Notes under the pieces: generated by a model
Databases searched by the model: none
The model's input: the letters and a program-made list of their open reading frames with translations, nothing else
What the model was told of the DNA's origin: nothing
Shown here: positions 1 through 64,000 of the stretch, piece after piece
How the letters are laid out: each line of letters starts with the position of its first letter
Numbering within the stretch: position 1 is the stretch's first letter
Origin: a virus
Direction: 5' to 3' (one strand)
Length of the DNA: 64,000 bases
Virus record (IMG/VR): IMGVR_UViG_3300017917_002938
Location: 99,544 to 163,543 of that record
Translations under genes and position numbers: made by a program

Positions 1-192
1 AACATTCTTATATTTGTCTGAGGCTTGTTTGAAAAAATTCATGTATTCCTGACCTCTTTTACTCTCAGGAAAATCCATATCCTTAGCAACGCAAATATCC
101 CCGGAAAGGATCAATACGTCAGCTTCGGGCTGATCATCAAAACCTAGAGGACCAAACTCTAGATGCACATCAGACATTAATGCTAATTTCAT
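1..192 (-). CDS. Calcineurin-like metallophosphoesterase (partial, runs off left edge)
   Basis: Manual translation from ATG at 192: MKLALMSDVHLEFGPLGFDDQPEADVLILSGDICVAKD..., with DxH and GDI metallophosphoesterase motifs; not in ORF track. Confidence 0.8.
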   Translation of the reverse strand, partial: MKLALMSDVHLEFGPLGFDDQPEADVLILSGDICVAKDMDFPESKRGQEYMNFFKQASDKYKNV

Positions 193-371
193 TTTATTTC
201 TTTCTTACGTCGTCTGTATTCGGCTCTAAGCCACCATTTATATTTTTTAAAATACTCCGCGGAGAGGTACTTAGGGTTTTCTCCCGTGATAGAGTAAATC
301 TCATCGCAATGCTCGTACCATATATTTCTTACCCAGTTGCGAAACAATTCATGTTTAGGTCCAGAGTGCAT
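189..371 (-). CDS. Hypothetical small phage protein
   Basis: ORF tiled between neighbours; stop overlaps next start (ATGA). Confidence 0.6.
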   Translation of the reverse strand: MHSGPKHELFRNWVRNIWYEHCDEIYSITGENPKYLSAEYFKKYKWWLRAEYRRRKKEIK

Positions 372-1194
372 GGCGTACCTTGATAAGTCTGATCAACATT
401 TGTTCATCCTCTTCATCATACTCTTGCTCTATTTCTTGACATCTCTTAAGTGAGCTTTCACCTAGAGCTTTTGTTTCAGGATCCTTAGAATCAACCCCTA
501 TCCATCTTATACCGTCGCCCTTCTCTTTGCGCATACGTTCACAATACTCCGACCATCCGCTAGCATCATGTGGATCAGGACGATTGGGATATACTTCCTT
601 CCACCATTTGTAAAGGGTAAGTATTTCCTCAGCATTTTTAGCTTGTGGTGTAAGTTCTCCTAGTGATGCAGAGTCTTCTCCTACCTCTTCTTCTTTCCAG
701 CGAAGTTTTCTTTGCCACTCAAGGTTGGCTAGTCCAGCTTCAGGGCAACGCCATACTCTCCAGCGGAACCATCCTGACCCCCAGAAAGGAGCATTATATA
801 GTTTCTTTTTTTCTGGACTCCAAACTATCTCCCACCATGCTAGTTCTACTTCTACAAATTCTACTAGCTCATTGAATAAGCAAGGAAGAAAACGATTTCC
901 TACATCGCGCCACTCACCAGGTTTAATATCCCGGGGATGAGCAGTAAGAGCGTGAGTGCGAGTGACCCAGCGATTATTTACATAGTATTTTACCGAGTAA
1001 ATTTTATCAACGGGCCACCAAATAAAGTTCTGAATAGCATCAAGAGCTTCCTCGGCAATCCAATATCTAACTGGATACGTTTTACTAGCCAGCCTCTGCC
1101 AACTATCCCATCCCTCGGAAGTTTCTGCTTTTGGTTTTGGAGTTCCACGAAGCCAGTCAGCAAACTTAGAACACGACCAATAATTACTGCGCAT
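355..1194 (-). CDS. Hypothetical Trp-rich protein (279 aa)
   Basis: Long ORF, GGAG RBS, first gene behind the promoter at 1218-1246. Confidence 0.75.
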   Translation of the reverse strand: MRSNYWSCSKFADWLRGTPKPKAETSEGWDSWQRLASKTYPVRYWIAEEALDAIQNFIWWPVDKIYSVKYYVNNRWVTRTHALTAHPRDIKPGEWRDVGNRFLPCLFNELVEFVEVELAWWEIVWSPEKKKLYNAPFWGSGWFRWRVWRCPEAGLANLEWQRKLRWKEEEVGEDSASLGELTPQAKNAEEILTLYKWWKEVYPNRPDPHDASGWSEYCERMRKEKGDGIRWIGVDSKDPETKALGESSLKRCQEIEQEYDEEDEQMLIRLIKVRHALWT

Positions 1195-1217
1195 AAATTT
1201 CTCCGTTTAATGATTAC

Positions 1218-1247
1218 ATTATATCTATAACGAGAAATTAAATCAAC
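1218..1247 (-). promoter_or_regulatory. Early sigma70-type promoter, repeat copy
   Basis: Minus strand GTTGATTTAATTTCTCGTTATAGATATAAT: TTGATT-17bp-TATAAT. Confidence 0.8.
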
Positions 1248-1249
1248 AT

Positions 1250-1276
1250 AAAAAAAACGCCCCGTACGGGGCGTTT
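1250..1276 (-). terminator. Rho-independent terminator after pqqA
   Basis: AAACGCCCC-GTAC-GGGGCGTTTTTTTT on minus strand. Confidence 0.85.
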
Positions 1277-1278
1277 GG

Positions 1279-1350
1279 TTAACGATTTGCGATATACATC
1301 GTAATCTCAAACCCAAATCTCATATCCACTGCTTCTGGCTTAGTCCACAT
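1279..1350 (-). CDS. pqqA: Coenzyme PQQ precursor peptide PqqA (23 aa)
   Basis: Manual translation [23 protein letters not shown]; WxxP...D(L/M)RxGFE(V/I)TxY pattern with the ExxxY pair; AAAGGAG RBS; own terminator; below the ORF-track size cutoff. Confidence 0.92.
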
Positions 1351-1440
1351 ACCGATCTCCTTTGTGAAAAACGTGTACAAAGGTACACGTAATATATTGC
1401 TTAGTTTAAGCGATAGTCACATACAGAAAATCATTAATTA

Positions 1441-1962
1441 CTAACTATTAAGGACTCGCGACACAGATGTAATGACTGCAGCAATACGACCAATATCACG
1501 GAGTTGTTCAACCGTGTAACCTTCCTTCTTGAGCGTGTCGTAGTGTGCCTTGACACAGAAATGACATTTACCTACAATCGAAGCAGACAGGCTATACGCT
1601 TCAAATTTTGCTTTAGTAGTACCACCGTGATTAGCAATCGCGTTCATTCGTAGTTGAGCGGGCAACCCTTTCAGGCTTTCATCCTCGGCCATTTCAACGT
1701 AAGGATACCAAACGTTATTTTGCGCCATGATACTAGCTGCAATCATTGCTGGGTCGTAATTTACTCCCTCAGCTCCTAGAATGGTACCAAGCCATCCTAC
1801 CAACTTACCGTTACCTGTAGCAAATGCTGCTGCCATAGCACAAAGAGCGGCTTCCTCTTTATCCAAAGTGCTGCGTTTCAATACCGCATCTAAGTTAAGT
1901 TTAGTATCCTTGGCATACTCAGGGATACTATCCTTGAGTTGGTCTACCCAATCTAAATTCAT
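1441..1962 (-). CDS. ahpD: Alkyl hydroperoxide reductase AhpD (CMD family)
   Basis: IPEYAKDTKLNL N-terminus, SIVGKCHFCVKAH CxxC/His motif, downstream of ahpC. Confidence 0.9.
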   Translation of the reverse strand: MNLDWVDQLKDSIPEYAKDTKLNLDAVLKRSTLDKEEAALCAMAAAFATGNGKLVGWLGTILGAEGVNYDPAMIAASIMAQNNVWYPYVEMAEDESLKGLPAQLRMNAIANHGGTTKAKFEAYSLSASIVGKCHFCVKAHYDTLKKEGYTVEQLRDIGRIAAVITSVSRVLNS

Positions 1963-2372
1963 TTTGTTTGTTCTCCTAAAATCTTGTAACCTTTACCTGT
2001 AGGATGTATTCCATCACCACTCATATGACCTTTAGGGCGAGCAATAATTGTGTCTCCGTACTCTTGAGCAATGCGAGTAATTGCATCATGTGGAATAGGT
2101 TTACGGTCTTGCCCGGGGTCAATCCAAAACACACGCTCACCTTTGATGGAGGAACGCATCTTCCTTAATTCACTTTCAGTCTTCACTCCCTTGTGGTCGT
2201 TTGCACCCAGACTGATGATCACGGTTCTTGCCGGTTGAGATGAGGCTTTGGGTAGGTAGTCTTTGTTCCACTGCCAACTGTTCCATCCACCTTTAGAGTA
2301 GCTTACACATTCAGGACGAGCCATCGACGTTCCTACTGCGATGCTGTCACCTATGATCATACAGTCAATCAT
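1959..2372 (-). CDS. SGNH/GDSL hydrolase family protein
   Basis: IIGDSIA (block I), SLGAND (block III), DGIHPT (block V). Confidence 0.8.
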   Translation of the reverse strand: MIDCMIIGDSIAVGTSMARPECVSYSKGGWNSWQWNKDYLPKASSQPARTVIISLGANDHKGVKTESELRKMRSSIKGERVFWIDPGQDRKPIPHDAITRIAQEYGDTIIARPKGHMSGDGIHPTGKGYKILGEQTK

Positions 2373-2914
2373 TAGAGAGTCTCCCCACCAACGACTCGGT
2401 TACATGCACAAAGTTCTCCAGTTTGCAATGCATCAAGTACGCGCAAAGTTTCTTCTGGAGAGCGACCTACGTTTAAATTGTTGACAGTTACATGTTGAAT
2501 AACGTTATCAGGATCTACAATAAATGTAGCGCGCAATGCTGCACCAGCAGGGGCATAGAATACGCCAAGCTGGTCAATCAATGATTTGTCCCATTCACGA
2601 GATGTGTCGGCAAACTGAATATGCTTGATCTTAGCCAAATCAGGGTGTGCTTTCTGCCATGCTAGTTTACAGAACTCATTATCTGTTGAACCTGTTAGCA
2701 GAACTGCATCACGGTCTGCAAAGTCCTGGAATAGTTTATCATATGCAACTATCTCGGTTGGACATACGAATGTGAAATCTTTTGGATAGTAAACGATTAC
2801 TTTCCATTTACCTTCAAACGATTCTTCTGTGATGTCAAAAAACGCATCTTCTGGTTGACCAGGTTTAACTCCCGTGATAGCGAACGGGTGTAGTTTATCT
2901 CCTACTGTAAGCAT
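2372..2914 (-). CDS. ahpC: Peroxiredoxin AhpC (2-Cys)
   Basis: YPKDFTFVCPTEI peroxidatic motif, RATFIVDPD, GELCACN resolving Cys. Confidence 0.95.
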   Translation of the reverse strand: MLTVGDKLHPFAITGVKPGQPEDAFFDITEESFEGKWKVIVYYPKDFTFVCPTEIVAYDKLFQDFADRDAVLLTGSTDNEFCKLAWQKAHPDLAKIKHIQFADTSREWDKSLIDQLGVFYAPAGAALRATFIVDPDNVIQHVTVNNLNVGRSPEETLRVLDALQTGELCACNRVVGGETL

Positions 2915-2968
2915 ATTTTCTCCTAAGTGAAAGTAAAAAGAGTGCCTGAAGCACTCTTACATTGTATG

Positions 2969-3037
2969 ATTATCTATAATTGAAAACCAGAATACAATTG
3001 AATATTTCTATTGAATGTTTCTATAACGATGATCGAT
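2969..3037 (-). promoter_or_regulatory. ahpC promoter with upstream LysR/OxyR-like boxes
   Basis: TTGTAT-17bp-GATAAT preceded by overlapping ATCG-N7-TTAT, ATAG-N7-CAAT and ATAG-N7-CAAT dyads. Confidence 0.5.
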
Positions 3038-3041
3038 TTTA

Positions 3042-3524
3042 TTAATCATCCTTAGGTGCTTCTACATACTTACGTTCGGGGGCGTATGGGAAGTTAACTT
3101 CTACTCTTGAATCGCGGCTGGTGAAATAACTCTTATATTTTTCACCTGTCTCCTCATCTGTATGCCAATCGTAGAACACTACTCCATCGATATCATAAGC
3201 GCCCGATTCATCTTTGAAGACATGGGAACAGCGTTTGTTCTGCCATAACTTACCCCCATCTCGTCCACCCCTATCACTTACATCTGTCCATTCCCAGTCT
3301 TCACCAGTCAATGGTACAATAGGTTTGAACATAGCCAATTGTTGAAACATATTAATGGCATATGGTGCAGTTGAACCAGAATGTCCTTCACCACTAAACA
3401 CTTCTAATAATTTTAGAACATGATTACAGATTGCTTCCTGCATATCATCATCGTATTTTCCATTCTCGTCTACCCAACCAGCGGCACGGAATTCTTCTTT
3501 AGCGTGATTCAATAAGTTACTCAT
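3042..3524 (-). CDS. Hypothetical phage protein
   Basis: 160-aa ORF with GGAG RBS; FSGEGHSGST...PLTGED.EW motif I recognise from phage hypotheticals. Confidence 0.7.
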   Translation of the reverse strand: MSNLLNHAKEEFRAAGWVDENGKYDDDMQEAICNHVLKLLEVFSGEGHSGSTAPYAINMFQQLAMFKPIVPLTGEDWEWTDVSDRGGRDGGKLWQNKRCSHVFKDESGAYDIDGVVFYDWHTDEETGEKYKSYFTSRDSRVEVNFPYAPERKYVEAPKDD

Positions 3525-3676
3525 TATGTTCTCTCCACATCTTGATTGCTTTTTTCAACTCATCCATCTGTTCAAGTCGAATATGATCCATGATACCCCA
3601 TTCATCTTTGTTCTTCGACATATCCCAAAGTTTATCATGGTGTTTCTGTAATACATCAATTACTACATCATAATCT

Positions 3677-3925
3677 TCACTCACTTGGCACTCCTACTTT
3701 TGGACCAACAAGTGAATTACCCCATTGGTCTGTTTCCACTGCCCAATGTACCACGATCCAATCATCTAGTGCAGCCTGGTCTGTCATTAAATGGGCTTTA
3801 TCGGCTTGACACATCATCATAACCCAATTGCGATACCATGCACTTCTCAGTATCTGTTCTTCAGACCAAGTCTCTACAACATGCTGATCTTCTTCACCAG
3901 GGAAAGATATAGTCCAGTATTTCAT
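3677..3925 (-). CDS. Hypothetical protein
   Basis: Tiled minus-strand ORF. Confidence 0.6.
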   Translation of the reverse strand: MKYWTISFPGEEDQHVVETWSEEQILRSAWYRNWVMMMCQADKAHLMTDQAALDDWIVVHWAVETDQWGNSLVGPKVGVPSE

Positions 3926-4092
3926 TTATCTTTTTCGGTAAGAAATGTACTGTGCGTATTTTGAACGAGTGGGCTTGTGTTTGAAGCTGACTCCACCTTT
4001 GGAGGACAATAGAAACACATATGTGTTGTAGGTGCATATACGCGATTACAAAGTGGGCATTGCCAGCCTTGTTGTGGGGTATTAAACATCAT
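3922..4092 (-). CDS. Small Zn-ribbon protein
   Basis: WQCPLCNRVYAPTTHMCFYC; start trimmed to MMFNTP. Confidence 0.6.
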   Translation of the reverse strand: MMFNTPQQGWQCPLCNRVYAPTTHMCFYCPPKVESASNTSPLVQNTHSTFLTEKDK

Positions 4093-4294
4093 CTTCTTCT
4101 CCGTACCCAATTTCATCCAAAGCTTTGTCAAACTCATGATCTAGCCCTCTACATTCACAAACAGTATCACAATCATGACTTTCGAAATGATCGATATACA
4201 ACTTATATAACTCTTTTCGATACTTTTTAGGAACGGCTTTCTGGGTAGAAAGAATAACATCCCTTAACAGATCAGAACCTGATGCCCATCCCAT
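4082..4294 (-). CDS. Hypothetical protein
   Basis: Starts MGWASGS, acidic tail; tiled ORF. Confidence 0.6.
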   Translation of the reverse strand: MGWASGSDLLRDVILSTQKAVPKKYRKELYKLYIDHFESHDCDTVCECRGLDHEFDKALDEIGYGEEDDV

Positions 4295-4295
4295 T

Positions 4296-4622
4296 TTATA
4301 CTCCAAACATTCTTTTCAGTTGTTCGATATGCAAAGATCTCAAATTGGATTCAATCTCAACATTAGCGGCTTCTCTAACACATTCTTCAATGTCAATCTG
4401 ACCACCAACGATTGCCGCTGTCACCAGCAGCCTCATCTCATCAAGATGTAAATCAAACTTTTTGGTTTCTTTATTGTGTTCAATGGTATAATCCATTCCT
4501 TCACCGTTCCACCATTCAGAAAAATGAACAGAGACGGGGCCGTGTAGGCTGCTATCCTCAATTATACCGACTGTCCCGGTCTTCCTGACGTTTGCAAATT
4601 TCTTTTGCTGATTCAAATCCAT
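4296..4622 (-). CDS. Hypothetical protein
   Basis: AAGGAG RBS before MDLNQQ; start uncertain. Confidence 0.55.
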   Translation of the reverse strand: MDLNQQKKFANVRKTGTVGIIEDSSLHGPVSVHFSEWWNGEGMDYTIEHNKETKKFDLHLDEMRLLVTAAIVGGQIDIEECVREAANVEIESNLRSLHIEQLKRMFGV

Positions 4623-4908
4623 AATCAAATGTCTCCTTAATAAGTTGTTCAAATTCTTGAGGGGAAAAGCAGTAGGTTGAAATAGAATATTCTTTACCCA
4701 TAAGCTCGGGGCGGTCTCTTTGAGATAGGAGTACCAACTTTGGTTTATCAATAATAGCCTGTGCTATAGCTTGTCTTAAACCATCGGTGATCATATGATG
4801 TACATCTACATCATTTTTAATATCTAGTATGCTACTGACTATTGTCTTGCATTCTAGCCTACAATCTACTTTTTTACCTTTGAGGTACTTTACCAACATA
4901 TCATTCAC
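4558..4908 (-). CDS. Hypothetical protein
   Basis: Tiled minus-strand ORF. Confidence 0.55.
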   Translation of the reverse strand: MNDMLVKYLKGKKVDCRLECKTIVSSILDIKNDVDVHHMITDGLRQAIAQAIIDKPKLVLLSQRDRPELMGKEYSISTYCFSPQEFEQLIKETFDYGFESAKEICKRQEDRDSRYN

Positions 4909-5015
4909 TGTTCTTCCCCTTATAATTACCTAGTAGTAAGACAGTGAGTAAGAACCACCAAGGAGACCAGTCCCACATCTGTACCATATACGCAGTACCG
5001 GCTAGTAGGGAGAGA

Positions 5016-5207
5016 TTATAGACGGCGACGATAATTATTGCTATTAATTTTATCATATTCATCTTGACTGTCCCTATCAATTTTTCTCAAACCGGAAAAC
5101 AAAAAAATGAAGCCGGTTACCAATACTGTCAACCATTGATACGGTGCTAACATTTCATCGTAGGTTCCGTAGAAGATAATGATCAACCCTATCCATAGTC
5201 TGATCAT
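5016..5207 (-). CDS. Small membrane protein
   Basis: Two hydrophobic segments. Confidence 0.55.
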   Translation of the reverse strand: MIRLWIGLIIIFYGTYDEMLAPYQWLTVLVTGFIFLFSGLRKIDRDSQDEYDKINSNNYRRRL

Positions 5208-5419
5208 TTGATGGCTCTCACCCTATCAATTACTTCATTGGCAAGAGTATAATCACCACTCAACTCTACCGCTTGATCGATCAAATCAAGTCTGTAACAT
5301 CTAAGCAATTCCATAGCATATTCCCTATCATCAGAAGAAATCGTATCCCACCATTCGTCAAGATCCTTTTTCTTAAGGTTCAATATGAAGTTGAGGTTGT
5401 TCAGATCATACTCATCCAT
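5204..5419 (-). CDS. Hypothetical acidic protein
   Basis: GGAG RBS, tiled ORF. Confidence 0.6.
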   Translation of the reverse strand: MDEYDLNNLNFILNLKKKDLDEWWDTISSDDREYAMELLRCYRLDLIDQAVELSGDYTLANEVIDRVRAIK

Positions 5420-5420
5420 A

Positions 5421-5615
5421 TTAACTCCCTCCGCCGGCGTATGCGTGATGAAGTACGTAATTGATCACTTCTTTTTGTCCTCTTTCTCCACTGATCCACA
5501 GATCAATAGGGCGTTGGAACTTGAAGGAAGCGTTAGGACTATCCCACCATTTAGAAACAAAATCTTCTGATCCTAGCATGGCCAGAAGGTGTTTATCCAC
5601 GATATGTTTGTACAT
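5421..5615 (-). CDS. Xre/MbcA/ParS antitoxin C-terminal-like domain protein
   Basis: WWDSPNASFKFQRPIDLW...G.KEVINYV matches the W..PN.....P.DL....G...V..Y pattern of DUF2384-type domains. Confidence 0.55.
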   Translation of the reverse strand: MYKHIVDKHLLAMLGSEDFVSKWWDSPNASFKFQRPIDLWISGERGQKEVINYVLHHAYAGGGS

Positions 5616-5802
5616 CCCAATACTCCTCTAATAACTGTGCACCATATACACAGTTATTTTCTTTTAAATATTCTATAGATTCTTCTATGGACTTATGTAC
5701 AGCTTCAGGGACCTGATCACGGGTGCGCATCCATTTACCATCGATAGATTTTTCGGCCTGTTCAACCAGATCGGCAATTTGCCTCTTACGCCACCCACTC
5801 AT
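5593..5802 (-). CDS. Hypothetical protein
   Basis: Tiled ORF. Confidence 0.55.
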   Translation of the reverse strand: MSGWRKRQIADLVEQAEKSIDGKWMRTRDQVPEAVHKSIEESIEYLKENNCVYGAQLLEEYWDVQTYRG

Positions 5803-6071
5803 AACGCTCTCCCTGTCTTAATGTAGAGGTATTCATCCAGTTCTTGATCGAAAGGTTTACCTTGACGGCGTAGGTGGAAGATCTTATCAATCAGGCTCTC
5901 CGAATCACCGTATGTCGGATGAAACAGATCCCGCTTTTGACACTCTTCAATCAATTCTTGATCGGAGGTGTTTTCTAGAAAATCATAACCACGACATTGA
6001 AGCTCATCGATCAAATCATCTTCATCGAAGTCTTCCAGATCTACATCTACATCTACACTTTTACGAACCAT
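5799..6071 (-). CDS. Hypothetical acidic protein
   Basis: Repeated D..D..LI.E...R motif; GGAG RBS. Confidence 0.65.
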   Translation of the reverse strand: MVRKSVDVDVDLEDFDEDDLIDELQCRGYDFLENTSDQELIEECQKRDLFHPTYGDSESLIDKIFHLRRQGKPFDQELDEYLYIKTGRAL

Positions 6072-6309
6072 ATAACATCTCCTGAATTCGTCTCTTGGCC
6101 TCAGTAATAGACTTACATACCACGTTATTAACAGCTATCTTGTTATGGGCGGCAATCGCTACCTCATACTCATCGGTAGATAGATTATAAACTTTTTTAT
6201 TATTTACTACAACTTTATCATAGGTAGGACGTTGACCGGTCGCAAAGAAGAGTGTATCGGATAATTCCTCGCGAGCGGTCATCATCAGAAACGCATTATT
6301 GGCCTGCAT
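6061..6309 (-). CDS. Hypothetical protein
   Basis: GGAGG RBS; tiled ORF. Confidence 0.6.
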   Translation of the reverse strand: MQANNAFLMMTAREELSDTLFFATGQRPTYDKVVVNNKKVYNLSTDEYEVAIAAHNKIAVNNVVCKSITEAKRRIQEMLYGS

Positions 6310-6460
6310 TCAACGCCTCCTGGTACTTAGTCGAGTGGCAGTACTTAAAGAGCATGACGTGGTATTTGAACTGTTTGGGGTGGTGTTCAAAACTGGGAAG
6401 GTTATCTCCCCAAATCTCTACCATTGCCTGGTACAGGTTCATGATTTGTTTTTCCGTCAT
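6296..6460 (-). CDS. Hypothetical 54-aa protein
   Basis: Manual translation MTEKQIMNLYQAMVEIWGDNLPSFEHHPKQFKYHVMLFKY...; not in ORF track. Confidence 0.5.
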   Translation of the reverse strand: MTEKQIMNLYQAMVEIWGDNLPSFEHHPKQFKYHVMLFKYCHSTKYQEALNAGQ

Positions 6461-6521
6461 ACTGAAAAAGGGGAGTATACTTTAGATGCAAGGGCCCCGC
6501 AGGGGCCCCCCCGCCGCCGGC

Positions 6522-6998
6522 TCAGGCCAACTCTTTGCACTTGTTGAAGTAGATGGTAGCGTTGTTCTTAGACACCACCAAACTGGCCATGATAGACTGA
6601 ATGCACTCCAGACGGACTTCCTTGGAGAATTCAGTTTGACCGAACCCTTTGTAGATGTCCAATGCTTTCGAAAGCTTGGAGGTGGTGCGAGGCAGTTTAG
6701 CCACTTTCACACCGACCACATCGGTCTTCATGCGAGCCATTTTCTTACCTTTGGCAGGTTTGGTAGTAGCTTGAACTTCTTGACTAGTATTTTCCATAAC
6801 AGATTTCCTTTTCACTTTTTTACTAGGTTTAAGCAAGTCCTCGGCCGTACAATACGGAACGATTACTTGACGATAACAAACGGCGTAGGTGCCGTCTGGT
6901 CTACTGACGAATTCGCTTTTATACGAACGCATCAATCCTTGGGCCTTCAGATCCTGATCGTACTGATCGGTCATCGGTATCTTCTTCATTCTGGCCAT
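6522..6998 (-). CDS. Basic putative DNA-binding protein; C-terminal domain paralogous to 12476-12700
   Basis: SKLSKALDIY...IQSIMASLVVSKNNATIYFNKCK aligns with TKLAVAVELF...IQVMVEDLKITKTNASIYFAKAK. Confidence 0.6.
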   Translation of the reverse strand: MARMKKIPMTDQYDQDLKAQGLMRSYKSEFVSRPDGTYAVCYRQVIVPYCTAEDLLKPSKKVKRKSVMENTSQEVQATTKPAKGKKMARMKTDVVGVKVAKLPRTTSKLSKALDIYKGFGQTEFSKEVRLECIQSIMASLVVSKNNATIYFNKCKELA

Positions 6999-7004
6999 TT
7001 CAAC

Positions 7005-7060
7005 ATCCTTTTCTCATTCACTATACATTAATTATAGCGACATGTCGAAATTAAATCCAC
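7005..7060 (-). promoter_or_regulatory. Early promoter + RBS cassette, repeat copy
   Basis: GTGGATTTAATTTCGACATGTCGCTATAAT...GAATGAGAAAAGGA. Confidence 0.8.
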
Positions 7061-7116
7061 TGTTTTTTCATTGAAAAACACCCACGGATTCTGTAGTGTC
7101 TGAGGTTATTGAAACG

Positions 7117-7458
7117 TTAATTACCCGAGTTTTGGAGAAATTCCCCTCTGACACCGCACATTCCGGCGATGATCGTACGTATATCAGAATCTCCTTCATT
7201 CCAAAGAGGGCGCTTGGCGATGACGTTGCCGTACCGTTCCACTGAATCCAGGTATCGTTGATCAAATATTTTACCGATAGTATCGAACATCAGAAGGCGT
7301 TCTTCTTCGGTGAGATTGGCCATGGCAATGGCTTCCATGATTTTTGACTTATTCTCCCGACCGGTCGTCCATACTCGGTGGTCATCGGAATATTCATAGA
7401 AGTGATCAAAGTTGATGATAGCGTTAATCAGGTATTGGAGTTGTTGTAGTGTTCTCAT
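7117..7458 (-). CDS. Hypothetical protein
   Basis: FDHFYEYSDDHRVW motif I recognise from phage early genes. Confidence 0.65.
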   Translation of the reverse strand: MRTLQQLQYLINAIINFDHFYEYSDDHRVWTTGRENKSKIMEAIAMANLTEEERLLMFDTIGKIFDQRYLDSVERYGNVIAKRPLWNEGDSDIRTIIAGMCGVRGEFLQNSGN

Positions 7459-7632
7459 TTAAACCTCTCGCAAAAGAATACAATGGTCATAAAGTTCTAG
7501 AAGATCAACGTCAGATAGATCCTCCACCTCTTGGGGAGTCATGGAATATTCAGCCATCAACATATCTTCATCTAACGCAAAGAATATGTATTCGACTAAA
7601 AGTTCCCGAAGGGAGAGTTCAGTCTTTACCAT
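7459..7632 (-). CDS. Hypothetical acidic protein
   Basis: Start trimmed to MVKTEL. Confidence 0.55.
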   Translation of the reverse strand: MVKTELSLRELLVEYIFFALDEDMLMAEYSMTPQEVEDLSDVDLLELYDHCILLREV

Positions 7633-7633
7633 A

Positions 7634-8059
7634 TCAGTACCAAGTCCTATGTTCTTCAGCCACATGTTCGCGTCCATCATACTCATCAATGTACCACTTA
7701 ACATCATCTGGAATCTCTACAACAGCAAGTTCAGCAGCTACTCCATCAGCTTCACTACCCATCTCTTCAACTACTTGAACCAATGCTGGATCATGTCGTT
7801 CGATATCTCGTTCATAAAAACTCTGCGCAGAATACAACTTATTGTAAGCAACACGCTCTTCTCTAGACATGGCGCGCCATGCATCACCTTCTTTAGATTC
7901 AATGCGATCTTCTGGCTTAACTAGCCAGTAAGTCCAAAACTTCCAGTTACGGTTATTCTGTTCTGGGTATACAGTGATACCTTTGATCTCGAAGTATCGC
8001 ATAACAGCTTCATGACTCAAACCAAAGCCACCAAAGCATCTATTAATTACTACTTTCAT
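7634..8059 (-). CDS. Conserved phage hypothetical protein
   Basis: MKVVINRCFGGFGLS...RHDPALVQVVEE...IDEYDGRE pattern. Confidence 0.75.
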   Translation of the reverse strand: MKVVINRCFGGFGLSHEAVMRYFEIKGITVYPEQNNRNWKFWTYWLVKPEDRIESKEGDAWRAMSREERVAYNKLYSAQSFYERDIERHDPALVQVVEEMGSEADGVAAELAVVEIPDDVKWYIDEYDGREHVAEEHRTWY

Positions 8060-8298
8060 TCTTTAACTCCGAAACGTTCCTTGATATCATCAATTAATAT
8101 ACTCAGCCCATAATCTGATGCTTCACCACGCCTACAGTTTGAATACTCAAGCGCATCGATGAATTCATTTAGCAACAACTCGGCAAATTTTTCTACTTCT
8201 GATCCCAATAGGACGTTTGCCGATTCGTAGATGTCTTGGGATTTCAGAGCCTCTGCTGGCCTGCATGATCTGTAGATTTCAGTTAGTCGTTCGTTCAT
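8056..8298 (-). CDS. Hypothetical protein (MNER...EKFAEL type)
   Basis: Tiled ORF. Confidence 0.6.
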   Translation of the reverse strand: MNERLTEIYRSCRPAEALKSQDIYESANVLLGSEVEKFAELLLNEFIDALEYSNCRRGEASDYGLSILIDDIKERFGVKE

Positions 8299-8504
8299 TA
8301 TCGTTCTCTGAATAATGGCATACTGTCAGTCATGTGTCTAATATACACCAAGTCAGGGAAAGTATCAAGGGAACCTCTATGGCTTTTGATTTTAATGTGA
8401 TGTTCAACCAAGTCTTTGGCGATAGTCTCAATCCCATAGAAAAACATTTCTGTGGCGCCTTGTTCTATTTGTTTTGCAAAGTGTTCTTTCATACGTTCGT
8501 TCAT
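8298..8504 (-). CDS. Hypothetical protein
   Basis: Tiled ORF, GGAG RBS. Confidence 0.55.
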   Translation of the reverse strand: MNERMKEHFAKQIEQGATEMFFYGIETIAKDLVEHHIKIKSHRGSLDTFPDLVYIRHMTDSMPLFRER

Positions 8505-8740
8505 CTCAACTCCGGCTCTTTATCATAGCATGTCAAACACACCGCATCGTACTTTGGACCCATACAGTGGTAGATGGCACCGTTGCAATACTTACACAAA
8601 ATAAATGCATGGGTCACAATGGATCCTTTTGGTGGTGCATACAGTTTATAGAACCCCTCTTCTCTTTCTACGTAACCAATATGTTCACGTATTAGTTCGT
8701 TCATTCTGGTAATACTCTTCTTGCAGGAATATGGGGCCAT
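8501..8740 (-). CDS. Small Cys-rich (CxxC...CxxC) protein
   Basis: LCKYCNG...VCLTCY; true start may be MNELIR. Confidence 0.55.
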   Translation of the reverse strand: MAPYSCKKSITRMNELIREHIGYVEREEGFYKLYAPPKGSIVTHAFILCKYCNGAIYHCMGPKYDAVCLTCYDKEPELR

Positions 8741-8897
8741 TTATTTCATGGAAAATCTCCAGCACCTCATCAAACTTCAATCCATGGCGATGGGAAACCA
8801 ATCGAAGTTGCTCCATGATCTGGGTATAGGTTTGATTGGTGGAGACTTGGCGAACTTCTTCTTCAATACCCATGTAAAAGTCCTTCAATTTACCCAT
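8685..8897 (-). CDS. Hypothetical protein
   Basis: AGGAG RBS. Confidence 0.6.
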   Translation of the reverse strand: MGKLKDFYMGIEEEVRQVSTNQTYTQIMEQLRLVSHRHGLKFDEVLEIFHEINGPIFLQEEYYQNERTNT

Positions 8898-9081
8898 GAT
8901 CTACTCCTGCCTTGACATCCATGTCGTGATAGATTTCCCAGACGTAGTCGGTACCGATTTGGTATTCAGAGGCAATCTCGTTGAATACTTCTAGCATTTC
9001 GTCAAAGGTCTCAAAACCCTTGGCTACCTCTTCGGCGACAGCCTCTCGTACATCCATGATTACTCGCTTGTAATATGCCAT
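8890..9081 (-). CDS. Hypothetical acidic protein
   Basis: AAGGAG RBS. Confidence 0.6.
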   Translation of the reverse strand: MAYYKRVIMDVREAVAEEVAKGFETFDEMLEVFNEIASEYQIGTDYVWEIYHDMDVKAGVDHG

Positions 9082-9452
9082 TATGCTATCTCCTTTGGCA
9101 CTAAATCACCGTCAATCGTAATACGGGGTTCGGGGAATTGAACAAACCCTTCGTACTCCATCTGGCTTTGTTCGAACTCAGATACCCATCCGTTATCCTC
9201 GATCGAATACCCCAGGATGTATTCCCGGCAGTACTCGTTGTTTCGTTCGATCTTGGGACCGATGATGTTATCCACGATATCGCGGATCTTCTTATCGAAG
9301 AACTCATCGGTAGGACGGACGGAGTATTCCACGTCTTCAACCACGTACGAAGAACCACCCTTCATCTTCCAATACTGGGGGCACTCACCTTTGCCATCCC
9401 AATCGTGGGCACCGTAGTTTTCCATGTATTGGGTATTAATAACTAATTTCAT
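9081..9452 (-). CDS. Hypothetical early protein
   Basis: TQYMENYGAHDWDGKGECPQYWKMKGG motif; first gene after a promoter cassette. Confidence 0.75.
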   Translation of the reverse strand: MKLVINTQYMENYGAHDWDGKGECPQYWKMKGGSSYVVEDVEYSVRPTDEFFDKKIRDIVDNIIGPKIERNNEYCREYILGYSIEDNGWVSEFEQSQMEYEGFVQFPEPRITIDGDLVPKEIA

Positions 9453-9456
9453 ACCG

Positions 9457-9511
9457 TTCCTTTCTCATTCATCATAATACAATTATAGAGAAATGTCGAA
9501 ATTAAATCAAC
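9457..9511 (-). promoter_or_regulatory. Early promoter + RBS cassette, repeat copy
   Basis: GTTGATTTAATTTCGACATTTCTCTATAAT-TGTATTATGATGAATGAGAAAGGAA. Confidence 0.85.
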
Positions 9512-9677
9512 AGGTTTTTTCGCCATGGAGACACTCATGGATAAGAGAGTTCACGAAATCACAATACTCTTGATCCAGTAAGGCCAAATACTCCTCTTCT
9601 TGACGAAGTTCTAACATGTAGTTGTAGAACTCGTATCCGGAGTCTTCTTCACACTGAATTTGATCAAATGAGTCCAT
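9507..9677 (-). CDS. Hypothetical acidic 56-aa protein
   Basis: Manual translation MDSFDQIQCEEDSGYEFYNYMLELRQEEEYLALLDQEY...; its TGA stop lies inside the next -35 box. Confidence 0.5.
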   Translation of the reverse strand: MDSFDQIQCEEDSGYEFYNYMLELRQEEEYLALLDQEYCDFVNSLIHECLHGEKTC

Positions 9678-9679
9678 GA

Positions 9680-9994
9680 TTAAGATCCCATAGAGACTTC
9701 GAACTTACCGTTACGGCGGTAGAAACGTTCGATGAAATTACCCCAGTATCCGGCCTTCTCTACAATCTCACCAATGGATACTTTAGCCTGGGGAATATTG
9801 AATTTACCGTCTTTGACTTCTACGGTGGTAGAGAACCCATCATACCATACCTCATGGATGCCATCGTGCATCATGCGGACTTGATTGTGGGGGGAGCCTT
9901 TGCAGTCCATATCGAAGAAGATAGCAGCATCCATTTCCTGCCAATCATCGTAATCGCCGGAAGTATCTTTGTAGATTGACCAAACCATCTGCAT
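9680..9994 (-). CDS. Hypothetical protein
   Basis: AAGGAG RBS. Confidence 0.65.
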   Translation of the reverse strand: MQMVWSIYKDTSGDYDDWQEMDAAIFFDMDCKGSPHNQVRMMHDGIHEVWYDGFSTTVEVKDGKFNIPQAKVSIGEIVEKAGYWGNFIERFYRRNGKFEVSMGS

Positions 9995-10006
9995 TTGATT
10001 ATCTCC

Positions 10007-10102
10007 TTAGATGAAGCAAATTGCGATCATGAAAACCGCAAAAGCCGCACAACACAACACTTCTTCTACTTTCTCGCGAAACGTCAGATCTTTGAATTCC
10101 AT
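10007..10102 (-). CDS. Small 31-aa membrane peptide
   Basis: MEFKDLTFREKVEEVLCCAAFAVFMIAICFI directly after the cassette RBS (AAAGGTG). Confidence 0.5.
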   Translation of the reverse strand: MEFKDLTFREKVEEVLCCAAFAVFMIAICFI

Positions 10103-10107
10103 TTCAT

Positions 10108-10162
10108 CACCTTTCTTAATCATCATACCTTAATTATAAGGATATGTCGAAATTAAATCAAC
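10108..10162 (-). promoter_or_regulatory. Early promoter + RBS cassette, repeat copy
   Basis: GTTGATTTAATTTCGACATATCCTTATAAT-TAAGGTATGATGATTAAGAAAGGTG. Confidence 0.85.
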
Positions 10163-10192
10163 TGTTTATAAAGTAATAAGAAATAGTTACTT

Positions 10193-10477
10193 TTACGGTT
10201 GTTCGGTGTAAGGGATTCGAACGATGAGAGACTGAAGGAAAACCATTCTACCCCAGACACGGGCAGGTATAGTTTTGATTGAAAAGTCGTTAACGCCGGA
10301 TTTAATCAAAGTCTGGCGGATGTCCATGATTAGATCGTGAGCGCTATCGCGTGAGTAGCACTTGACCGTGCGGCATTTTTCGTACCGGTTGGTGTAAATC
10401 ATGTAACTCGGTTTACCGTACTGGCGCATGACCGAACGTACGATTTGGGTAGGGCGAATACAATCTTTGATTTCCAT
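10193..10477 (-). CDS. Hypothetical basic protein
   Basis: YTNRYEKCRTVKCY motif; start trimmed to MEIKD after cassette RBS. Confidence 0.65.
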   Translation of the reverse strand: MEIKDCIRPTQIVRSVMRQYGKPSYMIYTNRYEKCRTVKCYSRDSAHDLIMDIRQTLIKSGVNDFSIKTIPARVWGRMVFLQSLIVRIPYTEQP

Positions 10478-10483
10478 AATATC

Positions 10484-10538
10484 ATCCTTTCTCATTCATC
10501 ATACGTTCATTATAGAGAAACTCGGAAATTAAATCCAC
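10484..10538 (-). promoter_or_regulatory. Early promoter + RBS cassette, repeat copy
   Basis: GTGGATTTAATTTCCGAGTTTCTCTATAAT-GAACGTATGATGAATGAGAAAGGAT. Confidence 0.85.
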
Positions 10539-10675
10539 GGTTACTATTTTAATAACCCTTGGATCTAGCGGCTTTTCCGGCCGCTATGATACCCAGGAGG
10601 CAGCGCTGGGGGATGATGAGTCCACAGATGATGATGAGAAAGCCCAGCGCTGCCAAAACCAGACGTAGCCATACG

Positions 10676-10903
10676 TTATACAATACAACCTTGATCCACT
10701 TCATTAATTGATCCTAATTCTTTTGAAATCGTGTTTACTACTACCCATACGGCGGTCATCACCGCGGCTGGGTTATCGGAGGCGTTGGCCACCTTAACAG
10801 CATAATCAAACGCCTCCGACAGTGTCTCGCGGTCGGCAAACAACGAGCTCTTGATTTGTTTTCGGTATTCGTCTAAACTCATTTTGTTAGGTTCCCAATT
10901 CAT
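10676..10903 (-). CDS. Hypothetical protein
   Basis: LFADRETLSEAFDYA...VMTAVWVVVNTI. Confidence 0.65.
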   Translation of the reverse strand: MNWEPNKMSLDEYRKQIKSSLFADRETLSEAFDYAVKVANASDNPAAVMTAVWVVVNTISKELGSINEVDQGCIV

Positions 10904-11100
10904 TCTACCAGCGCCCCCTCAAATTGTTCGTACATCTGAATGAAATCTTTGCATTGGGTGTACATATGGTGAAAGGCTCGGAGTTCGTACTCATTCATAT
11001 CCATTTCACCATGGCCAAAGCAAAACTGTTCCATCTTATCCAGGCATTGGCCCAGATCACCGGAGGTGTTCTCAAACACACAATATGACATGGAAGGCAT
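10900..11100 (-). CDS. Hypothetical protein (MSYCxFENTxxDL type)
   Basis: Start trimmed to MPSMSYCVFENT after AAGGA RBS. Confidence 0.65.
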   Translation of the reverse strand: MPSMSYCVFENTSGDLGQCLDKMEQFCFGHGEMDMNEYELRAFHHMYTQCKDFIQMYEQFEGALVE

Positions 11101-11188
11101 TATTCTACATCCTTTAGAGTAACGGGGTTCAACAACTGCTTGACCATCCACTCGAACACTTTTTGACTCAATTCTGAATTCGATTCCA

Positions 11189-11374
11189 TTACACCACCTC
11201 TTTCACTTGAAACAACTTTCTACCTTCGGCCATGAACATTCTGAATTCACGTCCAACTTGTGTACCGCGATACTCTTCGAAGTTCTCATCAATGAACTGC
11301 ATGGCTTCGAGGATTCCAAAGCCTTTCCAGGCCTGGCGGATACACTCTACTTCATTCATCAGATTCTCGTACAT
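11189..11374 (-). CDS. Hypothetical protein
   Basis: Start trimmed to MYENL after cassette RBS. Confidence 0.65.
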   Translation of the reverse strand: MYENLMNEVECIRQAWKGFGILEAMQFIDENFEEYRGTQVGREFRMFMAEGRKLFQVKEVV

Positions 11375-11379
11375 TTGAT

Positions 11380-11434
11380 TTCCTTTCTCATTCATCATAA
11401 TACAATTATAAGGATATGTCGAAATTAAATCAAC
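11380..11434 (-). promoter_or_regulatory. Early promoter + RBS cassette, repeat copy
   Basis: GTTGATTTAATTTCGACATATCCTTATAAT-TGTATTATGATGAATGAGAAAGGAA. Confidence 0.85.
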
Positions 11435-11597
11435 TGTTTTCTTCCACGGCTTCCTTGATGCAATCCAGGCATTGGATGAGGCCGGAGAACATCTTGAAAT
11501 TCCCCTTGATCTTGGACTGGCCGCACACCGGGCACAGCTGGCGTTCGCCCAAGTACCGTTGGGTGGAGTATTTGGATTGATAGAAGAACGTAGCCAT
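11430..11597 (-). CDS. Small Zn-finger protein (55 aa)
   Basis: Manual translation MATFFYQSKYSTQRYLGERQLCPVCGQSKIKGNFKMFSGLIQCLDCIKEAVEENS; GAGGAG RBS; TGA stop inside next -35 box. Confidence 0.6.
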   Translation of the reverse strand: MATFFYQSKYSTQRYLGERQLCPVCGQSKIKGNFKMFSGLIQCLDCIKEAVEENS

Positions 11598-11884
11598 TAT
11601 GCGGTCTCCTCAATCAACCCCAGACACTCCAGCACTCGAATCTCGGCCATATAGTTCTTCCCACCGATGTGCCAGCGATGGAGCCCCATGGGTGTGGTAT
11701 ACTCTTTCCAATCGTAGATCGTGGCGATCGTACCGTCTTCAAACTCCAGGCACCATTCACAGGTGGTTTTATCGCCACCCAGAGAATCAGGTTCCCCGAA
11801 CACCTCTACCAGGCGGTGGTAGTAGGTTTCCACGTAGCCGACTCGGCCGGTCATATTAGGGTTTGCGTCTTTGGTGAATTTCAT
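11597..11884 (-). CDS. Conserved phage hypothetical protein
   Basis: LVEVFGEP...EW...ATIYDWK...WHIGG pattern. Confidence 0.7.
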   Translation of the reverse strand: MKFTKDANPNMTGRVGYVETYYHRLVEVFGEPDSLGGDKTTCEWCLEFEDGTIATIYDWKEYTTPMGLHRWHIGGKNYMAEIRVLECLGLIEETA

Positions 11885-12171
11885 ACAATCTCCTTACCAT
11901 CGGACGTTACCAGCACCATTTCTTCGCTTTCACGTCTATCCATCATTTCACTCAGAATGAACTTCGCGCGATTGAGTTGCTTGCGAACGTACTCGTTAGA
12001 GTTAGGGGAAGGGATGGTTGGATTATTCATCTCGATCATCTCTTGGCAATCGGACAAGATACCCATCACCACCATTTCCAAACCGGAGAACTTAGCGGTA
12101 ATGGATTCCATGTATTGTCTACGGATCTCAACTTCTGTCATACCGTAGCAGCGCTTTTCAAATTCAGTCAT
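11881..12171 (-). CDS. Hypothetical early protein
   Basis: Start trimmed to MTEFEKRCYG after cassette RBS. Confidence 0.7.
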   Translation of the reverse strand: MTEFEKRCYGMTEVEIRRQYMESITAKFSGLEMVVMGILSDCQEMIEMNNPTIPSPNSNEYVRKQLNRAKFILSEMMDRRESEEMVLVTSDGKEIV

Positions 12172-12176
12172 TTCAT

Positions 12177-12232
12177 TTCCTTTCTCATTCATCATAAGAA
12201 TAATTATAGAGAAATGACGAAATTAAATCAAC
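12177..12232 (-). promoter_or_regulatory. Early promoter + RBS cassette, repeat copy
   Basis: GTTGATTTAATTTCGTCATTTCTCTATAAT-TATTCTTATGATGAATGAGAAAGGAA. Confidence 0.85.
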
Positions 12233-12241
12233 CGCTTTTTT

Positions 12242-12475
12242 CCTCACAGAATCCGTGGGGTCTCCAATACCTTACTGAGCCGTATGGGTATTGGAGGGGA
12301 AAAGGTGCCTGTTTTTAGATCATGCCCAGGCTCGATCCTGCTCTTAAACACCGGACGGATTTGGCAGCCGTTACCGTCCTACTATGGGGCGCCTTTTGGT
12401 CCTTTAATACCGAGGTGGATCTCACGTAAGAGATAAGCCACCGATACCCCGTACTCCAACCCCTCCCGGGGTGTC
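12242..12475 (+). ncRNA. Candidate structured ncRNA or ssDNA-structured element
   Basis: Seven adjacent or nested inverted repeats in a GC-rich gap with no credible ORF; imperfect pairs are G-U on the plus strand. Confidence 0.45.
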
Positions 12476-12700
12476 TTATAGACCGGCTTCTACAATAGCC
12501 TTGGCTTTAGCAAAGTAGATAGAAGCGTTGGTCTTGGTGATTTTGAGGTCTTCTACCATCACCTGGATGATTTCATCCTTAGGCAACAGACCATTCACAC
12601 GGAACAACTCCACCGCTACAGCCAACTTGGTGCCGGCCTTGGGCGCTCGCTTGAACACGTACTGCTTACCTTTGAGCTTGGTTACGGATTCGATTTTCAT
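12476..12700 (-). CDS. Small basic putative DNA-binding protein (paralog of 6522-6998 C-terminus)
   Basis: AAGGAG RBS; first gene after a promoter cassette; shared motif. Confidence 0.65.
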   Translation of the reverse strand: MKIESVTKLKGKQYVFKRAPKAGTKLAVAVELFRVNGLLPKDEIIQVMVEDLKITKTNASIYFAKAKAIVEAGL

Positions 12701-12705
12701 GGTTT

Positions 12706-12756
12706 CTCCTTATTCACTATACCTCTATTATGGATTCTACCGGAAATTAAATCAAC
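12706..12756 (-). promoter_or_regulatory. Early promoter + RBS cassette, repeat copy
   Basis: GTTGATTTAATTTCCGGTAGAATCCATAAT...GAATAAGGAG. Confidence 0.75.
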
Positions 12757-12905
12757 TGAATTCATGACTAAAGAGCCCCTTTTCTGCTTGATTTAATTTA
12801 TGAGTCTGAGCCAGACTTCAGAATTCTTCTGAGACCCTCTTCTCCCAGGAGCTCTCCAGGCAGAGCATTATTCCCAGAGCATTTCCCTATTTTCTTCTGT
12901 AAATT

Positions 12906-12913
12906 GCTAAATA
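12906..12913 (+). promoter_or_regulatory. Late promoter variant for the only plus-strand gene
   Basis: GCTAAATA, about 30 nt before the AGGAG RBS/ATG of 12944. Confidence 0.5.
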
Positions 12914-12943
12914 AACAAATCTAATTCATTCAGGAGCCCGTCC

Positions 12944-13441
12944 ATGTACTTTTTCTATCTCACCAAAGACTCTATCATCATTACTGAGGAGAGGTTAAAG
13001 CATGAGCAAATACAATCGACCAAAGACTATGACAATATTGACAAGATCGTAGATCAATTGAAGAGGACTTATAAAGATTGTTCTATTGATAGACGTGTCA
13101 AGGTCAAGAGACAATTTGGATGGAAGTATTGGTCTGATGAAACCAAAGAAAAGAGTAGGAAAGCCATTTCCCGTTCTCTGACTGGATTGTTAAAGAGCGA
13201 GGAGCACAAGAGAGCGATCTCTCTGGCCCGTAAGGGTAAAGGTAACTTTACCGGTAAGAAACATACTGACTATACTAAAGCACTTCTATCTCATGCCAGA
13301 CGAGGTAAGGATCCTATTAAAGGTAAACGTTGGTGTCATAATCCTTTAACCGGGGAAGAGAGACGTCTCTATGAGTTAATTGAAGGATTTACTTGGGGTC
13401 GTTCACCAGAAATCAAAGATTACTTCGGTCGTTGGCGTTAA
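12944..13441 (+). CDS. NUMOD3-repeat DNA-binding protein (homing-endonuclease-like)
   Basis: SDETKEKSRKAIS, KSEEHKRAISLARKG, GKKHTDYTKALLS repeats; C-terminal KRWCHN...GFTWGR. Confidence 0.7.
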   Translation: MYFFYLTKDSIIITEERLKHEQIQSTKDYDNIDKIVDQLKRTYKDCSIDRRVKVKRQFGWKYWSDETKEKSRKAISRSLTGLLKSEEHKRAISLARKGKGNFTGKKHTDYTKALLSHARRGKDPIKGKRWCHNPLTGEERRLYELIEGFTWGRSPEIKDYFGRWR

Positions 13442-13800
13442 CGCCTCATCTGGGCCACATCAATGGCATGCTGTTCATCAATAATAGGAATAGCATTTGA
13501 CTTATGCATCGTAGCAATTCCTTTGATTAACGTCCCCGTATAAACCTTTCTTTCTACCGGGGCCGTCGATCCACTACCCGTATCTAACGAAGGATAATGA
13601 GGAACCTCTCGAATAGGCTGACGCGTGACGATCGGCGATCGTATATTCTTTACCGCCTCGACCTTGATATTAGAGTAAGTAGTCTTATACTTCTTCTCCA
13701 ACTCCTCGTTCTGCCTCTTGAATGCAGCCTTAGAACGGGCAGCCAGCTTCTTACCCTTCTTCGTTGACTTAGATGATTGATAGGTATAAATCAGACTCAT
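13438..13800 (-). CDS. Conserved T4-like hypothetical protein
   Basis: YTGTLIKGIATMHKSNAIPI C-terminal motif. Confidence 0.7.
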   Translation of the reverse strand: MSLIYTYQSSKSTKKGKKLAARSKAAFKRQNEELEKKYKTTYSNIKVEAVKNIRSPIVTRQPIREVPHYPSLDTGSGSTAPVERKVYTGTLIKGIATMHKSNAIPIIDEQHAIDVAQMRR

Positions 13801-13994
13801 TCGTTATCCTTCCATATCCATCCCAACATTATACGCGTATACCATCGATGAATCAACTTCGGTCTCTTGGTACAGTGCACATGAAACGATTCATTAATCT
13901 CCCACCTCCCCTTGTATTGAGGGGGAGAGAATACTTCTAAGTGATGATTACTCACCACTTCTTTTAGTTTAAGTAGACTATTGTCCTCGTTCAT
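13797..13994 (-). CDS. Hypothetical protein
   Basis: Tiled ORF. Confidence 0.55.
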   Translation of the reverse strand: MNEDNSLLKLKEVVSNHHLEVFSPPQYKGRWEINESFHVHCTKRPKLIHRWYTRIMLGWIWKDNE

Positions 13995-14887
13995 CCTTGA
14001 ACCAACATGTACTTGGCCAATTGCTTCCAGTTAGAGTTGCCAGAGTTGGCAATCTTGGCCGTTTGAATCAGAGTTCGTAGAGAGATCTCCTTGCACTCAT
14101 TCATGTTCTGACGAATGATCTCCAACGCCGACCTCTTACTGTCAATCGATACGTTAGGCAAGAACTCATCCGAAGACATGATCGTCTCCATACGCTCGAG
14201 CTTTTGCTCGGTATTCATCGACAAATCAATATTCATCGATCGAGTCTTCAACGCCTGATCCAGTCTTTCGGGGGAGAGGTTAGAGATAAAGATCACCCCG
14301 CCCTTGAATGAGAACGAACGAGGAAGATTGGGATCTCGCATCTCACTGTTCCAAGTGATGATACGACGATCGAACGAGTCCAACGCACCCTTCAATAGGT
14401 TCAAAGCATCAGGGTCCTTCAATACAGAATCACAATCGTCAAACACAATGACACTGTTACGATTCTCATAAAGAATACGATAGAGAGCCTTAGCAGTAGA
14501 AAAGCCCTTGATCACAGAGAACATCATGTTGGTCATCACTACCGAACCAATATCCTTCTCCGCTAACACATCGGACATATCTCGGAGCCCGGCTGCCTCT
14601 AACGCTTTGATCACAGTATAAGACTTACCCAACCCTCCCTCACCAGTAATAATCACCGAGGGAGTTTGCTTCTTAGCTACCATCTCAACCACATTCTGCA
14701 CAAAGCCAAAACGTTCATTGATAGGAAACTCAATGGACTTCTCTTTCTGCTTGGCTTGCTCGACCTTGGAGTCAGCAGCATGGGAGGCCAGTTGTCGTTC
14801 AACATAGTACTTCGAAGAACTCTTTACAACTAACTTACCGTTCACATATCCGTGATACTTACCTGAAATCAACTCAATCTTAGTCAT
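13991..14887 (-). CDS. AAA+ ATPase
   Basis: Walker A GEGGLGKS, Walker B VIVFDDCD, sensor-1 IFISN, arginine finger ALKTR. Confidence 0.85.
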   Translation of the reverse strand: MTKIELISGKYHGYVNGKLVVKSSSKYYVERQLASHAADSKVEQAKQKEKSIEFPINERFGFVQNVVEMVAKKQTPSVIITGEGGLGKSYTVIKALEAAGLRDMSDVLAEKDIGSVVMTNMMFSVIKGFSTAKALYRILYENRNSVIVFDDCDSVLKDPDALNLLKGALDSFDRRIITWNSEMRDPNLPRSFSFKGGVIFISNLSPERLDQALKTRSMNIDLSMNTEQKLERMETIMSSDEFLPNVSIDSKRSALEIIRQNMNECKEISLRTLIQTAKIANSGNSNWKQLAKYMLVQG

Positions 14888-14892
14888 GTCAT

Positions 14893-14947
14893 ACCTTTCT
14901 CAATCATCAATATACCAATTGTAAGGATGTCAGGAAATTAAATCAAC
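14893..14947 (-). promoter_or_regulatory. Early promoter + RBS cassette, repeat copy
   Basis: GTTGATTTAATTTCCTGACATCCTTACAAT...GATGATTGAGAAAGGT. Confidence 0.8.
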
Positions 14948-15024
14948 AACTTTCTCCCCCTGAAAATCATCAATAAAATCAATGAGTTATACCAGAGAAT
15001 GTGGGGAAACGCTGGTTTTCCCAT

Positions 15025-15052
15025 AAAAAAAGGAGGGAAAACCCTCCTTTTT
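15025..15052. terminator. Bidirectional rho-independent terminator separating the late cluster from the early region
   Basis: AAAAAAAGGAGGG-AAAA-CCCTCCTTTTT. Confidence 0.85.
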
Positions 15053-15071
15053 GCTCAGGTATTTCTGAGTG

Positions 15072-15323
15072 TTACGCTAACTTGCTTCCAAGCATGATAG
15101 CACTCACCAGCATATTCTTTACCTCCATGTCGTCGGCCTCGGCTTCCAACTCATCTACTTTGATTAAGTCTAACATCAAAGCAGAGAATTCTGAATCAGA
15201 TAACTGACCGCTCTCCATTCCCTCAATGAGTTGAAGGGCCATCTGAGCACGAGTCTCAGCCCATGGGCGCCCGCATGTGGATACTGCTTGTAAAGTACCT
15301 TTGTCTTGAATTAACATTACCAT
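15072..15323 (-). CDS. Hypothetical protein
   Basis: Tiled ORF; start uncertain. Confidence 0.6.
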   Translation of the reverse strand: MVMLIQDKGTLQAVSTCGRPWAETRAQMALQLIEGMESGQLSDSEFSALMLDLIKVDELEAEADDMEVKNMLVSAIMLGSKLA

Positions 15324-15697
15324 CTCCCTAATATGACTTTAGATGCACGCTCACTTTGTTGTAAGAGAATCTTCTTCTTCATCTCACAATATAGTGTAGC
15401 TCCCTCTCCCCTTTGTTGCCACTCATTGATAGTGAACCTCATAGGTTCAACTAGTCTGAGCACATCTTTCTGAAGAGCACCCTTGGCTTGACTATACAAC
15501 TCAAACCTCTTGATGTCTTCAGAAACAAGATTGACTTGGGGGATCTGTGGCTTCTCACAATCAATCTTTCCTATCGATATTCTAGCCTGAATTATATAGT
15601 TAGACTGATTATCATCCCAGAACGAGGGAATCCACTTCTCAATAGTAGAACACCCTGTCAACATTACCATAGTTACTGCTGCTAAGAGCATTCTCAT
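15317..15697 (-). CDS. Putative lipoprotein
   Basis: Signal peptide with lipobox LTGC. Confidence 0.7.
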   Translation of the reverse strand: MRMLLAAVTMVMLTGCSTIEKWIPSFWDDNQSNYIIQARISIGKIDCEKPQIPQVNLVSEDIKRFELYSQAKGALQKDVLRLVEPMRFTINEWQQRGEGATLYCEMKKKILLQQSERASKVILGRW

Positions 15698-15698
15698 G

Positions 15699-16196
15699 TT
15701 ATAGCTCCGGTTGAGGTTCTTGAACAGGCATTGGTTTACCAGTCGATGACATCATCACGGGACCTTGGGTGGCAGGAGCTACAGTGCCCGGACTATTAAA
15801 TTGCGGAGTGAACACGGGAGCGCTTGTTCTCGCTGGGGCTGGCTGTGTTTGAATAGGAGTAGGAGGCTTGTCCCATCCTTTATTAGCTGCTGCTAATGCT
15901 TGCTTCTGTGCATCCTTATCATTTCCAGCCAGCATTATCCCTGATAGAGTACCAGTTAGGAAAGTAGCAATAGGAATGATCAACTCAAAGAACTTCTGAT
16001 CGATAGGTGAGATCGCATTCAATGGTTGAGTTACAAATATGATAGAATAAAGAACAACAAATACAATACCGGTAAGCGTTAATGCTAAACATATACCGAT
16101 GAAGAAGCGCAAACGCGCCATAAGTTGATCTTCTGTGTAGATGAATGTATCATCTGCCTCTTTTTCTTTGAAAAAATTAATGTCTTTCATTTGCAA
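15699..16196 (-). CDS. Two-TM membrane protein with Pro-rich tail
   Basis: Two hydrophobic helices, IATFLTGTLSGIML. Confidence 0.7.
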   Translation of the reverse strand: MQMKDINFFKEKEADDTFIYTEDQLMARLRFFIGICLALTLTGIVFVVLYSIIFVTQPLNAISPIDQKFFELIIPIATFLTGTLSGIMLAGNDKDAQKQALAAANKGWDKPPTPIQTQPAPARTSAPVFTPQFNSPGTVAPATQGPVMMSSTGKPMPVQEPQPEL

Positions 16197-16474
16197 TTCG
16201 CTCCTTGTTGTGTTTGTGGGGCAGCAGGAGCCGCTCCCACTTGTCCTTCTAATCTGGTTGGAGGTGGTCCTAATCTAGGATCTCTCTGACCTTTAAAAAT
16301 ATGCTCTGGGCATGTTCTAGTCACATCACATAGAGGCATCTTACAGTAATCCTTATCCCAGTTGGCTGGGTCTTGACATGGATAGCGGAACTTATCCCCT
16401 CCAAAGATGGCAAGCATCAATGGAAGGAATAGCAGCAACGCCAGCCATCTAAACATTTTTCTATCATTCATCAT
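16187..16474 (-). CDS. Exported small Cys-containing protein
   Basis: N-terminal TM, then FRYPCQDPANWD..C..P.CDVTRTCPEH. Confidence 0.7.
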   Translation of the reverse strand: MMNDRKMFRWLALLLFLPLMLAIFGGDKFRYPCQDPANWDKDYCKMPLCDVTRTCPEHIFKGQRDPRLGPPPTRLEGQVGAAPAAPQTQQGANCK

Positions 16475-16493
16475 TCCATCCTTCTCGTTATAA

Positions 16494-17024
16494 TTATTTG
16501 GCTAACGGATTGTCTAACGCTTTTTGTATTTTTGAGTCGACAGTTCGTTCCATATTCTTTAGTGCCCCGTCCGTCTCTTTACGAGATTGGCGAAGCTCAT
16601 CACGCACATCTTTAACAGCCAAGTCCGTCTCTCTTTGAGATTGTTTGGCCGAACGCTCAACATTATCCACAGTGCTTTCCAAGCGACGGATGTCACTCTT
16701 CAAATCATTCTTAATGTTATTGGTATAATCTTGAGCAGATTCTGCTTGTTTAGAAATAACAGCTAATCTTTTGTCAAACTCTGATAAATCAGGAGCCACA
16801 TACTCTGCAATTCTTTTCTTCATACTTTGATAGTCTTTATATACTTCAAACGCACCATACAATCCACCTAGTATTGAAGATACGATTGTGAATGCAACCA
16901 TTAGCTTTGCTGGAGTAAATTCATATCCGCCAATACTGATGACGGTATCTTTACTCGCATACTTTTTAACTCCTGCTTCCAGATCATCAATTTTCTTATT
17001 TACATCTTTGATTTCTTCTGGCAT
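16494..17024 (-). CDS. Membrane-anchored coiled-coil protein
   Basis: One TM, long heptad-rich region, ends ALDNPLA. Confidence 0.7.
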   Translation of the reverse strand: MPEEIKDVNKKIDDLEAGVKKYASKDTVISIGGYEFTPAKLMVAFTIVSSILGGLYGAFEVYKDYQSMKKRIAEYVAPDLSEFDKRLAVISKQAESAQDYTNNIKNDLKSDIRRLESTVDNVERSAKQSQRETDLAVKDVRDELRQSRKETDGALKNMERTVDSKIQKALDNPLAK

Positions 17025-17032
17025 AACTTTTC

Positions 17033-17239
17033 CTATTTCTGTCTGTCCAACTGTTTGGCCAACGATCTCATCTTAATCAAGTCAGAAGGGGTTGGACCTT
17101 TCTCCTTCTTTTCTTCTATATCCTTTGTACTAACATCATTTTGTTCAGATTCTTTATAAAGGTAGAACGCATATATTACTAAAACCATTACCTCTATAAG
17201 ATAAAATACTATGAATGATTCAAGAAGAAGGCTCATCAT
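17033..17239 (-). CDS. Small membrane protein
   Basis: N-terminal TM. Confidence 0.55.
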   Translation of the reverse strand: MMSLLLESFIVFYLIEVMVLVIYAFYLYKESEQNDVSTKDIEEKKEKGPTPSDLIKMRSLAKQLDRQK

Positions 17240-18717
17240 CTGTACTGTTGATTAACCATTTCTTCATGAAGCCTATCCGACCCTCCAAATAATCTTCTTC
17301 CTGCGTTTCTATTATCTACAACATCTTTTCCATATTGTCTTTGTAATTGCTTTTGAAGCAGATCAGGAACGTTTGCTTGAGCGTAAGAAGCAAACCCAGG
17401 AACAAATCCCATTGCCCCTATGACATTTTGTTGCACGGCTACTTGACTTTCAAATGTAGTAGCTGTTTGAGCTTTTTTCATCTCATCTCTTGCTTTTTCA
17501 TTTGCTGCTCTCTTTATCTCGGCACTAGGTTTACCTTCATTAGAATTAGCTCTTGCCTCAGCTCTCTCAGCTCTTTCTGCCCTAACTGATTTAGGGGCGG
17601 GTTGCTCTTGAGAGTTACTTCCTTGTTTAGGTTCTGGCTTTTGCTGTTGAGCAACTTGATTTGGTCCACCTTGTCCTCCTTGTGAAGGGGCTAATTGTAC
17701 GGGGGCTGTCGCACTAGGAGTAACAGAAGATTTTGATTCTATTGTTTTATCTACGTTACTATCTCCTGTAGTTGATACCTGTGTCTCTACCTTACCATCA
17801 GATGAAACTGTAGTAGAAGGTTCAGATTTAGGCTTAACAGTAGATGTGGAAGATGTAGAAGATATTCCTAATACATTTTTCTTAGCATATGCAGCTGCAT
17901 AATCCGGGCACGAAGTACTATAGAGACTATCTAATGTGCATTGTTGTGCAAGATAAGCCGATTGATATCCCGGGCATGATTGAGAGAATAATGGATTGAT
18001 TGTACATTGAGCAGTTGTATATCCTGGGCATGATGGATCATGCAATGGATTAATAGAGCATTGCTGTGTTAGATAAGCGGCTGCATAACCTGGACATGAA
18101 GCATTAGATAAAGGATCAGAAGCACATATGTCTGCGGTATAGTTAAATCTCAAATATGGATCTTTAAACTGAGGTCCATAGTAACCAGCCCAGAATCTAC
18201 TATCTTTTCCTGTAAATGTTAATCTTGCATTACCAACACTAGCTAATGAATAAGGAGAAGAAAATATTTTTGTTTGATCCCATTGAGTCCATCCATTGGT
18301 AGTCTGAGGTAAATTATCATTATATGATTGTAAGGTTTCACCTGATGGACTTAAAATAGACGCTCCCACAGATAATGTTCCTGAATAATCATTTTGATTA
18401 TAGTAAGTTAATCCATATTCTATTCCGTTGATCTGAAGACCAGACCCAGACAAAGCAGAATTAATTGCCATTGAGTATGCAATTGTTCCTTGAGTATAGC
18501 CAAACATGAACTGCCCTGTTGAACTATTATATCCAGGTTGGTTTCCCCCTGCAAATCCCCCTCCTGTAGAATTAGTAACAGTAAATCCTGTCCAGTTGTA
18601 ATCAACTCCAGCTGGAGCGGGACTTACAGTTGTTCCAACTACATTAGGAGAAGTCTGGATCTGTGCGTAAACAGATCCAGCTAGCAAGAATAAGAATATA
18701 GAAAGAAACTTTTTCAT
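17236..18717 (-). CDS. Secreted protein with four Cys-repeat units
   Basis: Signal peptide; WAGYYGP; 4x C-x2-(D/N)(P/S)L-x4-CP(G/D)Y; low-complexity linker. Confidence 0.75.
   Translation of the reverse strand: MKKFLSIFLFLLAGSVYAQIQTSPNVVGTTVSPAPAGVDYNWTGFTVTNSTGGGFAGGNQPGYNSSTGQFMFGYTQGTIAYSMAINSALSGSGLQINGIEYGLTYYNQNDYSGTLSVGASILSPSGETLQSYNDNLPQTTNGWTQWDQTKIFSSPYSLASVGNARLTFTGKDSRFWAGYYGPQFKDPYLRFNYTADICASDPLSNASCPGYAAAYLTQQCSINPLHDPSCPGYTTAQCTINPLFSQSCPGYQSAYLAQQCTLDSLYSTSCPDYAAAYAKKNVLGISSTSSTSTVKPKSEPSTTVSSDGKVETQVSTTGDSNVDKTIESKSSVTPSATAPVQLAPSQGGQGGPNQVAQQQKPEPKQGSNSQEQPAPKSVRAERAERAEARANSNEGKPSAEIKRAANEKARDEMKKAQTATTFESQVAVQQNVIGAMGFVPGFASYAQANVPDLLQKQLQRQYGKDVVDNRNAGRRLFGGSDRLHEEMVNQQYR
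17887..18126 (-). repeat. Intragenic tandem Cys repeats
   Basis: CASDPLSNASCPGY / CSINPLHDPSCPGY / CTINPLFSQSCPGY / CTLDSLYSTSCPDY. Confidence 0.8.
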
Positions 18718-19259
18718 TTAGCTGCTTCTTCTTTCTTATCTTCTTTTTTGTCTTCTTTCTTTTCCGGCTCTCTTAAATCAACTATAGGAGGTTTAATAGC
18801 GTAATTACCTACTTCGTCTTTCTTTGCCCTGTTTAATGCTCCTCGTCTTTCCCATTCTGTTTTAGCATCAGCACCTATCTTACCGTCGATTGGGCAAGGG
18901 GTTCCAGCTGCTATCATAGCAGTAAAGATACGCTCATCTTGACACAATGTTGCAACTGCAGCAACCTTCATGCCCATGTCGTAGAGGTTTTTAGATAATT
19001 TAATTCTCTCGCAATTTAAATCCTTTTGCGTCCCTCCCATCGAGATGCCAAGTATTTGCGTTTGAACGGCGCCAGATGCTGCTACAGCGCACACGTCATT
19101 ATTAATTGTTGTGATTGCGGGAGCCACAGCCGTAGGAGGCGGTGACTTTACCGTAGTTTCTGAGGTGCTTCTTGAAGTCGAGTCAGTAACAATTGTTTGA
19201 CCAATTGCAGGTGATGATAACATAACAAAAAGCACCGCAGCTGCGAGCTTTCTGTTCAT
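18714..19259 (-). CDS. Secreted Cys-containing protein
   Basis: Signal peptide; SPPPTAVAP...DVC...NCERIKLS...MGMKVAAV..LCQD...GTPCP. Confidence 0.75.
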   Translation of the reverse strand: MNRKLAAAVLFVMLSSPAIGQTIVTDSTSRSTSETTVKSPPPTAVAPAITTINNDVCAVAASGAVQTQILGISMGGTQKDLNCERIKLSKNLYDMGMKVAAVATLCQDERIFTAMIAAGTPCPIDGKIGADAKTEWERRGALNRAKKDEVGNYAIKPPIVDLREPEKKEDKKEDKKEEAAK

Positions 19260-19276
19260 TTCGTTTGTTCCTTAAC

Positions 19277-19522
19277 TTAAATAATTGTTTGTTCTATCCA
19301 AAACATTACAAATTGGTTGGCAGAATTTTCTTCTTCGAACAAACCTATCTTAGTTACATGTAGTAGTCTATGATGCATCACTACTAGAATAGTGTCGAGA
19401 TTAGTCATTGAGGCCTTCAATACCCAATCATTAATAACGACAGGCTCAACCGAAGTTAATTCTAATCCACTCTCAAGGGACTTTACTTTTGTTAAGTATT
19501 TTGTTCTTTCTGGTTGAGACAT
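19277..19522 (-). CDS. Hypothetical protein
   Basis: AGGAGG RBS directly behind a late promoter. Confidence 0.6.
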   Translation of the reverse strand: MSQPERTKYLTKVKSLESGLELTSVEPVVINDWVLKASMTNLDTILVVMHHRLLHVTKIGLFEEENSANQFVMFWIEQTII

Positions 19523-19537
19523 AAGACCTCCTACGAC

Positions 19538-19545
19538 TATTTAGG
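19538..19545 (-). promoter_or_regulatory. Late promoter variant
   Basis: CCTAAATA upstream of the 19522-15072 cluster. Confidence 0.55.
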
Positions 19546-19567
19546 AGGACTCAAGTTGAGGGTGATA

Positions 19568-20017
19568 TTATAAACCGAATGTTTCCACGTATCTCGAGAA
19601 TAAACCTAACTCTCTTCCATACGCTTCTATTTCCCAAGGTTGATCCCAGTAATCAATCTTATTATTTTCAAAGTGTCTATCATGCCAGGTAGTCGGGCGA
19701 GAGAATACAAACCCGTTAGACAATTCACCTAGAGCAAATTGTTTAAGATGTACCATCTCATGGGCAAGATTTTTAAGTAAATCTTCCTTCTTTTCTTTCT
19801 TATCTAACTCAATGATAAAAAATCTATGAGGTCCATCCTTATCTGAGTATTCACAATATCCAGAAGCATTATCATCTAGCTTTCCTTTAAGAAGAATATC
19901 TAAACTGATATTATTAGTCATTCTTCGAGGTAAAAGAATGGATCCGTAGAACTCAGCTGCTTGCGCTAGCTCGTTCTTAAGCTTGGAAGATCTATGTCCT
20001 TTAACCTCTATATCCAT
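19568..20017 (-). CDS. Zn-dependent metallopeptidase (HExxH)
   Basis: LAHEMVHLKQ...YWDQPWEIEAY; start trimmed to MDIEV (ORF is open to 20143). Confidence 0.75.
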   Translation of the reverse strand: MDIEVKGHRSSKLKNELAQAAEFYGSILLPRRMTNNISLDILLKGKLDDNASGYCEYSDKDGPHRFFIIELDKKEKKEDLLKNLAHEMVHLKQFALGELSNGFVFSRPTTWHDRHFENNKIDYWDQPWEIEAYGRELGLFSRYVETFGL

Positions 20018-20161
20018 AAGATTACCTACAGAATAACGATAACTAAAAGTCCTCGTAAAGTGAAACGCTCGATCGTATCTTGCCTTTTTCTTCCTATAAG
20101 ATCCAATATGTTCTTGATTTTGAAGATAATAACTGTATCTCATTGGTTTTATAATGCAAAA

Positions 20162-21544
20162 TTATTTGAAGGAATCGAAAAGATTCTTTCTCTCAGTATT
20201 TATTCTTTTCCCGGTTGCTGAGCTATCAAAAACAGGTGTATCATCTTGAATGTTTTGCTGAGCATGTTGTTCTACATCGTATAAACGCATCTTAGACTTA
20301 TCCACACCAATAACGAACTTGCGATGAAAGCCTGGATCTGAATATCGATTCTTCAATTGTTTAACCATGAATTGCCCTAGATCCTGTAGTTCTTCAGAGG
20401 ATATTAAAGCAAACATAAAGTCAGCAGTTGCAGGCAATCCAAACGATTCAGAAGTATCTTCTAACCCTAAGTCGGTATTCGTGTAACCCGAGCGAGTAGT
20501 CTGAGTAGCGGATACGATAGGGACGTTAAATTCAACCGCCAAACCTCTTAACTCTTCAGCAATAGCCTTTACATAAGAATAAGAATTAACATTGCTTCCA
20601 AATTTAAGTCTAGAACTTATACAGATATTTAAATAGTCAATATAGATGATATCAGGTACGAAGTTACGTTTAAGCTTAAGCTCATTCAACAGATGCCTGA
20701 AGTTAGCCGATCCAGCACTAGCGGTAGGATACTCTTTGATGATTAGTTTACCGGTAGTCTTTTCTTTTACTCTTGCGATCTTCTTTTCGTATACATCTAG
20801 AGGGAGTACGGAAAGCATATCGATAGTCTCATTTAGAAGATTAGCATCGATCCTCTCTGCAATCTTCTCTTCCGCCATTTCTAACGTAATGTAAAGAACA
20901 TCATATCCTTTAGAGAGGTTAGATGCAGCACAATGACACATGAACAAAGACTTACCAACACCAGTACCAGCAAGTGCCACATTAAGGGTCTTAGCCGGTA
21001 AGCCTCCCTTTGTAATTTTATTAAAGTATTCGAGATCAAATTCAACTCGCTTTATCTTTTCATGATACGAATCGTAACGATCTTCAAAGTCTTCCAAAAA
21101 GTCATGCCCGATGCTCGTATCAAATGACACCGATAATGCTTCTGATAATAACGCTGGAATACTTCCCTTTGAAAGCTTTCCAGTCTTATCGTCGAGTATG
21201 TGGATTGATTCCATGATCGCATTCTGAATAGCTTTATCTTGACAGAATTTCTCAGTTACATCTAACAACCACTCTACATCGTCTTGTTTGTCTTCTTCTT
21301 TCAGAGTATGAATATAATCTTTCAGATGTTGAACTTCTTCATCAGATAGACCATCAACGTTATCTGCATCAACTAATAGTGCAGTTTGATTAGGAGACTT
21401 ATTATAGAGTTCTGTATATTGCTTGATTAACTTATATGTCGTCTTTGTAATTCTATCAGCAAAGTAGCTATCTTTGAGGAATGGTAATACTTTTCTTGTG
21501 TACTCTTCATTATGAATTAGATTGAACAGTATCGTCTTTTCCAC
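20162..21544 (-). CDS. 41: Replicative DNA helicase (T4 gp41)
   Basis: AGTGVGKS, YITLEMAEE, KEYPT, IDYLNI, SATQTTR, SESFGLPATAD. Confidence 0.95.
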   Translation of the reverse strand: MEKTILFNLIHNEEYTRKVLPFLKDSYFADRITKTTYKLIKQYTELYNKSPNQTALLVDADNVDGLSDEEVQHLKDYIHTLKEEDKQDDVEWLLDVTEKFCQDKAIQNAIMESIHILDDKTGKLSKGSIPALLSEALSVSFDTSIGHDFLEDFEDRYDSYHEKIKRVEFDLEYFNKITKGGLPAKTLNVALAGTGVGKSLFMCHCAASNLSKGYDVLYITLEMAEEKIAERIDANLLNETIDMLSVLPLDVYEKKIARVKEKTTGKLIIKEYPTASAGSANFRHLLNELKLKRNFVPDIIYIDYLNICISSRLKFGSNVNSYSYVKAIAEELRGLAVEFNVPIVSATQTTRSGYTNTDLGLEDTSESFGLPATADFMFALISSEELQDLGQFMVKQLKNRYSDPGFHRKFVIGVDKSKMRLYDVEQHAQQNIQDDTPVFDSSATGKRINTERKNLFDSFK

Positions 21545-21749
21545 TATTTCTTTCCTTCCAGGAGCTATTTTCTATAATTATAGAACCATCTTCATTTATT
21601 TTCCATTCAAGGGTATCATTCACACGCCAGTCCCATTCTTCCAGCGTTCCCTCGTCAAAAACCAGAAATTGATCTCCGTTTTCGTCTTCTTCTACATTTG
21701 CTACTATCGTCTTACTTTGAAGGGGATGTACTTTTGTATTTGGCTGCAC
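21510..21749 (-). CDS. AbrB/MazE-like small protein
   Basis: VEEDENGDQFLVF...W..NDTLEW...DGSIII. Confidence 0.5.
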   Translation of the reverse strand: MQPNTKVHPLQSKTIVANVEEDENGDQFLVFDEGTLEEWDWRVNDTLEWKINEDGSIIIENSSWKERNSGKDDTVQSNS

Positions 21750-22035
21750 GAACTTGCTCCTGAGGGACTTTAAATCTCGTGTCTGGGTATCTTGTTTTTG
21801 CAGCTAGCTCAAGATCTTCAAATGTCTTTCCTTGAGCAATAAAGTCTCCTTTATCGGAGTAGAGAAGAAAGAATCCGCTATGCTCTTCTATAGATGCATC
21901 AACAATTATCTCTTCTACTTCCTCTAATGCTCGATGAAAGAATTCTTCTTCAACCTTGGCTTTTGCTACACGGTACAATGCATATATGAACCCAATTATG
22001 AAACCTAAAGCAATTAAAAATAAATCATCAAACAT
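21712..22035 (-). CDS. Membrane-anchored hypothetical protein
   Basis: N-terminal TM; FIAQGKT motif. Confidence 0.6.
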   Translation of the reverse strand: MFDDLFLIALGFIIGFIYALYRVAKAKVEEEFFHRALEEVEEIIVDASIEEHSGFFLLYSDKGDFIAQGKTFEDLELAAKTRYPDTRFKVPQEQVRAAKYKSTSPSK

Positions 22036-22312
22036 TACTTTTAAGGTCTTTTTCGAATGTAAAAAAGGCTTTCATTTTTTGTTCTTCTGTCCATGAAGAA
22101 CAATAATCATTATCAACATCACATAGAGATAATGCTTGTTCTTGTGATACTACTCGATGAGAAACAATAGTCTCTCCTAAGTGCTCTTGACTAAATTCCT
22201 GAGCCTCTTGACATACTACGGTGTCAAGGGCGTATTCAGGATGACTGTCTGGCGTCTCAACCATGTAACGCATACGGAACATTGATACTGCTTCTACTAA
22301 TACCCAGGCCAT
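22028..22312 (-). CDS. Hypothetical protein
   Basis: SMFRMRY...EFSQEHLGETIVSHR. Confidence 0.65.
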   Translation of the reverse strand: MAWVLVEAVSMFRMRYMVETPDSHPEYALDTVVCQEAQEFSQEHLGETIVSHRVVSQEQALSLCDVDNDYCSSWTEEQKMKAFFTFEKDLKSNV

Positions 22313-22584
22313 TATATTTTTCTCCTACAATCAAAACTATCTACCATTACTCTAAATGAACCAGCATACTTGCAATCAAGAACGATGTCCTGTCCTCTGA
22401 AGTGACTTCCGGTCCAAAACCCAATAGCAAAAATAATAAACACTAACGCATAGGTGGGAGCTGCTTGAAGAAAACCTTTTTTAAAGCTTCTCCAATCTCT
22501 CTTACTAAACCAAACGTTATTATAATCACTCCGCTGCGACTGCCTCGACGAGTTCTTCGTCGACCGAACGCCCTGCTGTTCCAT
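22312..22584 (-). CDS. Small membrane protein
   Basis: One TM, C-terminal Cys pair; start uncertain. Confidence 0.45.
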
Positions 22585-23590
22585 AGCTAAATTCCTTTTT
22601 GGCTGCTTCCTCAAGCTGCTTCATAATGTCTTCCGTGAAGTACTTTTCTGGATTCTCATTAATATTTTTACCAAATACCTTTGTGCCATCTGGTAATTCA
22701 TAACGAGTAGAGGATTTTTTGATAATGTTATACTTCTCTGCTAGCTCTAGGAGCCCATAGTACCTATCGAGCCCTTTGGAGAAAGTAAGTAACACTTCGA
22801 CTTGGGCTTGCTCTTTTGATAGCCTAGATTTATACATCTTGACTTTGATGATATTACCGATAACTTCTGTTCCATCTTTTTCACGTCTTTTGGTGAGCAT
22901 AGCAATCGTGCTAGCCGCATATTTGAGTCCTGTTCCACCGCCTAGCTCCTTTGTAGGTACGTAAGATCCAACTAAATCATAAACATGATTAGTCACTAAC
23001 ATTGGCACTTTAACCTTAGCTAATTTCAAAGTAATTACTCTGAAAGCAGCTTTAATGACCTGCGCCTTAGTCATATCTCTAGTATCCTTACCTTCAAGAG
23101 AGTCTTCCATCTCTTTAGAGGTCGATAGCATTCCTAAACTATCTAATACAAATAGCATAGGAGGACGTTTATTCTCAGGTTGTTTATCATATGCATCAAG
23201 CATCTTTAATGCATGAGTTTTAAACTTCTGAATAGTATCCGGCTCAGCAATAATTACTCTTCCGGTATCAATACCTCTTTCCTCCATCATACCTTTGGTA
23301 ACGGCGGCTTCAGTATCGTAATATACTACTCCTCCCTCGGGGTTTTGTTCAAGGAAGGATCTGACGACCCCAAGAACGAAGTAAGTCTTACCAGTAGCGG
23401 ACTCTCCTGCAAAAGCAGTAACTTTATTATCAGGGACGCCACCGTAGAGGCTACCACTGAGAACAGCGTTGAGAATGTAGCTGCCAGTATCAATAAAACC
23501 CCCAAACTCAGCACTGCCGTTGCCGTCAGCGGCAATAGAAGTATCTTCATCTTTAATTTCCTCTACTAAATTTCTAAAAAAACTAGTCAT
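22526..23590 (-). CDS. uvsX: RecA-like recombinase UvsX
   Basis: [37 protein letters not shown]. Confidence 0.95.
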
Positions 23591-23796
23591 TGTATATTAT
23601 CCTCTATTTGTTTCTGATAATGATTTTTTAATCGAATGTATGCGTCGTATACAGATTTAGGAATTACTTTGCCGTAAGAGGTTAGTTCTTGTTCGATAGC
23701 TAGCGCAAGCTCCCTCGACAATTTAATCTCTTGTGCGTATCCAATAGGGTGAACTTCGAAGTCAGGCATTTTGTCTCCAAGGGTCTTTACTTTCAA
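23587..23796 (-). CDS. Hypothetical protein
   Basis: Tiled ORF; true start may be MPDFEV. Confidence 0.55.
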
Positions 23797-23980
23797 GTAT
23801 ACTAGGATTATTCTCCGCTAACAAATCCATTTCATAACGGTGAGGATAATGTCTAAGAATAGTTCTAGCTTGGTCACGAATACTCTTAGGTAATCGGGGT
23901 GTCTTTTTAGGGTCAATAAGTTCAAGCATGAATTCTTCAGCCCAAATTACTGCACGGTATCTTTCATATGGTATAGTCAA
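23762..23980 (-). CDS. Hypothetical protein
   Basis: MTIPYERYRAV...TPR.PK.IR..A..ILRHYP. Confidence 0.65.
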   Translation of the reverse strand: MTIPYERYRAVIWAEEFMLELIDPKKTPRLPKSIRDQARTILRHYPHRYEMDLLAENNPSILESKDPWRQNA

Positions 23981-24900
23981 AACGAACCTCCATCCTTCAT
24001 ATCTTTAATCTGATTGGGATCTATCTCTATTTTACCTGCTTTTCGTTTTCTGTTCAACTCTTGTGTACGTCTGATCCATCTAGGGACATAGTCTTTTTTT
24101 TCATCTTTGTCTTCTCTTATCATTTCTGCAATGACAGGATCTTCTTCTATTGGACGTCTATAATTGATAGAACTGTTAGCAGCTATAAGAAGAGCAAGAG
24201 CAAGAGGATCAAACACCACTACGATAAGAATAATAACCCATCTGACAGATTTGTCAATGATAGAGTCAGAAGCTTCCCCGTATATTAACTCAGCAATGTA
24301 CTTGATGGGTCCTACTTCTGCAGTTACTTTTCTTAATTCAGATGCTATGGGAGCTCGTTCTTCATTCAGTCTGGCGATTCTTCCTTGAGCTGATCCAATG
24401 TCAGCCATAAGTGAGGTTCGTTCCTTCTGTTGTCCTCGTCTAATTTGTACAGCTCTCTCCATTCCCTTCTCATCTGAGCTTCGTGTAACTGTCTGGTCAA
24501 CCTGCGCGTCCAGTTGATTGAGTGCTTTTCTTGCTGTTTCAATTGTATCTCTCTCTGTTTTTATTTTTTCGTCTATAATTGAAAGTTTACTTGCAACGTC
24601 TCCAGTAGGGACAGCTTGATCGAGATGGGCTTTGGAAAGATATCCAAACGTTCCCATCGATGTTATTAACATGAGTACTGCTACAGCTGCAGTCAAATAA
24701 TACTTAATAGTTTTAGGAGCTGTATACCAGTTTCTATAGACCCAAGATGCAGCTACTACTTTAGCTAACTCTAACGACCCGCCCATGATTACAATAGGCC
24801 AGAAGGCAGTTGAAAAAATAGCGGTAAGGCCTACTACAGAGTAAAAGGCCGCTACTGTAGAAAGTAGTAAAGCAGTAAAAAGGGTCAATAAATTAATCAT
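23977..24900 (-). CDS. Multi-TM coiled-coil membrane protein
   Basis: Three N-terminal TMs, FGYLSKAH, EVGPIKYIAE, VFDPLA. Confidence 0.75.
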   Translation of the reverse strand: MINLLTLFTALLLSTVAAFYSVVGLTAIFSTAFWPIVIMGGSLELAKVVAASWVYRNWYTAPKTIKYYLTAAVAVLMLITSMGTFGYLSKAHLDQAVPTGDVASKLSIIDEKIKTERDTIETARKALNQLDAQVDQTVTRSSDEKGMERAVQIRRGQQKERTSLMADIGSAQGRIARLNEERAPIASELRKVTAEVGPIKYIAELIYGEASDSIIDKSVRWVIILIVVVFDPLALALLIAANSSINYRRPIEEDPVIAEMIREDKDEKKDYVPRWIRRTQELNRKRKAGKIEIDPNQIKDMKDGGSF

Positions 24901-25189
24901 TTACAATCTTATTCACTCTATCAATAAAAGCTTTCATCTTTACGGATCTATCAGGCCAGTGAATATATTCTTTATTGTCGTCTTTGGCTAGATTTTTTAA
25001 CAAAGGCATTACTGCCTTATACAATTGTTCTAGTTTACCTTTGTAGGTTTGTTCGATTTCTTCAATATCTTTTGATTGTTTAGTAACTTGTTGTTGAAGG
25101 GCTCGTTCTCTTGCTCTCAACTCCTCTTCACTAACAGCACTAAATCCAAAGTCATCGTCATCATATGCGTCGTCTATGCTTAGTCTCAT
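24893..25189 (-). CDS. Conserved T4-like hypothetical protein
   Basis: DFGFSAV...PLLKNL...YIHWPDR. Confidence 0.65.
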   Translation of the reverse strand: MRLSIDDAYDDDDFGFSAVSEEELRARERALQQQVTKQSKDIEEIEQTYKGKLEQLYKAVMPLLKNLAKDDNKEYIHWPDRSVKMKAFIDRVNKIVND

Positions 25190-27723
25190 CCGAAAAATGC
25201 CTCCAGGTTATTTCTTTTTTCAACATGCCATCCAATAGTGTTTAGAATAGACTGTAGTGGATCAATAAAAGCTTTTTCAAATTGCTTATTATAGTCAATA
25301 TAGCTATCTAAGTTCAACTCTTTAGGTAGTTTACCCGGGGTCGAGATAACATGCTCTCCAATATAGTTAGGGGTCTTGAGATAACAGAATTTTATCTTCT
25401 CACCTCTATTAACTAAATCGTATTTTTTATCCAGCTGTTTTTGCTTTAAGAAGTGATTATATAGTAGTGCGCCTTTAACATGAATAGGAGTACCGGTCTT
25501 GAATATAGTGTTAACATCTTGCCATTTTCCTAACTCTTTACACCCTCTAGGAAACGCCACAACATCAAATGGTTGTTGGAAGAAGTTGTCTTTAGTCTGT
25601 TCGACAAACTTAATCAAATCATCTTCCGTATCATTCATAATAATATTAAACGCTTTGGTAATCGATTCTTTTACGATAGCAGGAGTAGAAGAGCGTACCG
25701 CCTCTACACCCATCATCTTAAGTTTAGGTTCTTTATACCTTACGCCTTCGTTGTCATGTACGTTTAAGATGTAGCGTTTCTTAGCAATAAAAATTCCTTT
25801 GTCAGCAATAGCCTCACGCTTCATCTTCATCTTCTGATCGTAAGCGTTTACATATACTGCAAGTTCATCGTATTGTTTGTCAATGAAAGGTTCAAGCGCT
25901 GACTGGCAATACTTGTCAATCATCTCGATGATCTTTTCTTTTGAGGGAGATTGTTGACCCTCGAAAGCTTTCTTAATAAAAGGACCAAAGTCAATATACA
26001 TCGAGTCAGTATCAACAGCAATTACATAATCTACACCCTGTGTTTTGAGTGCTTTGTTGAAGTACTCATTAATCTTGTTCTCTATCCAACGAATAGATAA
26101 TTGACCGGACTTAGTAATAGACTCAGCAAAGCGAGTATCAAACCATCTGAAGAACTTATTAGCCAAAGCACCATAAGCAGAGTTTAACTGAATCTTTTTC
26201 GCAAGCTGCATATTATGGCAGCGAGCGATCTCCTTTTCCAACTCATACGTCTTTTCTTTCTCATACTTACGTTTGGCATCGAGCATTTCGTTCTTGAATT
26301 TGACACGGTCATTGTACATCTTCTCCATTAGCTTAGGAAGGAATCCTTGGCGGTCTCTGTCATAATAACATCCACTTGCTGCTACGGTGTAGTTGCACGA
26401 TAACATCTCATTACGAATTCCAAAATCGTTCAGAGCACCGCCAAGAATTTTTTCAACACCCTCAGAGGTTGCAAGGGAACTAAAGGTACCCTTATACGTC
26501 TCTGGTGAAATATTATACTGCATAATAAGGTGAGGGTATAAGCTATTTAAGTCAAACGATACTACCCATTCATGCATTCCTACTTGAGGGTCTTTTACGT
26601 AAGCACCTACAATAGGTTCGTCTTTCTCTCGATCAGATGGATTAAACATAGGCACCACAACTTTCTGTTCGAGCAGATAGTTGTGGATAATAATGTCCCA
26701 CATGCGCACAGAGGTAAACGTATCTAAGTAGTTCACTTTACCGTCATATGCTAGAGCAAAGACTTGGTCAATAAATTTAAGCTTATCGTCTAACTTATAA
26801 ACCAGCTCTACATCTCGAATATTATACTCCATGTATTTCTGAAAGTCTTTTTCATAAAACTCAGTCAGGTTTTCATATCCAAGTGCTTGATAGTCTAACT
26901 TACGCTCCCCTAATACCACAAACGCAATATGGTCTAGTTTATAGGACTCCTGCATGGTGAAAGAGAATTTTCGGTACAGTTGTAGGTAATCAAGAATAGT
27001 AATACCAACAATGACTGGTATGGTATACTGTTTACCTACAATTTCAACTTCCCGTTCAGTTAACAATCCCCATGGTGAGAGACGTTTAGCTGCTTCAATC
27101 CCTTTAAGTCTAGTGATGCGATTGAGTAGATAAGGCATATCAAAGAACTCAACGTTCCATCCTGTAATAATATCAGGGAGGAATTGTTTTGATCGCCATA
27201 CAGTAATAAATTTTTCTAACAGGTCGTTCTCATCCTTACATTTTAGATAAGTGATGTTAGGATTGTCTGTTTTGAATTCGTGATATCCGAACGCAATAGA
27301 CTTACTGTTTTTAGTGAGCGTGATAGCAGTGACAGCTCTATCCGCTACTGAGATGTCAGGGAAGCCTCCATCAGCCTCGATCTCAATATCAATTACAACT
27401 GTAGAGATTAGCTTGGGATCATAGTCTATCACGCCAGGATAGTGATCGTTAATAAATTGGTACAGGTAATTGGTAAGACCGTATAAGGTTTTACCTGACA
27501 CATTTTCATTCTCTTGTTTGTAGTTGCGAGCTTCGTAAACAGAGTCAAACTCTTTCTTGAAGACGGTCTTACCTTCAAGAGTTTTATATTCGTCTAGACT
27601 GACGCGATCGGTAGTGAAGAGATAAGGCTTGAGAGGGATCGATTTGTGTATTCGTTGCCCGTTCTCAAAACCTCTTAGTAGAATCTCATTCTTATGTAAA
27701 TGAACATTAGTATAAAAGTTCAT
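25186..27723 (-). CDS. 43: DNA polymerase, family B (T4 gp43)
   Basis: ExoI DIE, TGWN..FD, FDLNSLYP, KKIQLNSAYG, DTDS, KKRY, C-terminal clamp-binding LEAFF. Confidence 0.97.
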   Translation of the reverse strand: MNFYTNVHLHKNEILLRGFENGQRIHKSIPLKPYLFTTDRVSLDEYKTLEGKTVFKKEFDSVYEARNYKQENENVSGKTLYGLTNYLYQFINDHYPGVIDYDPKLISTVVIDIEIEADGGFPDISVADRAVTAITLTKNSKSIAFGYHEFKTDNPNITYLKCKDENDLLEKFITVWRSKQFLPDIITGWNVEFFDMPYLLNRITRLKGIEAAKRLSPWGLLTEREVEIVGKQYTIPVIVGITILDYLQLYRKFSFTMQESYKLDHIAFVVLGERKLDYQALGYENLTEFYEKDFQKYMEYNIRDVELVYKLDDKLKFIDQVFALAYDGKVNYLDTFTSVRMWDIIIHNYLLEQKVVVPMFNPSDREKDEPIVGAYVKDPQVGMHEWVVSFDLNSLYPHLIMQYNISPETYKGTFSSLATSEGVEKILGGALNDFGIRNEMLSCNYTVAASGCYYDRDRQGFLPKLMEKMYNDRVKFKNEMLDAKRKYEKEKTYELEKEIARCHNMQLAKKIQLNSAYGALANKFFRWFDTRFAESITKSGQLSIRWIENKINEYFNKALKTQGVDYVIAVDTDSMYIDFGPFIKKAFEGQQSPSKEKIIEMIDKYCQSALEPFIDKQYDELAVYVNAYDQKMKMKREAIADKGIFIAKKRYILNVHDNEGVRYKEPKLKMMGVEAVRSSTPAIVKESITKAFNIIMNDTEDDLIKFVEQTKDNFFQQPFDVVAFPRGCKELGKWQDVNTIFKTGTPIHVKGALLYNHFLKQKQLDKKYDLVNRGEKIKFCYLKTPNYIGEHVISTPGKLPKELNLDSYIDYNKQFEKAFIDPLQSILNTIGWHVEKRNNLEAFFG

Positions 27724-27747
27724 ACATTCCTTTGAGGAAAAATTATA

Positions 27748-28038
27748 TTATAGTGATTGTGCGATTTGAATGCCAGATCCAAATAGTCGGTTGTAGTTGT
27801 TAAGCAAATCAACTGACGGTTTATGGTTTATAACTATTACTGAGCTACTGATGTAGAACTTAGAATCTTCTGAGTATGGGAGAAAGGGAATCAACCCCAT
27901 AGACATCTTTGATGGGTCAGAACCAGGTACCATGTAAATAGAAGCCACTTCACCGATAACAATACCGGTTTCAGTTTCTTCAATAAGGTTACCAACCAAC
28001 TCATCGCCACTTAGTAGCTTGAGACAAATAACAGACAT
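27748..28038 (-). CDS. Conserved T4-like Sm-fold-like protein
   Basis: LKLLSGDELVG...PFLPYS...YNRLFGSGI; position next to gp43. Confidence 0.65.
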   Translation of the reverse strand: MSVICLKLLSGDELVGNLIEETETGIVIGEVASIYMVPGSDPSKMSMGLIPFLPYSEDSKFYISSSVIVINHKPSVDLLNNYNRLFGSGIQIAQSL

Positions 28039-28053
28039 AATAATCCTTTAATT

Positions 28054-28077
28054 AAGAAGGCGGCCGAAGCCGCCTTT
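28054..28077 (-). terminator. Terminator/hairpin with UUCG tetraloop after hsp20
   Basis: AAGGCGGC-TTCG-GCCGCCTTCTT. Confidence 0.75.
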
Positions 28078-28079
28078 GA

Positions 28080-28580
28080 TCACATAGAGAAGTTTTCAGT
28101 TAAGAGTTCAGCTTTTTTTGCTTTAGCTGTTTTCTCTCTTTCTTGTACTTCAATTTTCTTTGGCTTTTTGTGCTCGGGAATGATACGCTCAAGAGCAATT
28201 TTTAGCATACCGTTTAACATCTCTGCATCCTTCACTTCAATCTGATCGTTGATAGCAAAGGTGCGAGTAAATGCACGGTTAGCAATACCCTTGAAGACGT
28301 AATCGGAATTATCGTCCTGAGTTTGCCCGCGAATGATTAGTTGATCATTAGCGAGTTCAACGTCAATTTCATGCTTAGCAAAACCTGCAACTGCAATTTC
28401 AATCTGGTAAGTGTTATCACCAGTTTTCTTAACGTTGTAAGGAGGATAATTAGGAATATGTTTAGTCATATCGTCATGTAATTTAGCGATACGATTAAAC
28501 TGATCATCAAAACCAATGAACAACTTATCAAAGTCTTTCAAGTTGGGATGTAAAAGATTACTAGGAATAAATTGGTTCAT
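28080..28580 (-). CDS. Small heat-shock protein Hsp20/IbpA
   Basis: NYPPYNV, IEIAVAGF, GIANRAFTRTF, NGMLKI, PKKIEV. Confidence 0.95.
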   Translation of the reverse strand: MNQFIPSNLLHPNLKDFDKLFIGFDDQFNRIAKLHDDMTKHIPNYPPYNVKKTGDNTYQIEIAVAGFAKHEIDVELANDQLIIRGQTQDDNSDYVFKGIANRAFTRTFAINDQIEVKDAEMLNGMLKIALERIIPEHKKPKKIEVQEREKTAKAKKAELLTENFSM

Positions 28581-28589
28581 GGTTTCTCC

Positions 28590-28823
28590 TTAAACAGCTT
28601 TGAAGTTTTTGAAGGTGTCTTGCATAGAGCCTACAAAGTCATACTTGGAGGCTTTCTCTACAAACTCATCAGAAGCACTTACCATTTGACGAGCAAACTG
28701 AGCTTGTGCATTTACAAATTGTTGTAGAGGTTCGCGAAACAACTCTTCTTTTACAAAAGTGTTAAGGAATTGTGTTTTAGCGTATTGAACGGAATCAATA
28801 GCCGTATTGAGATATGATTTCAT
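28590..28823 (-). CDS. Amphipathic helical protein, possibly phasin-like
   Basis: AIDSVQYAKTQFLNTFV...PLQQFVNAQ; AAGGAG RBS. Confidence 0.5.
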   Translation of the reverse strand: MKSYLNTAIDSVQYAKTQFLNTFVKEELFREPLQQFVNAQAQFARQMVSASDEFVEKASKYDFVGSMQDTFKNFKAV

Positions 28824-28830
28824 GCTTTTT

Positions 28831-28885
28831 CTCCTTGAATTAAGCGAGTTTCAAAAATAGAGTGGCCCAATTGGCACCACCCTAT
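28831..28885 (-). promoter_or_regulatory. ROSE-like RNA thermometer leader
   Basis: 5' hairpin ATAGGGTGGTGCC-AATT-GGGCCACTCTAT, then CUCGCUU pairing with SD AAGGAG with a bulged G. Confidence 0.6.
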
Positions 28886-28892
28886 ATTTATA
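28885..28892 (-). promoter_or_regulatory. T4-type late promoter
   Basis: TATAAATA. Confidence 0.7.
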
Positions 28893-28917
28893 TTATATAA
28901 CCCTTATGGGTATAAAA

Positions 28918-29115
28918 TCAAGCAGCTTTTTGTTCTTTTCTTGAATTTCGCTCGTCAGAAATTTCTGTTCTACGAGCCTTTACCAATTTTCCAATTGCTT
29001 GAAGGGACTTACGGGCCCTGGTACCAGCGGCGTTATTACCACCCCAGAACTTCGCATCTTCAGCTAGAAATGTTTCAAGTTCGCGCTTCATTAAATCTAC
29101 TGTTTCATTTGACAT
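28918..29115 (-). CDS. Histone H1-like Hc1-type small basic protein
   Basis: KF..GNNAAGTRARKSLQ.I.KL.KARR.EI. Confidence 0.65.
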   Translation of the reverse strand: MSNETVDLMKRELETFLAEDAKFWGGNNAAGTRARKSLQAIGKLVKARRTEISDERNSRKEQKAA

Positions 29116-29133
29116 GATTAAGTCCTCATAAAT

Positions 29134-29532
29134 TTATTTCTTTTTTCCAATGTTGTACTTTGTCACTAATTCCCAGTCATCCTTTTCTTTATAAGGAAGA
29201 ACTTTAATTTGTGATAGAGCAGCAACAGGCTCTTTTGTTTTCTGGGTGTCAACTAATTCTACCAATCCCCACTCAGCTATTAAGTTAGCAATTGTGTTGC
29301 GTCTACCTTTATCTTCGTCGGAAAAGTTAGATGGTTTTCCATCCAGTAAAAACAATTCTTTAAAATGAACGATATAATATCGCCCTTGTTTATGTAAAAT
29401 ATGGCATGACTGATATAGTTTCTGATCTTTTTTTGAAGCCACGCCGATTCTTGTTAGAGTCTCTCTAACCTTTAAGAAGTCATCCTCGTCCTTAAGTTTA
29501 ACCTCTACTAGAGAATCAAGCATATTATCCAC
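29134..29532 (-). CDS. regA: Translational repressor RegA
   Basis: DFLKVRETLTRIGVAS, LYQSCHILHKQGRYYIVHFKELF, KYNIG. Confidence 0.95.
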   Translation of the reverse strand: MDNMLDSLVEVKLKDEDDFLKVRETLTRIGVASKKDQKLYQSCHILHKQGRYYIVHFKELFLLDGKPSNFSDEDKGRRNTIANLIAEWGLVELVDTQKTKEPVAALSQIKVLPYKEKDDWELVTKYNIGKKK

Positions 29533-29905
29533 CTTTTTCTAATTTTTGTTTTATCATCTTGATTTGTTCGGGGGATAATAATGACAGAGCTGTCTGGGCT
29601 TTCTCATTGCCGTAGCCATAATATTCTTTGACAATATCTAAATCATTACTATCTTGTTTTTTCACCCATTTTGCAAATCGCTTTTGGGGTCTAATGCTAT
29701 TTAGCAGATAGTGGTATTGCATGATTTTATCAAGATGTCCAAGTCTATTCATCTCGTTAGCGTAGAGAAGAGTATCCTTATGGTAGGAAAAGGCTTTGTT
29801 GACCATCCAAGGTTGATAGCCATCTTCCATCAGTTTTTCATTATCTGACCCTCTAATGATATCTTTATTAGAGTTGATCGAATTAACATAATCAAACGGA
29901 TTCAT
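29525..29905 (-). CDS. 62: Clamp loader small subunit (gp62)
   Basis: PFDYVNSIN, ANEMN, KRFAKW, VKEYYGY; synteny. Confidence 0.9.
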   Translation of the reverse strand: MNPFDYVNSINSNKDIIRGSDNEKLMEDGYQPWMVNKAFSYHKDTLLYANEMNRLGHLDKIMQYHYLLNSIRPQKRFAKWVKKQDSNDLDIVKEYYGYGNEKAQTALSLLSPEQIKMIKQKLEKGG

Positions 29906-30126
29906 TTTACTGTTACCTTACTCTCGGTCTCTATCCAGACCCTTGCCCCACAGCTAAGAGGCTTATCAGGGGAGTATACAACTTTACTAGGACCATCTAT
30001 TGTAACGTTATTACCGTAGGTGTTTGACTTATAAGTCTTAACAGTAAGTACTGGAACTCTATCTTCCGGTTCTGCCTTCTTGTTGCTTCGAATATAGGCT
30101 TGATTAACGTGGATGTATGTTTTCAT
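29902..30126 (-). CDS. Conserved phage hypothetical protein
   Basis: IHVNQ..IR.N...PLSCGARVWIET. Confidence 0.7.
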   Translation of the reverse strand: MKTYIHVNQAYIRSNKKAEPEDRVPVLTVKTYKSNTYGNNVTIDGPSKVVYSPDKPLSCGARVWIETESKVTVK

Positions 30127-31067
30127 TTAAATTCACACTCCACCATAATCTCAGTTAGGCAAGCTACGATATTGATCTCTGAATCAGCTACGAAAGCGGC
30201 TTTATATTGATAGTCAGCAACAATCAATACCAGTTGAGGGATGGACGAGGGTTTTAAGTAAGTGTTAGCTTGATCGTAAAGGCGTCTTAAAAATACTGTG
30301 GTATCAAGATCGTTATTTTCTCCCACCCATTTACGAACATTGGTGAAGTTTTTTTCTTTAAGGCTCTTGATAAGGTCTTGTATGTTCTCTTCGGCGAGAT
30401 TAGTTAACATACCCGAGTCAATTCTTCCAATCGCACTATAACGCTGCAACTCATTCAAGGTACGGCGAAAGTCAGGAAAGTGCTTCTCTACTACTACAGC
30501 TAATACTTTACTATCAAACTCAACACTCTCTTGAGTAAGAATATCTACTACACGACGATAAAAATTAGCAGCAAGAGTAGGCTTTTCCGTCTTAGGGATG
30601 TTAAACTCAACGACTGAGCATCGAGAGTGAAGTTCGGGAATGATTCTATTCTTATAGTTACAGGTAAGAATAAATCCGCAGTTCTTAGAGAACTCTTCCA
30701 TAAAATTTCTAAGAGCGGGCTGAGTAGAGTTTGCGTTTAAATAATCAGCTTCATCGATAATAACGTATTTACGACCACCAGTAAGACTAACAGCGGATGC
30801 AAATTGTTTAATATCGTTACGAAGAGTGTCAATATTTCCATACAGAGATCCATTTATTAAGTAGTAATCGCATCCCAATTCTTCCATCATAGCTCTTGCT
30901 ACAGTAGTTTTACCAATACCAGCCTTGCCCGTAAGCAAGAGGTTAGGGATGTTACCTTGTTCAATAAATTGTTTAAACGTTGCTTTATATGCTTGAGGAA
31001 GGATAGTATCGTCTATTTTACGAGGACGGTATTTTTCAACCCAAAGAAAGTTATCCAAATTATTCAT
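30123..31067 (-). CDS. 44: Clamp loader large subunit (gp44)
   Basis: WVEKYRP, GKAGIGKTT, IIDEADY, SRC, FPDFRR. Confidence 0.95.
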   Translation of the reverse strand: MNNLDNFLWVEKYRPRKIDDTILPQAYKATFKQFIEQGNIPNLLLTGKAGIGKTTVARAMMEELGCDYYLINGSLYGNIDTLRNDIKQFASAVSLTGGRKYVIIDEADYLNANSTQPALRNFMEEFSKNCGFILTCNYKNRIIPELHSRCSVVEFNIPKTEKPTLAANFYRRVVDILTQESVEFDSKVLAVVVEKHFPDFRRTLNELQRYSAIGRIDSGMLTNLAEENIQDLIKSLKEKNFTNVRKWVGENNDLDTTVFLRRLYDQANTYLKPSSIPQLVLIVADYQYKAAFVADSEINIVACLTEIMVECEFK

Positions 31068-31095
31068 TACGACTCCATGATAAAAAAATCAAAAA

Positions 31096-31752
31096 TTATT
31101 CAGTAAATGCAGAAGTAGCCTCAGTGGCTACCCAATACGTTACGTCCTTTCCTTTAAACTCTCCGATACCTCTTTTTGAGATCTTTACTGAATAGTCTCC
31201 GGGCAGGAACTTAACGTTATCAGCTCTGAATATCATTTTAAACTTTATAGAGGTATCATTCAACCTGATTCTGAACGTATCAGAAGTACTATTCTTCGAA
31301 TCGCTAGCTTCAAGATACATCGATCCATCTTCACCTACTACCGCTAGTTCAGGTAGTTGCATCACTCCCATAGCTTTGAGAACCGATTGCAGTTGGGCCT
31401 CACTTAGATCAAACTCTATTTCTGCTTCGGGCATAGTAATCTCTTTAGTGGGGGTAACTACCAAAGAGGGATCGGCAAAAGTATAGTTGACCTTAGCCGT
31501 GTCTGATTTGATCACCATATGCTTATCCTTCACTTCTAGTTCTGGTGAAGTGAAGAGAGAAAGCACCCCAAGAAAACGTGATATATCGTAAATGGCAAAG
31601 CCTCCGGTCAGATCTTCTTGAACGGATGCTTTTGCCATGATAGTCTTGTTAGGAGAACATGTAGTAAGGTTCTTACCCGGCTTAAAGACGATTGAGGGGT
31701 TGATGGTGGAAAAATTCTTCAAAATTTGTAAGGTACGACCTTCCAGTTTCAT
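31096..31752 (-). CDS. 45: Sliding clamp (gp45)
   Basis: LKNFSTINPSI, FAIYDISRFL, YWVATE; synteny. Confidence 0.92.
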   Translation of the reverse strand: MKLEGRTLQILKNFSTINPSIVFKPGKNLTTCSPNKTIMAKASVQEDLTGGFAIYDISRFLGVLSLFTSPELEVKDKHMVIKSDTAKVNYTFADPSLVVTPTKEITMPEAEIEFDLSEAQLQSVLKAMGVMQLPELAVVGEDGSMYLEASDSKNSTSDTFRIRLNDTSIKFKMIFRADNVKFLPGDYSVKISKRGIGEFKGKDVTYWVATEATSAFTE

Positions 31753-31768
31753 AATATATTACTCCAGT

Positions 31769-32635
31769 TTACTTGTTAGCTTCAGCTAGTTTTTTATCCT
31801 TCTTTAACTGGGCCACATCAGCTGTTGCTGCAGCTCCAATTTGTGCAAGATCAATCAATGAACCTCCAAACACATAACTTCCTACGTGCTGTAGTTTCAT
31901 CCATGGGCACAACCATACCTTCTTACCCATCTTCTCTACATTATAGCAGAACATGTAGTCTTCAGACAAGTAACGCTTTGACTTAGGATCGATAATACAA
32001 TCAAAGTAAGCCATAATTTCTCTTGAGCCATCAAAATGTTCAGTACGAACATGATCAGGCTTGTAGCTCTGAGATGGGTACTGCTTATCATACTCTTCGA
32101 AGACTGATCGCTTGATCATCATGAAACCAGTTCCAATCTCCATAACCTGGGCTGGCTCGTCTAGTCTAATTTCTCTCTGGCCGCCTGCAGGGTTAAAGAC
32201 ATAATCACCAACAAAGTTTTCAAGTTTGTTAGGTTCGTCATCTGCAAAACCTTTATCAACAGCTTGTTTGATCTTCTCCCAGGAAATACATTTCTTAGGA
32301 TAAGGGCCACCGATTACATCGTAAGGAGAATCATCGGTCTGCATTGCCAACATTGCGATAATATCTTGAGGATTGAATCCAATATCACTATCAATGAACA
32401 TTAGGTTAGTAGCACCGGAGCGTAAAAACTCATCAACGCAATAGTTACGAGCACGAGTAATTAATGACTCGTTAAAGAGGTAGTATAGCTGTAGAGGAAT
32501 GTTATACTTGGCGCAGAAAGCCGATAGGTCGGCAACTGAGCGGGTGTATAGACCTGCACATTGTCCTCCGTACATGGGTGTAGCTACGAACAGCTTTCTC
32601 TTCTGAAGCTCTTCAATATTAATTTGTAATTGCAT
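31769..32635 (-). CDS. GT-A-fold glycosyltransferase-like protein
   Basis: FVATPMYGG, ESLITRARN, LMFIDSDI (DxD), GTGFMMIKR, YLSEDYMFC, LQHVG. Confidence 0.7.
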   Translation of the reverse strand: MQLQINIEELQKRKLFVATPMYGGQCAGLYTRSVADLSAFCAKYNIPLQLYYLFNESLITRARNYCVDEFLRSGATNLMFIDSDIGFNPQDIIAMLAMQTDDSPYDVIGGPYPKKCISWEKIKQAVDKGFADDEPNKLENFVGDYVFNPAGGQREIRLDEPAQVMEIGTGFMMIKRSVFEEYDKQYPSQSYKPDHVRTEHFDGSREIMAYFDCIIDPKSKRYLSEDYMFCYNVEKMGKKVWLCPWMKLQHVGSYVFGGSLIDLAQIGAAATADVAQLKKDKKLAEANK

Positions 32636-32637
32636 AA

Positions 32638-33132
32638 TTATACTCCGTATTTTTTATCGTGTTGTTTGCCGATGCCGTAATCGCCATCGTATGAAGAAAG
32701 AGATTCAGAATCAAATAATATAAATTGACCTACTCGAGTACCTCTTTTAATTCTTGCAGGGCCAGAAGTTACGTGTAGTACTCCTGCCATAACTCCGTGG
32801 TAACCAGAGTCATAAAGACCGGAAGTAATGTATACGCCGTTACGGTTTAGAGTAGAACGTGTTATAACCCAACCAGCTTCCCCTTCACCTAATTGAACGA
32901 TGTTCTCCATAACAATCTCATAAGAGCCTGGTTTAAGAAAGAAGAATCCTTCAGGGTCAGTTTTAAGTTCTAAAGTCCCGCGGTGTTTTTTGTCTTCGTT
33001 GGAAATCTGGAATACCTTATCGCTAATTGCAAAGACTTTGTCTAGTCTAAGATCGACGGCATTAGGTTGACTGTCACCCTCTCGTACTTGGGTAAGGGTT
33101 GACTTAGAGTTAGGTCCAAGTATATGTTTCAA
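32638..33132 (-). CDS. Trimeric dUTPase / dCTP-deaminase-fold protein
   Basis: PNAVDLR, TRSTLNR, GLYDSGYHG, RVGQ; catalytic Glu of dCTP deaminases not evident. Confidence 0.8.
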   Translation of the reverse strand: MKHILGPNSKSTLTQVREGDSQPNAVDLRLDKVFAISDKVFQISNEDKKHRGTLELKTDPEGFFFLKPGSYEIVMENIVQLGEGEAGWVITRSTLNRNGVYITSGLYDSGYHGVMAGVLHVTSGPARIKRGTRVGQFILFDSESLSSYDGDYGIGKQHDKKYGV

Positions 33133-33764
33133 TTATCATCTCCGAAATAATATGGATTTTCCACAGTCCTGAATTCAGCAACCGGGTCCAGTAGTTTGCT
33201 ATCAAGTCGCATCAACAACACTTTGTTTGCGTCGGTAGGGTTACTACCTTCAAATCTTGTTGATGAAATATTTAGCTCAGAATCATAGAACATTGGTGAT
33301 ATTTCATTTCTAAACAAAAATAATTGTTTACCTTTATGCATTAGACAACTAAACGTACCATCAATATCGTTTAGAGCATCCCATCCGTCATTAATTATTT
33401 CATGCATTAGTAATAAAGTATCCCAGTCCTTCAACCAACTATGCTTTTCGTGTAATTTTTTTATCTGATTGGTTTTTAGTATACCATTATGCCATAGATG
33501 GTCGTTTGTAAATGTGGCAGGATGAATAGAGTCAATACTTTTATTATCGGTAGTAGGAGCTTGTACGTGTACAATTCCATACCAACCTTCGGGTATATTA
33601 ATTTTACTCTCTTTAATAGGTCCTAGTTCCTGAGCCGTAACAATAAAGATTTTACTGGTAGGATTATAAAGAGAGAAAGAATGGGAGTGTTGTCCTCTAT
33701 ATGAGTTCAGCTTTACTAACTCTTTAAGAGTATCGGTATCAAAAGATCCTACAATTGCACACAT
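33129..33764 (-). CDS. Stand-alone class-II (Ntn) glutamine amidotransferase
   Basis: Start trimmed to MCAIVG (nucleophilic Cys2); RG, HP, HNGIL, DT, IDGTFS. Confidence 0.8.
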   Translation of the reverse strand: MCAIVGSFDTDTLKELVKLNSYRGQHSHSFSLYNPTSKIFIVTAQELGPIKESKINIPEGWYGIVHVQAPTTDNKSIDSIHPATFTNDHLWHNGILKTNQIKKLHEKHSWLKDWDTLLLMHEIINDGWDALNDIDGTFSCLMHKGKQLFLFRNEISPMFYDSELNISSTRFEGSNPTDANKVLLMRLDSKLLDPVAEFRTVENPYYFGDDN

Positions 33765-33765
33765 A

Positions 33766-34272
33766 TTACATTCCAAAGTAATGTTTGAGTTTAATTATAG
33801 TCTCTTCTGCTGTTCTATGCAAGCTTCCTGAACCTCCATTATCCTCAAAACGAAGTACAACATCATCGGTATCATCAATGATGAATGAGTCTTTAGTAGC
33901 GTAGGCAGACTTAAACCGTCTTCCAGGTACCGTAATAACTTGATATGGAATATCGTGCTTCTCGATCCATTTTAGCTTCTGATCAGTTACAGTGTTATGA
34001 AAGTCAAACCCCCCTGTAGAGGTTAGAATAGACTTTTGGACGTTGCCAGGAATTGTTCTGATAAACTCTAACAACTCTTCTGCTCCAGGGTACATTTCTA
34101 GTTTAGTAAACCCGTCATTATCAATAAACTTTGCCCAGCAATTGGAGTAGGTGGTGTGAGCACCAGCTTTCCTGGCATCTCTCACCTCTTTAGGAGACAT
34201 GCCAAACATATCGGTGAAGCCTTTTTCAAAATTGGAGAGAACTCCGTCCATGTCAATGTAGAGATATTTCAT
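33766..34272 (-). CDS. HAD-family 5'(3')-deoxyribonucleotidase-like
   Basis: YIDMDGVL, ILTS, K..W, IIDD. Confidence 0.8.
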   Translation of the reverse strand: MKYLYIDMDGVLSNFEKGFTDMFGMSPKEVRDARKAGAHTTYSNCWAKFIDNDGFTKLEMYPGAEELLEFIRTIPGNVQKSILTSTGGFDFHNTVTDQKLKWIEKHDIPYQVITVPGRRFKSAYATKDSFIIDDTDDVVLRFEDNGGSGSLHRTAEETIIKLKHYFGM

Positions 34273-35033
34273 TATGAGTACTTTGCAATAAGATTTACCC
34301 AGTCAATGTTAATAGAGTAAGGTATCGGGTCTTTAATACCTACCTTGGCGAAATTAGCGATACGTTCCGAACAAGAAGGACACTTTCCACAACTTCTTCC
34401 CTCTTCGTCTGGATCATAACATGTTAAAGTAAAATCAAATCTAACTCCACCCAATTCTTCAGCAATTTTAATCTCATGCTCTTTTGATAGATGACTGAAT
34501 GGTGCTAGTAGCTCTACTTTGTGAGTTCGATTCTGTGCTGCTACTGCATTCATACTATCGACAAACTTTTGAGATGTGTCCCAGTAACCATACTCATCAT
34601 GCACTTGAAGACCAGTGAACACATGAGACGCTTTATTTGCTTCTGCAAATGAAAATGCTAGTGAGTTAAGAATCATATTACGAAACGGTACGTAAGTCTT
34701 AGGCTGAGGATCTCCGAGAACCTCTTTGATAGTAGGCATTGCTACATTGGTTCCACCGATATTAGCGGATACTTCCTTTACTATATCGCCAAGGATGCTA
34801 AGATCTAGAATCTTATGCTTGACGCCTCCGAGGTAGTTACATGTCATTGCTGCCATCTGTAACTCTCGTTTCTGCTTCTGCCCGTAATTATACGACAACG
34901 CAAATACCCTACTCCTACCATACTTCTTAACAAGCAAGTAGGTCATTATAGTAGAGTCAAGACCTCCAGATAAAACCGATACAACGTTATGCTCAGTTTC
35001 CGGTAGGATTTGAAGTGCTTGTTCTAAGTTCAT
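34272..35033 (-). CDS. queC: 7-cyano-7-deazaguanine synthase QueC
   Basis: SGGLDST, YGQK, TYVPFRN, TCY...CGKCPSC.ER Zn site. Confidence 0.93.
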   Translation of the reverse strand: MNLEQALQILPETEHNVVSVLSGGLDSTIMTYLLVKKYGRSRVFALSYNYGQKQKRELQMAAMTCNYLGGVKHKILDLSILGDIVKEVSANIGGTNVAMPTIKEVLGDPQPKTYVPFRNMILNSLAFSFAEANKASHVFTGLQVHDEYGYWDTSQKFVDSMNAVAAQNRTHKVELLAPFSHLSKEHEIKIAEELGGVRFDFTLTCYDPDEEGRSCGKCPSCSERIANFAKVGIKDPIPYSINIDWVNLIAKYS

Positions 35034-35247
35034 CTTTTAACCTTTCAACATATACTGCAGCATCTAGTAACTCTTCTTGTAAGTGCTGTAACCATCCCAT
35101 TAAATCAATATCAGTTCGTTCTGTAGTAGTTCCGTACTTTTTATATCCTGAAGACATTCGTTGCCAGAGCATTCTACGAACTGATTCAACATTCTTATCG
35201 ATAGGGATATCACTATACCCTTTTTCGTCTAGTTCAGAAGGATGCAT
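34993..35247 (-). CDS. MazG-like all-alpha NTP pyrophosphohydrolase
   Basis: GYKKYG...WLQHLQEELLDAAVY (EExxD). Confidence 0.6.
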   Translation of the reverse strand: MHPSELDEKGYSDIPIDKNVESVRRMLWQRMSSGYKKYGTTTERTDIDLMGWLQHLQEELLDAAVYVERLKDELRTSTSNPTGN

Positions 35248-36170
35248 TATTGTCTCGCAGTCTTGGTTGACACATTGAACACCCGGTACATAGGAGCTTT
35301 TCTCATTGCTAGCTCCATGCTAGTTGCCCGTACTGGATTAATATCGATACCGCCTCTTCTAGTATACAGACAAGCTACAAATAGTTCTTCAGGTTTAAGT
35401 AAGTCAAGCAAGCGCTTATAAATGCACTCACAAATCTCTTCGTGAAAATGATTTTCTTTACGCATGGAAACAATATACTTTAAAAGAGATTCAGGTGTAA
35501 CAGACTTCTCTCCCTTAATGTGAATGTATACATCGCCCCAGTCAGGTTGATTAGTTACTCGACAATTAGACCTTAAAGAGTTAGAGCGCCATGTTTCGTA
35601 TCGTCCTATGGATGGTACTACCTCAAGAATATCAGGACTCTCGTTATAGTCACTAAATACCATGTTGTTAACGTTACAGTAATTTTCAAGAGAAATAAAA
35701 TCTCCAACAATAGGTCTGGAGGTATCTACGTCTCCAATAGAGATTCCTACATCAACATTACCTCCTACTGCTGCACTTAAATCGTTAGAAATTCTTTCCT
35801 CAATATCCCATATGTCTTCATCTATATCAATGAGCTTAGCCATATTATAAGAGTTAAGATATAACTTAACTGACTTAGATTCTACGATGTTAGGGGTGTC
35901 TGAGGCATAAGTGAATTTTAACCAACCAGTAACAGGGAATCCATTCTTACGTAAGGTAGAAAACTCATAAGCATTCCATACATCAAACCCTTCGAAAGGA
36001 AGACTGTCTTCTTCGATGCCATATTGAGTTCGATTAAGTGAACGAGGTACTCCTACTAACAGAGTAGGATCAACATCGTCTGGGGTTACATACGGTTTAA
36101 CTACAGTTCCATCCCCCGCTTTACCTAGGTGAACCGATACCAGTTTATTAAGTTCTTCTTGATTACTCAT
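35247..36170 (-). CDS. queF: NADPH-dependent preQ0 reductase QueF (bimodular type)
   Basis: QueF motif IVESKSVKLYLNS; catalytic SNCRVTNQPD; FHEE; YTRRGGIDINP. Confidence 0.93.
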   Translation of the reverse strand: MSNQEELNKLVSVHLGKAGDGTVVKPYVTPDDVDPTLLVGVPRSLNRTQYGIEEDSLPFEGFDVWNAYEFSTLRKNGFPVTGWLKFTYASDTPNIVESKSVKLYLNSYNMAKLIDIDEDIWDIEERISNDLSAAVGGNVDVGISIGDVDTSRPIVGDFISLENYCNVNNMVFSDYNESPDILEVVPSIGRYETWRSNSLRSNCRVTNQPDWGDVYIHIKGEKSVTPESLLKYIVSMRKENHFHEEICECIYKRLLDLLKPEELFVACLYTRRGGIDINPVRATSMELAMRKAPMYRVFNVSTKTARQ

Positions 36171-36703
36171 TATCTTCCTTCCAGTAAGTCTATAATTTTA
36201 TTCACTCGATTACGCACCGAACCTTGAACTCGGTGCATGGATAATCTTTTTTTCTCAATTATACTTTCAAACAGCTCAGCAATATCATCTCTGAACTTAA
36301 GATCAGTACTTCTTGTTCCGTCGTTCTCAATTGGAAACTCTGGTTCAATATAAAACACATGGTCATATTGAGTCCATACTTTATCAAACACATCAGTAAC
36401 ATACTTCAATGTTGGCATATTTACTTTAGCATTTTTATAAAGATAGGTAGTATATACTAGCCCATCCAGCACTGTTCGATCAGTAAGCATATTTTCGTGC
36501 ATGAACACATTTACAATATGCTCGTTCATGATCAGTCGCTGGGTATTATCAGTACCATCTTCGTTGATTGGTAATCCATAACTTTTTACCCTGCGAGTAA
36601 CCTCGTCACAAATAGTATAATTCTGAAATATTTTTTCTGAGCGTAATCCATTCAGTAAAGTAGTTTTACCTACAGACTGCGCTCCTGTGATTCCAATTCT
36701 CAT
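36170..36703 (-). CDS. P-loop nucleotide kinase-like protein (NadR/AAA_28-type)
   Basis: ITGAQSVGKTT, TDRTVLD, DGTR. Confidence 0.75.
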   Translation of the reverse strand: MRIGITGAQSVGKTTLLNGLRSEKIFQNYTICDEVTRRVKSYGLPINEDGTDNTQRLIMNEHIVNVFMHENMLTDRTVLDGLVYTTYLYKNAKVNMPTLKYVTDVFDKVWTQYDHVFYIEPEFPIENDGTRSTDLKFRDDIAELFESIIEKKRLSMHRVQGSVRNRVNKIIDLLEGR

Positions 36704-37326
36704 CCTAGTAATAACCTCGTCTGTAAAAAATCAACCCATAGATCAATAGATTTTATTTTAAGTTCATTGATAAGTTCTTCTTCTGTCATGCCTGGTGTGA
36801 TTACTTGGTGATGTATACGAAGAATCTCTCCCTCATCAACCCCTGGAGTAACTTTATGAATTATTGTACCTGTGGAAGGAAGACCCAGTTCTATTGCTTT
36901 TCTTTGTGGGTCTTTACCTTTAAGTTGAGGGTATGTGATGATGTCTCCTGGATGACCGTTATACATCTCAAACATATTACATACACCTGCAGGAATAATT
37001 CTTAAGTAACCATGTAGAGTTATTATCCACCCTGCAGGTTCTACACTATCCAGGAACGCCATGATAGAGTCATGATGCCAGGCTGCAACGTTACATTCAC
37101 GCATAAACGGATGCCAGGTTTCTTCCTTCATATTATTGGTAAATATGACGGTAGGTTTACGATTAAGTTTGTTGCATATTCCTGCGATCTCAGAACCAGA
37201 TTGGCTGAACATGCAAGCCCAGCTCGGTTCCCTTATAGTGATATCTGCATCGCTGGAATCAACATTAACCGTTAACGATTGCTCTGAAACATTCGACGTT
37301 ATAGGTAATGCGATTGAGTTCGTCAT
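36700..37326 (-). CDS. PurN-like formyltransferase (candidate preQ1 formyltransferase, DpdN-like)
   Basis: FSQSGSE, LHGYLRII, NGHPG, LKG, GTIIHKVTPGVDEG; located in the que cluster. Confidence 0.8.
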   Translation of the reverse strand: MTNSIALPITSNVSEQSLTVNVDSSDADITIREPSWACMFSQSGSEIAGICNKLNRKPTVIFTNNMKEETWHPFMRECNVAAWHHDSIMAFLDSVEPAGWIITLHGYLRIIPAGVCNMFEMYNGHPGDIITYPQLKGKDPQRKAIELGLPSTGTIIHKVTPGVDEGEILRIHHQVITPGMTEEELINELKIKSIDLWVDFLQTRLLLG

Positions 37327-38053
37327 CAGTCACCTCTTGGTTGATCATAGTAAATAATTTTTGAGAGGGTTTATCTTCTAACCCTTTAGCTCCATTATAG
37401 CGAATACCCTTTAATCCGGCAACTACAGGATTGGATGTATCAATAGTATCAATCCAGGAGAAGTCTCTGTAACTTGAGAACTCTTGAGGTAGACCGCATC
37501 CGAGTAAATGATGTGGCTTATTAGTGTTAATTATATCGGCGTGAAGCATTCGATGTAACATTGCATCTCGCCCGTGCATGTAATGATGAAACTTTGTAGG
37601 AAGTTTACCGTTTAGTTGTTCATTAACGAAAAAAGAATAATCAAAAGAAATAGCTACTTTGTCTACGTATGGTTCAATCTCTTGATAACACCAGATAATT
37701 TCATCGAGAGTTTTACCTTGCACTACACCAATAACTTCTGAAGGGAAGTCATAAGTCCAGTTCTTGATATTACTTACCGTACGTTCAGCATCTTCCAATG
37801 CATCAGGGATAATATAAGCTGAAGGCTTAAGCTTCTCAATCCACTTTGAGAACTTATCAGCATCAAATGCCTCTCCTAATTCAAAGATTGAATTATCGAG
37901 AAGAACGTAACGTCCTTTTTTTACTGCTTTATGAAAAAGATCATAGTATTCTTCACTCTCCTCAAACAAATGAACTAATGCGTAGTCATAGTCTGTTACT
38001 TCTTGTATTCGAGGAAAAATAGAGATGGGTGCTTCATGTGCAATCTTAATCAT
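37265..38053 (-). CDS. TGT-fold base-exchange protein (DpdA3-like)
   Basis: TGT-like motif order LLDNS / IPD / VVQG / HLLG / IDTS with both catalytic-Asp equivalents; located in the que cluster. Confidence 0.65.
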   Translation of the reverse strand: MIKIAHEAPISIFPRIQEVTDYDYALVHLFEESEEYYDLFHKAVKKGRYVLLDNSIFELGEAFDADKFSKWIEKLKPSAYIIPDALEDAERTVSNIKNWTYDFPSEVIGVVQGKTLDEIIWCYQEIEPYVDKVAISFDYSFFVNEQLNGKLPTKFHHYMHGRDAMLHRMLHADIINTNKPHHLLGCGLPQEFSSYRDFSWIDTIDTSNPVVAGLKGIRYNGAKGLEDKPSQKLFTMINQEVTDDELNRITYNVECFRAIVNG

Positions 38054-38432
38054 TCAGTTCAGCCTTTTCACGTTCGCGTTTCTTATAATAACGATCACTT
38101 AGTAGTGACATCTTCTCAATAATAGTATTAACTTGTTGTTGATTTAATACTACGATTTCCGTTACACCGGAAATTTTTTCTTCTAACCAAATATTTTTTG
38201 GATAGAATGCTTTAAAAGACTCTTCTATGCCTTTCATTTCATCAAGTGGGCCATAAATCGTTTTCATAATTTTAATGTCCCACTTTTCGTATTGCTCTGG
38301 AGAGTATTTGAACCTCTCCAGAGCATCATAGTTAGCGGTATGCCCGAACTTATAGAATTCTACCTTCCCTGTACTTTTGTTCGTAAACCGCGCCAAGTAT
38401 ACCTTGCCTGTCTTGCTCACTGATGTATTCAT
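38046..38432 (-). CDS. GIY-YIG-like (T5orf172-type) nuclease domain protein
   Basis: KVYL...FYKFGHT...ERF...E...GVTE. Confidence 0.55.
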   Translation of the reverse strand: MNTSVSKTGKVYLARFTNKSTGKVEFYKFGHTANYDALERFKYSPEQYEKWDIKIMKTIYGPLDEMKGIEESFKAFYPKNIWLEEKISGVTEIVVLNQQQVNTIIEKMSLLSDRYYKKREREKAELND

Positions 38433-38709
38433 AAAATTTATCCTCGTCGTCTACATCATCAATAAATTCTCTTTGATCAAATCTTTTCTCCTGTATAGTT
38501 TTTTCTTTGAAAAACTTTCTCGGGTTACCACACAAATGACATTTAGGATCTCCACAATTGGTTGCATGCATTTTATGGACGCGATGTGGTTGTTTTGAAA
38601 CTTTTTCCGATAAAAAGTATTTACCTGCGATCTTAATTTGTTTTTTTATTTTCACCGACTTCTGGTGAATTCTCTCGCTGTGTTTTAGTTTGTCTAATTC
38701 GTTCGACAT
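38350..38709 (-). CDS. Hypothetical Cys/His-rich protein
   Basis: PHRVHKMHATNCGDPKCHLCGNPRK. Confidence 0.6.
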   Translation of the reverse strand: MSNELDKLKHSERIHQKSVKIKKQIKIAGKYFLSEKVSKQPHRVHKMHATNCGDPKCHLCGNPRKFFKEKTIQEKRFDQREFIDDVDDEDKFYEYISEQDRQGILGAVYEQKYREGRIL

Positions 38710-38863
38710 TAGCTCTCCTACACTCTTCTTTTACTTGTACAGGATAGTCCGGGCTCATTTCAACCAGACTACAATTGTAGTATCTTCCTTGGGGCTGATT
38801 TTCTCCTATTAAAAATGATAACCCTAGTAAGGTGATTAGAAGTATAGGAAGAGCTAACTTCAT
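38633..38863 (-). CDS. Small exported protein
   Basis: Signal/TM, then YNCSLVEMSPDYPVQVKEECR. Confidence 0.6.
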   Translation of the reverse strand: MKLALPILLITLLGLSFLIGENQPQGRYYNCSLVEMSPDYPVQVKEECRRANVERIRQTKTQRENSPEVGENKKTN

Positions 38864-39147
38864 GTTAACATCCTTACTAGACCTATAGTATCTATCGTAG
38901 TTAGCAAGATGTAGTTAGCAAGCATCCCAAAAGATTTCCTACTATAAGCAGCCCAAGCATAGATAGCGCAGCCAGCAATCCACACAGGATAAAGAGCCAA
39001 GAGGGGAGGGTTTGGTACGGTAAGTGCCATTGTAATGCTACACCCAATACTAATAGCCCAAGCAAGAAGCTCGGCAACAAAGCGAGTAGGATGAGAGTTC
39101 CAGTCATCTTTTATCCATTTAAAGGTGTTAAGTAATATATCGTTCAT
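38860..39147 (-). CDS. Small multi-TM membrane protein
   Basis: Three hydrophobic segments. Confidence 0.7.
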   Translation of the reverse strand: MNDILLNTFKWIKDDWNSHPTRFVAELLAWAISIGCSITMALTVPNPPLLALYPVWIAGCAIYAWAAYSRKSFGMLANYILLTTIDTIGLVRMLT

Positions 39148-39401
39148 ACTTTCTTGCCTTCACCGGCAAGAAAGTAGTTAGTTACTTTTGACATCATCGT
39201 TGCTTTGGAATTAACCTGCTTAATAAGATTGGTAAATTTAAGTTTGGTTTCAGCTTTACCTGTCGATTCTTCGATTGTTTGAATACACAATAGACGAAAA
39301 TCTTCTGCCGGCATACTGGTGAAGCTTTCAAAGATATATTTCATTCTTTCTTCACCAATACCGTCATGTTTTACGCGTACGCGAGAACTATTTTGAGTCA
39401 T
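39144..39401 (-). CDS. Hypothetical protein
   Basis: Start trimmed to MTQNSS (AAAGG RBS) downstream of the promoter. Confidence 0.6.
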   Translation of the reverse strand: MTQNSSRVRVKHDGIGEERMKYIFESFTSMPAEDFRLLCIQTIEESTGKAETKLKFTNLIKQVNSKATMMSKVTNYFLAGEGKKV

Positions 39402-39432
39402 AATACCTTTCGTTATAGATGATCTTATTTTC

Positions 39433-39461
39433 ATTATAACTGAAGGTGGAATTAAAATCAA
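39433..39461 (-). promoter_or_regulatory. Early-type promoter inside the que island
   Basis: TTGATTTTAATTCCACCTTCAGTTATAAT (TTGATT-17-TATAAT). Confidence 0.75.
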
Positions 39462-39464
39462 GAG

Positions 39465-40163
39465 TTATTTACAAGCATATTGTTGTTGTAGCATAATATT
39501 GTCAAAGAACTCTTTCTTAGCTGCACTATCGGTCTGAAACAATCCATGTAATACTGTCGTCTGCGTTAGTGAACTATGAGCCATAATTCCTCTATTCTCG
39601 CAACAACCATGCGTGGCTTGAACGTATACAGCTACGTCATCACTATCTGTTGCCTTCATGATTTCTCGCGCAATGTCGTTACAAAGTTCTTCTTGCAACG
39701 TTCCTCGTCTTGCGCACCATTGGGCGATCCGAGTATACTTTGATAAACCAATAAGTTTATTAGCTGCGATAATTCCGATATACGCCACACCAACAACAGG
39801 TTGGTGATGGTGAGAACACATACTACGAAGCTCAGAACGCACAACCAACATACCCTCATATCGATCTTCTGAATCATTTGGAAAAGCCGTTGCATCGGGG
39901 GCGTGTTCATATCTGCCTGCCATTATTTCGTTATAGTACATTTTAGCCAAACGACGAGCTGTACCTTTAGAGTTAGGATCATTTTCACGGTCAATTAATA
40001 AACGATCAAGAACCGTTTCAAATGCTTCAGTTGCTTCTTCAATTAGTTGTTCTTTCATTCTATCATCTAGAATATATTCACTAATATTATCACCAGCCCA
40101 GAAGCGCTTGCCGTCGCGCTTCATATTTTCTCTAATTACTTGACTTAGATTCTTTTCTGACAT
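39465..40163 (-). CDS. folE: GTP cyclohydrolase I FolE
   Basis: SMCSHH, GLSKYTR, LQEEL, ATHGCCENRG. Confidence 0.95.
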   Translation of the reverse strand: MSEKNLSQVIRENMKRDGKRFWAGDNISEYILDDRMKEQLIEEATEAFETVLDRLLIDRENDPNSKGTARRLAKMYYNEIMAGRYEHAPDATAFPNDSEDRYEGMLVVRSELRSMCSHHHQPVVGVAYIGIIAANKLIGLSKYTRIAQWCARRGTLQEELCNDIAREIMKATDSDDVAVYVQATHGCCENRGIMAHSSLTQTTVLHGLFQTDSAAKKEFFDNIMLQQQYACK

Positions 40164-40165
40164 TA

Positions 40166-40666
40166 TCACTCCGCAAATAAATCTTCATTCCACTCACGAT
40201 GACCTTCTCTATAAGCCATATTAGATTGTGTCTCTCTTACCTCTACTCTGAAGCACCATAGACGTTCGGCTTCCCCTGGACCCCAGAAGTCAGGAATATA
40301 AACACCGTTAACATACTTGTATAGTTGATCGGCTAGTCCCTCACATCCTAGTTTAGGTAAAATGGTTAACTTAGCCATTTTACGTCGCTCAAGCTCTTTA
40401 TACATCTCTAGTTCAGGATCATCTTGTGCAACTAGCAATGTATGATCAAATTGACTTTCCAGTACACCCTTAAGCTCTTTAAGACCACCGTAGTCTGCCA
40501 CCCAGTTACGAGCATCCAGTGTATCGGTACCAAAATAAAACTTCATACTGAAAGAGTATCCATGAATTAAATTACAATGAGAGTCGGCTCTCCATTGACG
40601 GTATGCGCATGGAAATGCATCATGATATTCTTTTGTGCTAACGTATTTGTAAGTAATAGGTGTCAT
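40166..40666 (-). CDS. queD: 6-carboxytetrahydropterin synthase QueD
   Basis: HCNLIHGYS, DYGGLK, FDHT, VEVRETQSN. Confidence 0.88.
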   Translation of the reverse strand: MTPITYKYVSTKEYHDAFPCAYRQWRADSHCNLIHGYSFSMKFYFGTDTLDARNWVADYGGLKELKGVLESQFDHTLLVAQDDPELEMYKELERRKMAKLTILPKLGCEGLADQLYKYVNGVYIPDFWGPGEAERLWCFRVEVRETQSNMAYREGHREWNEDLFAE

Positions 40667-41097
40667 ATTTTCTCCCACCAAAAGTCAATCCAATTAGGAA
40701 TGAAATTTCTGTCAATCCTCCACCCGTGATAGGTGGGCGTGATAAGTTGCTGATCGGAATTGTATATCAGTGTAGCGGTGTCCATCTTACCATACGCTTC
40801 CATAATTTCTACCATGGTCTGGCCAGAGTCAATAATATCATCCACCAGTAATGTATCAGCATCAAGCTCAGCTGAAGCATCAAACATAACTGGTCTATCT
40901 TTTGACCACTCTAAACAATAAAACGGTAGTTTGATATGGTGGCTGATAATTACTGCGGGTATAACTCCACCCCTTGCAATACCTACTACCTTATTATACT
41001 TTCTATCAGACTCTCTTATTTCTTTAATCATTTTCTGTAGGTGAGATCTCATTACTGTCTCACCATAGTACAGAGCATTGCTCTTTTCGTCTATCAT
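40663..41097 (-). CDS. Type I purine phosphoribosyltransferase (Gpt-like)
   Basis: GIARGGVIPA, PRPP loop LLVDDIIDSGQT, WIDFWWE. Confidence 0.85.
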   Translation of the reverse strand: MIDEKSNALYYGETVMRSHLQKMIKEIRESDRKYNKVVGIARGGVIPAVIISHHIKLPFYCLEWSKDRPVMFDASAELDADTLLVDDIIDSGQTMVEIMEAYGKMDTATLIYNSDQQLITPTYHGWRIDRNFIPNWIDFWWEKI

Positions 41098-41945
41098 TAA
41101 GTTCCCCACTCATTTTTAAAGAGAGGTACTTGTAATCTGTCAGAGTAGCGGTAACCTCTCTTCATCGCTAACTCTGCTACACGTCTGTTATTCAGAACAT
41201 AAACGGATTCTACTCCTCCTACCGGCATTAAATAAACCGGACCTCTGAACCCTGCTTGTCTATATTCACTTACTGCTCTATCAGCCTCTTCAGCATCCTC
41301 TTCCGTAGCTACAACGAACTTAAGGTATGCATATCCGTACCATTCGTACATAGCCACAATATCGGGACAAATAGCATCTTCCCATTTTTCTCCTGATACG
41401 GATAGTTTAGGAGAGATAGAAAACGTAAGTTGGTCTCGTCTCTTTTTTGTCCAGTTATCGTTAAGATACTTTCTAAATTCGTTAGAAAGATCTTGCGTAC
41501 CGTTCGTTTCAAAGGTTAGTTCTTTAAGTTGAACCATCTTAGGGTGATTGAGCAGATCTGGATATGATCGCTGCCATCCTAGTAAAGGTTCACCTCCAGT
41601 AATTACCAGATGTTCGTCTTTCCATTCCTTGTACGGAAGGATATCCATAATTGAATCGGCCAGACCATCAGTAGATACCACAGGGCTAAGATGCTTAAAA
41701 CGAACATCCCAGCTAGCATAGCTGTCACAGCCCGTGCTAACCAAAGGAAGTGCTTTGTAGTCTGAATAATCTTGAGGGTTAATTTTGAGGTGCTCATCAC
41801 TTTTTTGTCCTTTAGGCATTCCAAAACCTGAGCAAGTGAAGTTACATCCGAATGTTCTTAAAAAGACGGATGGGACACCCATGTAGCGTCCTTCACCTTG
41901 AATGGAGTAGAATAACTCCGCGACTTTAATTTTCGACAATTTCAT
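41097..41945 (-). CDS. queE: 7-carboxy-7-deazaguanine synthase QueE (radical SAM)
   Basis: FYSIQGEG, FLRTFGCNFTC...CDS, ITGGEP, ETNGT, SPKL, YLMP, RLQV. Confidence 0.92.
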   Translation of the reverse strand: MKLSKIKVAELFYSIQGEGRYMGVPSVFLRTFGCNFTCSGFGMPKGQKSDEHLKINPQDYSDYKALPLVSTGCDSYASWDVRFKHLSPVVSTDGLADSIMDILPYKEWKDEHLVITGGEPLLGWQRSYPDLLNHPKMVQLKELTFETNGTQDLSNEFRKYLNDNWTKKRRDQLTFSISPKLSVSGEKWEDAICPDIVAMYEWYGYAYLKFVVATEEDAEEADRAVSEYRQAGFRGPVYLMPVGGVESVYVLNNRRVAELAMKRGYRYSDRLQVPLFKNEWGT

Positions 41946-42507
41946 CTCCTAGTTTACGTGGAAGGGCACGTGATAGTTTATATAGCTCGTCAACAGTTCC
42001 TTCAAGGGTTCTTTTCAGCTTCCTGTTACGATTTTTTTCTTGACGAGCGGCGCGTTCATAGTGAATTCTATTAGCTCTTGTAGTATAATCTACTCCGTTT
42101 AAATGATCCAGTTCGTGCTGAATACAACGTGCAGTCATACCAATAAATTTCTCAGTAACCGTTTCACCTGTGTGCTTTGTATAACGAATCCTGATGAATG
42201 CTGGACGTTTAATTTTTACAAAAAAGTTTGGGCGAGACAGACAACCTTCTTCCAGTAGCACCGTTTCAGTTGATGTGTCCACAATTCTAGGATTGAACAA
42301 TACCAAAGGCTGTTCTGAATAGAGAGCGAAGACACTATAAGGCAAGCCTACTTGGTTGGCTGCCAGCCCAATTCCTTTATACTTAATCATAGTCTCAATT
42401 AAATCATTCGCTAGTTCAGCGGGATTCATTGGAGGATCTTGAAAGTCAAATTTTTGTGTAGGAGTGTTCAGAATAGGAGCTGAACAACTTAATATATCAC
42501 GAATCAT
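41926..42507 (-). CDS. def: Peptide deformylase
   Basis: GIGLAANQVG, EEGCLS, QHELDHLNG. Confidence 0.93.
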   Translation of the reverse strand: MIRDILSCSAPILNTPTQKFDFQDPPMNPAELANDLIETMIKYKGIGLAANQVGLPYSVFALYSEQPLVLFNPRIVDTSTETVLLEEGCLSRPNFFVKIKRPAFIRIRYTKHTGETVTEKFIGMTARCIQHELDHLNGVDYTTRANRIHYERAARQEKNRNRKLKRTLEGTVDELYKLSRALPRKLGDEIVEN

Positions 42508-44219
42508 TGTGCTATCCTCGAAAAGTTTTTATGTTTCTCAAACTTAATCACGCTATTGAACTTATCAAATAGTTGATCGCCTTTATGGCTGATAATAAAA
42601 ATATTTGTATCTCCGGTGATGCTATTAATAATTTTTAGAAACTCATCTGTACCAGAGTTATCTAAAGAACTATCAAACACCTCATCCATTATTAGAAGAT
42701 TAGTTGAAGCAGAATTGCGCAACTTAGCCACAGCTCTCCAGGTAAATAGTAGAGCCAAGTCAATTCGCATTTTTTCGCCTTCTGAAAAGCTTTCGTAACT
42801 AAATTCATCTCTAAACCTCGACTTTATTTTTTCTTCAAAATTTTCATTCAGTTCAAAGTTAACAAAGAAGTCCATAGACGCTAGGTACTTGTTTATCAAC
42901 TTATTCATGATCGGGATATACTGCTTTATAATTTTAGTCTTTATTCCTGAATCTTTCAACAGCAATTGTGCCACATCTAATACTGTCTTATCCGTTGTTA
43001 AAGTTTCCTTTAATTCGATATGTTGTTTTAAAGATGTCTTTAAGTCTTTCAGTTCAGCTGAATTATCTTCACTTCCTGTAGACTCTACTTTGAGTTCATC
43101 AATTTCTTTCTGTAGATCACTAATAAAATTATTCCAGGTAGTGACTTGCACATTATAGTTACTGATGCTAGTGTTCAGTCTATTAATTTCCATAAGAGCG
43201 TTATTAATATCTGTCAAACGGGAATTAAGATTATTATATTCTTCTTGCAGCTTATTTTTTCCACTCTCAATCTCTGCCACTTGAGAATTATTTCGTTGTA
43301 TAATTTCATCTTTGTGATCATGTTCAATGCCTTGACGACAGGTAGGACAATCATCATGATCTGTAAAGAATGTAATGTCTTTTTGAAGCTTACTAAGTCT
43401 TTGATCGATTTGAGCACTAAGGGTATCAAGCTGCTTGATTTTTGTCTTGACCTTCTCATGATCAGAGATACTATCAACTGCTCCTTGAAGTGTAGTTTGT
43501 ACTTGAGAGATCGAATTTCTCGCCTCTTGAATTGATTGCTGGTACTCTGCAATCTTTGTGTTCTTTTGCTGTATGATATCGTTAGTATTAGCTTTTAATG
43601 TATCAAGATGCTTTTTCAGCATCTCAATTTTTTCTGCTGAGAGCTTAATATTAAAGTCACAATCACTTATTTTAGTCTTGTTATCTGATACTTTATCTTT
43701 TAACAAGGTATTCATTGTAGAGAAGATCTGAATATCTAAAAGATCCTCAATCACCTCACGTCTATGGGAGGCAGGTAGTTGCATGAAGGGTACAAACGAT
43801 GCACTACCCAATACTACAATTTGACTGAACGACTTATGATTAAGTTTGAGAATAGATCTCTCAAACATTTCTTGATATTCTTTTGACTCTGCATCTTGAT
43901 TGAGTAGATTGCCGTCTTGATGTATTTCAAACAAGTTAGGCTTAATTCCTCTTTTAACCGTATAGTTACGCTTACCTATAGTAAACTCAAGATGTACTTC
44001 TAGACCTTTTTGATTGATAGCATTAATGAGTTGGGGCTTGTTAATTTTTCTAAACGGCTTGCCGTATAATGCAAACGACAGAGCGTCGAGAATGGTAGAC
44101 TTTCCTGCACCATTCTCCCCCACAATAAGGGTAGATTTTGACTTAGTAAAATCTATCTCTGTAAATGCATTACCGGTAGATAGAAAGTTTTTCCATTTAA
44201 TATTTCTAAAATAAATCAT
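42504..44219 (-). CDS. 46: Recombination endonuclease ATPase subunit (gp46)
   Basis: GENGAGKS, CPTC hook, FSEGE, MDEVFDSSLD, ISH. Confidence 0.95.
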   Translation of the reverse strand: MIYFRNIKWKNFLSTGNAFTEIDFTKSKSTLIVGENGAGKSTILDALSFALYGKPFRKINKPQLINAINQKGLEVHLEFTIGKRNYTVKRGIKPNLFEIHQDGNLLNQDAESKEYQEMFERSILKLNHKSFSQIVVLGSASFVPFMQLPASHRREVIEDLLDIQIFSTMNTLLKDKVSDNKTKISDCDFNIKLSAEKIEMLKKHLDTLKANTNDIIQQKNTKIAEYQQSIQEARNSISQVQTTLQGAVDSISDHEKVKTKIKQLDTLSAQIDQRLSKLQKDITFFTDHDDCPTCRQGIEHDHKDEIIQRNNSQVAEIESGKNKLQEEYNNLNSRLTDINNALMEINRLNTSISNYNVQVTTWNNFISDLQKEIDELKVESTGSEDNSAELKDLKTSLKQHIELKETLTTDKTVLDVAQLLLKDSGIKTKIIKQYIPIMNKLINKYLASMDFFVNFELNENFEEKIKSRFRDEFSYESFSEGEKMRIDLALLFTWRAVAKLRNSASTNLLIMDEVFDSSLDNSGTDEFLKIINSITGDTNIFIISHKGDQLFDKFNSVIKFEKHKNFSRIAQ

Positions 44220-44701
44220 TGACTAAACCAGGTAGGTGTAGGTCTGTTGGTCCAACGAGCAAAGTGAGCTTTAGCGCCTTTGTAGTAGTTTTTATACGAC
44301 TGAATTGCTGATGTTACTTTATATTCATCAGGCATAGCGGGAGGAGGCTCGTTGAATACGATAGACTTACCAATATTAACAGGGGGTTGTTTGAGAATGT
44401 CAAGTAAACCTTCTCTCTCTATTTTATGTACTTTACCATAACGATGAGTGTACTCCTTACACAAAGCGTGAAGTAGAGACCAAAGCCAGTCATAGTGAGC
44501 AGAACATTTACGAACCCATACAGCGGATGGGTGGTTTTTATGAGTTAGTTTATAGATTGGGATGATGACTTGTTCACCGTCAATCATATGGTGGGCGTTA
44601 GAAAGTAGTTGAGCGGTTTCTAATACCATTTTAACAACATGCTTGTCACAGTGCTGTTTAGCACACTCAACCGGATCATGATCTAAGTAAAATATATTCA
44701 C
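44216..44701 (-). CDS. Pyrimidine-dimer DNA glycosylase-like protein (DenV-like family)
   Basis: MNIFYLD...HCDKHVVKM..E.AQLL...THKNHPSAVW...EYTHRYGKVH. Confidence 0.75.
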   Translation of the reverse strand: MNIFYLDHDPVECAKQHCDKHVVKMVLETAQLLSNAHHMIDGEQVIIPIYKLTHKNHPSAVWVRKCSAHYDWLWSLLHALCKEYTHRYGKVHKIEREGLLDILKQPPVNIGKSIVFNEPPPAMPDEYKVTSAIQSYKNYYKGAKAHFARWTNRPTPTWFSQ

Positions 44702-44703
44702 GC

Positions 44704-45762
44704 TTACTCCAATGATAATGCCTCATTATACAGGCTTCGCAATAAATTTTCAAGCTTCTGTTTGTCTGTTTTAATTTCTAGTTGATCGACATACTTGTTA
44801 AGTATGGTGAGCGTATCTTCTGCTTCGTTTATAATGTCATCATCTTCTTCCAGATTGAGATTAAGATGATCTTCTACTACCTGTAAATCGACGATGCCTG
44901 CCTTTTCGAGTTTATCGATATACAGATCAAACCATGTAGGGTTGGTTTTATTAGTAACAATAACCTTCACGATAGAGTCTTTATATTGACTGAAGTCTTG
45001 CGTAATTATTTCAGTCATAGTTTTGTTCATGTCATCATACCATACCTTATGAAACATTTTATACGGGTTAGGAATAAATTCTAACTCCCTGGTAGTGGTG
45101 TCTAGGATATGAAATCCTCTATCATCACTCCAATCGGACCAAGTCATCTCATATGGGGTACCGACATAATGTATATTACGTCTGGATGATTTGTGATGAA
45201 AGTGACCAGATATGACAAGATCAAACTTATCAAACACAGAAGGATCAAGTCCCTCATCATTCATTGCTCCTTTATACATTTCAAACCCTTGTATCTCAAA
45301 GTGACCACATACAATCTGTGATCTGGACATTTCCATAGCTTTAAGTACGTCTAGTTGATTTTCTGGGCATATCCAGGGCACCATCAGTACAGACGTACCT
45401 CCGAAAGAGGTTTCGTAAGGCTGATGTACTTGATTGATGTTTGAATATTGATTAAGCAGAAGGCCAATAGAGTTAACCTCATTGGTATTTTTATAGTATG
45501 TGTCGTGATTACCAACCAACAACCACGACCTATGATTTTCATCGAGTTTACTAAAGAAGTATTGACGAGCCAGGCTTAAGGTTTGAAAATTAATAAATTT
45601 TCTTCTATCAAATACATCTCCTAACTGAATGACATATTCGATATCGTTTTCTTCCAGATATGGAAAGAATACTTCGTTATAAAACTTACTAAAGTATTTG
45701 TGAAAGGATGGGTTGTCACCCCTCGCACCAAAATGCGTGTCACCAAGAATCGCAACCTTCAT
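44704..45762 (-). CDS. 47: Recombination endonuclease nuclease subunit (gp47)
   Basis: GDTHFG, GDVFD, GNHD, GHF, SGHFH. Confidence 0.95.
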   Translation of the reverse strand: MKVAILGDTHFGARGDNPSFHKYFSKFYNEVFFPYLEENDIEYVIQLGDVFDRRKFINFQTLSLARQYFFSKLDENHRSWLLVGNHDTYYKNTNEVNSIGLLLNQYSNINQVHQPYETSFGGTSVLMVPWICPENQLDVLKAMEMSRSQIVCGHFEIQGFEMYKGAMNDEGLDPSVFDKFDLVISGHFHHKSSRRNIHYVGTPYEMTWSDWSDDRGFHILDTTTRELEFIPNPYKMFHKVWYDDMNKTMTEIITQDFSQYKDSIVKVIVTNKTNPTWFDLYIDKLEKAGIVDLQVVEDHLNLNLEEDDDIINEAEDTLTILNKYVDQLEIKTDKQKLENLLRSLYNEALSLE

Positions 45763-45764
45763 AA

Positions 45765-46337
45765 TTATTCGCTTTCTTCGTCTTCGGTTTCTACTTGTTC
45801 TTCGTCAATAAACTTTTCAATACCTTTTTTACGCTTAACTCTTTTCTTATCGAGACTATCTTCAAAATTTCTAATAAAGTCAGAAACATTCTCGTTATCA
45901 AAGTCGATGTATGCAGGCTGAAAGTCACCTTCTTCAAACTCTCCTTGCTCTACCAGCGTATTCATTATCATACTATGCTCAACCGTTTTATGTTTGATGT
46001 ATAGCTGCTTTCTTTCTTTTTGAATTCGTCTTAAAAAAGCAAAGTAAATAATCTGAGTAAAATATGCGAAAGGATTATCTGATTTATCAGGATCGAAGTT
46101 ATCAATATAACAAATACAGTTCTCAATACCGTCCGAAATCATTTCCTCTCTATACGAGTAGTTAATAAAATTAGGCTTATGTGATAATCGATTGGCAATC
46201 ATCAACATACACTCACCAAGATAACGAGGTATTTGAGGCTTTTGAGTTTTATTTTTCTTTGATTCGTTGACAGCTTCTCTGTACTTTTTTATCTCTTCGT
46301 ACATCTTCTTATTGTCAACGTAATGGTTAGTAGACAT
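45765..46337 (-). CDS. 55: Late-transcription sigma factor (gp55)
   Basis: HYVDNK, PNFINYSY.EEMISDGIENC, NPFAYFTQI. Confidence 0.95.
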   Translation of the reverse strand: MSTNHYVDNKKMYEEIKKYREAVNESKKNKTQKPQIPRYLGECMLMIANRLSHKPNFINYSYREEMISDGIENCICYIDNFDPDKSDNPFAYFTQIIYFAFLRRIQKERKQLYIKHKTVEHSMIMNTLVEQGEFEEGDFQPAYIDFDNENVSDFIRNFEDSLDKKRVKRKKGIEKFIDEEQVETEDEESE

Positions 46338-46368
46338 TATTATTTAATCCTTATTATGCAACAAAGTT

Positions 46369-46398
46369 ATTATAAACCTTTGTCTTATCAAAATCCAC
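46369..46398 (-). promoter_or_regulatory. Early-type promoter of gp55
   Basis: GTGGATT-17bp-TATAAT. Confidence 0.65.
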
Positions 46399-46400
46399 AT

Positions 46401-46796
46401 TCAGTTGATGGTATGCTTACCCTTCATTCTTTCTAACATGGCTACAGCTACTTCAAGTTCCTCTTCGGAAGGTTCTTCTTCTTTTGACGCAGCAATCAAT
46501 TCATTCTCAATCATCTTGTCTACGTGATATTCGATTTGTCTTAGAGCATTGTTGTAGTAGTTGGTCATACCGTCTTTAGGTTTAACTACTGCAACTACAT
46601 GCTCTCTTTTAAACTCAATTTCTTTTGATTCAGCAAAAGGAATGTATCTTTGTATTGACACTGCAGGAGGATGTCCTGATGCTTTGATGTAGTAATTAAG
46701 TTGTAGAGGGTTGCTTACCAGTATATGACTGTTACTATCTTGCTTGATTGTTCCTACAACCTCGGTACCATTAGTTAATTTTATTAAAGATACCAT
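46401..46796 (-). CDS. Conserved T4-like hypothetical protein between uvsW and gp55
   Basis: IKLTNGTEVVG N-terminus; synteny. Confidence 0.7.
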   Translation of the reverse strand: MVSLIKLTNGTEVVGTIKQDSNSHILVSNPLQLNYYIKASGHPPAVSIQRYIPFAESKEIEFKREHVVAVVKPKDGMTNYYNNALRQIEYHVDKMIENELIAASKEEEPSEEELEVAVAMLERMKGKHTIN

Positions 46797-48252
46797 TATC
46801 TCTCCTGATATTTACTGAGTAAATTTTATAGTTAAATTTTTCTTCGTTGTAGATTTTCATTCGCTCAGCAAAGTGTAATAGAGTATAATTTTTCTTTGAC
46901 TTCCAGGATAGGTCGTCGGCGATATCATACAATACTGCCTCAGTTTTGAACTCTCCAAGTCTAAGGCCGCGGCCAATAGATTGCAAGGTTCTTATGCGCG
47001 ATTTCGAAGGGCTTGCAAATATAACGTTATGTAGGTTCTTAATATTAATACCAGTTGAGAACGTACCATAGGATGCTATGAGAATAGCGTTTTTTGTTTC
47101 TTCAACAGCCTTACGAATATCTTCTCTTACCATACCGTCTATATTACCATCCACATAGAAAACATTACTATGTGTTGTCCCTTGTTTAACCGTGTTATAC
47201 AAGGTTTGTCCTTGGGCTATAGTCTTGAATAAGACCAGTGTGTTCCCCTTGAGAGACATTGAGAGATTAGAGATAAAGTCGTTTCTCGAGTCAGATGTAG
47301 CTATAAAGTCCGACTCCGTTTGATAATCACTCTTAGAGTATTGTTTTTTAGTATCTTCATCCCAATTCAATACTATAGCTTTTATATTAAGCTCGGATAC
47401 ATGTCCTTGTTCCATTAGTTCGGATGTGGTGATAATTTTTCTTACCGGTCCAAACAATCCTTCAAGAACTAATTTATTGGTATGAGCGCCGTCTAAGGTT
47501 CCGGTAAAACCAAAACGATAAGGAGTGTTAATCATCTTGGTCATTATACCAACTAAAGACTTTGCTTTAAATTGATGAGCCTCATCTCCTACTACACAAT
47601 GAAATTGCTCAAACCAAGACTTGGGCATTTTGTAAATAGATTGCCAAGTAGTAACTACTATAGGCTCATCGGTAAGTTTTTCTTGACCGGAAAATATTTT
47701 ATGCACTCTATTTTCATCAAAACCATAATCACCGAAGTCAGTAGCCATCTGGTGAACTAGTGACGTGGTTGGTACAATGATTAATATTTTTGATTCTTTG
47801 TGCATGAACATTCTGCACAGTAAATAAATTATTAGTGACTTGCCTGAGGCGGTAGGAGATAATAATAATGCCCTTCCTTTTCTTACTGCGTGTACAAAGG
47901 CGTCTATTTGATAGTCTCTGGGAGGTAGGGTAAGAGTTTTAAGCTTTGAGATGAATTGCTGGGCTTCGGCCAAACTAAAATTAAAGTCACTAAAATCGCC
48001 AGAGTCGATAAAATCAATCTCATACTCTCTTTCTTTCGCAAACTTTTCTATGTGATGGGTTAGACCTCTGTAAATAAGTCTAGTAGCAGTAGAGAATAAT
48101 CTAATCTTCCCATCCCATTGGCGTCTTTTCACCTTAGGTGAGAACCTTGCATTAGGTACATCAAAAGTAAAATACTCAGCCATCTCCATTGCAACGTCTG
48201 GGTCGCAATGTACTTTGTTATATACTTCGGAGTACTTTTCTAATTTAATCAT
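46771..48252 (-). CDS. uvsW: DNA helicase UvsW
   Basis: SPTASGKS, DEAH, TGT, STGINI, QSIGR. Confidence 0.95.
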   Translation of the reverse strand: MIKLEKYSEVYNKVHCDPDVAMEMAEYFTFDVPNARFSPKVKRRQWDGKIRLFSTATRLIYRGLTHHIEKFAKEREYEIDFIDSGDFSDFNFSLAEAQQFISKLKTLTLPPRDYQIDAFVHAVRKGRALLLSPTASGKSLIIYLLCRMFMHKESKILIIVPTTSLVHQMATDFGDYGFDENRVHKIFSGQEKLTDEPIVVTTWQSIYKMPKSWFEQFHCVVGDEAHQFKAKSLVGIMTKMINTPYRFGFTGTLDGAHTNKLVLEGLFGPVRKIITTSELMEQGHVSELNIKAIVLNWDEDTKKQYSKSDYQTESDFIATSDSRNDFISNLSMSLKGNTLVLFKTIAQGQTLYNTVKQGTTHSNVFYVDGNIDGMVREDIRKAVEETKNAILIASYGTFSTGINIKNLHNVIFASPSKSRIRTLQSIGRGLRLGEFKTEAVLYDIADDLSWKSKKNYTLLHFAERMKIYNEEKFNYKIYSVNIRRDNGIFNKIN

Positions 48253-48683
48253 GCACCAACTTTAAACTTTTCCCAATCGATTGCAGATTTTATTTGATAC
48301 CCTCTTGCAGGGAGGGATTTAATAATACTTTCAACAAAATCAACTTTGTCTCGTTGAAACTCAAGCCTCACATTAAGGTTAACAATGTCGTCATCACTTT
48401 CAAGATACATTGGAATATCTGAACGTAGTATTTTTAACGGGTTAGGTTCCCAGTTACGTTCTTTGAGTTCTTCTTCACTTATTGTTCCTGCGTACCATTC
48501 ATACTTGGCACGTTTGAGATTGATCATTTTATACTCTAACTGTCGCATCTGTGAGCGCTCAGCTGAATACATTTGATAGTATTTGGAATGTAGTTGTGGG
48601 ATACGTAATGACTCTTCACCTAACTCTGTACGATCTATGCAAGCGTCGCGTTCCCAATGTTGCTGAATTTCTTCTAGTTTCAT
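48249..48683 (-). CDS. uvsY: Recombination mediator UvsY
   Basis: IPQLHSKY, RGYQIKSAIDW.KF..G. Confidence 0.9.
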   Translation of the reverse strand: MKLEEIQQHWERDACIDRTELGEESLRIPQLHSKYYQMYSAERSQMRQLEYKMINLKRAKYEWYAGTISEEELKERNWEPNPLKILRSDIPMYLESDDDIVNLNVRLEFQRDKVDFVESIIKSLPARGYQIKSAIDWEKFKVGA

Positions 48684-48709
48684 GCTCTACTCACGTTAAA
48701 ATAATTAAT

Positions 48710-48738
48710 ATTATAGACTATCACCTACATTAAATCAA
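48710..48738 (-). promoter_or_regulatory. Early-type promoter of uvsY-uvsW
   Basis: TTGATTTAATGTAGGTGATAGTCTATAAT, overlapping the gp3 stop. Confidence 0.75.
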
Positions 48739-49266
48739 ATATTCTATATCATAACCTTGTATGTTAAACGAACAAGAAGCTTTGACATATTGTACGTCAT
48801 CATCTGTGGAACTGAAGTTAATGTCAGTAAGAGTAACTGGATAGATGTTTCTAAAATTAATATTAATGATTGGGTTTTTTGCACTTGATAAAACCGTTAA
48901 GGTTGCATCAGAGTAAACCCCTGGACCGTCACCTGAACTTGTATCATAAGTTTTTCCTGCAACAGCTTTATATTGATCGAAAGAGTCAGGAAATCCAATC
49001 CCTTTAATCCAATCTAGTATCTCTTTGTAGTTACGAAGCTCTTCATCCACTAAGAAATCTATTTGTAGAACCCCGTATATGATGTGATCACCCGCTAGTG
49101 GTAGTCTAGAGAAGGGGGTAGGTACTACTGTTTCTCCCAAGGATACTGAAGGGATATTAACAGTTTGAACGGCATAGTTCGTACTCGGTGTTCGTTTAAT
49201 TTGAAACTTGAACCCAAGCGGAGAAAGCCAGTTCTTATTTGTTGGAATATTTGAAATTGCACTCAT
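48730..49266 (-). CDS. 3: Tail completion / tube terminator protein (gp3)
   Basis: LSPLGFKF, FLVDEEL.NY, SDATL; synteny after gp23. Confidence 0.88.
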   Translation of the reverse strand: MSAISNIPTNKNWLSPLGFKFQIKRTPSTNYAVQTVNIPSVSLGETVVPTPFSRLPLAGDHIIYGVLQIDFLVDEELRNYKEILDWIKGIGFPDSFDQYKAVAGKTYDTSSGDGPGVYSDATLTVLSSAKNPIININFRNIYPVTLTDINFSSTDDDVQYVKASCSFNIQGYDIEYLI

Positions 49267-49271
49267 GATAG

Positions 49272-49279
49272 TATTTAGG
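49272..49279 (-). promoter_or_regulatory. Late promoter variant
   Basis: CCTAAATA upstream of gp3. Confidence 0.55.
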
Positions 49280-49280
49280 C

Positions 49281-49308
49281 AAAAAAAAGTCCCGCCGAAG
49301 CGGGACTT
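49281..49308 (-). terminator. Terminator after gp23 (UUCG tetraloop)
   Basis: AAGTCCCGC-TTCG-GCGGGACTTTTTTTT. Confidence 0.92.
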
Positions 49309-49345
49309 AAAACTGCGTTGTTATAGTTTTTATATACGCAACTGA

Positions 49346-50689
49346 TTACATCAGGTTGTTAACTAGAACACGGCGGTAGTACACGTTCGAGTTCTCAGTG
49401 ATTGCGCCTAGACCAGCGCTTGAACCTTCAGCAAATGGGTTTGCAACCATACCGTAACGGGTCTTGAAACCAATCTTTGGTTGGAAGGTGTCTTGGTCAA
49501 CTGCACGAACCATTTGTAGAGGAACGTATGGGCAGTAGAACAGACCGGCGTCAAATGCTGACGAACCCTTATAACCCATCAGGAAGAAGTTTCCTGTTGA
49601 ATATGGGTCGATGTAAACACGTAGACGACCGTTTAGAACACCAGCGAATGTTGCGCCAGTATCATCAACTTGTAGGTTGTTGCTGTTTAGAGCAGGAGCG
49701 TAATCAAGAACACCAGCCATTTGCAGAGCAGACGCTACGTCTGAAGAGCAAAGAACGATGTTACCTTTACCTCTACGAGTATCTTTGGCAATCTTGTTCG
49801 CTTCTCTTTCGAGTTGGAACATCAAGCCTTTGAACTTCTCAACAGACCAACGACCGTTAGAGTCGGTGTCAAGGTCGAAAATACCAGCAGATGTTGTACC
49901 TTCTGTAGCACCACGAACACCGGTGATGTAGATTGTACGAACAACTTCGCGGTTAATTTCAGCAAGAATTTCTGAAGACAGAATGTTAGACAATTCTGTT
50001 TCAGCATCTAGACCGTGGATAGCACGTAGATCTTGTGCTAATTCCATGGTGTATTCAGCTTTTAGAGCACGTGACTTAGCAGTTACGCTAACTTTCTCGA
50101 TAGAGAAAGCCATTTGTGGGAATGTTAACGAGCTGTTTGAGCCAAGATATTCTGCAGAAGAAGTTGGCATACCTTCTGCATAGTTAACGTTAGCAGATTG
50201 TGCTAGCAATGTGGTGTTAGCACCGGAACCAAGTGCACCTAGATGAGTATTACCTAGTTGGTTACCACCGCCTTTTAGTGTAGAGAAGGCTGTGTTAACT
50301 TCACCGTAGAATGTCTCACCACCGGTTTGGTTAGCGTAACGAGCGCGCATTGCGAAGATAAGACCGGTAGGACCTGTCATTGGCTGAACGCCGCAGATGT
50401 CATACGCGATCAAGTTAGGCATCGCACGACGAACCAAGCTGATTAGAACTGGGTCGAATGTGTCGATAGATGTTGCACCATCGCCGGCTTGTACGGAGTT
50501 AACAGGCTGTCCTGCTTCAAACAGCGTCTGACCACCACCTGCAACACGAGTAGCTTCGCGAAGAGCTTTCTCGGTGTTTTCTAGGATAGTAGCAGTTACT
50601 GCTCGCTTGTGCGCATCCTTGATTGGCTCAAGATCTGCATGCTCAAGTACAGGCTGCCATTTTTTTTGAATTTCTTCATTTAGTAACAT
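49346..50689 (-). CDS. 23: Major capsid protein (gp23)
   Basis: LVRRAMPNLIAYDICGVQPMTGPTG, ELAQDL.AIHGLDAE, YCPYVPL, FKTRYG. Confidence 0.98.
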   Translation of the reverse strand: MLLNEEIQKKWQPVLEHADLEPIKDAHKRAVTATILENTEKALREATRVAGGGQTLFEAGQPVNSVQAGDGATSIDTFDPVLISLVRRAMPNLIAYDICGVQPMTGPTGLIFAMRARYANQTGGETFYGEVNTAFSTLKGGGNQLGNTHLGALGSGANTTLLAQSANVNYAEGMPTSSAEYLGSNSSLTFPQMAFSIEKVSVTAKSRALKAEYTMELAQDLRAIHGLDAETELSNILSSEILAEINREVVRTIYITGVRGATEGTTSAGIFDLDTDSNGRWSVEKFKGLMFQLEREANKIAKDTRRGKGNIVLCSSDVASALQMAGVLDYAPALNSNNLQVDDTGATFAGVLNGRLRVYIDPYSTGNFFLMGYKGSSAFDAGLFYCPYVPLQMVRAVDQDTFQPKIGFKTRYGMVANPFAEGSSAGLGAITENSNVYYRRVLVNNLM

Positions 50690-50725
50690 GTGAGTTTCCC
50701 CTTCCTTGTTTAATTGGGCTATTTT

Positions 50726-50733
50726 TATTTATA
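50726..50733 (-). promoter_or_regulatory. T4-type late promoter
   Basis: TATAAATA upstream of gp23. Confidence 0.8.
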
Positions 50734-50737
50734 AAAA

Positions 50738-51706
50738 TTATTTCTTGATGGTTCGAGAAATAGCTTGCATATAGCGAGCAACACTAGGATCTACAGCAGA
50801 TTTATGAGGCTGTGTATCTTCTTGAATGTCGTCGATCTCGCTTTCAACAATATCGCTTCCTACCTTTTTAGCAACAAAATAGTTTTCTTTTACGATTTCT
50901 AGTTTGCGCTTGTAAGTCTCAGCGTCGTTATAATCAACGCCTTCGGCAAGTGTAGTGAATTTATCAACTTGGGTTGCGGTCAAGCCTTCTGCCACCTCGG
51001 AGAAAACAGCCTGTTTTTGATACTCATCAACAGCTTTTTTCATCTCGATATTGTCTTGTACTTGTTCATTAAGTTTCTGCTCTAGCTCTTCTACTTGGGC
51101 AGATAGCTCTCCGATTACATCAGCTTTTTCTTCTGGAACATCAATATAGTTTTCTTGGAACAATGTCTTCATACCTTCGATGAAGCTCTCTGTGATTTCT
51201 GTGCGTAGAGAGTGTTCAACGGCTAGTTCATTTTGCTCCATCCATTGTTCTACAACATAGTTAAGGTACTCATCAATTCGTTGGTTGGTTTCTTCAACGA
51301 ATTGAGCAACTTGCTCCTCTAGTTGTACTTGAGTTTCTTCTTCTAGTTCTGCTTTGATTTGCTCTACTCGAGCACTAACAGCAGCTTCGAAAATAGTAGT
51401 TGCTTTTTCTTTGAATTCCTCGGTAAGTTCTTCACCTTGGAAAAGAGCATCCATATCTTCTTTCATTGCAACTGATGCCTTGTTAGCAGCAGATTTATCT
51501 GCTCCTTGTTTGGTGTTAGTATCAGAATCAGTATCCTCAACGCCAGGGTTGTTAGGATCTTGAATCTTCTGCATTGGTTCACCATTAGAGAGATTAGACT
51601 TGGGTAGAGTAGCGCGAACGCCAGTTGGATCTGCAGTGGTTGATTTACCAGTTTCACCGCCACCAACCTCTAACTTTTCGTCTAGTTTTTGTTTTTGTTT
51701 CAACAT
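50738..51706 (-). CDS. 22: Prohead core scaffold protein (gp22)
   Basis: FKEKATTIFEAAV, YLNYVVEQWM; acidic coiled coil; synteny. Confidence 0.92.
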   Translation of the reverse strand: MLKQKQKLDEKLEVGGGETGKSTTADPTGVRATLPKSNLSNGEPMQKIQDPNNPGVEDTDSDTNTKQGADKSAANKASVAMKEDMDALFQGEELTEEFKEKATTIFEAAVSARVEQIKAELEEETQVQLEEQVAQFVEETNQRIDEYLNYVVEQWMEQNELAVEHSLRTEITESFIEGMKTLFQENYIDVPEEKADVIGELSAQVEELEQKLNEQVQDNIEMKKAVDEYQKQAVFSEVAEGLTATQVDKFTTLAEGVDYNDAETYKRKLEIVKENYFVAKKVGSDIVESEIDDIQEDTQPHKSAVDPSVARYMQAISRTIKK

Positions 51707-51735
51707 GTTTGACTCCTGTATAGGGATTTATTTAC

Positions 51736-51743
51736 TATTTATA
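51736..51743 (-). promoter_or_regulatory. T4-type late promoter
   Basis: TATAAATA upstream of gp22. Confidence 0.8.
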
Positions 51744-51746
51744 CTT

Positions 51747-52403
51747 TTAAGCCTTTGATATCTTATTCAGGAAGTCTTCGAACAATCTTATCTTAACCTC
51801 ATTAAGATTGCGAGAAGAAGTACGTGTAATTTCGTGCTTCATTTCTTCAATCTTTTGAGCTTTTAAGATTCCGTTGTCCCAGACCCACTCAACACCTTCC
51901 ATGATCCCGCGTACAAACGCGTCCGGCGCGGATGGATCAGCTACGATATCAGCAGCGGTGGCAAGGTAGAAATCATTTTGTACTTCCATTACGCCATTTC
52001 TCTCTTTTAGAGTTCCCATTCCTCTAGAAGAAACACCCAGGCATGCACCTTCGCCAATTAAATTTTTAACGATGTTACCATATGGTGTGTCCATGATCTT
52101 GGCTTTACCGATAACATCGTTACCCTCCATACGGAGTTCCTTGATCATGTGTGATACTCGCTCTAGATTAATTGTAGGACCAGATGGGTGGCCTAACTCT
52201 CCATAAGCGCGATTCTTTTCAACATACTCTTTATTGTAGCGGCCAACCTCTTGTTCCATGATTGATTTGCCGTACTTACGGTTGTTGCGGTTGACCCTTT
52301 CGGTCTGCATGAATATACCTTCAATGTAGTAGTCTTTTTGCCCAGACTCTTTTTGTTCTACAATGGTTTGTACATTTTCTACTAATTCGGTAAATAGCTT
52401 CAT
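51747..52403 (-). CDS. 21: Prohead protease (gp21)
   Basis: GELGHP, GVSSRGMG, DIVADPSAPDAFV. Confidence 0.95.
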   Translation of the reverse strand: MKLFTELVENVQTIVEQKESGQKDYYIEGIFMQTERVNRNNRKYGKSIMEQEVGRYNKEYVEKNRAYGELGHPSGPTINLERVSHMIKELRMEGNDVIGKAKIMDTPYGNIVKNLIGEGACLGVSSRGMGTLKERNGVMEVQNDFYLATAADIVADPSAPDAFVRGIMEGVEWVWDNGILKAQKIEEMKHEITRTSSRNLNEVKIRLFEDFLNKISKA

Positions 52404-52412
52404 TTGTTATCC

Positions 52413-52691
52413 TTAATAGTACCCGATTGGTACTGCAAGCACTTTACCGGAAGAAGAAGTATTTGATTCAAAAGTATCTGTTGGATCTTTTATAAGGAAA
52501 ACTTCATCGCCTCCTTGACCGGCTTTATTAATAGTAATGGTACCTAGTACATTATTGCTAGAATCTCTTTGAGTAATAAGAAAAGCTGCTGCACTATCGG
52601 TATTAATCATTCTGATAAGTGAGCCAAGTGCAACAGTGTTAGCTGTATTAGCTAAAGATATTTCTGAGCCTTTCAGCTTAATATCAGCCAT
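52413..52691 (-). CDS. Hypothetical virion-module protein
   Basis: Start trimmed to MADIK; located between gp20 and gp21. Confidence 0.6.
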   Translation of the reverse strand: MADIKLKGSEISLANTANTVALGSLIRMINTDSAAAFLITQRDSSNNVLGTITINKAGQGGDEVFLIKDPTDTFESNTSSSGKVLAVPIGYY

Positions 52692-53493
52692 TGACTTGCT
52701 CCTCAATCAGAGAGAGAAGTTCATCTGATTGTCCAGATTCAATTATTTCAATCATAGCTTGTTGATTTTCTTCTGACAATTCAGCATATAGTTCTAATAG
52801 CTTAATGGTAGAATCATTAACCTCTGTTTCTTCTCTCATTTTTACTGGTTGTGGAGGCTTAGCATACTCGCCGTTTTCCAAAACTCTATCATGAATGTCT
52901 TGTAGTGAGCGATGAATGTCTTTCATTGTGCCTACATGGCCCCAATGGGCTTGACCACTAGTATATGTACTCTTGGTACTTACAGCACTTTTATGTTTAT
53001 TTAAACCTGTTTGAATGTTCTTCAACAGTTTTGCAGTATCAGCATGATACTTTAAATACTGGGCATGAGCTTCTGGCCCTTCTTTAATTTCTGTTTCTTC
53101 AGAAGTAGGAGCAACTCCAACTACTCGATCATGGGCACGTTGCAATGATTGAACATTTTTCTTAACTTTATCTTTTGAAGGATATTTGTTAGAGTAGATA
53201 TTGTCCATTTTCTTAGCAATGTATGATTTCAGAGTAGAACGCTTTAGCTCGTCAATCTGTTCTTGATCCTCTTCTTGGTCAATCTCTTCATATACTTTTT
53301 CATCCTCTTTAGGATTATATCCATGACCTTCATCTGAGCGATTGATAGCCTTTACATTAGTACCCTGGAATACATCATCTCCGTTACCATTAGCATCTTT
53401 TGTTTTAACAACAATGTGCTTGTCTTTAAATTTTTTTTCGTCTCCGGCTTTTGGCTCGTAGACTTCAAGCATTTTCTTGAGTGTCTTCTTCAT
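52684..53493 (-). CDS. Prohead core / internal head protein
   Basis: Charged protein with several (I/L/V)xE gp21-type sites (VYE, IDE, IKE); start trimmed. Confidence 0.6.
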   Translation of the reverse strand: MKKTLKKMLEVYEPKAGDEKKFKDKHIVVKTKDANGNGDDVFQGTNVKAINRSDEGHGYNPKEDEKVYEEIDQEEDQEQIDELKRSTLKSYIAKKMDNIYSNKYPSKDKVKKNVQSLQRAHDRVVGVAPTSEETEIKEGPEAHAQYLKYHADTAKLLKNIQTGLNKHKSAVSTKSTYTSGQAHWGHVGTMKDIHRSLQDIHDRVLENGEYAKPPQPVKMREETEVNDSTIKLLELYAELSEENQQAMIEIIESGQSDELLSLIEEQVNG

Positions 53494-53686
53494 TTTCTTC
53501 CCCTGATTGTTCTTCATCGGAAACCTCTTCTTGCGAAGCGTTAAATAAAGCACTTGCAATCTGAGCACGGCGCTCTTGTACGGCATCGTACACTTTACCG
53601 AGCATTAGACTGTTGAAGTGATTTCCAAATTCTACAGGCTGTGATTCGACTGCAGTGGTAATTAAATCGTTAATAGTTGATTCCAT
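53465..53686 (-). CDS. Prohead core protein (gp67-like)
   Basis: Small acidic protein directly after portal, IASALF then acidic tail. Confidence 0.6.
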   Translation of the reverse strand: MESTINDLITTAVESQPVEFGNHFNSLMLGKVYDAVQERRAQIASALFNASQEEVSDEEQSGEENEEDTQENA

Positions 53687-53708
53687 ATATTTCTCCAATA
53701 ATATTTAT

Positions 53709-55280
53709 TTATTGTTGCTCTTGAGGGGGTAGCTCGGGCTCCTGGCCTGGCTGTCCTAGCTGTTCCGGTGGACGATATTGAACTAGCTCCATTTCCTCTG
53801 CAATCTCTTCATCCAATTCTTCAATATCTTCCTCAGTTTGTCTGAGTATATTTTTACGTATCCAAGTATGAGAGTAATATTTACCTGCAAACTGAGAAAC
53901 GTCTTGAAGAACAGATAAACGCTCTTTCATAACATCAATCTCTTTTAATTCAGCAAAGAAATTATCTTTAGCGTAATCAAAGCGAATCAACTGATGAAAT
54001 TCTTTCCAATCATCTTGAGTGATAACTCCTTTAAGCACTAATTGTTTTTCTAAGGCTTTAAGGAACAAATGAGAAAATCTTGCTCTTAGTCTGTTAACAA
54101 ACTTTGCAAATTTAACTTCATCACGAGTAATTTCTGTAGAGCGACCTACGTTAAAAGCAGTTTCAGTGTTAAGTCTAGAAGCAGGTACGTTTAATGAGGC
54201 AAGAAGTACCTTTTTAAAATACTCAACGTCTGTCATCTCTCCTAAATTTTGTCCAGCAGGAAGAGTAGTAATCTCTGTTCCTCTATTGCCTTCTCGACGA
54301 GGTAGCCAATAGTCTTCCAACATGGTCATAAATTTACGATCGTCTCTTATTTCTCCAGTTGACTGATCATAAACTACTTTATTCTTATGTCTGATCATCA
54401 TATCACGGAGGTATTGTTCAGCCTTCATTTTTGGAAGGTTACCTACGTCAATATAAAATATTCTTCTTTCAGGTGCTCTTGATACTCTATAAATTATAGT
54501 TGCATCTTCTAGAGTACGTAGCTGGTTAAGAGGCTTAATAGCCTTATGTAAATAGGAAAGAACAACCGAGTTGTTTTTATCCATTAAACCAGACGTACAA
54601 TGTATTACGCTATCTTTAGCAATTCTAAGCCCGGTAGTTCCTCCGGTAGCAAAATTAGGGTTACCTGCGCCCCAATTAGACTTATCATTGTATATGTAAT
54701 ATTCTCTTTCCGTTGAAGGAAGAGTTGCTTGTGTACGCGGGTCTTTTTTCTTTTTTACCTCTCGTATCTTTCTCATTTTACGAGGGTCAACATATCTCAG
54801 TTCTTTAATACCTGCACGAGGATCTTTTTCATCTATAACTACGTGATAGTACATTCGACCGTCTATATACCATCTTCTAAATAATTCGTATGATTGATTA
54901 CGGAAGTTAAGTAGCTCTAAAATATTATCAAATTCTTCTTTGATAAGCTTCTTAACGTTTGCTCCAGTCTTAAGATCATCTACGTTTATTTGTACTATAG
55001 GTTCTTCTGGCTCTTGAACTATTGCTTCATTAACAATATCATCAACCGCAGAGTCAACCTCTGGGTGCTGGGCCATTTCTCTATATCTTGTAACTAGCTC
55101 GGCCTCAGACTTAGCACTGCCTTCTAGATCAACATATGTGCCATAAACTCCCCCAGCCGCAACTACTACGGCGCCATCATCATATTCGTCCTGTTTAGGA
55201 ACGAACGACTTCTCACGCTCTTGTATTTGAGCTTCTTCTTGGGGTTTGCGGCGTATTTCAAAACCGAATAACTCTGCCAT
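53709..55280 (-). CDS. 20: Portal protein (gp20)
   Basis: RRWYIDGR, YLHKAIKP.NQLR, RAPERRIFYIDVGNLPK, EDYWLPRREG. Confidence 0.98.
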   Translation of the reverse strand: MAELFGFEIRRKPQEEAQIQEREKSFVPKQDEYDDGAVVVAAGGVYGTYVDLEGSAKSEAELVTRYREMAQHPEVDSAVDDIVNEAIVQEPEEPIVQINVDDLKTGANVKKLIKEEFDNILELLNFRNQSYELFRRWYIDGRMYYHVVIDEKDPRAGIKELRYVDPRKMRKIREVKKKKDPRTQATLPSTEREYYIYNDKSNWGAGNPNFATGGTTGLRIAKDSVIHCTSGLMDKNNSVVLSYLHKAIKPLNQLRTLEDATIIYRVSRAPERRIFYIDVGNLPKMKAEQYLRDMMIRHKNKVVYDQSTGEIRDDRKFMTMLEDYWLPRREGNRGTEITTLPAGQNLGEMTDVEYFKKVLLASLNVPASRLNTETAFNVGRSTEITRDEVKFAKFVNRLRARFSHLFLKALEKQLVLKGVITQDDWKEFHQLIRFDYAKDNFFAELKEIDVMKERLSVLQDVSQFAGKYYSHTWIRKNILRQTEEDIEELDEEIAEEMELVQYRPPEQLGQPGQEPELPPQEQQ

Positions 55281-55290
55281 AATATCCTCA

Positions 55291-55316
55291 ATAAATGGGC
55301 GGCACTAATGCCGCCC
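55291..55316 (-). terminator. Hairpin/terminator after gp19
   Basis: GGGCGGCA-TTAG-TGCCGCCC-ATTTAT. Confidence 0.65.
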
Positions 55317-55321
55317 TGTTC

Positions 55322-55873
55322 TTACGCGCCGCCGGCGCTACCAGTTGTACCACCAACTACTTCATGATAGTCGTATTGGAAGGTAACTGTAAATTCTTCA
55401 ATCACATCAGTAGAGTTCCAATCAACATCAATACCAGAAATTTCTGATGGGTAAATACCTACAAATTGATATGTTCTGATTGGATTACCAGTTTTAGAAT
55501 ACTGAGTCACTTGTGCTTGTGACTTGTATAGGTTTGGTGAAGATGAACCAAATTCTCTTAAGTTACCTGCAAGAGATTGAATCTTGTTCGACCATTCTTC
55601 CATTGCGTTGCGGATTAAAAAGTCCTCATCATTAATTACTGTAACAGTCCATTGTCCGAATGTTCTATCTCCAGCTAGTCTAATCTTTCTACCAAAATAA
55701 GGTACTTCTATTGTACCTAAAGTAGATGGAGGAATTTGAGCTGCTCTTACCAAGAAAGGTACCTTGATGTCTGCAGCTGAGTTAGCTGGGTTAGTAATCG
55801 CTACTTGGAAAAGGCTATTTCTAGCCCCTCCCAATGTTAGTTGACTTCTAATCTCGTTTACATTAAATGCCAT
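55322..55873 (-). CDS. 19: Tail tube protein (gp19)
   Basis: GGARNSLF, AGDRTF..WTVTV.NDEDF, IEEFTVTF. Confidence 0.95.
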   Translation of the reverse strand: MAFNVNEIRSQLTLGGARNSLFQVAITNPANSAADIKVPFLVRAAQIPPSTLGTIEVPYFGRKIRLAGDRTFGQWTVTVINDEDFLIRNAMEEWSNKIQSLAGNLREFGSSSPNLYKSQAQVTQYSKTGNPIRTYQFVGIYPSEISGIDVDWNSTDVIEEFTVTFQYDYHEVVGGTTGSAGGA

Positions 55874-55901
55874 GTTTGTTCTCCTTGTCCTTAGTTATTT
55901 A

Positions 55902-58019
55902 TTAGAACTGTCCAACAATTTCGGAGAACTCAACACCTGTTCTAACCGCCACGAAATTCAATTGAATGTAATTGATTGACTTGGCAGGCTTGACGTAGAT
56001 GTCACCTACAAACTCGTTACGATCTACTATCTCAGGTGTGTTATTTGTCTCGTCGCAAACAACTTTGAAATCGTAGATACCGCGGCGACCTAAAACATCG
56101 CGCAGGAACGGTTCAACCAGATTCTTGAATTGTGCTCTAGTGAACTCATCGTTGAATTCAAACATGGTAAATTTAGCAGCGGTTGCAATTGCTTTTTCAA
56201 GCACGATGAATAAACGACGTACGTTGATTCGATCAAATGCTGATGGTCTTGCAAGCAATGTTTTGTCGCCATATAGAACAGTGCCTTGTCCTGGGAATGT
56301 TACCACAGGATTAATACCGTTTTTGTACAGAACATCTCGCTCTGCTTTGCTTGGATTGTAGGCTAGTTTAATAACATTCTTAATTGCACCTCTGTTGAAT
56401 CCAGCTGGCGAGAACCAAGGATCCCTTACATCATCAGTGCGTACACACAATCCTGCAATATCACCGTTCAACGGAATGTAACGGTATACATCGTTGTATT
56501 TGTCGTATTGATACTTGTATCCTGAGTCAAGTACAGCATAGGAAGTAGCCGTAACAGCATTACGGAAAGTAACAACATCATCTACCTCGTCAGAAGCTGC
56601 ATTTAGAACTACTGCTTCTCTATTAGGAGATACGAATACAACGCAATCTTTTCTAACTTCAGCAATATTCTCAATTAAGTAATTAGGAAGTTGAGCACCG
56701 TTCTGTGATCCACGAGCTTTTCCGGTAAGAATTAGAGATACATCCACATCTTCTGCAGATTGGAATAGCTCATAGCCAGAGAATAACTCAGTGACAGCTA
56801 TTGTTGATTCGTCAGCACCATCAGATCCTCCAACAAAAGAAACTGATAGAGGTGTGTTGTTTGCAAGTGAAGCCATGTTAACTGCGGTGTTAGTATAGCC
56901 CGCAACACGGTTTGCATTATAGAATACAAATTTAGATGTATTATTAATTACGTCACGTACAAATAAAGAGCTTCCATCTTCTGTCTTTGCATCAGAAGCA
57001 CGTGAAAGACCTTGGAATACTTCTAGAATAGTACCTGGTACGCCTGAAATTTGTCCGTCTTCGTCTTCAACCACTACATGCACTTGATCAATAGCAGATG
57101 AGTTGCCGAATGATTGTGTATAGGCGGTAGTAGAAGGAGCAGAATCAACGTTAAATGCATACTCCCAGTAGCGCTTTAGATAGCCTGATGCAATAGTAGC
57201 ATTATTAGATACAGCATTGTTACCGAAATCTGATAATGTAAATTTACTCTCAGTACCTACGCTAATGAAAGAATGGGTAGCATTTGTAGTGGTTGCACCA
57301 ATAGTAGATACTTTTAATAGGCGAGTACCGATAGATGAGTTACCTAATTCGATCAGATCACCAACGGAAAGCAAACCACGAAGTGTGTTCATTCTGGTAG
57401 TTGCTTCAGAAAGAACACCAGTAGATGAATTAGCGATGCGGATAGTGAATGTGTTTGAACCAGATGTAGCAACAATACCTGTTAATTGACCATTTGATGA
57501 TAGGTTAGCATCTCCACCGGTAATTAGAGTATTAGAGAAGAATGTGTTAGGAGTGTCACATACTGAGATTTTCAGAGAGTTTCCTAATGCACCTGGATAA
57601 CGAGCAATGTAACGAACGTTGGTTTCAGAAGCTATGTTCGTAGCAACAGTGCTATTATCAATATCGTCATCATTCTTGATAATTAAATTTGTGTTTGTAG
57701 TCACAGCACCGACGTTAGCATACGCAGAAAGTACCCCTGCAACACCAGTTGCATCAGTAGTATTAGCAGTTCTAACTACATACAGTTTGTTACCGTATGA
57801 TAAGAAATTAGCAGCTGTGAAAAATGATTCAGCGTTAAAATTGGTAGGTTTACCAAAGCGCTGGGCTAGAGTTTGTTCAGAATCAACTAGAATACGTTTG
57901 TCAACAGGTCCCCAACGGAAAACGCCAGCAAAGGCGCCTTCAGTAGTTGAGACTGCAGGGACAACCGTAGTCAAGTCAATTTCGGTTATATTTACGCCTG
58001 GACTAACTTGAAATGGCAT
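55902..58019 (-). CDS. 18: Tail sheath protein (gp18)
   Basis: SPGV.ITEIDLT, PWFSPAG..RG, FDRINVRRLF, FEFNDEFTR. Confidence 0.97.
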   Translation of the reverse strand: MPFQVSPGVNITEIDLTTVVPAVSTTEGAFAGVFRWGPVDKRILVDSEQTLAQRFGKPTNFNAESFFTAANFLSYGNKLYVVRTANTTDATGVAGVLSAYANVGAVTTNTNLIIKNDDDIDNSTVATNIASETNVRYIARYPGALGNSLKISVCDTPNTFFSNTLITGGDANLSSNGQLTGIVATSGSNTFTIRIANSSTGVLSEATTRMNTLRGLLSVGDLIELGNSSIGTRLLKVSTIGATTTNATHSFISVGTESKFTLSDFGNNAVSNNATIASGYLKRYWEYAFNVDSAPSTTAYTQSFGNSSAIDQVHVVVEDEDGQISGVPGTILEVFQGLSRASDAKTEDGSSLFVRDVINNTSKFVFYNANRVAGYTNTAVNMASLANNTPLSVSFVGGSDGADESTIAVTELFSGYELFQSAEDVDVSLILTGKARGSQNGAQLPNYLIENIAEVRKDCVVFVSPNREAVVLNAASDEVDDVVTFRNAVTATSYAVLDSGYKYQYDKYNDVYRYIPLNGDIAGLCVRTDDVRDPWFSPAGFNRGAIKNVIKLAYNPSKAERDVLYKNGINPVVTFPGQGTVLYGDKTLLARPSAFDRINVRRLFIVLEKAIATAAKFTMFEFNDEFTRAQFKNLVEPFLRDVLGRRGIYDFKVVCDETNNTPEIVDRNEFVGDIYVKPAKSINYIQLNFVAVRTGVEFSEIVGQF

Positions 58020-58071
58020 GTTTTTCTCCCTTCAGAGGTTTTTTTCATTACAGTAAGACTGTCTTATACTC

Positions 58072-58079
58072 TATTTATA
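58072..58079 (-). promoter_or_regulatory. T4-type late promoter
   Basis: TATAAATA upstream of gp18 (variants AATAAATA at 55896-55903 and 53702-53709). Confidence 0.8.
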
Positions 58080-58093
58080 AAACAAAGAATTTA

Positions 58094-59764
58094 TTATCTA
58101 GACAACCAGCTGTCGAGAGATTCACCTACTAATTCATGAGGTTTTATGTCATCGAGCGTAGGTCTTAGAAATTTATCTATGTCTTTATTATCTACAAAGT
58201 CCGAACTATCATCATATATGCCAAATGGTGTTAGTTCGTCTTCCAGTCTTTTTGCATTGTCTTCTTGGAATCGTTTTCGAATGTCCTTGGACATTAATTC
58301 GCGGAAATAATTCTGATCAGTCAACCATGAAAATAATACGCAACACATGACTAAGTCATCGTTTCCTTCTTCTGCTTCGTATGTCGATCCGGTCCACACA
58401 AAGCGAAACATTTCTTCTAATGTATCATAATCATTAATTATAAGTTTATCATTTTCCACCAATGATTTAAAGTTAGAGCACCCTAATTTTTTTACAGACT
58501 TAGTAGTGCGAACTCCAGGATGAGATCCGTGTCCAAAACCAGCTGTAACAGTAACGCCTTTTACTGGATTATTAACAGTAAAAAGCATATTTTCATATTC
58601 TAAATCATTAAACAGTATATCTGCTACTTGTTGGCCAACATCGTTAGTTTCAACTAACACAATAGCATTACTGTAGTGTCTTGCAATTTGCAGGACAGTG
58701 TCGGGTAGATTTAATGGGTCAACTTCTTTATTGCGGTAAGTGAATACATCTTTGAATGGATATTCAGTTACATCAAATACCTTAACGGCAGAATAATCGC
58801 CTTCCTTACCTCTTGCCACATCAACTGTAACACAATAAAAATGATCTTTTCTGCACTCATCATATACTTTTATGTATTCGTCTTGTTTAACCGGATCTCC
58901 GTAAACTAAATTACGAAGTTTAATACCAGAAATAAGTGTTGCAGATGATCCTAAGAACTCACATTCATATTCTTGTCTGAATTGTTCTTCAGACGTATTA
59001 CGAATAGTTTCTTCTTTCCATTTTTCATCTCGACCTGGAACATCAGACCAGTGAACGTCTACTCTAACAAAGTCATTTTTACCTCTCTCACTATCAGTCC
59101 AAAGTTTATAAAATTGATTTAATCCGTTTGGAGTAGATGTGATAAGAATCTTGGTAGTTTTACCAGATGAAATAGTAGGGTATACAGATGAAAAGAATGT
59201 CTGTTGTATATTTGCAGGGACGAAAGCAAATTCGTCCAGATAAACTAAGTTTTGAGAAGTTCCTCTAATCGCAGATGAAGCTGTTGAGCTTGCAATTATT
59301 GAAGATCCATTCTCTAACTCAACGCTAGTCTTATTCCATTCAATAATACCTTGTTGCATCCACCTTGGTAAATGTTCATATGCTAGTTGAATACGAGAAA
59401 GAATTTCAATAGCTTGAGCTTCTTTATGCGCCAAAAGTGCAACCGAGTACATCTCATTGAAAAGAATGCGATGTAAAATAATTCCTACAACAGTGGTAGT
59501 TTTACCGACTTGTCGAGGCATCTTACATATTACAAACCTATTATCATCAGCCGATTGTATCATTTCTTTTTGAAATTCGTACGGCTGAAAAGGAATTAGT
59601 CCATGGTCAACATGGACAATTTTTACATACTTTTCAATAAAATAAACAGGATCTTTTGAGCATTTGAGATATTCTTTAACCTTTTCCGGGGTCCATTCTA
59701 TCTCAACATATGCTCGTTTAAGATTTTTATTGCCAAGGTAGGTGTCGCTTTTATTAACTTTCAT
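58094..59764 (-). CDS. 17: Terminase large subunit (gp17)
   Basis: PRQVGKTT, YLDEFAF, TSTPNG, DVARG, DDLVM. Confidence 0.97.
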   Translation of the reverse strand: MKVNKSDTYLGNKNLKRAYVEIEWTPEKVKEYLKCSKDPVYFIEKYVKIVHVDHGLIPFQPYEFQKEMIQSADDNRFVICKMPRQVGKTTTVVGIILHRILFNEMYSVALLAHKEAQAIEILSRIQLAYEHLPRWMQQGIIEWNKTSVELENGSSIIASSTASSAIRGTSQNLVYLDEFAFVPANIQQTFFSSVYPTISSGKTTKILITSTPNGLNQFYKLWTDSERGKNDFVRVDVHWSDVPGRDEKWKEETIRNTSEEQFRQEYECEFLGSSATLISGIKLRNLVYGDPVKQDEYIKVYDECRKDHFYCVTVDVARGKEGDYSAVKVFDVTEYPFKDVFTYRNKEVDPLNLPDTVLQIARHYSNAIVLVETNDVGQQVADILFNDLEYENMLFTVNNPVKGVTVTAGFGHGSHPGVRTTKSVKKLGCSNFKSLVENDKLIINDYDTLEEMFRFVWTGSTYEAEEGNDDLVMCCVLFSWLTDQNYFRELMSKDIRKRFQEDNAKRLEDELTPFGIYDDSSDFVDNKDIDKFLRPTLDDIKPHELVGESLDSWLSR

Positions 59765-60152
59765 TCTGTTGCTTAATTAACTTCTGCAAGTCTGCAGTTG
59801 TTCCAACAAATAAATTATTATTAACAGTAGTAGGTTTGTTAGCACCTGCCGTTCCATTGAGTTCTTGTTTTTGTTTTGAAAGAACAAGCAAGTCTTTATT
59901 AGCTGCTACTATAGAATCTACTAATTTAGCTGCTACCTCATACGCTCTAGGCTGTTGAGACATTCCAGCAACATCCAATACATTCGAAAGAGCCTCTTGC
60001 CCTTTTTCTATTGCGGCGATCATATTACCCCTTGCATATTCAAAATCTGCTTGAACGTCTGGAGTAGAAGGGTTAATATCTACTACCTGAGCTGCAGCTG
60101 GAAGTATGTTGTTGATAGGGGAAAGATCTAGAGCTTGATCTATTGGTTTCAT
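59754..60152 (-). CDS. 16: Terminase small subunit (gp16)
   Basis: DFEYARGN, PRAYEV, NNLFVGTTADLQK; start trimmed. Confidence 0.9.
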   Translation of the reverse strand: MKPIDQALDLSPINNILPAAAQVVDINPSTPDVQADFEYARGNMIAAIEKGQEALSNVLDVAGMSQQPRAYEVAAKLVDSIVAANKDLLVLSKQKQELNGTAGANKPTTVNNNLFVGTTADLQKLIKQQNES

Positions 60153-60964
60153 ATTGAATCCTTGGTTATAATATAATCCCAATTACTATTAGCCGCTATT
60201 TGTCTTCTATCTATTGTTAAATCGGCATTAGTAGTAGGAGAACCGTTAGCAAGAAGCCCTGGTGTTATGGTTATGTTTTCCACAGGAGTTGAGCCGACAG
60301 TTGTATTATCATAAAAGTTTGTATTAGCAAGTGTAATGATACCACTTCTTCTTACTGGTCCAAACAGATATGTCTTCATGTTAAAGGAAAGAGTCCAGAT
60401 TATTATTCTTCTCTCCTCAGCGCCTCCTTCATAATTATCCGTAACAGTAACAGTACTTATAGAAGTAGGAATATCTAACGGTAAATTCAACTCGGGCAGC
60501 AACTGAACAGTAGCAGTCCACTCAGGAGCAAAATATGGTAGTATTTGCTCAAGAATACGAGTACCGTCTTCTGCGTTTCTGACCATTATGCTAAGCTCAA
60601 ATCCAATATTATACGGTACAGGATTGTAAATGTATTTGTTTCTTGTAGGTGGGTTATCTCCTACATTATCAGACCTAACTGCAAATTTACCTACTGTAGG
60701 AAGTTTTCTGTTTGAGTCGTAAGAAAGCGATGTCATTTCAAACGACATTCTAGGTAATATAACAGCTACAGGGTTAGAGAGATTAGGGCTTGCTTCTACT
60801 CTAGCCAGCGTCTTTTCTTTTGGACCATAAGTTATAGGAACCTTTACTGTTTGTATTTCATTACCTTGTAGATCGTCTCTGGTAATGTATATGTCATTAA
60901 AAAGGGTTCCAAATAATATTACATTCTTACGAAGTGTTTTGTGATAGAAAGTTTGTCCAAACAT
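60149..60964 (-). CDS. 15: Tail sheath stabiliser / terminator (gp15)
   Basis: FGTLFNDI, VPITYGPKEK, LPRMSFE, EQILPYF. Confidence 0.93.
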   Translation of the reverse strand: MFGQTFYHKTLRKNVILFGTLFNDIYITRDDLQGNEIQTVKVPITYGPKEKTLARVEASPNLSNPVAVILPRMSFEMTSLSYDSNRKLPTVGKFAVRSDNVGDNPPTRNKYIYNPVPYNIGFELSIMVRNAEDGTRILEQILPYFAPEWTATVQLLPELNLPLDIPTSISTVTVTDNYEGGAEERRIIIWTLSFNMKTYLFGPVRRSGIITLANTNFYDNTTVGSTPVENITITPGLLANGSPTTNADLTIDRRQIAANSNWDYIITKDSI

Positions 60965-61695
60965 TAGAATCGTCCTCCCTCGCTGAACGGATCAAACTCA
61001 GTAAAATCTACAAAATTGTCTGATTCGTCTTGTATCTCGTCATTATCAGCGGTAGGATCAATAATGTTTTGATCGTATTGGTCGTTTACAATTCTAGTAC
61101 CATCCTCATGTAATAAGAAGAATGGGTTTGTATCTTCAGTTTGAATTCCAAAGTTTGTAGTGGTAAGATTAAAGTTTCGATATACATTATCGATCTGGGG
61201 AAGACCAGTATTAAATGCCTGCCCGCTGTACTCGAACAACTCGCAAACTAAATCATATACCTGTAATTGTCCTAATTGATAGAATATTGCTTCGTGCTCT
61301 ACAAACTTTATTTCATACAGTTTATTATTTAAAGGAAAGAATAAAACATCTCCTTCGTTAGGTCTTGCCAATTGATTTGATGAGCCTATTTCTTCATTGA
61401 ACACTCTTCGAGCTACGGTAAATGTAATTCTATCTCGAATCTCTAAATTGAACTTGGTAAGGAGATCACCATCTCCTTCAAACCCTTGAAAGTTCTTGAT
61501 GTACATTTCTATCATGTACGGTTTATTGTATTGCATCAACGGATCTTCACCATATATTCCATCGTACGCTACTAACGTTTTAGGAATGTAGTACATATCG
61601 ATTCCATATATTTTTATGGACTCGATAATCAGGTTCTCAATTAAGTTTTGTTCTTGACTGGCCTGATAATTATTGAAGAATACATTTGTTGCCAT
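60964..61695 (-). CDS. 14: Neck protein (gp14)
   Basis: ESIKIYG, RPNEGD..FFPL, FYQLG, DPFSE. Confidence 0.93.
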   Translation of the reverse strand: MATNVFFNNYQASQEQNLIENLIIESIKIYGIDMYYIPKTLVAYDGIYGEDPLMQYNKPYMIEMYIKNFQGFEGDGDLLTKFNLEIRDRITFTVARRVFNEEIGSSNQLARPNEGDVLFFPLNNKLYEIKFVEHEAIFYQLGQLQVYDLVCELFEYSGQAFNTGLPQIDNVYRNFNLTTTNFGIQTEDTNPFFLLHEDGTRIVNDQYDQNIIDPTADNDEIQDESDNFVDFTEFDPFSEGGRF

Positions 61696-61696
61696 A

Positions 61697-62440
61697 TTAT
61701 CCTATCATATCCATAGCAGGTAAGGATAGGTTGGTTACCATTTCATTCTCTAAAAATTTAATCTCTTCTGTGGCCTCATCATATATTTTTTGTCCGTTGA
61801 ATTGCACTCCACCTGGCAGCTGAAGACCTTCAAATTTTTTAAGGTTATTACCCCACTGTTGCTTGATAAGAGCAGTAGTATAGTTAGCCAGCCATCTATC
61901 TTTCCATACTTCTGAGTAAACAGTAGGGTCTATTACTTCATATGCTTCTACTAAAAGAAATTGACCTGTATCAATCTTATTCCAGTCCATGTCAACGTAG
62001 AGTTTGTTTTTGTGTCTACTGTATCTGATTGGTTGTTGGCCTACCAATAGCTGCTGTATAAGTCCAAGATGCTGCATAACCATGAAGTAAGGAACCATGG
62101 ATACTGAAGTAAGGGTGTATAGATCGTTTAACGCTATTTGATAACGTATGTTAAACAAGTCTTGAGAGCCCATAGTAGTATCTCCGATCGGAAATATACG
62201 AACGGCTCCATTTATATTATCTGGAAGTGTGATGAATTTATCTGTTTTATTTTGATCAGTAACTTGATGCTTGTAATATATCATTTCTGAACCATCAAAA
62301 TGATAGTCCCAATAATACTTTAAAGCTTCATCAATTCGATCATCAACTTGATCATCATCTACGTTGATTTCAATGACGGGTTTTCCAAGTTTTCTAAGAC
62401 AAAACTCAGCAAACTCTGCACGAGAAGTAGGAACAGCCAT
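61697..62440 (-). CDS. 13: Neck protein (gp13)
   Basis: LRKLGKPVIEINVDDDQ, YHFDG, QWGNNL.KF..LPGG. Confidence 0.93.
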   Translation of the reverse strand: MAVPTSRAEFAEFCLRKLGKPVIEINVDDDQVDDRIDEALKYYWDYHFDGSEMIYYKHQVTDQNKTDKFITLPDNINGAVRIFPIGDTTMGSQDLFNIRYQIALNDLYTLTSVSMVPYFMVMQHLGLIQQLLVGQQPIRYSRHKNKLYVDMDWNKIDTGQFLLVEAYEVIDPTVYSEVWKDRWLANYTTALIKQQWGNNLKKFEGLQLPGGVQFNGQKIYDEATEEIKFLENEMVTNLSLPAMDMIG

Positions 62441-62458
62441 GTTAACTCCTTTTTAGAG

Positions 62459-62466
62459 TATTTATG
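62459..62466 (-). promoter_or_regulatory. Late promoter variant
   Basis: CATAAATA upstream of gp13. Confidence 0.6.
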
Positions 62467-62478
62467 GCCCTAGAGAAA

Positions 62479-62877
62479 TTAAGGTTCTACGGGCCAGGTT
62501 ATATTGAAAGGATCTTGACCTGACTGAGGTAAATCTCTTAATTCTTGAACATACTGCAAGACTGGAGTAATATCTTCTGAAGGAGTAACGTTTAAGGCTA
62601 TTTGCTGATTATATCGATCTATTCTCCATAAAACCGCAGACATTCTTTTTGCTCTTTCTTCTCTTATCTCAGCCCATCTGATGTTAGGATCTAACACCCA
62701 TTGAGAATTATCGAAGTCCCAGGCATGATAAGAGTCGGGACGCTCGGGTACAGATGGATCTTCTCCTCTTCTAGGAGATCCCTGATAATATTCTCCTGTT
62801 TCAGAATCCACCCATAACGCCATGCTAACCATTCTGGATGGAAGTACTGATAATAGTTGTTGTAGGTTCGTTGCCAT
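62479..62877 (-). CDS. Tail fibre assembly chaperone
   Basis: WAEIREER...YVQELRDLPQ..PFNITWP; follows the fibre gene. Confidence 0.75.
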   Translation of the reverse strand: MATNLQQLLSVLPSRMVSMALWVDSETGEYYQGSPRRGEDPSVPERPDSYHAWDFDNSQWVLDPNIRWAEIREERAKRMSAVLWRIDRYNQQIALNVTPSEDITPVLQYVQELRDLPQSGQDPFNITWPVEP

Positions 62878-62878
62878 T

Positions 62879-64000
62879 TTAGTATCCTGATACGATTGGA
62901 AGTATGATTATTCTATAGAAGTTACCAGCGGTCAAGCCTGATACAGTAAATGACGAGTGAGTAAATGAGGTCAAAGCTGTTACGCTTGTAGTTCTGTTAC
63001 CTGGAACGTTGTATGCTGTACCGTAGTTAATCACATAACCTATCATAGGAGTCCATGGTAGGTGTAAGGCTCTAGTAACTGAGGTTGCAGCCGCTTTAAA
63101 AATACCAGAATCATATACAGACTGGAATGTGGCTGGCTTCCAAGTCTTTACGGTATTGACAGCTCCGTATAATACTTCTCCGAGGTTGACAAGAGAAGAC
63201 TGTTGACCAGCTCTGTAATACGCTTTCTGAAGAGCTCTTGGAGCAGAATTTCCTGAACCTGATTCTTGACCGTAATATGGAAATACAGGACTCCAAGTTG
63301 TATAGCTTGAATTATAATACAAGTCAGGTTGATCGACTAGACTAACATCTCCTCCGTAAGAAACGTAGGTATTTGCAAAATGATAGTACGCAGCTTGAGC
63401 CCATCCATTCAATGCATGATAATAAGGCCCTTGATCTAGACTGGGGTTAACATATACAGAAGGTGCAACTGTCATTGTGGTGTTTGTTGCGAGTGTGGCG
63501 TTAGTATTTCTACTAATAAAAACAGTAGCCCCGCCTCCGTTGGTTCTAGAGATTCCTGTAATGTAAGTGTGAGTGCCATTTGAAGTATTCGACGCAGGAA
63601 TACCTGTACCCGTTACAGTATATCCATATCTCAGTCTTCTTATTGCTTGATTGTTAGTGGTATTTGAAGCAATAGTCAGCTCAATAGCGTTATTTACTGC
63701 TGTAGCGCCAAAAGTAAAGTTAGGATATCCAGTCGCATCAAGTACTGTATAGGTAAGTAATGTATTACCGGCCAGGTTAGCTGATATTTCATGCCCAGTT
63801 GGGCATAGAATTTGGAACTTACTCAACGGCCAGAATGTTAGAGTTACACTATTACCTGATGCTGTAGCAGTAGCGCTACTTTCCGTCCACATATTATTTA
63901 AAGTAGTGGTTGTATCACCTGGGTTAAGGTAAACGAAAGATGCTGCAGGTATACCAGTACCTGTTACGTAATAATAACCTGGTTGATTACCCCACACACC
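62879..64000 (-). CDS. Tail fibre / virion structural protein (C-terminal part; runs off right edge)
   Basis: T/N/G/Y-rich beta-type sequence, repeated VTGTGIPA, followed by a fibre chaperone. Confidence 0.7.
   Translation of the reverse strand, partial: GVWGNQPGYYYVTGTGIPAASFVYLNPGDTTTTLNNMWTESSATATASGNSVTLTFWPLSKFQILCPTGHEISANLAGNTLLTYTVLDATGYPNFTFGATAVNNAIELTIASNTTNNQAIRRLRYGYTVTGTGIPASNTSNGTHTYITGISRTNGGGATVFISRNTNATLATNTTMTVAPSVYVNPSLDQGPYYHALNGWAQAAYYHFANTYVSYGGDVSLVDQPDLYYNSSYTTWSPVFPYYGQESGSGNSAPRALQKAYYRAGQQSSLVNLGEVLYGAVNTVKTWKPATFQSVYDSGIFKAAATSVTRALHLPWTPMIGYVINYGTAYNVPGNRTTSVTALTSFTHSSFTVSGLTAGNFYRIIILPIVSGY

Follow-up and report, generated by a model that had tools for sequence, protein, structure and literature searches.

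The locus described here raises the question whether a lytic phage carries a genuine gene for PqqA, the PQQ precursor peptide, and what use a phage could have for such a gene on its own. The analysed stretch of 64,000 nucleotides, hereafter called the window, covers bases 99,544-163,543 of a 163.5-kb IMG/VR virus record with a CheckV completeness estimate of 93%. Positions given below are those of the window unless stated otherwise.

A pqqA gene in a T4-like phage genome

The open reading frame at 1279-1350 on the minus strand consists of 23 codons followed by a TAA stop codon. The encoded peptide scored 41.9 bits against the Pfam family PqqA (PF08042, cut-off 21.1) and 41.2 bits against the NCBIfam equivalog TIGR02107 (cut-off 20). 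These scores are about twice the curated cut-offs and bear out the identity assigned in the preliminary description. Both the size and the Glu-X-X-X-Tyr pair are of the PqqA type, with 23 residues and with Glu15 and Tyr19 (EITMY) as the cross-link residues. When the complete 163.5-kb genome was searched in all six frames, 1279-1350 was the sole PqqA match (E 1.5e-10). The reading frame is far beyond chance and is a true pqqA gene. No PqqA chain was found in the PDB, where the search gave only noise.

Re-reading of the sequence confirmed the 72-nt minus-strand frame, the spacing of its ribosome binding site (RBS) and the terminator as first described. A Shine-Dalgarno sequence AAAGGAG (1357-1363, minus strand) is located 6 nt 5′ of the ATG, and the gene is followed by an intrinsic terminator hairpin (1255-1276, minus strand; 9 bp with 6 GC and a loop of 4) and a T-run at ca. 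1247-1254. An alternative in-frame TTG start would give a 33-residue form (1279-1380); the ATG start is preferred because it has the RBS and gives the family-standard 23 residues.

The carrier of this gene is a genuine lytic T4-like phage. Among the genes of the window are those for a family-B DNA polymerase (polB), a helicase, a tail sheath protein and the large terminase (TerL), and the polB and TerL proteins are ca. 48-55% identical to those of cyanophages (Kyanoviridae-type T4-like), Caulobacter phage Cr30 and phage Melnitz alike. The phage was searched for psbA, which is absent, and megablast of window positions 1-6000 against GenBank phages gave no match. The possibility that the locus is a chimeric host fragment, or that the viral record contains host contamination, is so unlikely as to be almost negligible, because pqqA lies ca. 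101 kb into the T4-like genome and is bordered by phage genes on both sides. In addition, its GC content is close to that of the rest of the phage, and pqqC, pqqD and pqqE are missing. Errors of this kind do occur, as illustrated by the GenBank entry 'Acinetobacter phage MD-2021a' (L243, CAKLQF020000010.1, 105710-110775), which contains ppk and a full pqqABCDE set and looks like a bacterial chromosome filed as phage. The two PqqA matches in that entry were rejected as a case of pqqA in a phage of a non-methylotroph; its pqqBCDE operon of the classical type is annotated and its pqqA is not.

The whole phage record contains no pqqC, pqqD, pqqE, radical-SAM domain or PQQ_2 dehydrogenase. The earlier remark that no pqqB-E genes are visible in the window holds for pqqC, pqqD and pqqE, and for these three it extends to the whole record. 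The phage pqqA is accordingly not adjacent to pqqBCDE genes. Such adjacency is typical for PqqA and not defining, since 89 of the 120 bacterial loci listed for the same subtype (see below) also have no pqqB, pqqC or pqqD nearby.

Several other features of this phage were recorded. An anti-defence gene for Tad3, an inhibitor of type I Thoeris, is located 1.7 kb upstream of pqqA (3042-3524, minus strand; Pfam 123.8 bits, cut-off 27), and a reading frame with a NUMOD3 motif of the homing-endonuclease type (12944-13441) is on the plus strand, unlike almost every other gene in this region. The phage genome also harbors 29 tRNA genes (59604-68299 of C1, outside the window). A Trp-rich protein of 279 amino acids is encoded at 355-1194 (minus strand) behind its own promoter-like site (TTGATT-17-TATAAT, 1218-1246). 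It was considered as a partner of pqqA and rejected: it has no match in Pfam, PHROGs or NCBIfam and no homologue in 119 viral pqqA loci.

Stand-alone pqqA genes in viruses and methylotrophs

The preliminary description was aware of no characterised phage pqqA. This claim of novelty fails because a viral PqqA was published in 2020 and the gene is common both in viral contigs and in cultured methylotroph phages. A PqqA was reported for the representative of VP_266, a viral population of Lake Baikal, and was proposed to boost PQQ for methanol dehydrogenase, i.e. to act as an auxiliary metabolic gene (AMG) in the same sense as suggested for the present phage (Coutinho et al. 2020, Microbiome 8:163, PMC7678222). 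As in the present case, the VP_266 phage is uncultured, its pqqA stands alone, and the gene is interpreted as an AMG for PQQ-dependent methanol oxidation. The Baikal populations were reported with a methanol dehydrogenase gene as well (PMC7678222), whereas the present phage has no PQQ_2 dehydrogenase; furthermore, the present phage has an AhpC/AhpD operon next to pqqA, and its host may be outside the classic Methylophilaceae. The concept is already known, and this phage is a further instance that adds breadth and no new principle.

To IMG/VR we applied a degenerate DNA pattern for M-W-x-K-P...F-G-x-E-x-T-x-Y, which matched at least 119 contigs. All viral copies have exactly 23 codons. The 108 unique viral DNA sequences encode 47 peptides, with a pooled pN/pS of 0.17, and residues W2, K4, P5, R11, F12, G13, F14, E15, T17 and Y19 are invariant while using 2-5 codons each. 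Viral pqqA is under purifying selection. All 23 positions of the peptide described here behave as in these 108 copies, and Glu15 and Tyr19 are also invariant in 130 bacterial copies. The invariant viral residues W2, K4 and P5 are candidates for the conserved leader residues by which PqqD would recognise the peptide. Genes for pqqB, pqqC or pqqD were found in the fetched flanks of none of the 119 viral loci listed, versus 31 of the 120 bacterial loci listed, which served as positive control. Hence, pqqA is a selected, stand-alone viral gene.

These data bear on the idea that pqqA is a neutral passenger, a piece of host DNA that was picked up and is carried along although the phage gains nothing from it. 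In favour of this idea, the gene is surrounded by small reading frames in an accessory region that is variable and slightly raised in GC, and host genes do accumulate in accessory regions of phages. A passenger is nevertheless improbable in view of the low pN/pS, the exact length of 23 codons throughout the 108 different sequences from viruses, the occurrence of pqqA in unrelated phage types, and the retention of the RBS, the upstream box (see below) and the terminator.

The peptide was also compared with phage sequences by tblastn, which revealed stand-alone 23-residue PqqA sequences with 65-78% identity in unrelated phages of OM43 and LD28 methylotrophs. The matches comprise the Methylophilales phages MEP401/402, Venkman, Melnitz (four isolates) and MEP301, the LD28 phage P19250A, and one uncultured Caudoviricetes record. 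These cultured phages, which include podo- and myovirus types, share the stand-alone state and the length of the peptide with the phage studied here. Most of the matches are unannotated. The preliminary description expected standard pipelines to miss the gene, and ORF callers do skip it in nearly all viral records, cultured phages included. Phage Melnitz resembles the present phage in being T4-like of the Kyanoviridae type and in having a permuted tmRNA, whereas its polymerase is only 48% identical, so the present phage represents a separate lineage. The pqqA of Melnitz (L241:2461-2566; MZ577097.1, 76100-76205) is unannotated, with an antisense 'hypothetical protein' (MelnitzEXVC044M_152) annotated over it and a tRNA-Leu 14 nt downstream. 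The Melnitz paper does not mention pqqA (PMC9004378).

The same DNA pattern was run on GTDB species genomes and gave at least 120 loci. Among the matches listed, the bacterial carriers of this PqqA subtype are almost all Methylophilaceae, other Burkholderiales and betaproteobacterial MAGs, and Methylophaga; the subtype is found almost only in methylotrophs among these matches. The best identity to the phage peptide among the matches listed is 19 of 23 residues, and the exact C-terminal variant of the phage is present in no GTDB species representative. Five sampled genomes contain 2-9 pqqA copies each, which agrees with the earlier statement that many hosts carry extra copies. The candidate host lineages have several stand-alone ones. 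Of the Methylophilaceae genomes sampled, 40 of 41 encode PqqE and 41 of 41 encode PqqC.

Classical PqqA is operon-linked, with pqqABCDE(F) clusters in Klebsiella, Methylorubrum and Acinetobacter. The phage peptide belongs to the same family and has the same Glu-X3-Tyr motif, whereas it differs from the classical type in its leader subtype and has no adjacent pqqBCDE. It is closer to the stand-alone copies of Methylophilaceae, Methylophaga and related Burkholderiales, with which it shares the 23-residue subtype MWxKP...RFGFExTMY (up to 19 of 23 residues identical) and a common layout of box, RBS and terminator, and most of these bacterial copies also lie away from pqqB, pqqC and pqqD. A methylotroph production strain possesses five pqqA copies of which three are stand-alone, and one of the latter is among the most highly transcribed and tracks PQQ synthesis (PMC9851590). 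By analogy, this strain is the closest functional precedent for the phage gene.

Upstream box and peroxiredoxin neighbourhood

The region 5′ of the phage gene contains a palindrome-like box, TAATGATTTTCTGTA (1422-1436, minus strand), which starts 86 nt before the pqqA ATG and lies 1 nt upstream of a predicted −35 element. The putative promoter is sigma-70-like (1391-1420, minus strand; GTGACT, an 18-nt spacer and TATATT, with 9 of 12 consensus matches). Between its −10 element and the RBS, an 8-bp hairpin is formed by ACGTGTAC, a CTTT loop and GTACACGT (1371-1390, minus strand; −9.8 kcal/mol), with a T-run after it. The promoter call is tentative because the predicted start site falls inside this hairpin. 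A literature search found no paper describing a pqqA promoter in Methylophilaceae.

A shared box was recovered by counting 8-mers in the upstream regions of pqqA genes and is designated TAATGATTTTC-type. When scored as at least 11 of 15 matches to TCATGATTTTCATGA in either orientation, it is present in 79 of 116 viral (68%) and 100 of 127 bacterial upstream regions (79%), versus 64 of 696 random windows (9%). The box is taxon-specific, reading TCAGGAAAATCCTGA in Methylophaga and T(C/A)ATGAAAATCAT(G/T)A in Betaproteobacteria. The phage box agrees with that of betaproteobacterial pqqA genes in 11 of its 15 positions; its second half-site is degenerate, and its first half-site is of the betaproteobacterial type. 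Its position at −86 falls within the most populated viral bins (−90 to −85). Its 11-nt core has one exact copy in the window, and a phage regulon of further boxes was rejected, with matches at one mismatch being at chance level (8 found versus 6.6 expected).

The spacing of the box differs between viruses and bacteria. In bacteria, the distance from the start of the box to a −10-like hexamer forms a single sharp class of 59-61 nt (37 of 106 loci), whereas viral loci fall into two classes, 59-61 and 37-41 nt. With 40 nt, the present phage belongs to the shorter class, its box being ca. 20 nt closer to the −10 element than the bacterial norm. The A/T-tract of the box on the coding strand is mostly TTTT in viruses (59 of 79; L002-L120) versus mostly AAAA in bacteria (78 of 100; L121-L240).

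The other flanking signals are conserved as well. AAGGAG-type k-mers occur at −12 to −15 in the viral and bacterial sets alike, and a strong 3′ structure was found in 72% of viral and 95% of bacterial copies versus 33% of random windows (p 3e-15); the 3′ terminator is a conserved feature of pqqA genes. A conserved hairpin in the 5′-UTR, suggested by hairpins noticed on inspection of the nearest loci, was considered and rejected, with no enrichment across viral loci over random windows (p 0.84) in a crude test in which the controls mix viral DNA with bacterial DNA of higher GC. The hairpin at 1371-1390 probably terminates transcription of the upstream operon discussed below.

A phage peptide of this kind might also act against the host pathway. 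It could serve as a decoy that ties up PqqD and PqqE, or the box could titrate a host regulator, with the result that PQQ synthesis in the host is lowered or re-timed. Retention of a host-type box, and the orientation and spacing by which viral boxes often deviate from the bacterial arrangement, fit such interference. In a decoy, loss of the cross-link residues would be expected, whereas the phage peptide keeps every invariant residue, Glu15 and Tyr19 included, and is indistinguishable from host copies. We regard interference as highly improbable, and prefer the reading in which pqqA supplies precursor to the host enzymes.

Directly upstream of pqqA, three overlapping genes form an ahpC-GDSL-ahpD unit. 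The first gene encodes an AhpC-type peroxiredoxin (2372-2914, minus strand) with the peroxidatic motif FTFVCPTE, scoring 73.9 bits for Pfam AhpC-TSA and, below the cut-off, 114.5 bits for TIGR03137. It is followed by a short GDSL-like protein (1959-2372, minus strand) and an AhpD-like alkylhydroperoxidase of the CMD family (1441-1962, minus strand), which has a CHFC CxxC motif and scores 43.2 bits for Pfam CMD and, below the cut-off, 114.5 bits for TIGR00777. Terminator-like hairpins flank the operon (1441-2914) on both sides, at 2938-2958 and 1371-1390. In two further viral contigs, a homologue of the short GDSL-like protein with 47-50% identity is encoded within ca. 1 kb of pqqA (L074:6883-7299 and L114:1285-1701).

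Peroxiredoxin genes recur beside pqqA elsewhere. In two other viral fragments, pqqA is directly followed by an AhpC/TSA gene (L011:3885-4601 and L071:228-945). Both fragments are genuine T4-like pieces with genes for clamp loader, RegA, Hsp20 and DNA ligase, and the order pqqA-peroxiredoxin is also found in three Methylophaga genomes (L144:2960-3740, L164:2572-3352 and G002:C21:11165-11947). This looks like a recurring association rather than shared descent because the peroxiredoxins are only ca. 30% identical to one another. The recurrence suggests a link between the supply of PQQ precursor and the removal of peroxide; it is rare, and we consider it a lead.

Such a link could mean that the phage gene serves redox protection instead of the supply of dehydrogenases. 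PqqC releases H2O2, and pqqA would then function together with the adjacent AhpC and AhpD, either with PQQ itself as antioxidant or with the peroxiredoxins clearing H2O2 from PqqC and from redox cycling of PQQ. The ahpC-GDSL-ahpD operon next to pqqA and the peroxiredoxin genes that directly follow pqqA in L011, L071 and the Methylophaga genomes speak for this explanation. Against it, the association is confined to 2 of the 119 other viral loci listed and one bacterial genus, most viral copies having no peroxiredoxin neighbour, the low identity among the AhpC proteins may reflect three independent events, and in the present phage a terminator-like hairpin lies between the operon and pqqA. We therefore consider redox protection as the main role of pqqA unlikely, and return to the supply of PQQ for dehydrogenases as the preferred function.

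Probable host and proposed role of the phage peptide

The host is probably a betaproteobacterium that makes PQQ, as judged from sequence features of the phage. Four weak markers agree on a betaproteobacterial host: the type of the box, the ...MYIANR ending of the peptide, the tmRNA tag, and the best match of AhpC and AhpD. Among the matches listed, PqqA sequences ending in ...MYIANR occur in Burkholderiales and betaproteobacterial MAGs and not in typical Methylophilaceae. The phage encodes a permuted two-piece tmRNA (C1:56754-57123, minus strand, outside the window) with the tag ANDERFALAA, compared to ANDETYALAA in Methylophilaceae and ANDNNYALAA in Methylophaga. The tag of MAGs that have the ...MYIANR ending, ANDERYALAA, is one residue away from that of the phage, and the betaproteobacterial MAG G070 has the exact phage tag. 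The tag is weak host evidence and only suggestive because the tmRNA of Melnitz does not match that of its own host lineage (PMC9004378). The best bacterial match of AhpC and AhpD is an adjacent pair in the same MAG G070, with 52% and 40% identity.

Two MAGs with small genomes, TMED22 and Co_bin_170, share the first 11 bases and the orientation of the phage box, and their GC content of ca. 44% is the nearest among the candidates to the 39% of the phage. All five betaproteobacterial candidates encode PqqE (four above the cut-off) and 1-11 PQQ-dependent alcohol or methanol dehydrogenases. No cultured relative of the phage was found that is close enough for host assignment, the polB and TerL proteins being ca. 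48-55% identical at best.

With these data, we propose as the likely role of the gene that it feeds a consumable precursor to the Pqq enzymes of the host and so sustains PQQ-dependent dehydrogenases. This is the helper-gene reading of the preliminary description; it loses its novelty and otherwise fits the data, with a true PqqA that stands alone in a real phage, evolves under purifying selection, and has candidate hosts that possess pqqC, pqqE and PQQ dehydrogenases. The phage pqqA would form a short transcription unit of its own, composed of a host-type operator box, a sigma-70-like promoter, a strong RBS, 23 codons and an intrinsic terminator. After infection, it would be transcribed by the host RNA polymerase, probably under control of the same host regulator that acts on the cell's own pqqA copies. 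Following translation, the peptide would be bound by host PqqD and cross-linked between Glu15 and Tyr19 by host PqqE, and PqqB, PqqC and a protease would complete its processing to PQQ. With one peptide consumed per PQQ molecule, the phage copy would top up a stoichiometric input. The benefit to the phage would be that the periplasmic PQQ-dependent methanol and alcohol dehydrogenases, and hence the energy supply, are kept running while host transcription declines.

A more specific scheme can be formulated, which we put forward tentatively and with considerable doubt. It assumes that phage pqqA copies keep the host operator, in many phages shifted by about two helical turns, so that the PQQ regulator of the host would switch on the viral gene. 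In some T4-like lineages, the present one included, pqqA and a peroxiredoxin might act as one unit for the formation of PQQ and the disposal of the peroxide that arises from it, and the host would be a betaproteobacterium that uses PQQ and does not belong to the classic Methylophilaceae. If true, such a host would widen the host range of the pqqA helper gene. Two features, the host operator that is kept and the peroxiredoxin neighbour that recurs, offer testable leads to the control of such a tiny helper gene.

For annotation, the finding means that pqqA escapes ORF calling in almost every viral record, Melnitz even having a reading frame on the wrong strand in its place. Methylotrophs that are abundant in aquatic habitats require PQQ for their methanol and alcohol dehydrogenases, and a phage that tops up the sole consumable input of PQQ synthesis would tie infection to one-carbon turnover.

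Follow-up and report, generated by a model that had tools for sequence, protein, structure and literature searches.

The closest described parallels to the element reported here are small RNAs and RNA folds of phages and bacteria. RNA C and RNA D of bacteriophage T4, the species 1 and 2 stable RNAs, are small non-coding RNAs that lie within the T4 tRNA cluster on the strand of the tRNA genes and derive from the precursor transcript of the tRNAs; the end of rnaC is a canonical GGUUCGAAUCC T-arm. The put RNAs of phage HK022 are structured RNAs of 70-80 nt in phage early transcripts, upstream of terminator-like structures, and form two stem-loops right after PL and PR. H-type pseudoknots with an A-rich third loop, as in the preQ1-I aptamers and the T4 gene 32 leader, share the order stem 1, 1-nt loop, stem 2, loop, stem 1', A-rich loop, stem 2'. 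Bacteria also have small RNAs derived from 3' untranslated regions. A published set contains 10,006 viral RNA motifs (PMC10690425), and the function of T4 RNA C and RNA D is still unknown (PMC9697503).

The present element lies in the window, a 64,000-nt stretch of DNA that forms the final 64 kb of a 163.5-kb IMG/VR virus record. This record encodes a T4-type DNA polymerase, a gp41-type helicase, a gp46-like nuclease subunit and a tail sheath; identity of the polymerase to its counterparts in GenBank phages reaches about 50% at most, cyanomyoviruses being the nearest. The carrier is a T4-like uncultured phage, with nearly all of its genes on the minus strand. A first-pass annotation had singled out the segment 12242-12475 as non-coding, heavily base-paired and richer in GC than its surroundings. 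The segment does sit between two minus-strand ORFs, in a gap of 280 nt, and its GC content is somewhat raised (0.475-0.525, against about 0.40-0.42 in the flanks). A repeated early promoter cassette, with five further copies in the genome, occupies the final 40 nt of the gap (12196-12236). The borders of the gap are formed by:

12476-12700, minus strand: upstream gene, 74 aa, of no family, with the RNA element in its 3' untranslated region
12203-12231, minus strand: early sigma-70-type promoter of the next gene, TTGATT-17-TATAAT, a 10/12 match
11881-12195, minus strand: downstream gene, 104 aa, of no family

No relatives of the upstream 74-aa protein were found in IMG/VR. The segment had also been described as close to the only strand switch. 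Its nearness is true, but the plus-strand gene in question (12944-13441) is a NUMOD3 homing-endonuclease-like ORF and marks no divergence point. In its 165-aa product, two NUMOD3 motifs (E 7.8e-11) are present and a nuclease domain is not recognisable, and the homing-endonuclease-like gene is possibly degenerate. Some 150 nt upstream of it, at 12788-12799 on the plus strand, the -35 portion of the early cassette recurs in inverted form, TTGATTTAATTT, and no matching -10 was seen for it. Elsewhere in the genome (G000:C1:56754-68299, outside the window), the early-gene strand carries 29 tRNA genes as well as a permuted tmRNA. The tmRNA (locus L194, 477-846) is of the betaproteobacterial type (RF01850, 154.6 bits; RF04321, 146.1 bits; ARAGORN tag ANDERFALAA), which suggests that the host may be betaproteobacterial. 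The tRNA cluster, at 59.6-68.3 kb of the genome, is about 43 kb from the element, at about 111.9 kb.

Homologs of the downstream gene were found at 272 loci, of which the best 80 were kept. The upstream gap was measurable in 75 of these 80 and had a median of 75 nt, corresponding to the promoter cassette alone, so that the structured segment is an accessory insertion at this place. Within 3 kb of the homolog, the element was absent from the 80 kept loci except L014, where a 110-nt stretch 79% identical to the gap lies 2 kb downstream, rather than upstream, of the homolog. Pattern scans of IMG/VR and JGI metagenomes yielded six sequence variants of the conserved core, all in phage-like contigs: that of the window; that of the L087/L092/L100 group (also L110-L116); and those of L193, L098 (on the same contig as L014), L101 and L109. 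A covariance model, CM R1, scores the relatives at 68-105 bits and the window at 84.5 bits. It detects no second copy in the phage's own 163.5-kb genome, and the element is present once per genome. With only six variants, statistical power is low.

Wider searches were negative. A strict pattern gave 0 matches in 185,579 bacterial and archaeal genomes (GTDB, one per species), and a GTDB scan with the 19-nt block GAGCAGGNTCGAGCCTGGG returned 40 chance matches, none homologous by CM R1, the best of which (25.5 bits) was in Ktedonobacter. Neither the gap nor the core matched any of 50,697 GenBank phages by blastn, and three looser patterns in IMG/VR recovered chance matches or already known members only. 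The GAGCAGGNTCGAGCCTGGG block occurs in three 101-nt matches from one Arsenicibacter MAG (L150 3541-3641, L182 2381-2481 and L186 5584-5684), each at 16.7 bits; they represent an element repeated within this MAG, and the CM scores show no relationship to the phage core. The first reading had recognised no tRNA, tmRNA or riboswitch, and in agreement with it ARAGORN reports 0 genes in the window, and the window has no match to Rfam 15 at gathering thresholds. At E up to 10, Rfam 15 gave unrelated snoRNA, miRNA and viral matches only, differing from variant to variant, and a search of the related loci returned tRNAs only. The motif is real, new and rare, and belongs to no Rfam 15 family.

Conservation within the segment is limited to about 80 nt, at approximately 12306-12382. 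Read as minus-strand RNA, this core opens with two pairs and an A.G mismatch, continues with the 6-bp stem of a hairpin termed Pb, its loop and the returning stem strand, and then passes through a linker into a 3' domain. Its parts are:

12306-12382, minus strand: conserved RNA core, comprising a 5' hairpin, a linker, a probable 3' pseudoknot domain and an invariant ACAGGCA end
12353-12379, minus strand: hairpin Pb, stem 12374-79 with 12353-58 (GGACGG/CCGUCC), 15-nt loop with ACGGCUGCCA
12350-12382, minus strand: two-pair extension of Pb beyond the A.G mismatch, 12381-82 with 12350-51, both G.U in the window
12317-12338, minus strand: helix Pc, GGAUCG (12333-38) with UGAUCU (12317-22), consensus GGRNCG/UGNYCY
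12306-12316, minus strand: A-rich run AAAAA, then CAGGCA, without variation among the six variants

Among the variants, the Pb loop has 13-15 nt with ACGGCUGCCA invariant inside it, and the linker has 9-11 nt, the last of which are GAG. The 3' domain reads CAGG-RNCGAG-CCUG-GG, then 3-5 variable nt, UGNYCY and AAAA(R)ACAGGCA.

In the MAFFT alignments A2, A7, A8 and A9, the Pb register was lost for either the window or L193. Pairing in Pb was therefore counted on an anchor-based alignment scripted from the stored sequences. On this alignment, all 36 of 36 Pb cells are paired, with variation at every pair. The two-pair extension is paired in five of the six variants (as C-G, G-C, U-A or G.U), L193 having C.A. 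For Pb and extension together, 46 of 48 cells are paired, as compared to 32.1 +/- 2.3 in shuffles (0/2000 as high) and 7-24 in slid controls. Helix Pc is 96.7% paired, against 30-61% in slid controls, and includes two double-changed pairs (A-U/G-C and U-A/A-U).

The comparison of L193 with L087 is especially direct. Their flanks (upstream-gene end, downstream hairpin and terminator-like site) are near-identical, and all six Pb pairs are exchanged between them. In the 3' domain of L193, a U-A pair is flipped to A-U across sites 17 nt apart, with an A-U/G-C exchange adjacent to it. This difference in the core looks like cassette replacement by recombination. Comparison of L193 (935-1200) with L087 (3400-3600) also gives 65 nt extra between the stop codon and the core. 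Taken together, the compensatory changes in six phage variants support the presence of a structured, non-coding element with a core of about 80 nt.

The 3' domain can be drawn in more than one way. As an alternative to Pc, a hairpin Pa (CAGG/CCUG, 12337-40 with 12327-30) can form, with three of its loop bases pairing to GAU downstream; this model of Pa plus a 3-bp pseudoknot fits as well as the Pc model. The terminal CAGGC can pair with GCCUG (12327-31), giving an H-type pseudoknot, and RNAalifold chooses this GCCUG/CAGGC pairing. A competing contact joins the 3' GGCA to the UGCC of the Pb loop (12363-66). These 3' segments never vary, and both the GCCUG/CAGGC and the UGCC/GGCA contacts are candidate pairings. 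Judged from sequence, a pseudoknot with an A-rich loop is probable in the 3' domain, whose segment order is that of the H-type pseudoknots named above. In contrast to the preQ1-I aptamers, the core has no expression platform or regulated gene downstream, and its putative stem 2 is invariant. The element likewise differs from the gene 32 leader pseudoknot in that it does not adjoin gene 32, nor does it adjoin que genes.

Several known identities were considered for the core and rejected. A preQ1-I riboswitch is not supported: with E allowed up to 10, RF00522 still gives no match to a 111-nt slice, and the core does not precede a regulated gene. What lies 3' of the core is hairpins and a promoter in the window, tRNAs in L101 and L109, and a terminator and then an apparent promoter in L193. 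A disguised tRNA was suggested by the T-arm-like hairpin CAGG-RUCGAG-CCUG, but its loop has 6 nt and acceptor pairing is lacking; where T4 rnaC has its canonical T-arm, the present core carries RUCGAG or GACGAG. The linker triplets UAG/UAA do not amount to a conserved stop codon or a recoding signal, since the register differs among variants, L087 has AUG, and the upstream ORFs, apart from L109, end before the core. A terminator composed of GCCUG/CAGGC and UUUU does not hold, as L101 and L098 lack the U run. The DNA palindrome CAGGnTCGAnCCTG is not retained as a protein site, as L193 breaks the palindrome and compensates 17 nt away. Short ORFs cross the core in the window (36 aa, GTG start, 12315-12425, minus strand) and in L109 (79 aa, 1208-1447, plus strand, ending at the UAG of the linker); they are in different frames, making a shared coding feature improbable.

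The first-pass annotation had described seven helices across the whole segment. These are real for the window, as the plus-strand MFE fold of 12242-12475 reproduces each one, but only two of the seven are conserved. The remaining ones lie around the core:

12300-12397, unstranded: long-range helix, 12300-09 with 12388-97, in the window, with a 6-bp version in L098
12262-12296, minus strand: perfect 10-bp hairpin, just 3' of the core in the sense direction, behind UUUUCCCC
12242-12260, unstranded: small hairpin CCUCAC/GUGGGG (plus strand), window-specific, U-G on plus and C-A on minus
12414-12475, unstranded: two hairpins between the upstream-gene stop codon and the core, window-specific, with no counterpart in relatives

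For the long-range helix, no clear counterpart was found in L087, L193, L101 or L109. At the place equivalent to that of the 10-bp hairpin, the L087/L100/L193 group has a hairpin of different sequence after AUUU(U)CCCCC, the same U4C4 stretch; the L087 and L100 versions differ by a C-G to U-A change. The plus strand of the segment folds at -88 kcal/mol (z = -2.68, with 1/200 shuffles as good), and the minus strand folds less well (z = -1.55). By comparison, the 88-nt core alone is not unusually stable in the six variants under nested folding, with z from +0.3 to -1.3 for the sense and from +0.3 to -2.0 for the antisense strand. The above-chance folding of the segment thus comes mostly from the window-specific flanking hairpins, and the structural evidence for the core is comparative rather than thermodynamic. 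In sum, the anatomy first described holds for the window, and its centre alone is of importance.

The position of the core changes among lineages, and its orientation does not: in all of them it is that of the neighbouring genes. Four lineages (the window, the L087 group, L193 and L098) have the core behind a stop codon, where an early transcription unit ends; in L101 and L109, it heads a tRNA cluster. Upstream ORFs stop 9-86 nt ahead of the core, L109 excepted. The L101 locus (record G001) carries on one strand a promoter TTGATT-17-TATAAT (894-922), the core (948-1025), which begins about 20 nt past the promoter, and tRNA-Trp (1088-1161), with tRNA-Tyr, Asn and Cys following on the same strand after a gap. 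In L109, the 5' half of a tRNA starts 19 nt 3' of the core. L092 and L193 have a sense-strand terminator-like hairpin with a U run about 75-100 nt 3' of the core, identical in sequence between the two.

Two of these loci have further peculiarities. In L109 (1505-2123, OGVY01004167.1), the phage-like, AT-rich DNA that carries the core runs into GC-rich sequence that looks, on reading, like a bacterial gene for a membrane protein. The join falls inside the tRNA, whose 5' and 3' acceptor strands are unpaired and which ARAGORN misses; the junction is either real or the product of chimeric assembly at a tRNA. In record G001, a 700-nt gap (L191, 1162-1854) divides the tRNA cluster between tRNA-Trp and tRNA-Tyr; on the opposite strand of this gap lies an ORF of 130 aa (1379-1771) without a Pfam hit, a layout that recalls segB within the T4 tRNA cluster.

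These placements resemble those of known small RNAs in part. Like T4 RNA C and RNA D, the L101 and L109 cores lie inside a tRNA cluster, on the tRNA strand and directly upstream of tRNA genes, whereas the cores of the window, L087, L193 and L098 lie outside one. CM R1 gave no match in the T4 tRNA region (L117, T4 69000-75000) at E up to 1, nor was similarity apparent by eye. With no match to the rnaC/rnaD region, the T4 parallel is positional only. As in small RNAs derived from bacterial 3' untranslated regions, a stop codon stands 5' of the core in the window, the L087 group, L193 and L098, and L092 and L193 have their terminator-like site 3' of it on the same strand. Unlike such RNAs, the window has no U-rich terminator, and the L101 element has its own promoter.

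It is likely that the element belongs to the minus strand, together with the early genes. The promoter and tRNA-Trp of L101, the terminator-like sites of L092 and L193 and the co-orientation with genes all point this way, against the earlier proposal of an antisense, plus-strand RNA. The unpaired stretches of the core are A-rich in the minus orientation, and A-rich unpaired stretches are usual for structured RNAs. Five of the six variants have G.U as end pairs of Pc, and the opposite strand would have A.C in their place.

The reading that best accommodates these observations is a module that may be cut from early or tRNA transcripts and persist as a small stable RNA, to which we assign a probability of roughly one half. 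The RNA module of about 80 nt would be read on the minus strand with the early genes and excised from the primary transcript, a course in which we infer transcription, processing, stability and partner alike. Where a tRNA lies 3' of the module, RNase P would cut at it; where a hairpin or terminator does, this would block 3' exonucleases. The resulting stable small RNA would act through its invariant single-stranded loop and its pseudoknot, binding a protein or another RNA. A single copy, a place at the end of a unit or the head of a tRNA cluster, a strongly structured 3' neighbour, an invariant loop on a changeable stem and a pseudoknot-like domain that does not vary best fit an excised RNA that binds a partner. 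Against excision as a small RNA, no tRNA is near the core in the window. An intrinsic terminator was also looked for on the minus strand of 11800-13000, and none was found there, and so none behind the window core.

The main alternative is that the minus-strand RNA acts solely in cis, either as a processing or stability signal for the flanking RNAs or in antitermination. In the latter case it would bind RNA polymerase, as do the HK022 put RNAs, which make the enzyme resistant to termination, and would take early transcription past the hairpins, terminators or tRNAs on its 3' side. Five of the six lineages have strongly structured RNA immediately 3' of the core, in the form of the hairpins 12262-96 and 12242-60 in the window, the hairpin and terminator-like site of L092/L193, and the tRNAs of L101 and L109; its single copy per genome and its closeness to the L101 promoter are also consistent with a cis role. 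Such a role nevertheless appears unlikely. The core combines a hairpin with a pseudoknot-like domain, unlike the put RNAs, and has a promoter directly upstream in L101 only, four lineages having it behind a gene and away from a promoter. As a separate promoter appears to serve the next gene both in the window and in L193, read-through seems unnecessary there.

A further possibility builds on the UGCC/GGCA contact. If the UGCC of the Pb loop docked on the 3' GGCA, the core could adopt a compact double-pseudoknot fold, represent a new class of phage RNA, and serve as a factor-binding cassette that passes from one T4-like phage to another and boosts or protects tRNA and early transcripts. Candidate factors, of host or phage, would include RNase P, RNA polymerase and defence nucleases that attack tRNAs. 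We regard this fold and role as quite unlikely.

Similarly improbable is a plus-strand non-coding RNA directed against the early genes, as first proposed. The better plus-strand fold of the whole segment speaks in its favor, as do the wobbles noted in the first pass: three window-specific helices (12242-60, 12443-75 and the long-range helix) do contain a position that is U-G on plus and C-A on minus, and the C.A of the Pb extension in L193 would likewise become U.G. None of the three helices is kept in relatives, however, and in the helices that covary the wobbles run mostly in the opposite direction, with Pc ending in A.C on the plus strand in five of six variants and the unpaired stretches becoming U-rich. 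The remark that no plus-strand promoter is visible was accurate, as no promoter-like site occurs on the plus strand in 11800-13000. What can be found is a weak antisense promoter-like site (9/12) in L098, at 7469-7440, and a weak plus-strand terminator-like site inside the core, at 12375-12391. On the opposite strand, tRNAs lie 58 nt (L101) and 19 nt (L109) from the core, leaving little room for a promoter and, in L109, where the nearer neighbour is the tRNA 5' half, none for an antisense one.

It is very unlikely that the element is a selfish or accessory DNA insertion, MITE-like or a recombination cassette, whose hairpins would serve its own movement and which would have no RNA function for the phage. 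Its patchy presence near the downstream-gene homologs and its differing placement relative to shared genes fit such an origin. So do the 10-bp inverted repeat 12300-09/12388-97 that bounds the core in the window and the change of core between the nearly identical flanks of L193 and L087. The inverted repeat is absent in four lineages, however, one copy is present per genome, no target-site duplication is seen, and an invariant loop on a stem that is free to change is typical of a presented RNA loop.

Least tenable is a DNA-level signal, be it a replication origin, a packaging site (both raised in the first pass) or a folded single-stranded DNA element: hairpin potential and an early-region position beside a plus-strand gene would suit it, but GC skew is negative across the region and the whole window without a turn, the gap is GC-richer than its flanks and has neither iterons nor an AT-rich unwinding stretch, its only repeat being the promoter cassette, the adjacent plus-strand gene is the NUMOD3 ORF, the element is missing at this place in most relatives, and the U-A to A-U compensation across 17 nt in L193 needs single-strand pairing, which counts against an origin or packaging site.

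The rarity of the element, with six variants, and its restriction to uncultured carriers limit its immediate value. Few phage-encoded structured RNAs exist, and T4 RNA C and RNA D are still without an assigned function after fifty years. Here, the core is a compact, strongly conserved module that shifts position among T4-like phages and has twice come to head tRNA genes. It offers a defined object of 80 nt for work on stability, processing, antitermination and factor binding.

Follow-up and report, generated by a model that had tools for sequence, protein, structure and literature searches.

A DpdA3/DpdN operon of a T4-like phage with a companion kinase and guanine phosphoribosyltransferase, and a possible pre-replicative route to its modified base

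Results

Gene content of the operon

The window analysed here, a stretch of 64,000 nucleotides from the IMG/VR virus record IMGVR_UViG_3300017917_002938 (positions 99,544 to 163,543), contains a tight minus-strand operon spanning 32638-41945, with all ORFs at the places given by a first-pass annotation of the sequence. Table 1 lists the genes in their order from QueE to a dCTP-deaminase/dUTPase-family gene, the final tightly coupled gene of the run; by ORF coordinates, stop/start overlaps of 1-13 nt link almost every gene to its neighbour between 41945 and 32638. The phage backbone is T4-like (gp45, gp46 and a family-B polymerase) and the genome, which is 93% complete and sets the scope of all whole-genome absences given below, also encodes a ribonucleotide reductase; no T4 gp1-type dNMP kinase was found in it.

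Table 1 Features of the operon, in gene order, and the phage polymerase (window coordinates)
Feature	Position	Strand	Match or mark
QueE-like radical-SAM 7-carboxy-7-deazaguanine synthase	41097..41945	-	weak Fer4_12 match
Gpt-like (xanthine/guanine type) phosphoribosyltransferase (PRTase)	40663..41109	-	PF00156 E 7.6e-11
QueD (6-carboxytetrahydropterin synthase)	40166..40681	-	PF01242 E 7.9e-14
FolE (GTP cyclohydrolase I)	39465..40169	-	PF01227 E 1.9e-40
Five small ORFs (105, 95, 76, 119, 128 aa)	38046..39461	-	128-aa ORF overlaps DpdA3 start
DpdA3-type 7-deazaguanine transglycosylase	37265..38053	-	phrog_19058 E 7e-48
DpdN-like PurN-family formyltransferase	36700..37326	-	PF00551 E 1.7e-9
P-loop nucleoside/nucleotide-kinase-like protein (Kin)	36170..36703	-	AAA_28 E 5.6e-17, phrog_2107
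Bimodular QueF (preQ0 reductase)	35247..36170	-	QueF_N E 3.4e-31, QueF E 3e-20
84-aa protein	34993..35247	-	conserved motif KYG...R.D...W..HLxEELxDAxxY
QueC (preQ0 synthase)	34272..35033	-	PF06508 E 8.5e-53
HAD-type 5'(3')-deoxyribonucleotidase-like protein	33766..34272	-	phrog_2643 '5'-3' deoxyribonucleotidase' E 1.8e-26
Stand-alone class-II glutamine-amidotransferase-like protein	33129..33776	-	GATase_6 E 2.5e-5 (below cut-off), phrog_12378 E 2.4e-44
dCTP-deaminase/dUTPase-family protein	32638..33132	-	PF22769 E 2.7e-15; NF002598 dUTPase E 4.5e-25 (below cut-off)
gp43-like family-B DNA polymerase, matched core	25585..26694	-	PF00136 E 1.1e-24 at G000:125128-126237; 853-aa frame

The QueE-like protein shares 48% identity with the protein annotated as QueE in Synechococcus phage BUCT-ZZ01, and its gene keeps its position in 65 related loci. 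Family searches gave no match for the five small ORFs, two of which recur in related loci (the 105-aa ORF in 20, the 128-aa ORF in 16). The amidotransferase-like gene comes after QueC in 27 related loci. The last gene probably encodes an ordinary dUTPase-type enzyme, the nearest cultured relatives of which belong to phages without DpdA3.

DpdA3 is a minimal 262-aa TGT barrel from which the zinc subdomain is missing. It is 52.8% identical to the DpdA of Flavobacterium phage immuto_2-6A and about 38% identical to the homologue of Campylobacter Firehammervirus CP220, and its predicted structure (pLDDT 93.5) has the TGT fold, with a Foldseek search of the model returning tRNA-guanine transglycosylases at E 8e-8 and TM 0.60-0.68; the earlier DpdA3-like call is borne out by this identity and this model. 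Residues D53, D84, H182, G185 and D205 are invariant across the six clades aligned. The neighbouring formyltransferase is 46% identical to immuto DpdN, and fusions of DpdN-like and DpdA3 domains occur in the metagenomic proteins P0157 and P0214. Homology thus shows that the operon is the DpdA3/DpdN formyl-preQ1 system in a version carried by a T4-like phage.

With immuto_2-6A the window shares its gene families and the core order DpdA3-DpdN-kinase-QueF (identities of 53% for DpdA3, 47% for QueF, 34% for the kinase and 31% for the PRTase). However, immuto_2-6A is a PolA myovirus with a PRA-PH pyrophosphohydrolase, whereas the window phage is T4-like, lacks PRA-PH and has in addition the 84-aa protein, the HAD gene, the stand-alone amidotransferase and the dUTPase-like gene.

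A kinase-type gene accompanies DpdA3

The P-loop kinase that the first-pass annotation noted between the formyltransferase and QueF is present there. Compared with the PDB, the Kin family profile resembles deoxynucleoside kinase 8puu (E 2e-4), the ribosylnicotinamide-kinase domain of NadR and thymidylate kinases, and in the family alignment the P-loop, the DR motif and the lid arginines are invariant. Kin is 32-34% identical to genes adjoining DpdA3 in immuto and CP220. Among the 69 related loci that have both flanking genes, the formyltransferase-QueF slot holds a P-loop kinase in 51 and a DUF3310 protein in 18, and in none is it empty or occupied by both; the switch between the two requires at least four changes on the DpdA3 tree. 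Over three IMG/VR scans giving 94 distinct DpdA3 loci, a P-loop kinase-like gene lies no more than 5 kb away in 64 and a DUF3310 gene in a further 16, leaving 14 with neither kinase type within that distance. Divergent DpdA3 clades also carry kinase-like genes, namely AAA_18 in Cellulophaga phage phiST and in MA9V-3 and AAA_28 plus an HD-AAA_33 fusion in CP220. These counts support a kinase-type gene as a near-constant companion of DpdA3.

In T7 gp1.7, which phosphorylates dTMP and dGMP (PMC11897194; PMC9339283), DUF3310 (E 4.5e-23) is the sole Pfam domain detected. Replacement of the kinase by a gp1.7 domain, in the 18 sister loci, points to nucleotide kinase chemistry, although the sister DUF3310 proteins, putative kinases of 84-120 aa, lack the N-terminal half of gp1.7. 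The window itself has no DUF3310 gene. One metagenomic protein, P0243, is a DpdA3-DUF3310 fusion; locus L058 has both the kinase and a DUF3310 protein, the latter at the place of the 84-aa protein, so that DUF3310 may stand in for that protein instead of the kinase. The Kin family was not found in DpdA1/DpdA2 phages in a phage database search; it also adjoins an FkbM methyltransferase in Streptomyces phages.

The Gpt-like PRTase

The PRTase reported earlier between queE and queD likewise holds. It matches NF006613 xanthine PRTase at E 6.9e-10, under the equivalog cut-off, and among solved structures its nearest relatives are purine PRTase 1vdm and E. coli XGPRT 1a95. Family members share an unchanged PRPP motif, VDDIIDSG, and the acidic residue that follows it, D94, is invariant as well. 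By analogy with XGPRT and HGPRT, D94 is expected to contact purine N7, so that guanine would suit the enzyme better than a 7-deaza base. The gene lies within the que run of T4-like, immuto-like and phiST-like loci and of cyanophage BUCT-ZZ01, and in some sister loci an Hpt-type paralogue fills its slot. A 6-oxopurine PRTase and the kinase are both present in 33 loci and both absent from 12, and five have only the kinase. The PRTase is absent from CP220 and from all 12 of the 12 DUF3310-type loci with a visible slot; it cannot, therefore, be the core step.

The 84-aa protein, the HAD gene and dGTP removal

A MazG-like EExxD protein had been proposed between queF and queC, converting dGTP to dGMP as the first step of a pathway. 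The ORF is there and carries EELLD; its likeness to MazG failed every comparison (family, solved-structure, profile and model). It has no Pfam or NCBIfam match and no solved relative, profile comparison did not link it to the PRA-PH/MazG-type proteins that sister loci encode, and its model is a two-helix hairpin without a meaningful structural match. The protein is confined to loci that also have Kin (21 loci, against none with the 84-aa protein alone), and homologues in phages NP1 and Halfdan lie inside replication modules. Because no MazG, PRA-PH or HD gene is recognisable in the 93% complete genome either, the dGTP to dGMP step lacks a candidate here. Elsewhere, NTP phosphohydrolases do lie beside DpdA3: PRA-PH in immuto, MazG in phiST and HD in CP220.

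The HAD gene after QueC, which matches NT5C at E 1.2e-4 (below Pfam's cut-off) and has an N-terminal DxD motif, was placed correctly; its suggested pathway role was not supported. It occurs in 11 of 82 related loci and in 212 phage records, chiefly Klebsiella/Enterobacter T4-like phages, where it is common without que genes, and is a sporadic accessory. Thus, of the four "pool enzymes" proposed, the kinase and PRTase remain as companions of DpdA3, and neither the 84-aa protein nor the HAD nucleotidase has an established role in the route. Setting DpdA3 against DpdA1/2 phages, as the first-pass annotation suggested, shows the kinase family to be absent from the DpdA1/DpdA2 phages of the phage database; the PRTase co-varies with the kinase, and the HAD gene is common in T4-like phages that have no que genes.

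Comparison with other modification systems

Two phages with completely replaced guanine have related arrangements. CP220 (100% dADG) has DpdA3 with an AAA_28 kinase-like gene beside it and an HD-AAA_33 fusion nearby, and phiST (100% dDG) has DpdA3 with an AAA_18 kinase-like gene beside it and MazG nearby; unlike the window, both lack QueF and the formyltransferase and make another final base. The T4 (gp42/gp56/gp1, hmC) and S-2L (PurZ/MazZ/DatZ, Z) systems resemble the window in pairing a modifying enzyme with a dedicated nucleotide kinase, and their replacement is complete, as in the measured DpdA3 relatives. However, their modifiers are a dNMP hydroxymethylase and a PurA-like synthetase, whereas that of the window is a TGT-fold base exchanger, and a canonical-dNTP hydrolase is not identifiable in the window genome. 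The DpdA1 cluster of Enterobacteria phage 9g (Queuovirinae) shares FolE, QueD, QueE and QueC-type genes and a TGT-fold DNA transglycosylase beside replication genes, but is without kinase, PRTase, MazG, formyltransferase and QueF. In DpdA1 phages just 0.1-30% of G is modified (Hutinet 2023, PMC10516641).

Discussion

Judged by homology, preQ0 is made from GTP by FolE, QueD, QueE and QueC and converted to preQ1 by QueF, the PurN-like DpdN formylates the amine while it is on a small molecule, and DpdA3 exchanges guanine for the 7-deazaguanine. We infer that the substrate of this exchange is most likely free deoxyguanosine, as nucleotide or nucleoside, and not DNA that is already finished. Phosphorylation of the modified product by the neighbouring P-loop kinase would then lead towards the dNTP, the family-B polymerase would insert it, and the Gpt-like PRTase would turn each released guanine into GMP, feeding GTP back to FolE. 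We give such pre-replicative building of the modified base as a free nucleotide, on comparative support, a probability of about 0.5. In favour of the route, other phages that replace a base completely (T4 with hmC, SPO1 with hmU, S-2L with Z) do so at the level of the dNTP pool. The constancy of the kinase slot, the absence of the kinase family from DpdA1/DpdA2 phages, the DpdA3-DUF3310 fusion, the lack of a T4 gp1-type dNMP kinase in this genome and the NTP phosphohydrolases beside DpdA3 in immuto, phiST and CP220 also count for it. DpdA3, DpdN, kinase and QueF keep the order of immuto_2-6A, the DNA of which has 100% fdPreQ1 and no dG (Hutinet 2023, PMC10516641). The same study detected ADG nucleoside in the cytoplasm of CP220-infected cells and could not make DpdA3 work in E. 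coli. Against the route, dGTP removal, a canonical requirement of pool replacement, is without a candidate in this genome, 14 of the 94 loci have neither kinase type within 5 kb, DUF3310 may stand in for the 84-aa protein, as locus L058 shows, and members of the Kin family also sit next to an FkbM methyltransferase.

A weaker yet serious contender, less likely than not, is that DpdA3 swaps G in replicated DNA, the PRTase converts the freed guanine to GMP and the kinase converts GMP to GDP, refilling the GTP that FolE would use up in stoichiometric amounts where the genome is substituted throughout. The TGT fold of DpdA3 speaks for this, as do its characterised relatives, all of which have tRNA or DNA as substrate; to our knowledge, all characterised TGT/DpdA enzymes act on polynucleotides and none on a mononucleotide, which counts against the pre-replicative route. 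PRTase and kinase could form a guanine-GMP-GDP salvage loop, in keeping with their co-variation and with the guanine preference expected from D94, and the lack of a dGTP-removing enzyme is expected if replication still needs dGTP. Insertion after replication, by exchange on DNA, is also what the definers of DpdA3 propose (Hutinet 2023, PMC10516641). However, the kinase-type gene is steadier than the PRTase, the kinase being present without it in five loci and in CP220, the 12 DUF3310 loci have no PRTase, and the one DUF3310 protein that has been characterised, T7 gp1.7, has deoxy-NMPs as its substrates (PMC11897194). Nor would salvage give a clear role to MazG, PRA-PH or HD beside DpdA3 in phiST, immuto and CP220, and full replacement by such exchange is without precedent, DpdA1, DpdA2 and DpdA4 reaching at most 30% (Hutinet 2023, PMC10516641).

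Two other readings carry little weight. It is improbable that the P-loop protein, instead of being a small-molecule kinase, is an ATPase partner helping DpdA3 on DNA, or phosphorylates DNA in the manner of the 5-hmdU DNA kinases. Its gene does adjoin DpdA3 in many clades, bacterial DpdA depends on an ATPase, DpdB, and thymidine hypermodification employs P-loop kinases with DNA as their substrate; yet the Kin profile, with its DR motif and lid arginines, resembles dNK, the NadR kinase domain and TMPK. Very unlikely, too, is a scheme in which the PRTase joins the 7-deazaguanine base to PRPP to yield a ribonucleotide, the kinase turns this into the diphosphate, the phage ribonucleotide reductase and NDP kinase finish the dNTP, and DpdA3 is only a proof-reader or a tRNA/DNA back-up. 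PRTase, kinase and reductase are all encoded, and the PRTase sits in the que run of several lineages, but DpdA3 is the universal gene, the fully modified CP220 has no PRTase, and the PRTase family keeps the catalytic acid that, by analogy, would pair with N7.

The published model is post-replicative and makes no mention of the kinase, PRTase or pyrophosphohydrolase (Hutinet 2023, PMC10516641). The regularity with which kinase and guanine-salvage genes accompany the DpdA3 set makes it possible that the modified base instead arises before replication.

The preQ1 operon of a T4-like phage

The source record is a 163.5-kb metagenomic IMG/VR virus, estimated by CheckV to be 93% complete, of which the window represents the final 64 kb. 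Its backbone is T4-like and includes a gp45 clamp, a family-B polymerase and a ribonucleotide reductase, the last encoded elsewhere in the genome. From 41945 down to 32638 the window carries a single tight minus-strand run, in which the overlapping stop and start codons described in the first-pass annotation are indeed seen (1-13 nt). The preQ1 pathway (FolE, QueD, QueE, QueC, QueF) is complete in this one operon. A promoter and terminator scan returned sites no more often than in shuffled sequence and found no clear internal terminator.

Features of the operon and the T4-like backbone, in window coordinates
Feature	Position	Strand	Match or remark
Peptide deformylase-like protein	41926-42507		EGCLS and HELDH motifs
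QueE-like protein	41097-41945	minus	
Type I PRTase	40663-41109	minus	PF00156, E 7.6e-11
QueD	40166-40681	minus	
FolE	39465-40169	minus	
Five small ORFs	38046-39461	minus	no assigned function
128-aa ORF	38046-38432		
DpdA3, 262 aa	37265-38053	minus	no Pfam match
PurN-like formyltransferase (DpdN)	36700-37326	minus	PF00551, E 1.7e-9
P-loop protein (kinase-like)	36170-36703	minus	AAA_28
Bimodular QueF	35247-36170	minus	
84-aa ORF	34993-35247	minus	
QueC	34272-35033	minus	
NT5C-like HAD protein	33766-34272	minus	
Class-II glutamine-amidotransferase-like protein	33129-33776	minus	phrog_12378
Dcd/dUTPase-family protein	32638-33132	minus	
gp45 clamp	31096-31752		T4-like backbone
Family-B polymerase	25585-26694		matched part; T4-like backbone

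Several further genes recur around the operon. The peptide deformylase-like gene lies directly upstream of QueE, a position kept in 26 related T4-like loci, and the 128-aa ORF, which overlaps the DpdA3 start and has no match in Pfam, PHROG or NCBIfam, was found again in 16 related loci. The amidotransferase-like gene directly follows QueC in 27 related loci, the HAD gene intervening here. Such stand-alone genes occur together with QueF, and their product may correspond to the Gat-QueC fusion in split form or supply QueC with ammonia. In one T4-like locus an NADPH-dependent FMN-reductase-like gene (L029:7492-8193; PF03358, E 1.4e-15) lies between QueD and FolE.

The locus belongs to the DpdA3/DpdN system

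The DpdA3 transglycosylase of the window is 52.8% identical over its full length to the DpdA of Flavobacterium phage immuto_2-6A (immuto) and ~38% identical to the homologue of the Campylobacter phage CP220, and on the DpdA3 tree it groups with the T4-like branch. Its predicted structure (pLDDT 93.5) matches tRNA-guanine transglycosylases (TGTs) with an E value of 8e-8 and TM scores of 0.60-0.68 and corresponds to a minimal TGT barrel without the C-terminal zinc subdomain. The DpdA3-like assignment made earlier is therefore upheld. DpdN, encoded directly downstream, is 46% identical to immuto DpdN. Judged by sequence, the locus is a newly found T4-like member of the already known DpdA3/DpdN system, which replaces G with the formylated 7-deazaguanine fdPreQ1.

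DpdA3 and DpdN were defined by Hutinet 2023 (PMC10516641), who reported that immuto DNA contains fdPreQ1 and no dG and that the DNA of Cellulophaga phage phiST is entirely dDG, and who cite 100% dADG for CP220. A post-replicative origin was proposed for all these modifications on the grounds that all the modified viruses encode a DpdA; attempts to get DpdA3 working in E. coli failed, and the ADG nucleoside was observed within the cytoplasm of CP220-infected cells (PMC10516641). None of the words kinase, phosphoribosyl, nucleotidase or pre-replicative appears in that paper (PMC10516641), and a literature search for later work on DpdN or fdPreQ1 found none after it. Relative to this literature, what is new here is a mechanistic hypothesis, sharpened by the kinase/DUF3310 displacement described below.

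Families of the PRTase and the kinase

Both the Gpt-like PRTase between queE and queD and the P-loop kinase between the formyltransferase and queF retain the family assignments of the first-pass annotation. The closest solved relatives of the PRTase are the purine PRTase 1vdm and E. coli XGPRT (1a95). Its PF00156 score exceeds the Pfam cut-off, and its top NCBIfam model is xanthine PRTase NF006613, with a score under the equivalog cut-off. Across 23 homologues the PRPP motif VDDIIDSG is invariant, with D90, D94 and G96, as is the acidic residue that follows it. By family, the protein is thus a predicted Gpt/XGPRT-type 6-oxopurine phosphoribosyltransferase. Some sister loci have an Hpt-type enzyme in the same slot (TIGR01203, ~150 bits; 8 Hpt-like and 38 Gpt-like distinct slot sequences), which argues that the selected function is 6-oxopurine phosphoribosylation. 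The family is rare in the phage database, where 9 of its 25 records are DpdA3 phages (immuto and the phiST group) and one is a cyanophage sharing the order QueE-PRTase-QueD-FolE. Synechococcus phage BUCT-ZZ01 (ON615601.1 62323-80775) shares a QueE-PRTase-x-QueD-FolE block with the window; it has no DpdA3 match at E 1e-5, and its FolE is followed by two unannotated genes of ~430 aa each.

The kinase profile resembles deoxynucleoside kinase, the ribosylnicotinamide-kinase domain of NadR and thymidylate kinases, and the P-loop, the DR motif and the lid arginines are all invariant in the family. Among phage genes, those most closely related to it adjoin DpdA3 in immuto and CP220-type phages. The sole other phage carriers are Streptomyces Samistivirus-type phages and one Pseudomonas phage. 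In the Samistivirus-type phages the kinase lies beside a methyltransferase, which we considered as a hidden DpdA3 and rejected since it is a genuine FkbM methyltransferase. This arrangement, with the kinase directly after the methyltransferase as in phage Bmoc (6231-7618), is present in 89 Streptomyces phage records and possibly represents a separate nucleotide-modification pair.

A kinase-type gene accompanies DpdA3 across loci

Scanning IMG/VR three times with DpdA3 alignments yielded hundreds of loci, from which the best 80 of each scan were kept, and a whole-library profile search gave 3,668 representative clusters (50% identity). The gene orders are of three types. Type A, to which the window belongs, is T4-like (QueE-PRTase-QueD-FolE ... 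DpdA3-DpdN-kinase-QueF-84aa-QueC-(HAD)-GATase-Dcd), while type B is immuto-like (QueE-PRTase-FolE-PRA-PH-DpdA3-DpdN-kinase-QueF). Type C, again T4-like, has no PRTase, kinase or 84-aa gene and carries between DpdN and QueF a protein with the DUF3310 domain (PF11753, E ~2e-12). The same domain is the sole one that Pfam finds (E 4.5e-23) in T7 gp1.7, a nucleotide kinase whose substrates are dTMP and dGMP (PMC11897194; PMC9339283). Two type C loci (L087:9627-10334 and L046:6146-6763) encode, directly after QueC, a Vut_1/YhhQ-family membrane protein (PF02592, E ~1e-20). The bacterial preQ0/preQ1 importer belongs to this family, and a precursor transporter inside a phage operon would be unusual.

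Among the 69 loci showing both DpdN and QueF, the slot between them is occupied by the P-loop kinase in 51 and by DUF3310 in 18, and it is never empty and never holds both. On the DpdA3 tree, obtained by a quick IQ-TREE search, the two were exchanged at least four times. No kinase was found elsewhere in the DUF3310-type records, which are fragments. The window gene encodes a predicted nucleoside/nucleotide kinase-like protein whose linkage to DpdA3 is tight and whose place is taken in sister loci by the T7 gp1.7 domain. In one locus (L058), however, the kinase is present as well as DUF3310, which there occupies the slot of the 84-aa protein, so that the displacement could concern the 84-aa protein instead of the kinase.

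Kinase and PRTase vary together (both in 33 loci, neither in 12, kinase alone in 5), and the 84-aa gene is found only with the kinase (both in 21 loci, kinase alone in 27, neither in 16). In 94 distinct loci, with duplicates removed and at least 3 kb on each side of DpdA3, a P-loop kinase-like gene lies within 5 kb of DpdA3 in 64, DUF3310 in 16 and neither in 14. Divergent DpdA3 clades likewise retain an adjoining P-loop kinase-like gene. In phiST, MA9V-3 and numerous IMG/VR loci this gene encodes an AAA_18 protein, frequently as part of a PRTase-Dcd-AAA_18 triad, and CP220 has an AAA_28 protein and an HD-AAA_33 fusion near DpdA3. The DpdA1 cluster of Enterobacteria phage 9g, our control, has no kinase, PRTase or pyrophosphohydrolase. 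Kinase and PRTase are genuinely tied to DpdA3.

The AAA_18 proteins that follow the PRTase-Dcd pair in three phiST/MA9V-3-type loci (L094, L095 and L098) are 304-328 aa long, and in L103 an apparent FolE and an AAA_18 kinase-like domain share one 370-aa ORF upstream of DpdA3. Metagenomic representatives include candidate fusions of DpdA3 to the DpdN formyltransferase (P0157, P0214; 447 aa), to DUF3310 (P0243 and, weakly, P0265; 344/367 aa) and to a GNAT-like tail (P0213; 419 aa). No DpdA3-kinase fusion was found among the 150 best DpdA3 representatives or in 72 further loci, and a kinase-profile search for longer proteins gave no DpdA3 fusion and one unrelated Asn-synthase-like match. A metagenomic protein of 480 aa, P0272, combines asparagine-synthase/GATase domains with a partial kinase-family match (E 3.6e-19).

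The 84-aa and HAD proteins and dGTP removal

The 84-aa protein, previously called MazG-like, has the conserved motif KYG...R.D...W..HLxEELxDAxxY. Its model is a two-helix hairpin carrying a single EExxD, rather than the four-helix bundle with EExxE and ExxD expected of a MazG-like pyrophosphohydrolase, and we reject that assignment. There is no Pfam match even at E 10 and none in NCBIfam, hhalign comparison with the PRA-PH proteins from sister loci gives a probability of 0.1%, and no link emerged from profile comparison with the PDB, Foldseek against the PDB, Atlas features or shape, hhalign against DUF3310 or a DUF1599 search of the genome. The family is very large (at least 8,000 homologues by profile search), none of the 120 homologues listed is functionally named, and the homologues in NP1 and Halfdan lie within replication modules, away from que genes. 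As the 93%-complete genome contains no MazG, PRA-PH or HD gene, the conversion of dGTP to dGMP proposed for the MazG-like protein is not borne out. The only pyrophosphatase-type gene of the genome encodes the Dcd/dUTPase-family protein. Such a gene lies near DpdA3 in many clades; we considered it as a hidden dGTPase and treat it as ordinary, its closest cultured relatives being in phages without DpdA3.

The HAD protein is retained as a putative nucleotidase. It contains IDMDGV, with the N-terminal DxD, and matches phrog_2643 (E 1.8e-26), but its 22.5 bits against Pfam NT5C fall below the cut-off of 24.8. A specific role in the pathway is rejected, as deoxyribonucleotidase-like HAD proteins occur in 212 phage records, chiefly enterobacterial T4-like phages without que genes, and across DpdA3 loci the gene tracks neither kinase nor PRTase.

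Base exchange before or after replication

DpdA3 modules appear to include, as an integral component, a function of the nucleotide-kinase type that is missing from the published scheme (Hutinet 2023). That one slot holds two unrelated families, with DUF3310 known only from a dGMP/dTMP kinase, is expected if modified dGMP needs phosphorylation, i.e., if the base is swapped before replication. In such a pathway DpdA3 would exchange the base on a free deoxyguanosine nucleotide or nucleoside ahead of replication, and the kinase, of either the P-loop or the T7 gp1.7 type, would phosphorylate the modified deoxyguanosine monophosphate. We place the probability of this nucleotide-level swap at roughly 0.5. 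It fits the absence of a T4 gp1-type dNMP kinase from the 93%-complete genome and the presence of true NTP phosphohydrolases adjoining DpdA3 in immuto, phiST and CP220. By analogy it also fits the completeness of the replacement, which to our knowledge is otherwise known solely from pool-level pathways. A tentative extension, for which the odds fall just short of even, is that DpdA3 is the first TGT-fold enzyme to exchange free deoxyguanosine nucleotides or nucleosides and that, with its dedicated kinase, it constitutes a third kind of pre-replicative purine replacement, widespread in environmental phages.

Against the nucleotide-level swap count the use of a mononucleotide, for which we know of no precedent in the TGT family, and the lack of a dGTP remover: the T4 hmC and PurZ/MazZ/DatZ pathways have an enzyme that removes the canonical dNTP, whereas none was found in this genome (no MazG, PRA-PH or HD gene, an 84-aa protein that cannot be taken for a pyrophosphohydrolase, and a Dcd/dUTPase-like gene whose closest cultured relatives are in phages without DpdA3). 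The 14 loci without a kinase also count against it, as does locus L058 with both kinase and DUF3310. DpdA3 could instead act after replication, accompanied by a guanine salvage loop. On this view PRTase and kinase form a guanine-GMP-GDP loop feeding FolE; such a loop would be just as useful to a DNA-level enzyme, and we regard this account as plausible, if somewhat doubtful. Neither the fold nor the charge of DpdA3 discriminates a free-nucleotide from a DNA substrate; its pI of ~5.1, considered as a sign against DNA binding, compares with 5.6 for 9g DpdA1. The remaining alternatives are unlikely even when taken jointly. The pre-replicative pathway put forward in the first-pass annotation is supported in part: the tie of kinase and PRTase to DpdA3 stands, and the MazG and HAD steps, with no MazG gene and an unspecific HAD protein, do not.

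Implications

Fully 7-deazaguanine-substituted genomes resist most restriction enzymes. If the salvage account is true, the locus is an ordinary new member of the described system. If the swap takes place on free nucleotides, the published post-replicative model for these genomes would be overturned, and with it the rule that the presence of a DpdA means post-replicative modification. The association with a kinase may account for the failure of DpdA3 alone in E. coli. A nucleotide-level DpdA3 would represent a new substrate class for the TGT superfamily and, together with its kinase, would provide a compact means of making 7-deaza-dGTP analogues enzymatically; such analogues are of use in sequencing and synthetic biology.
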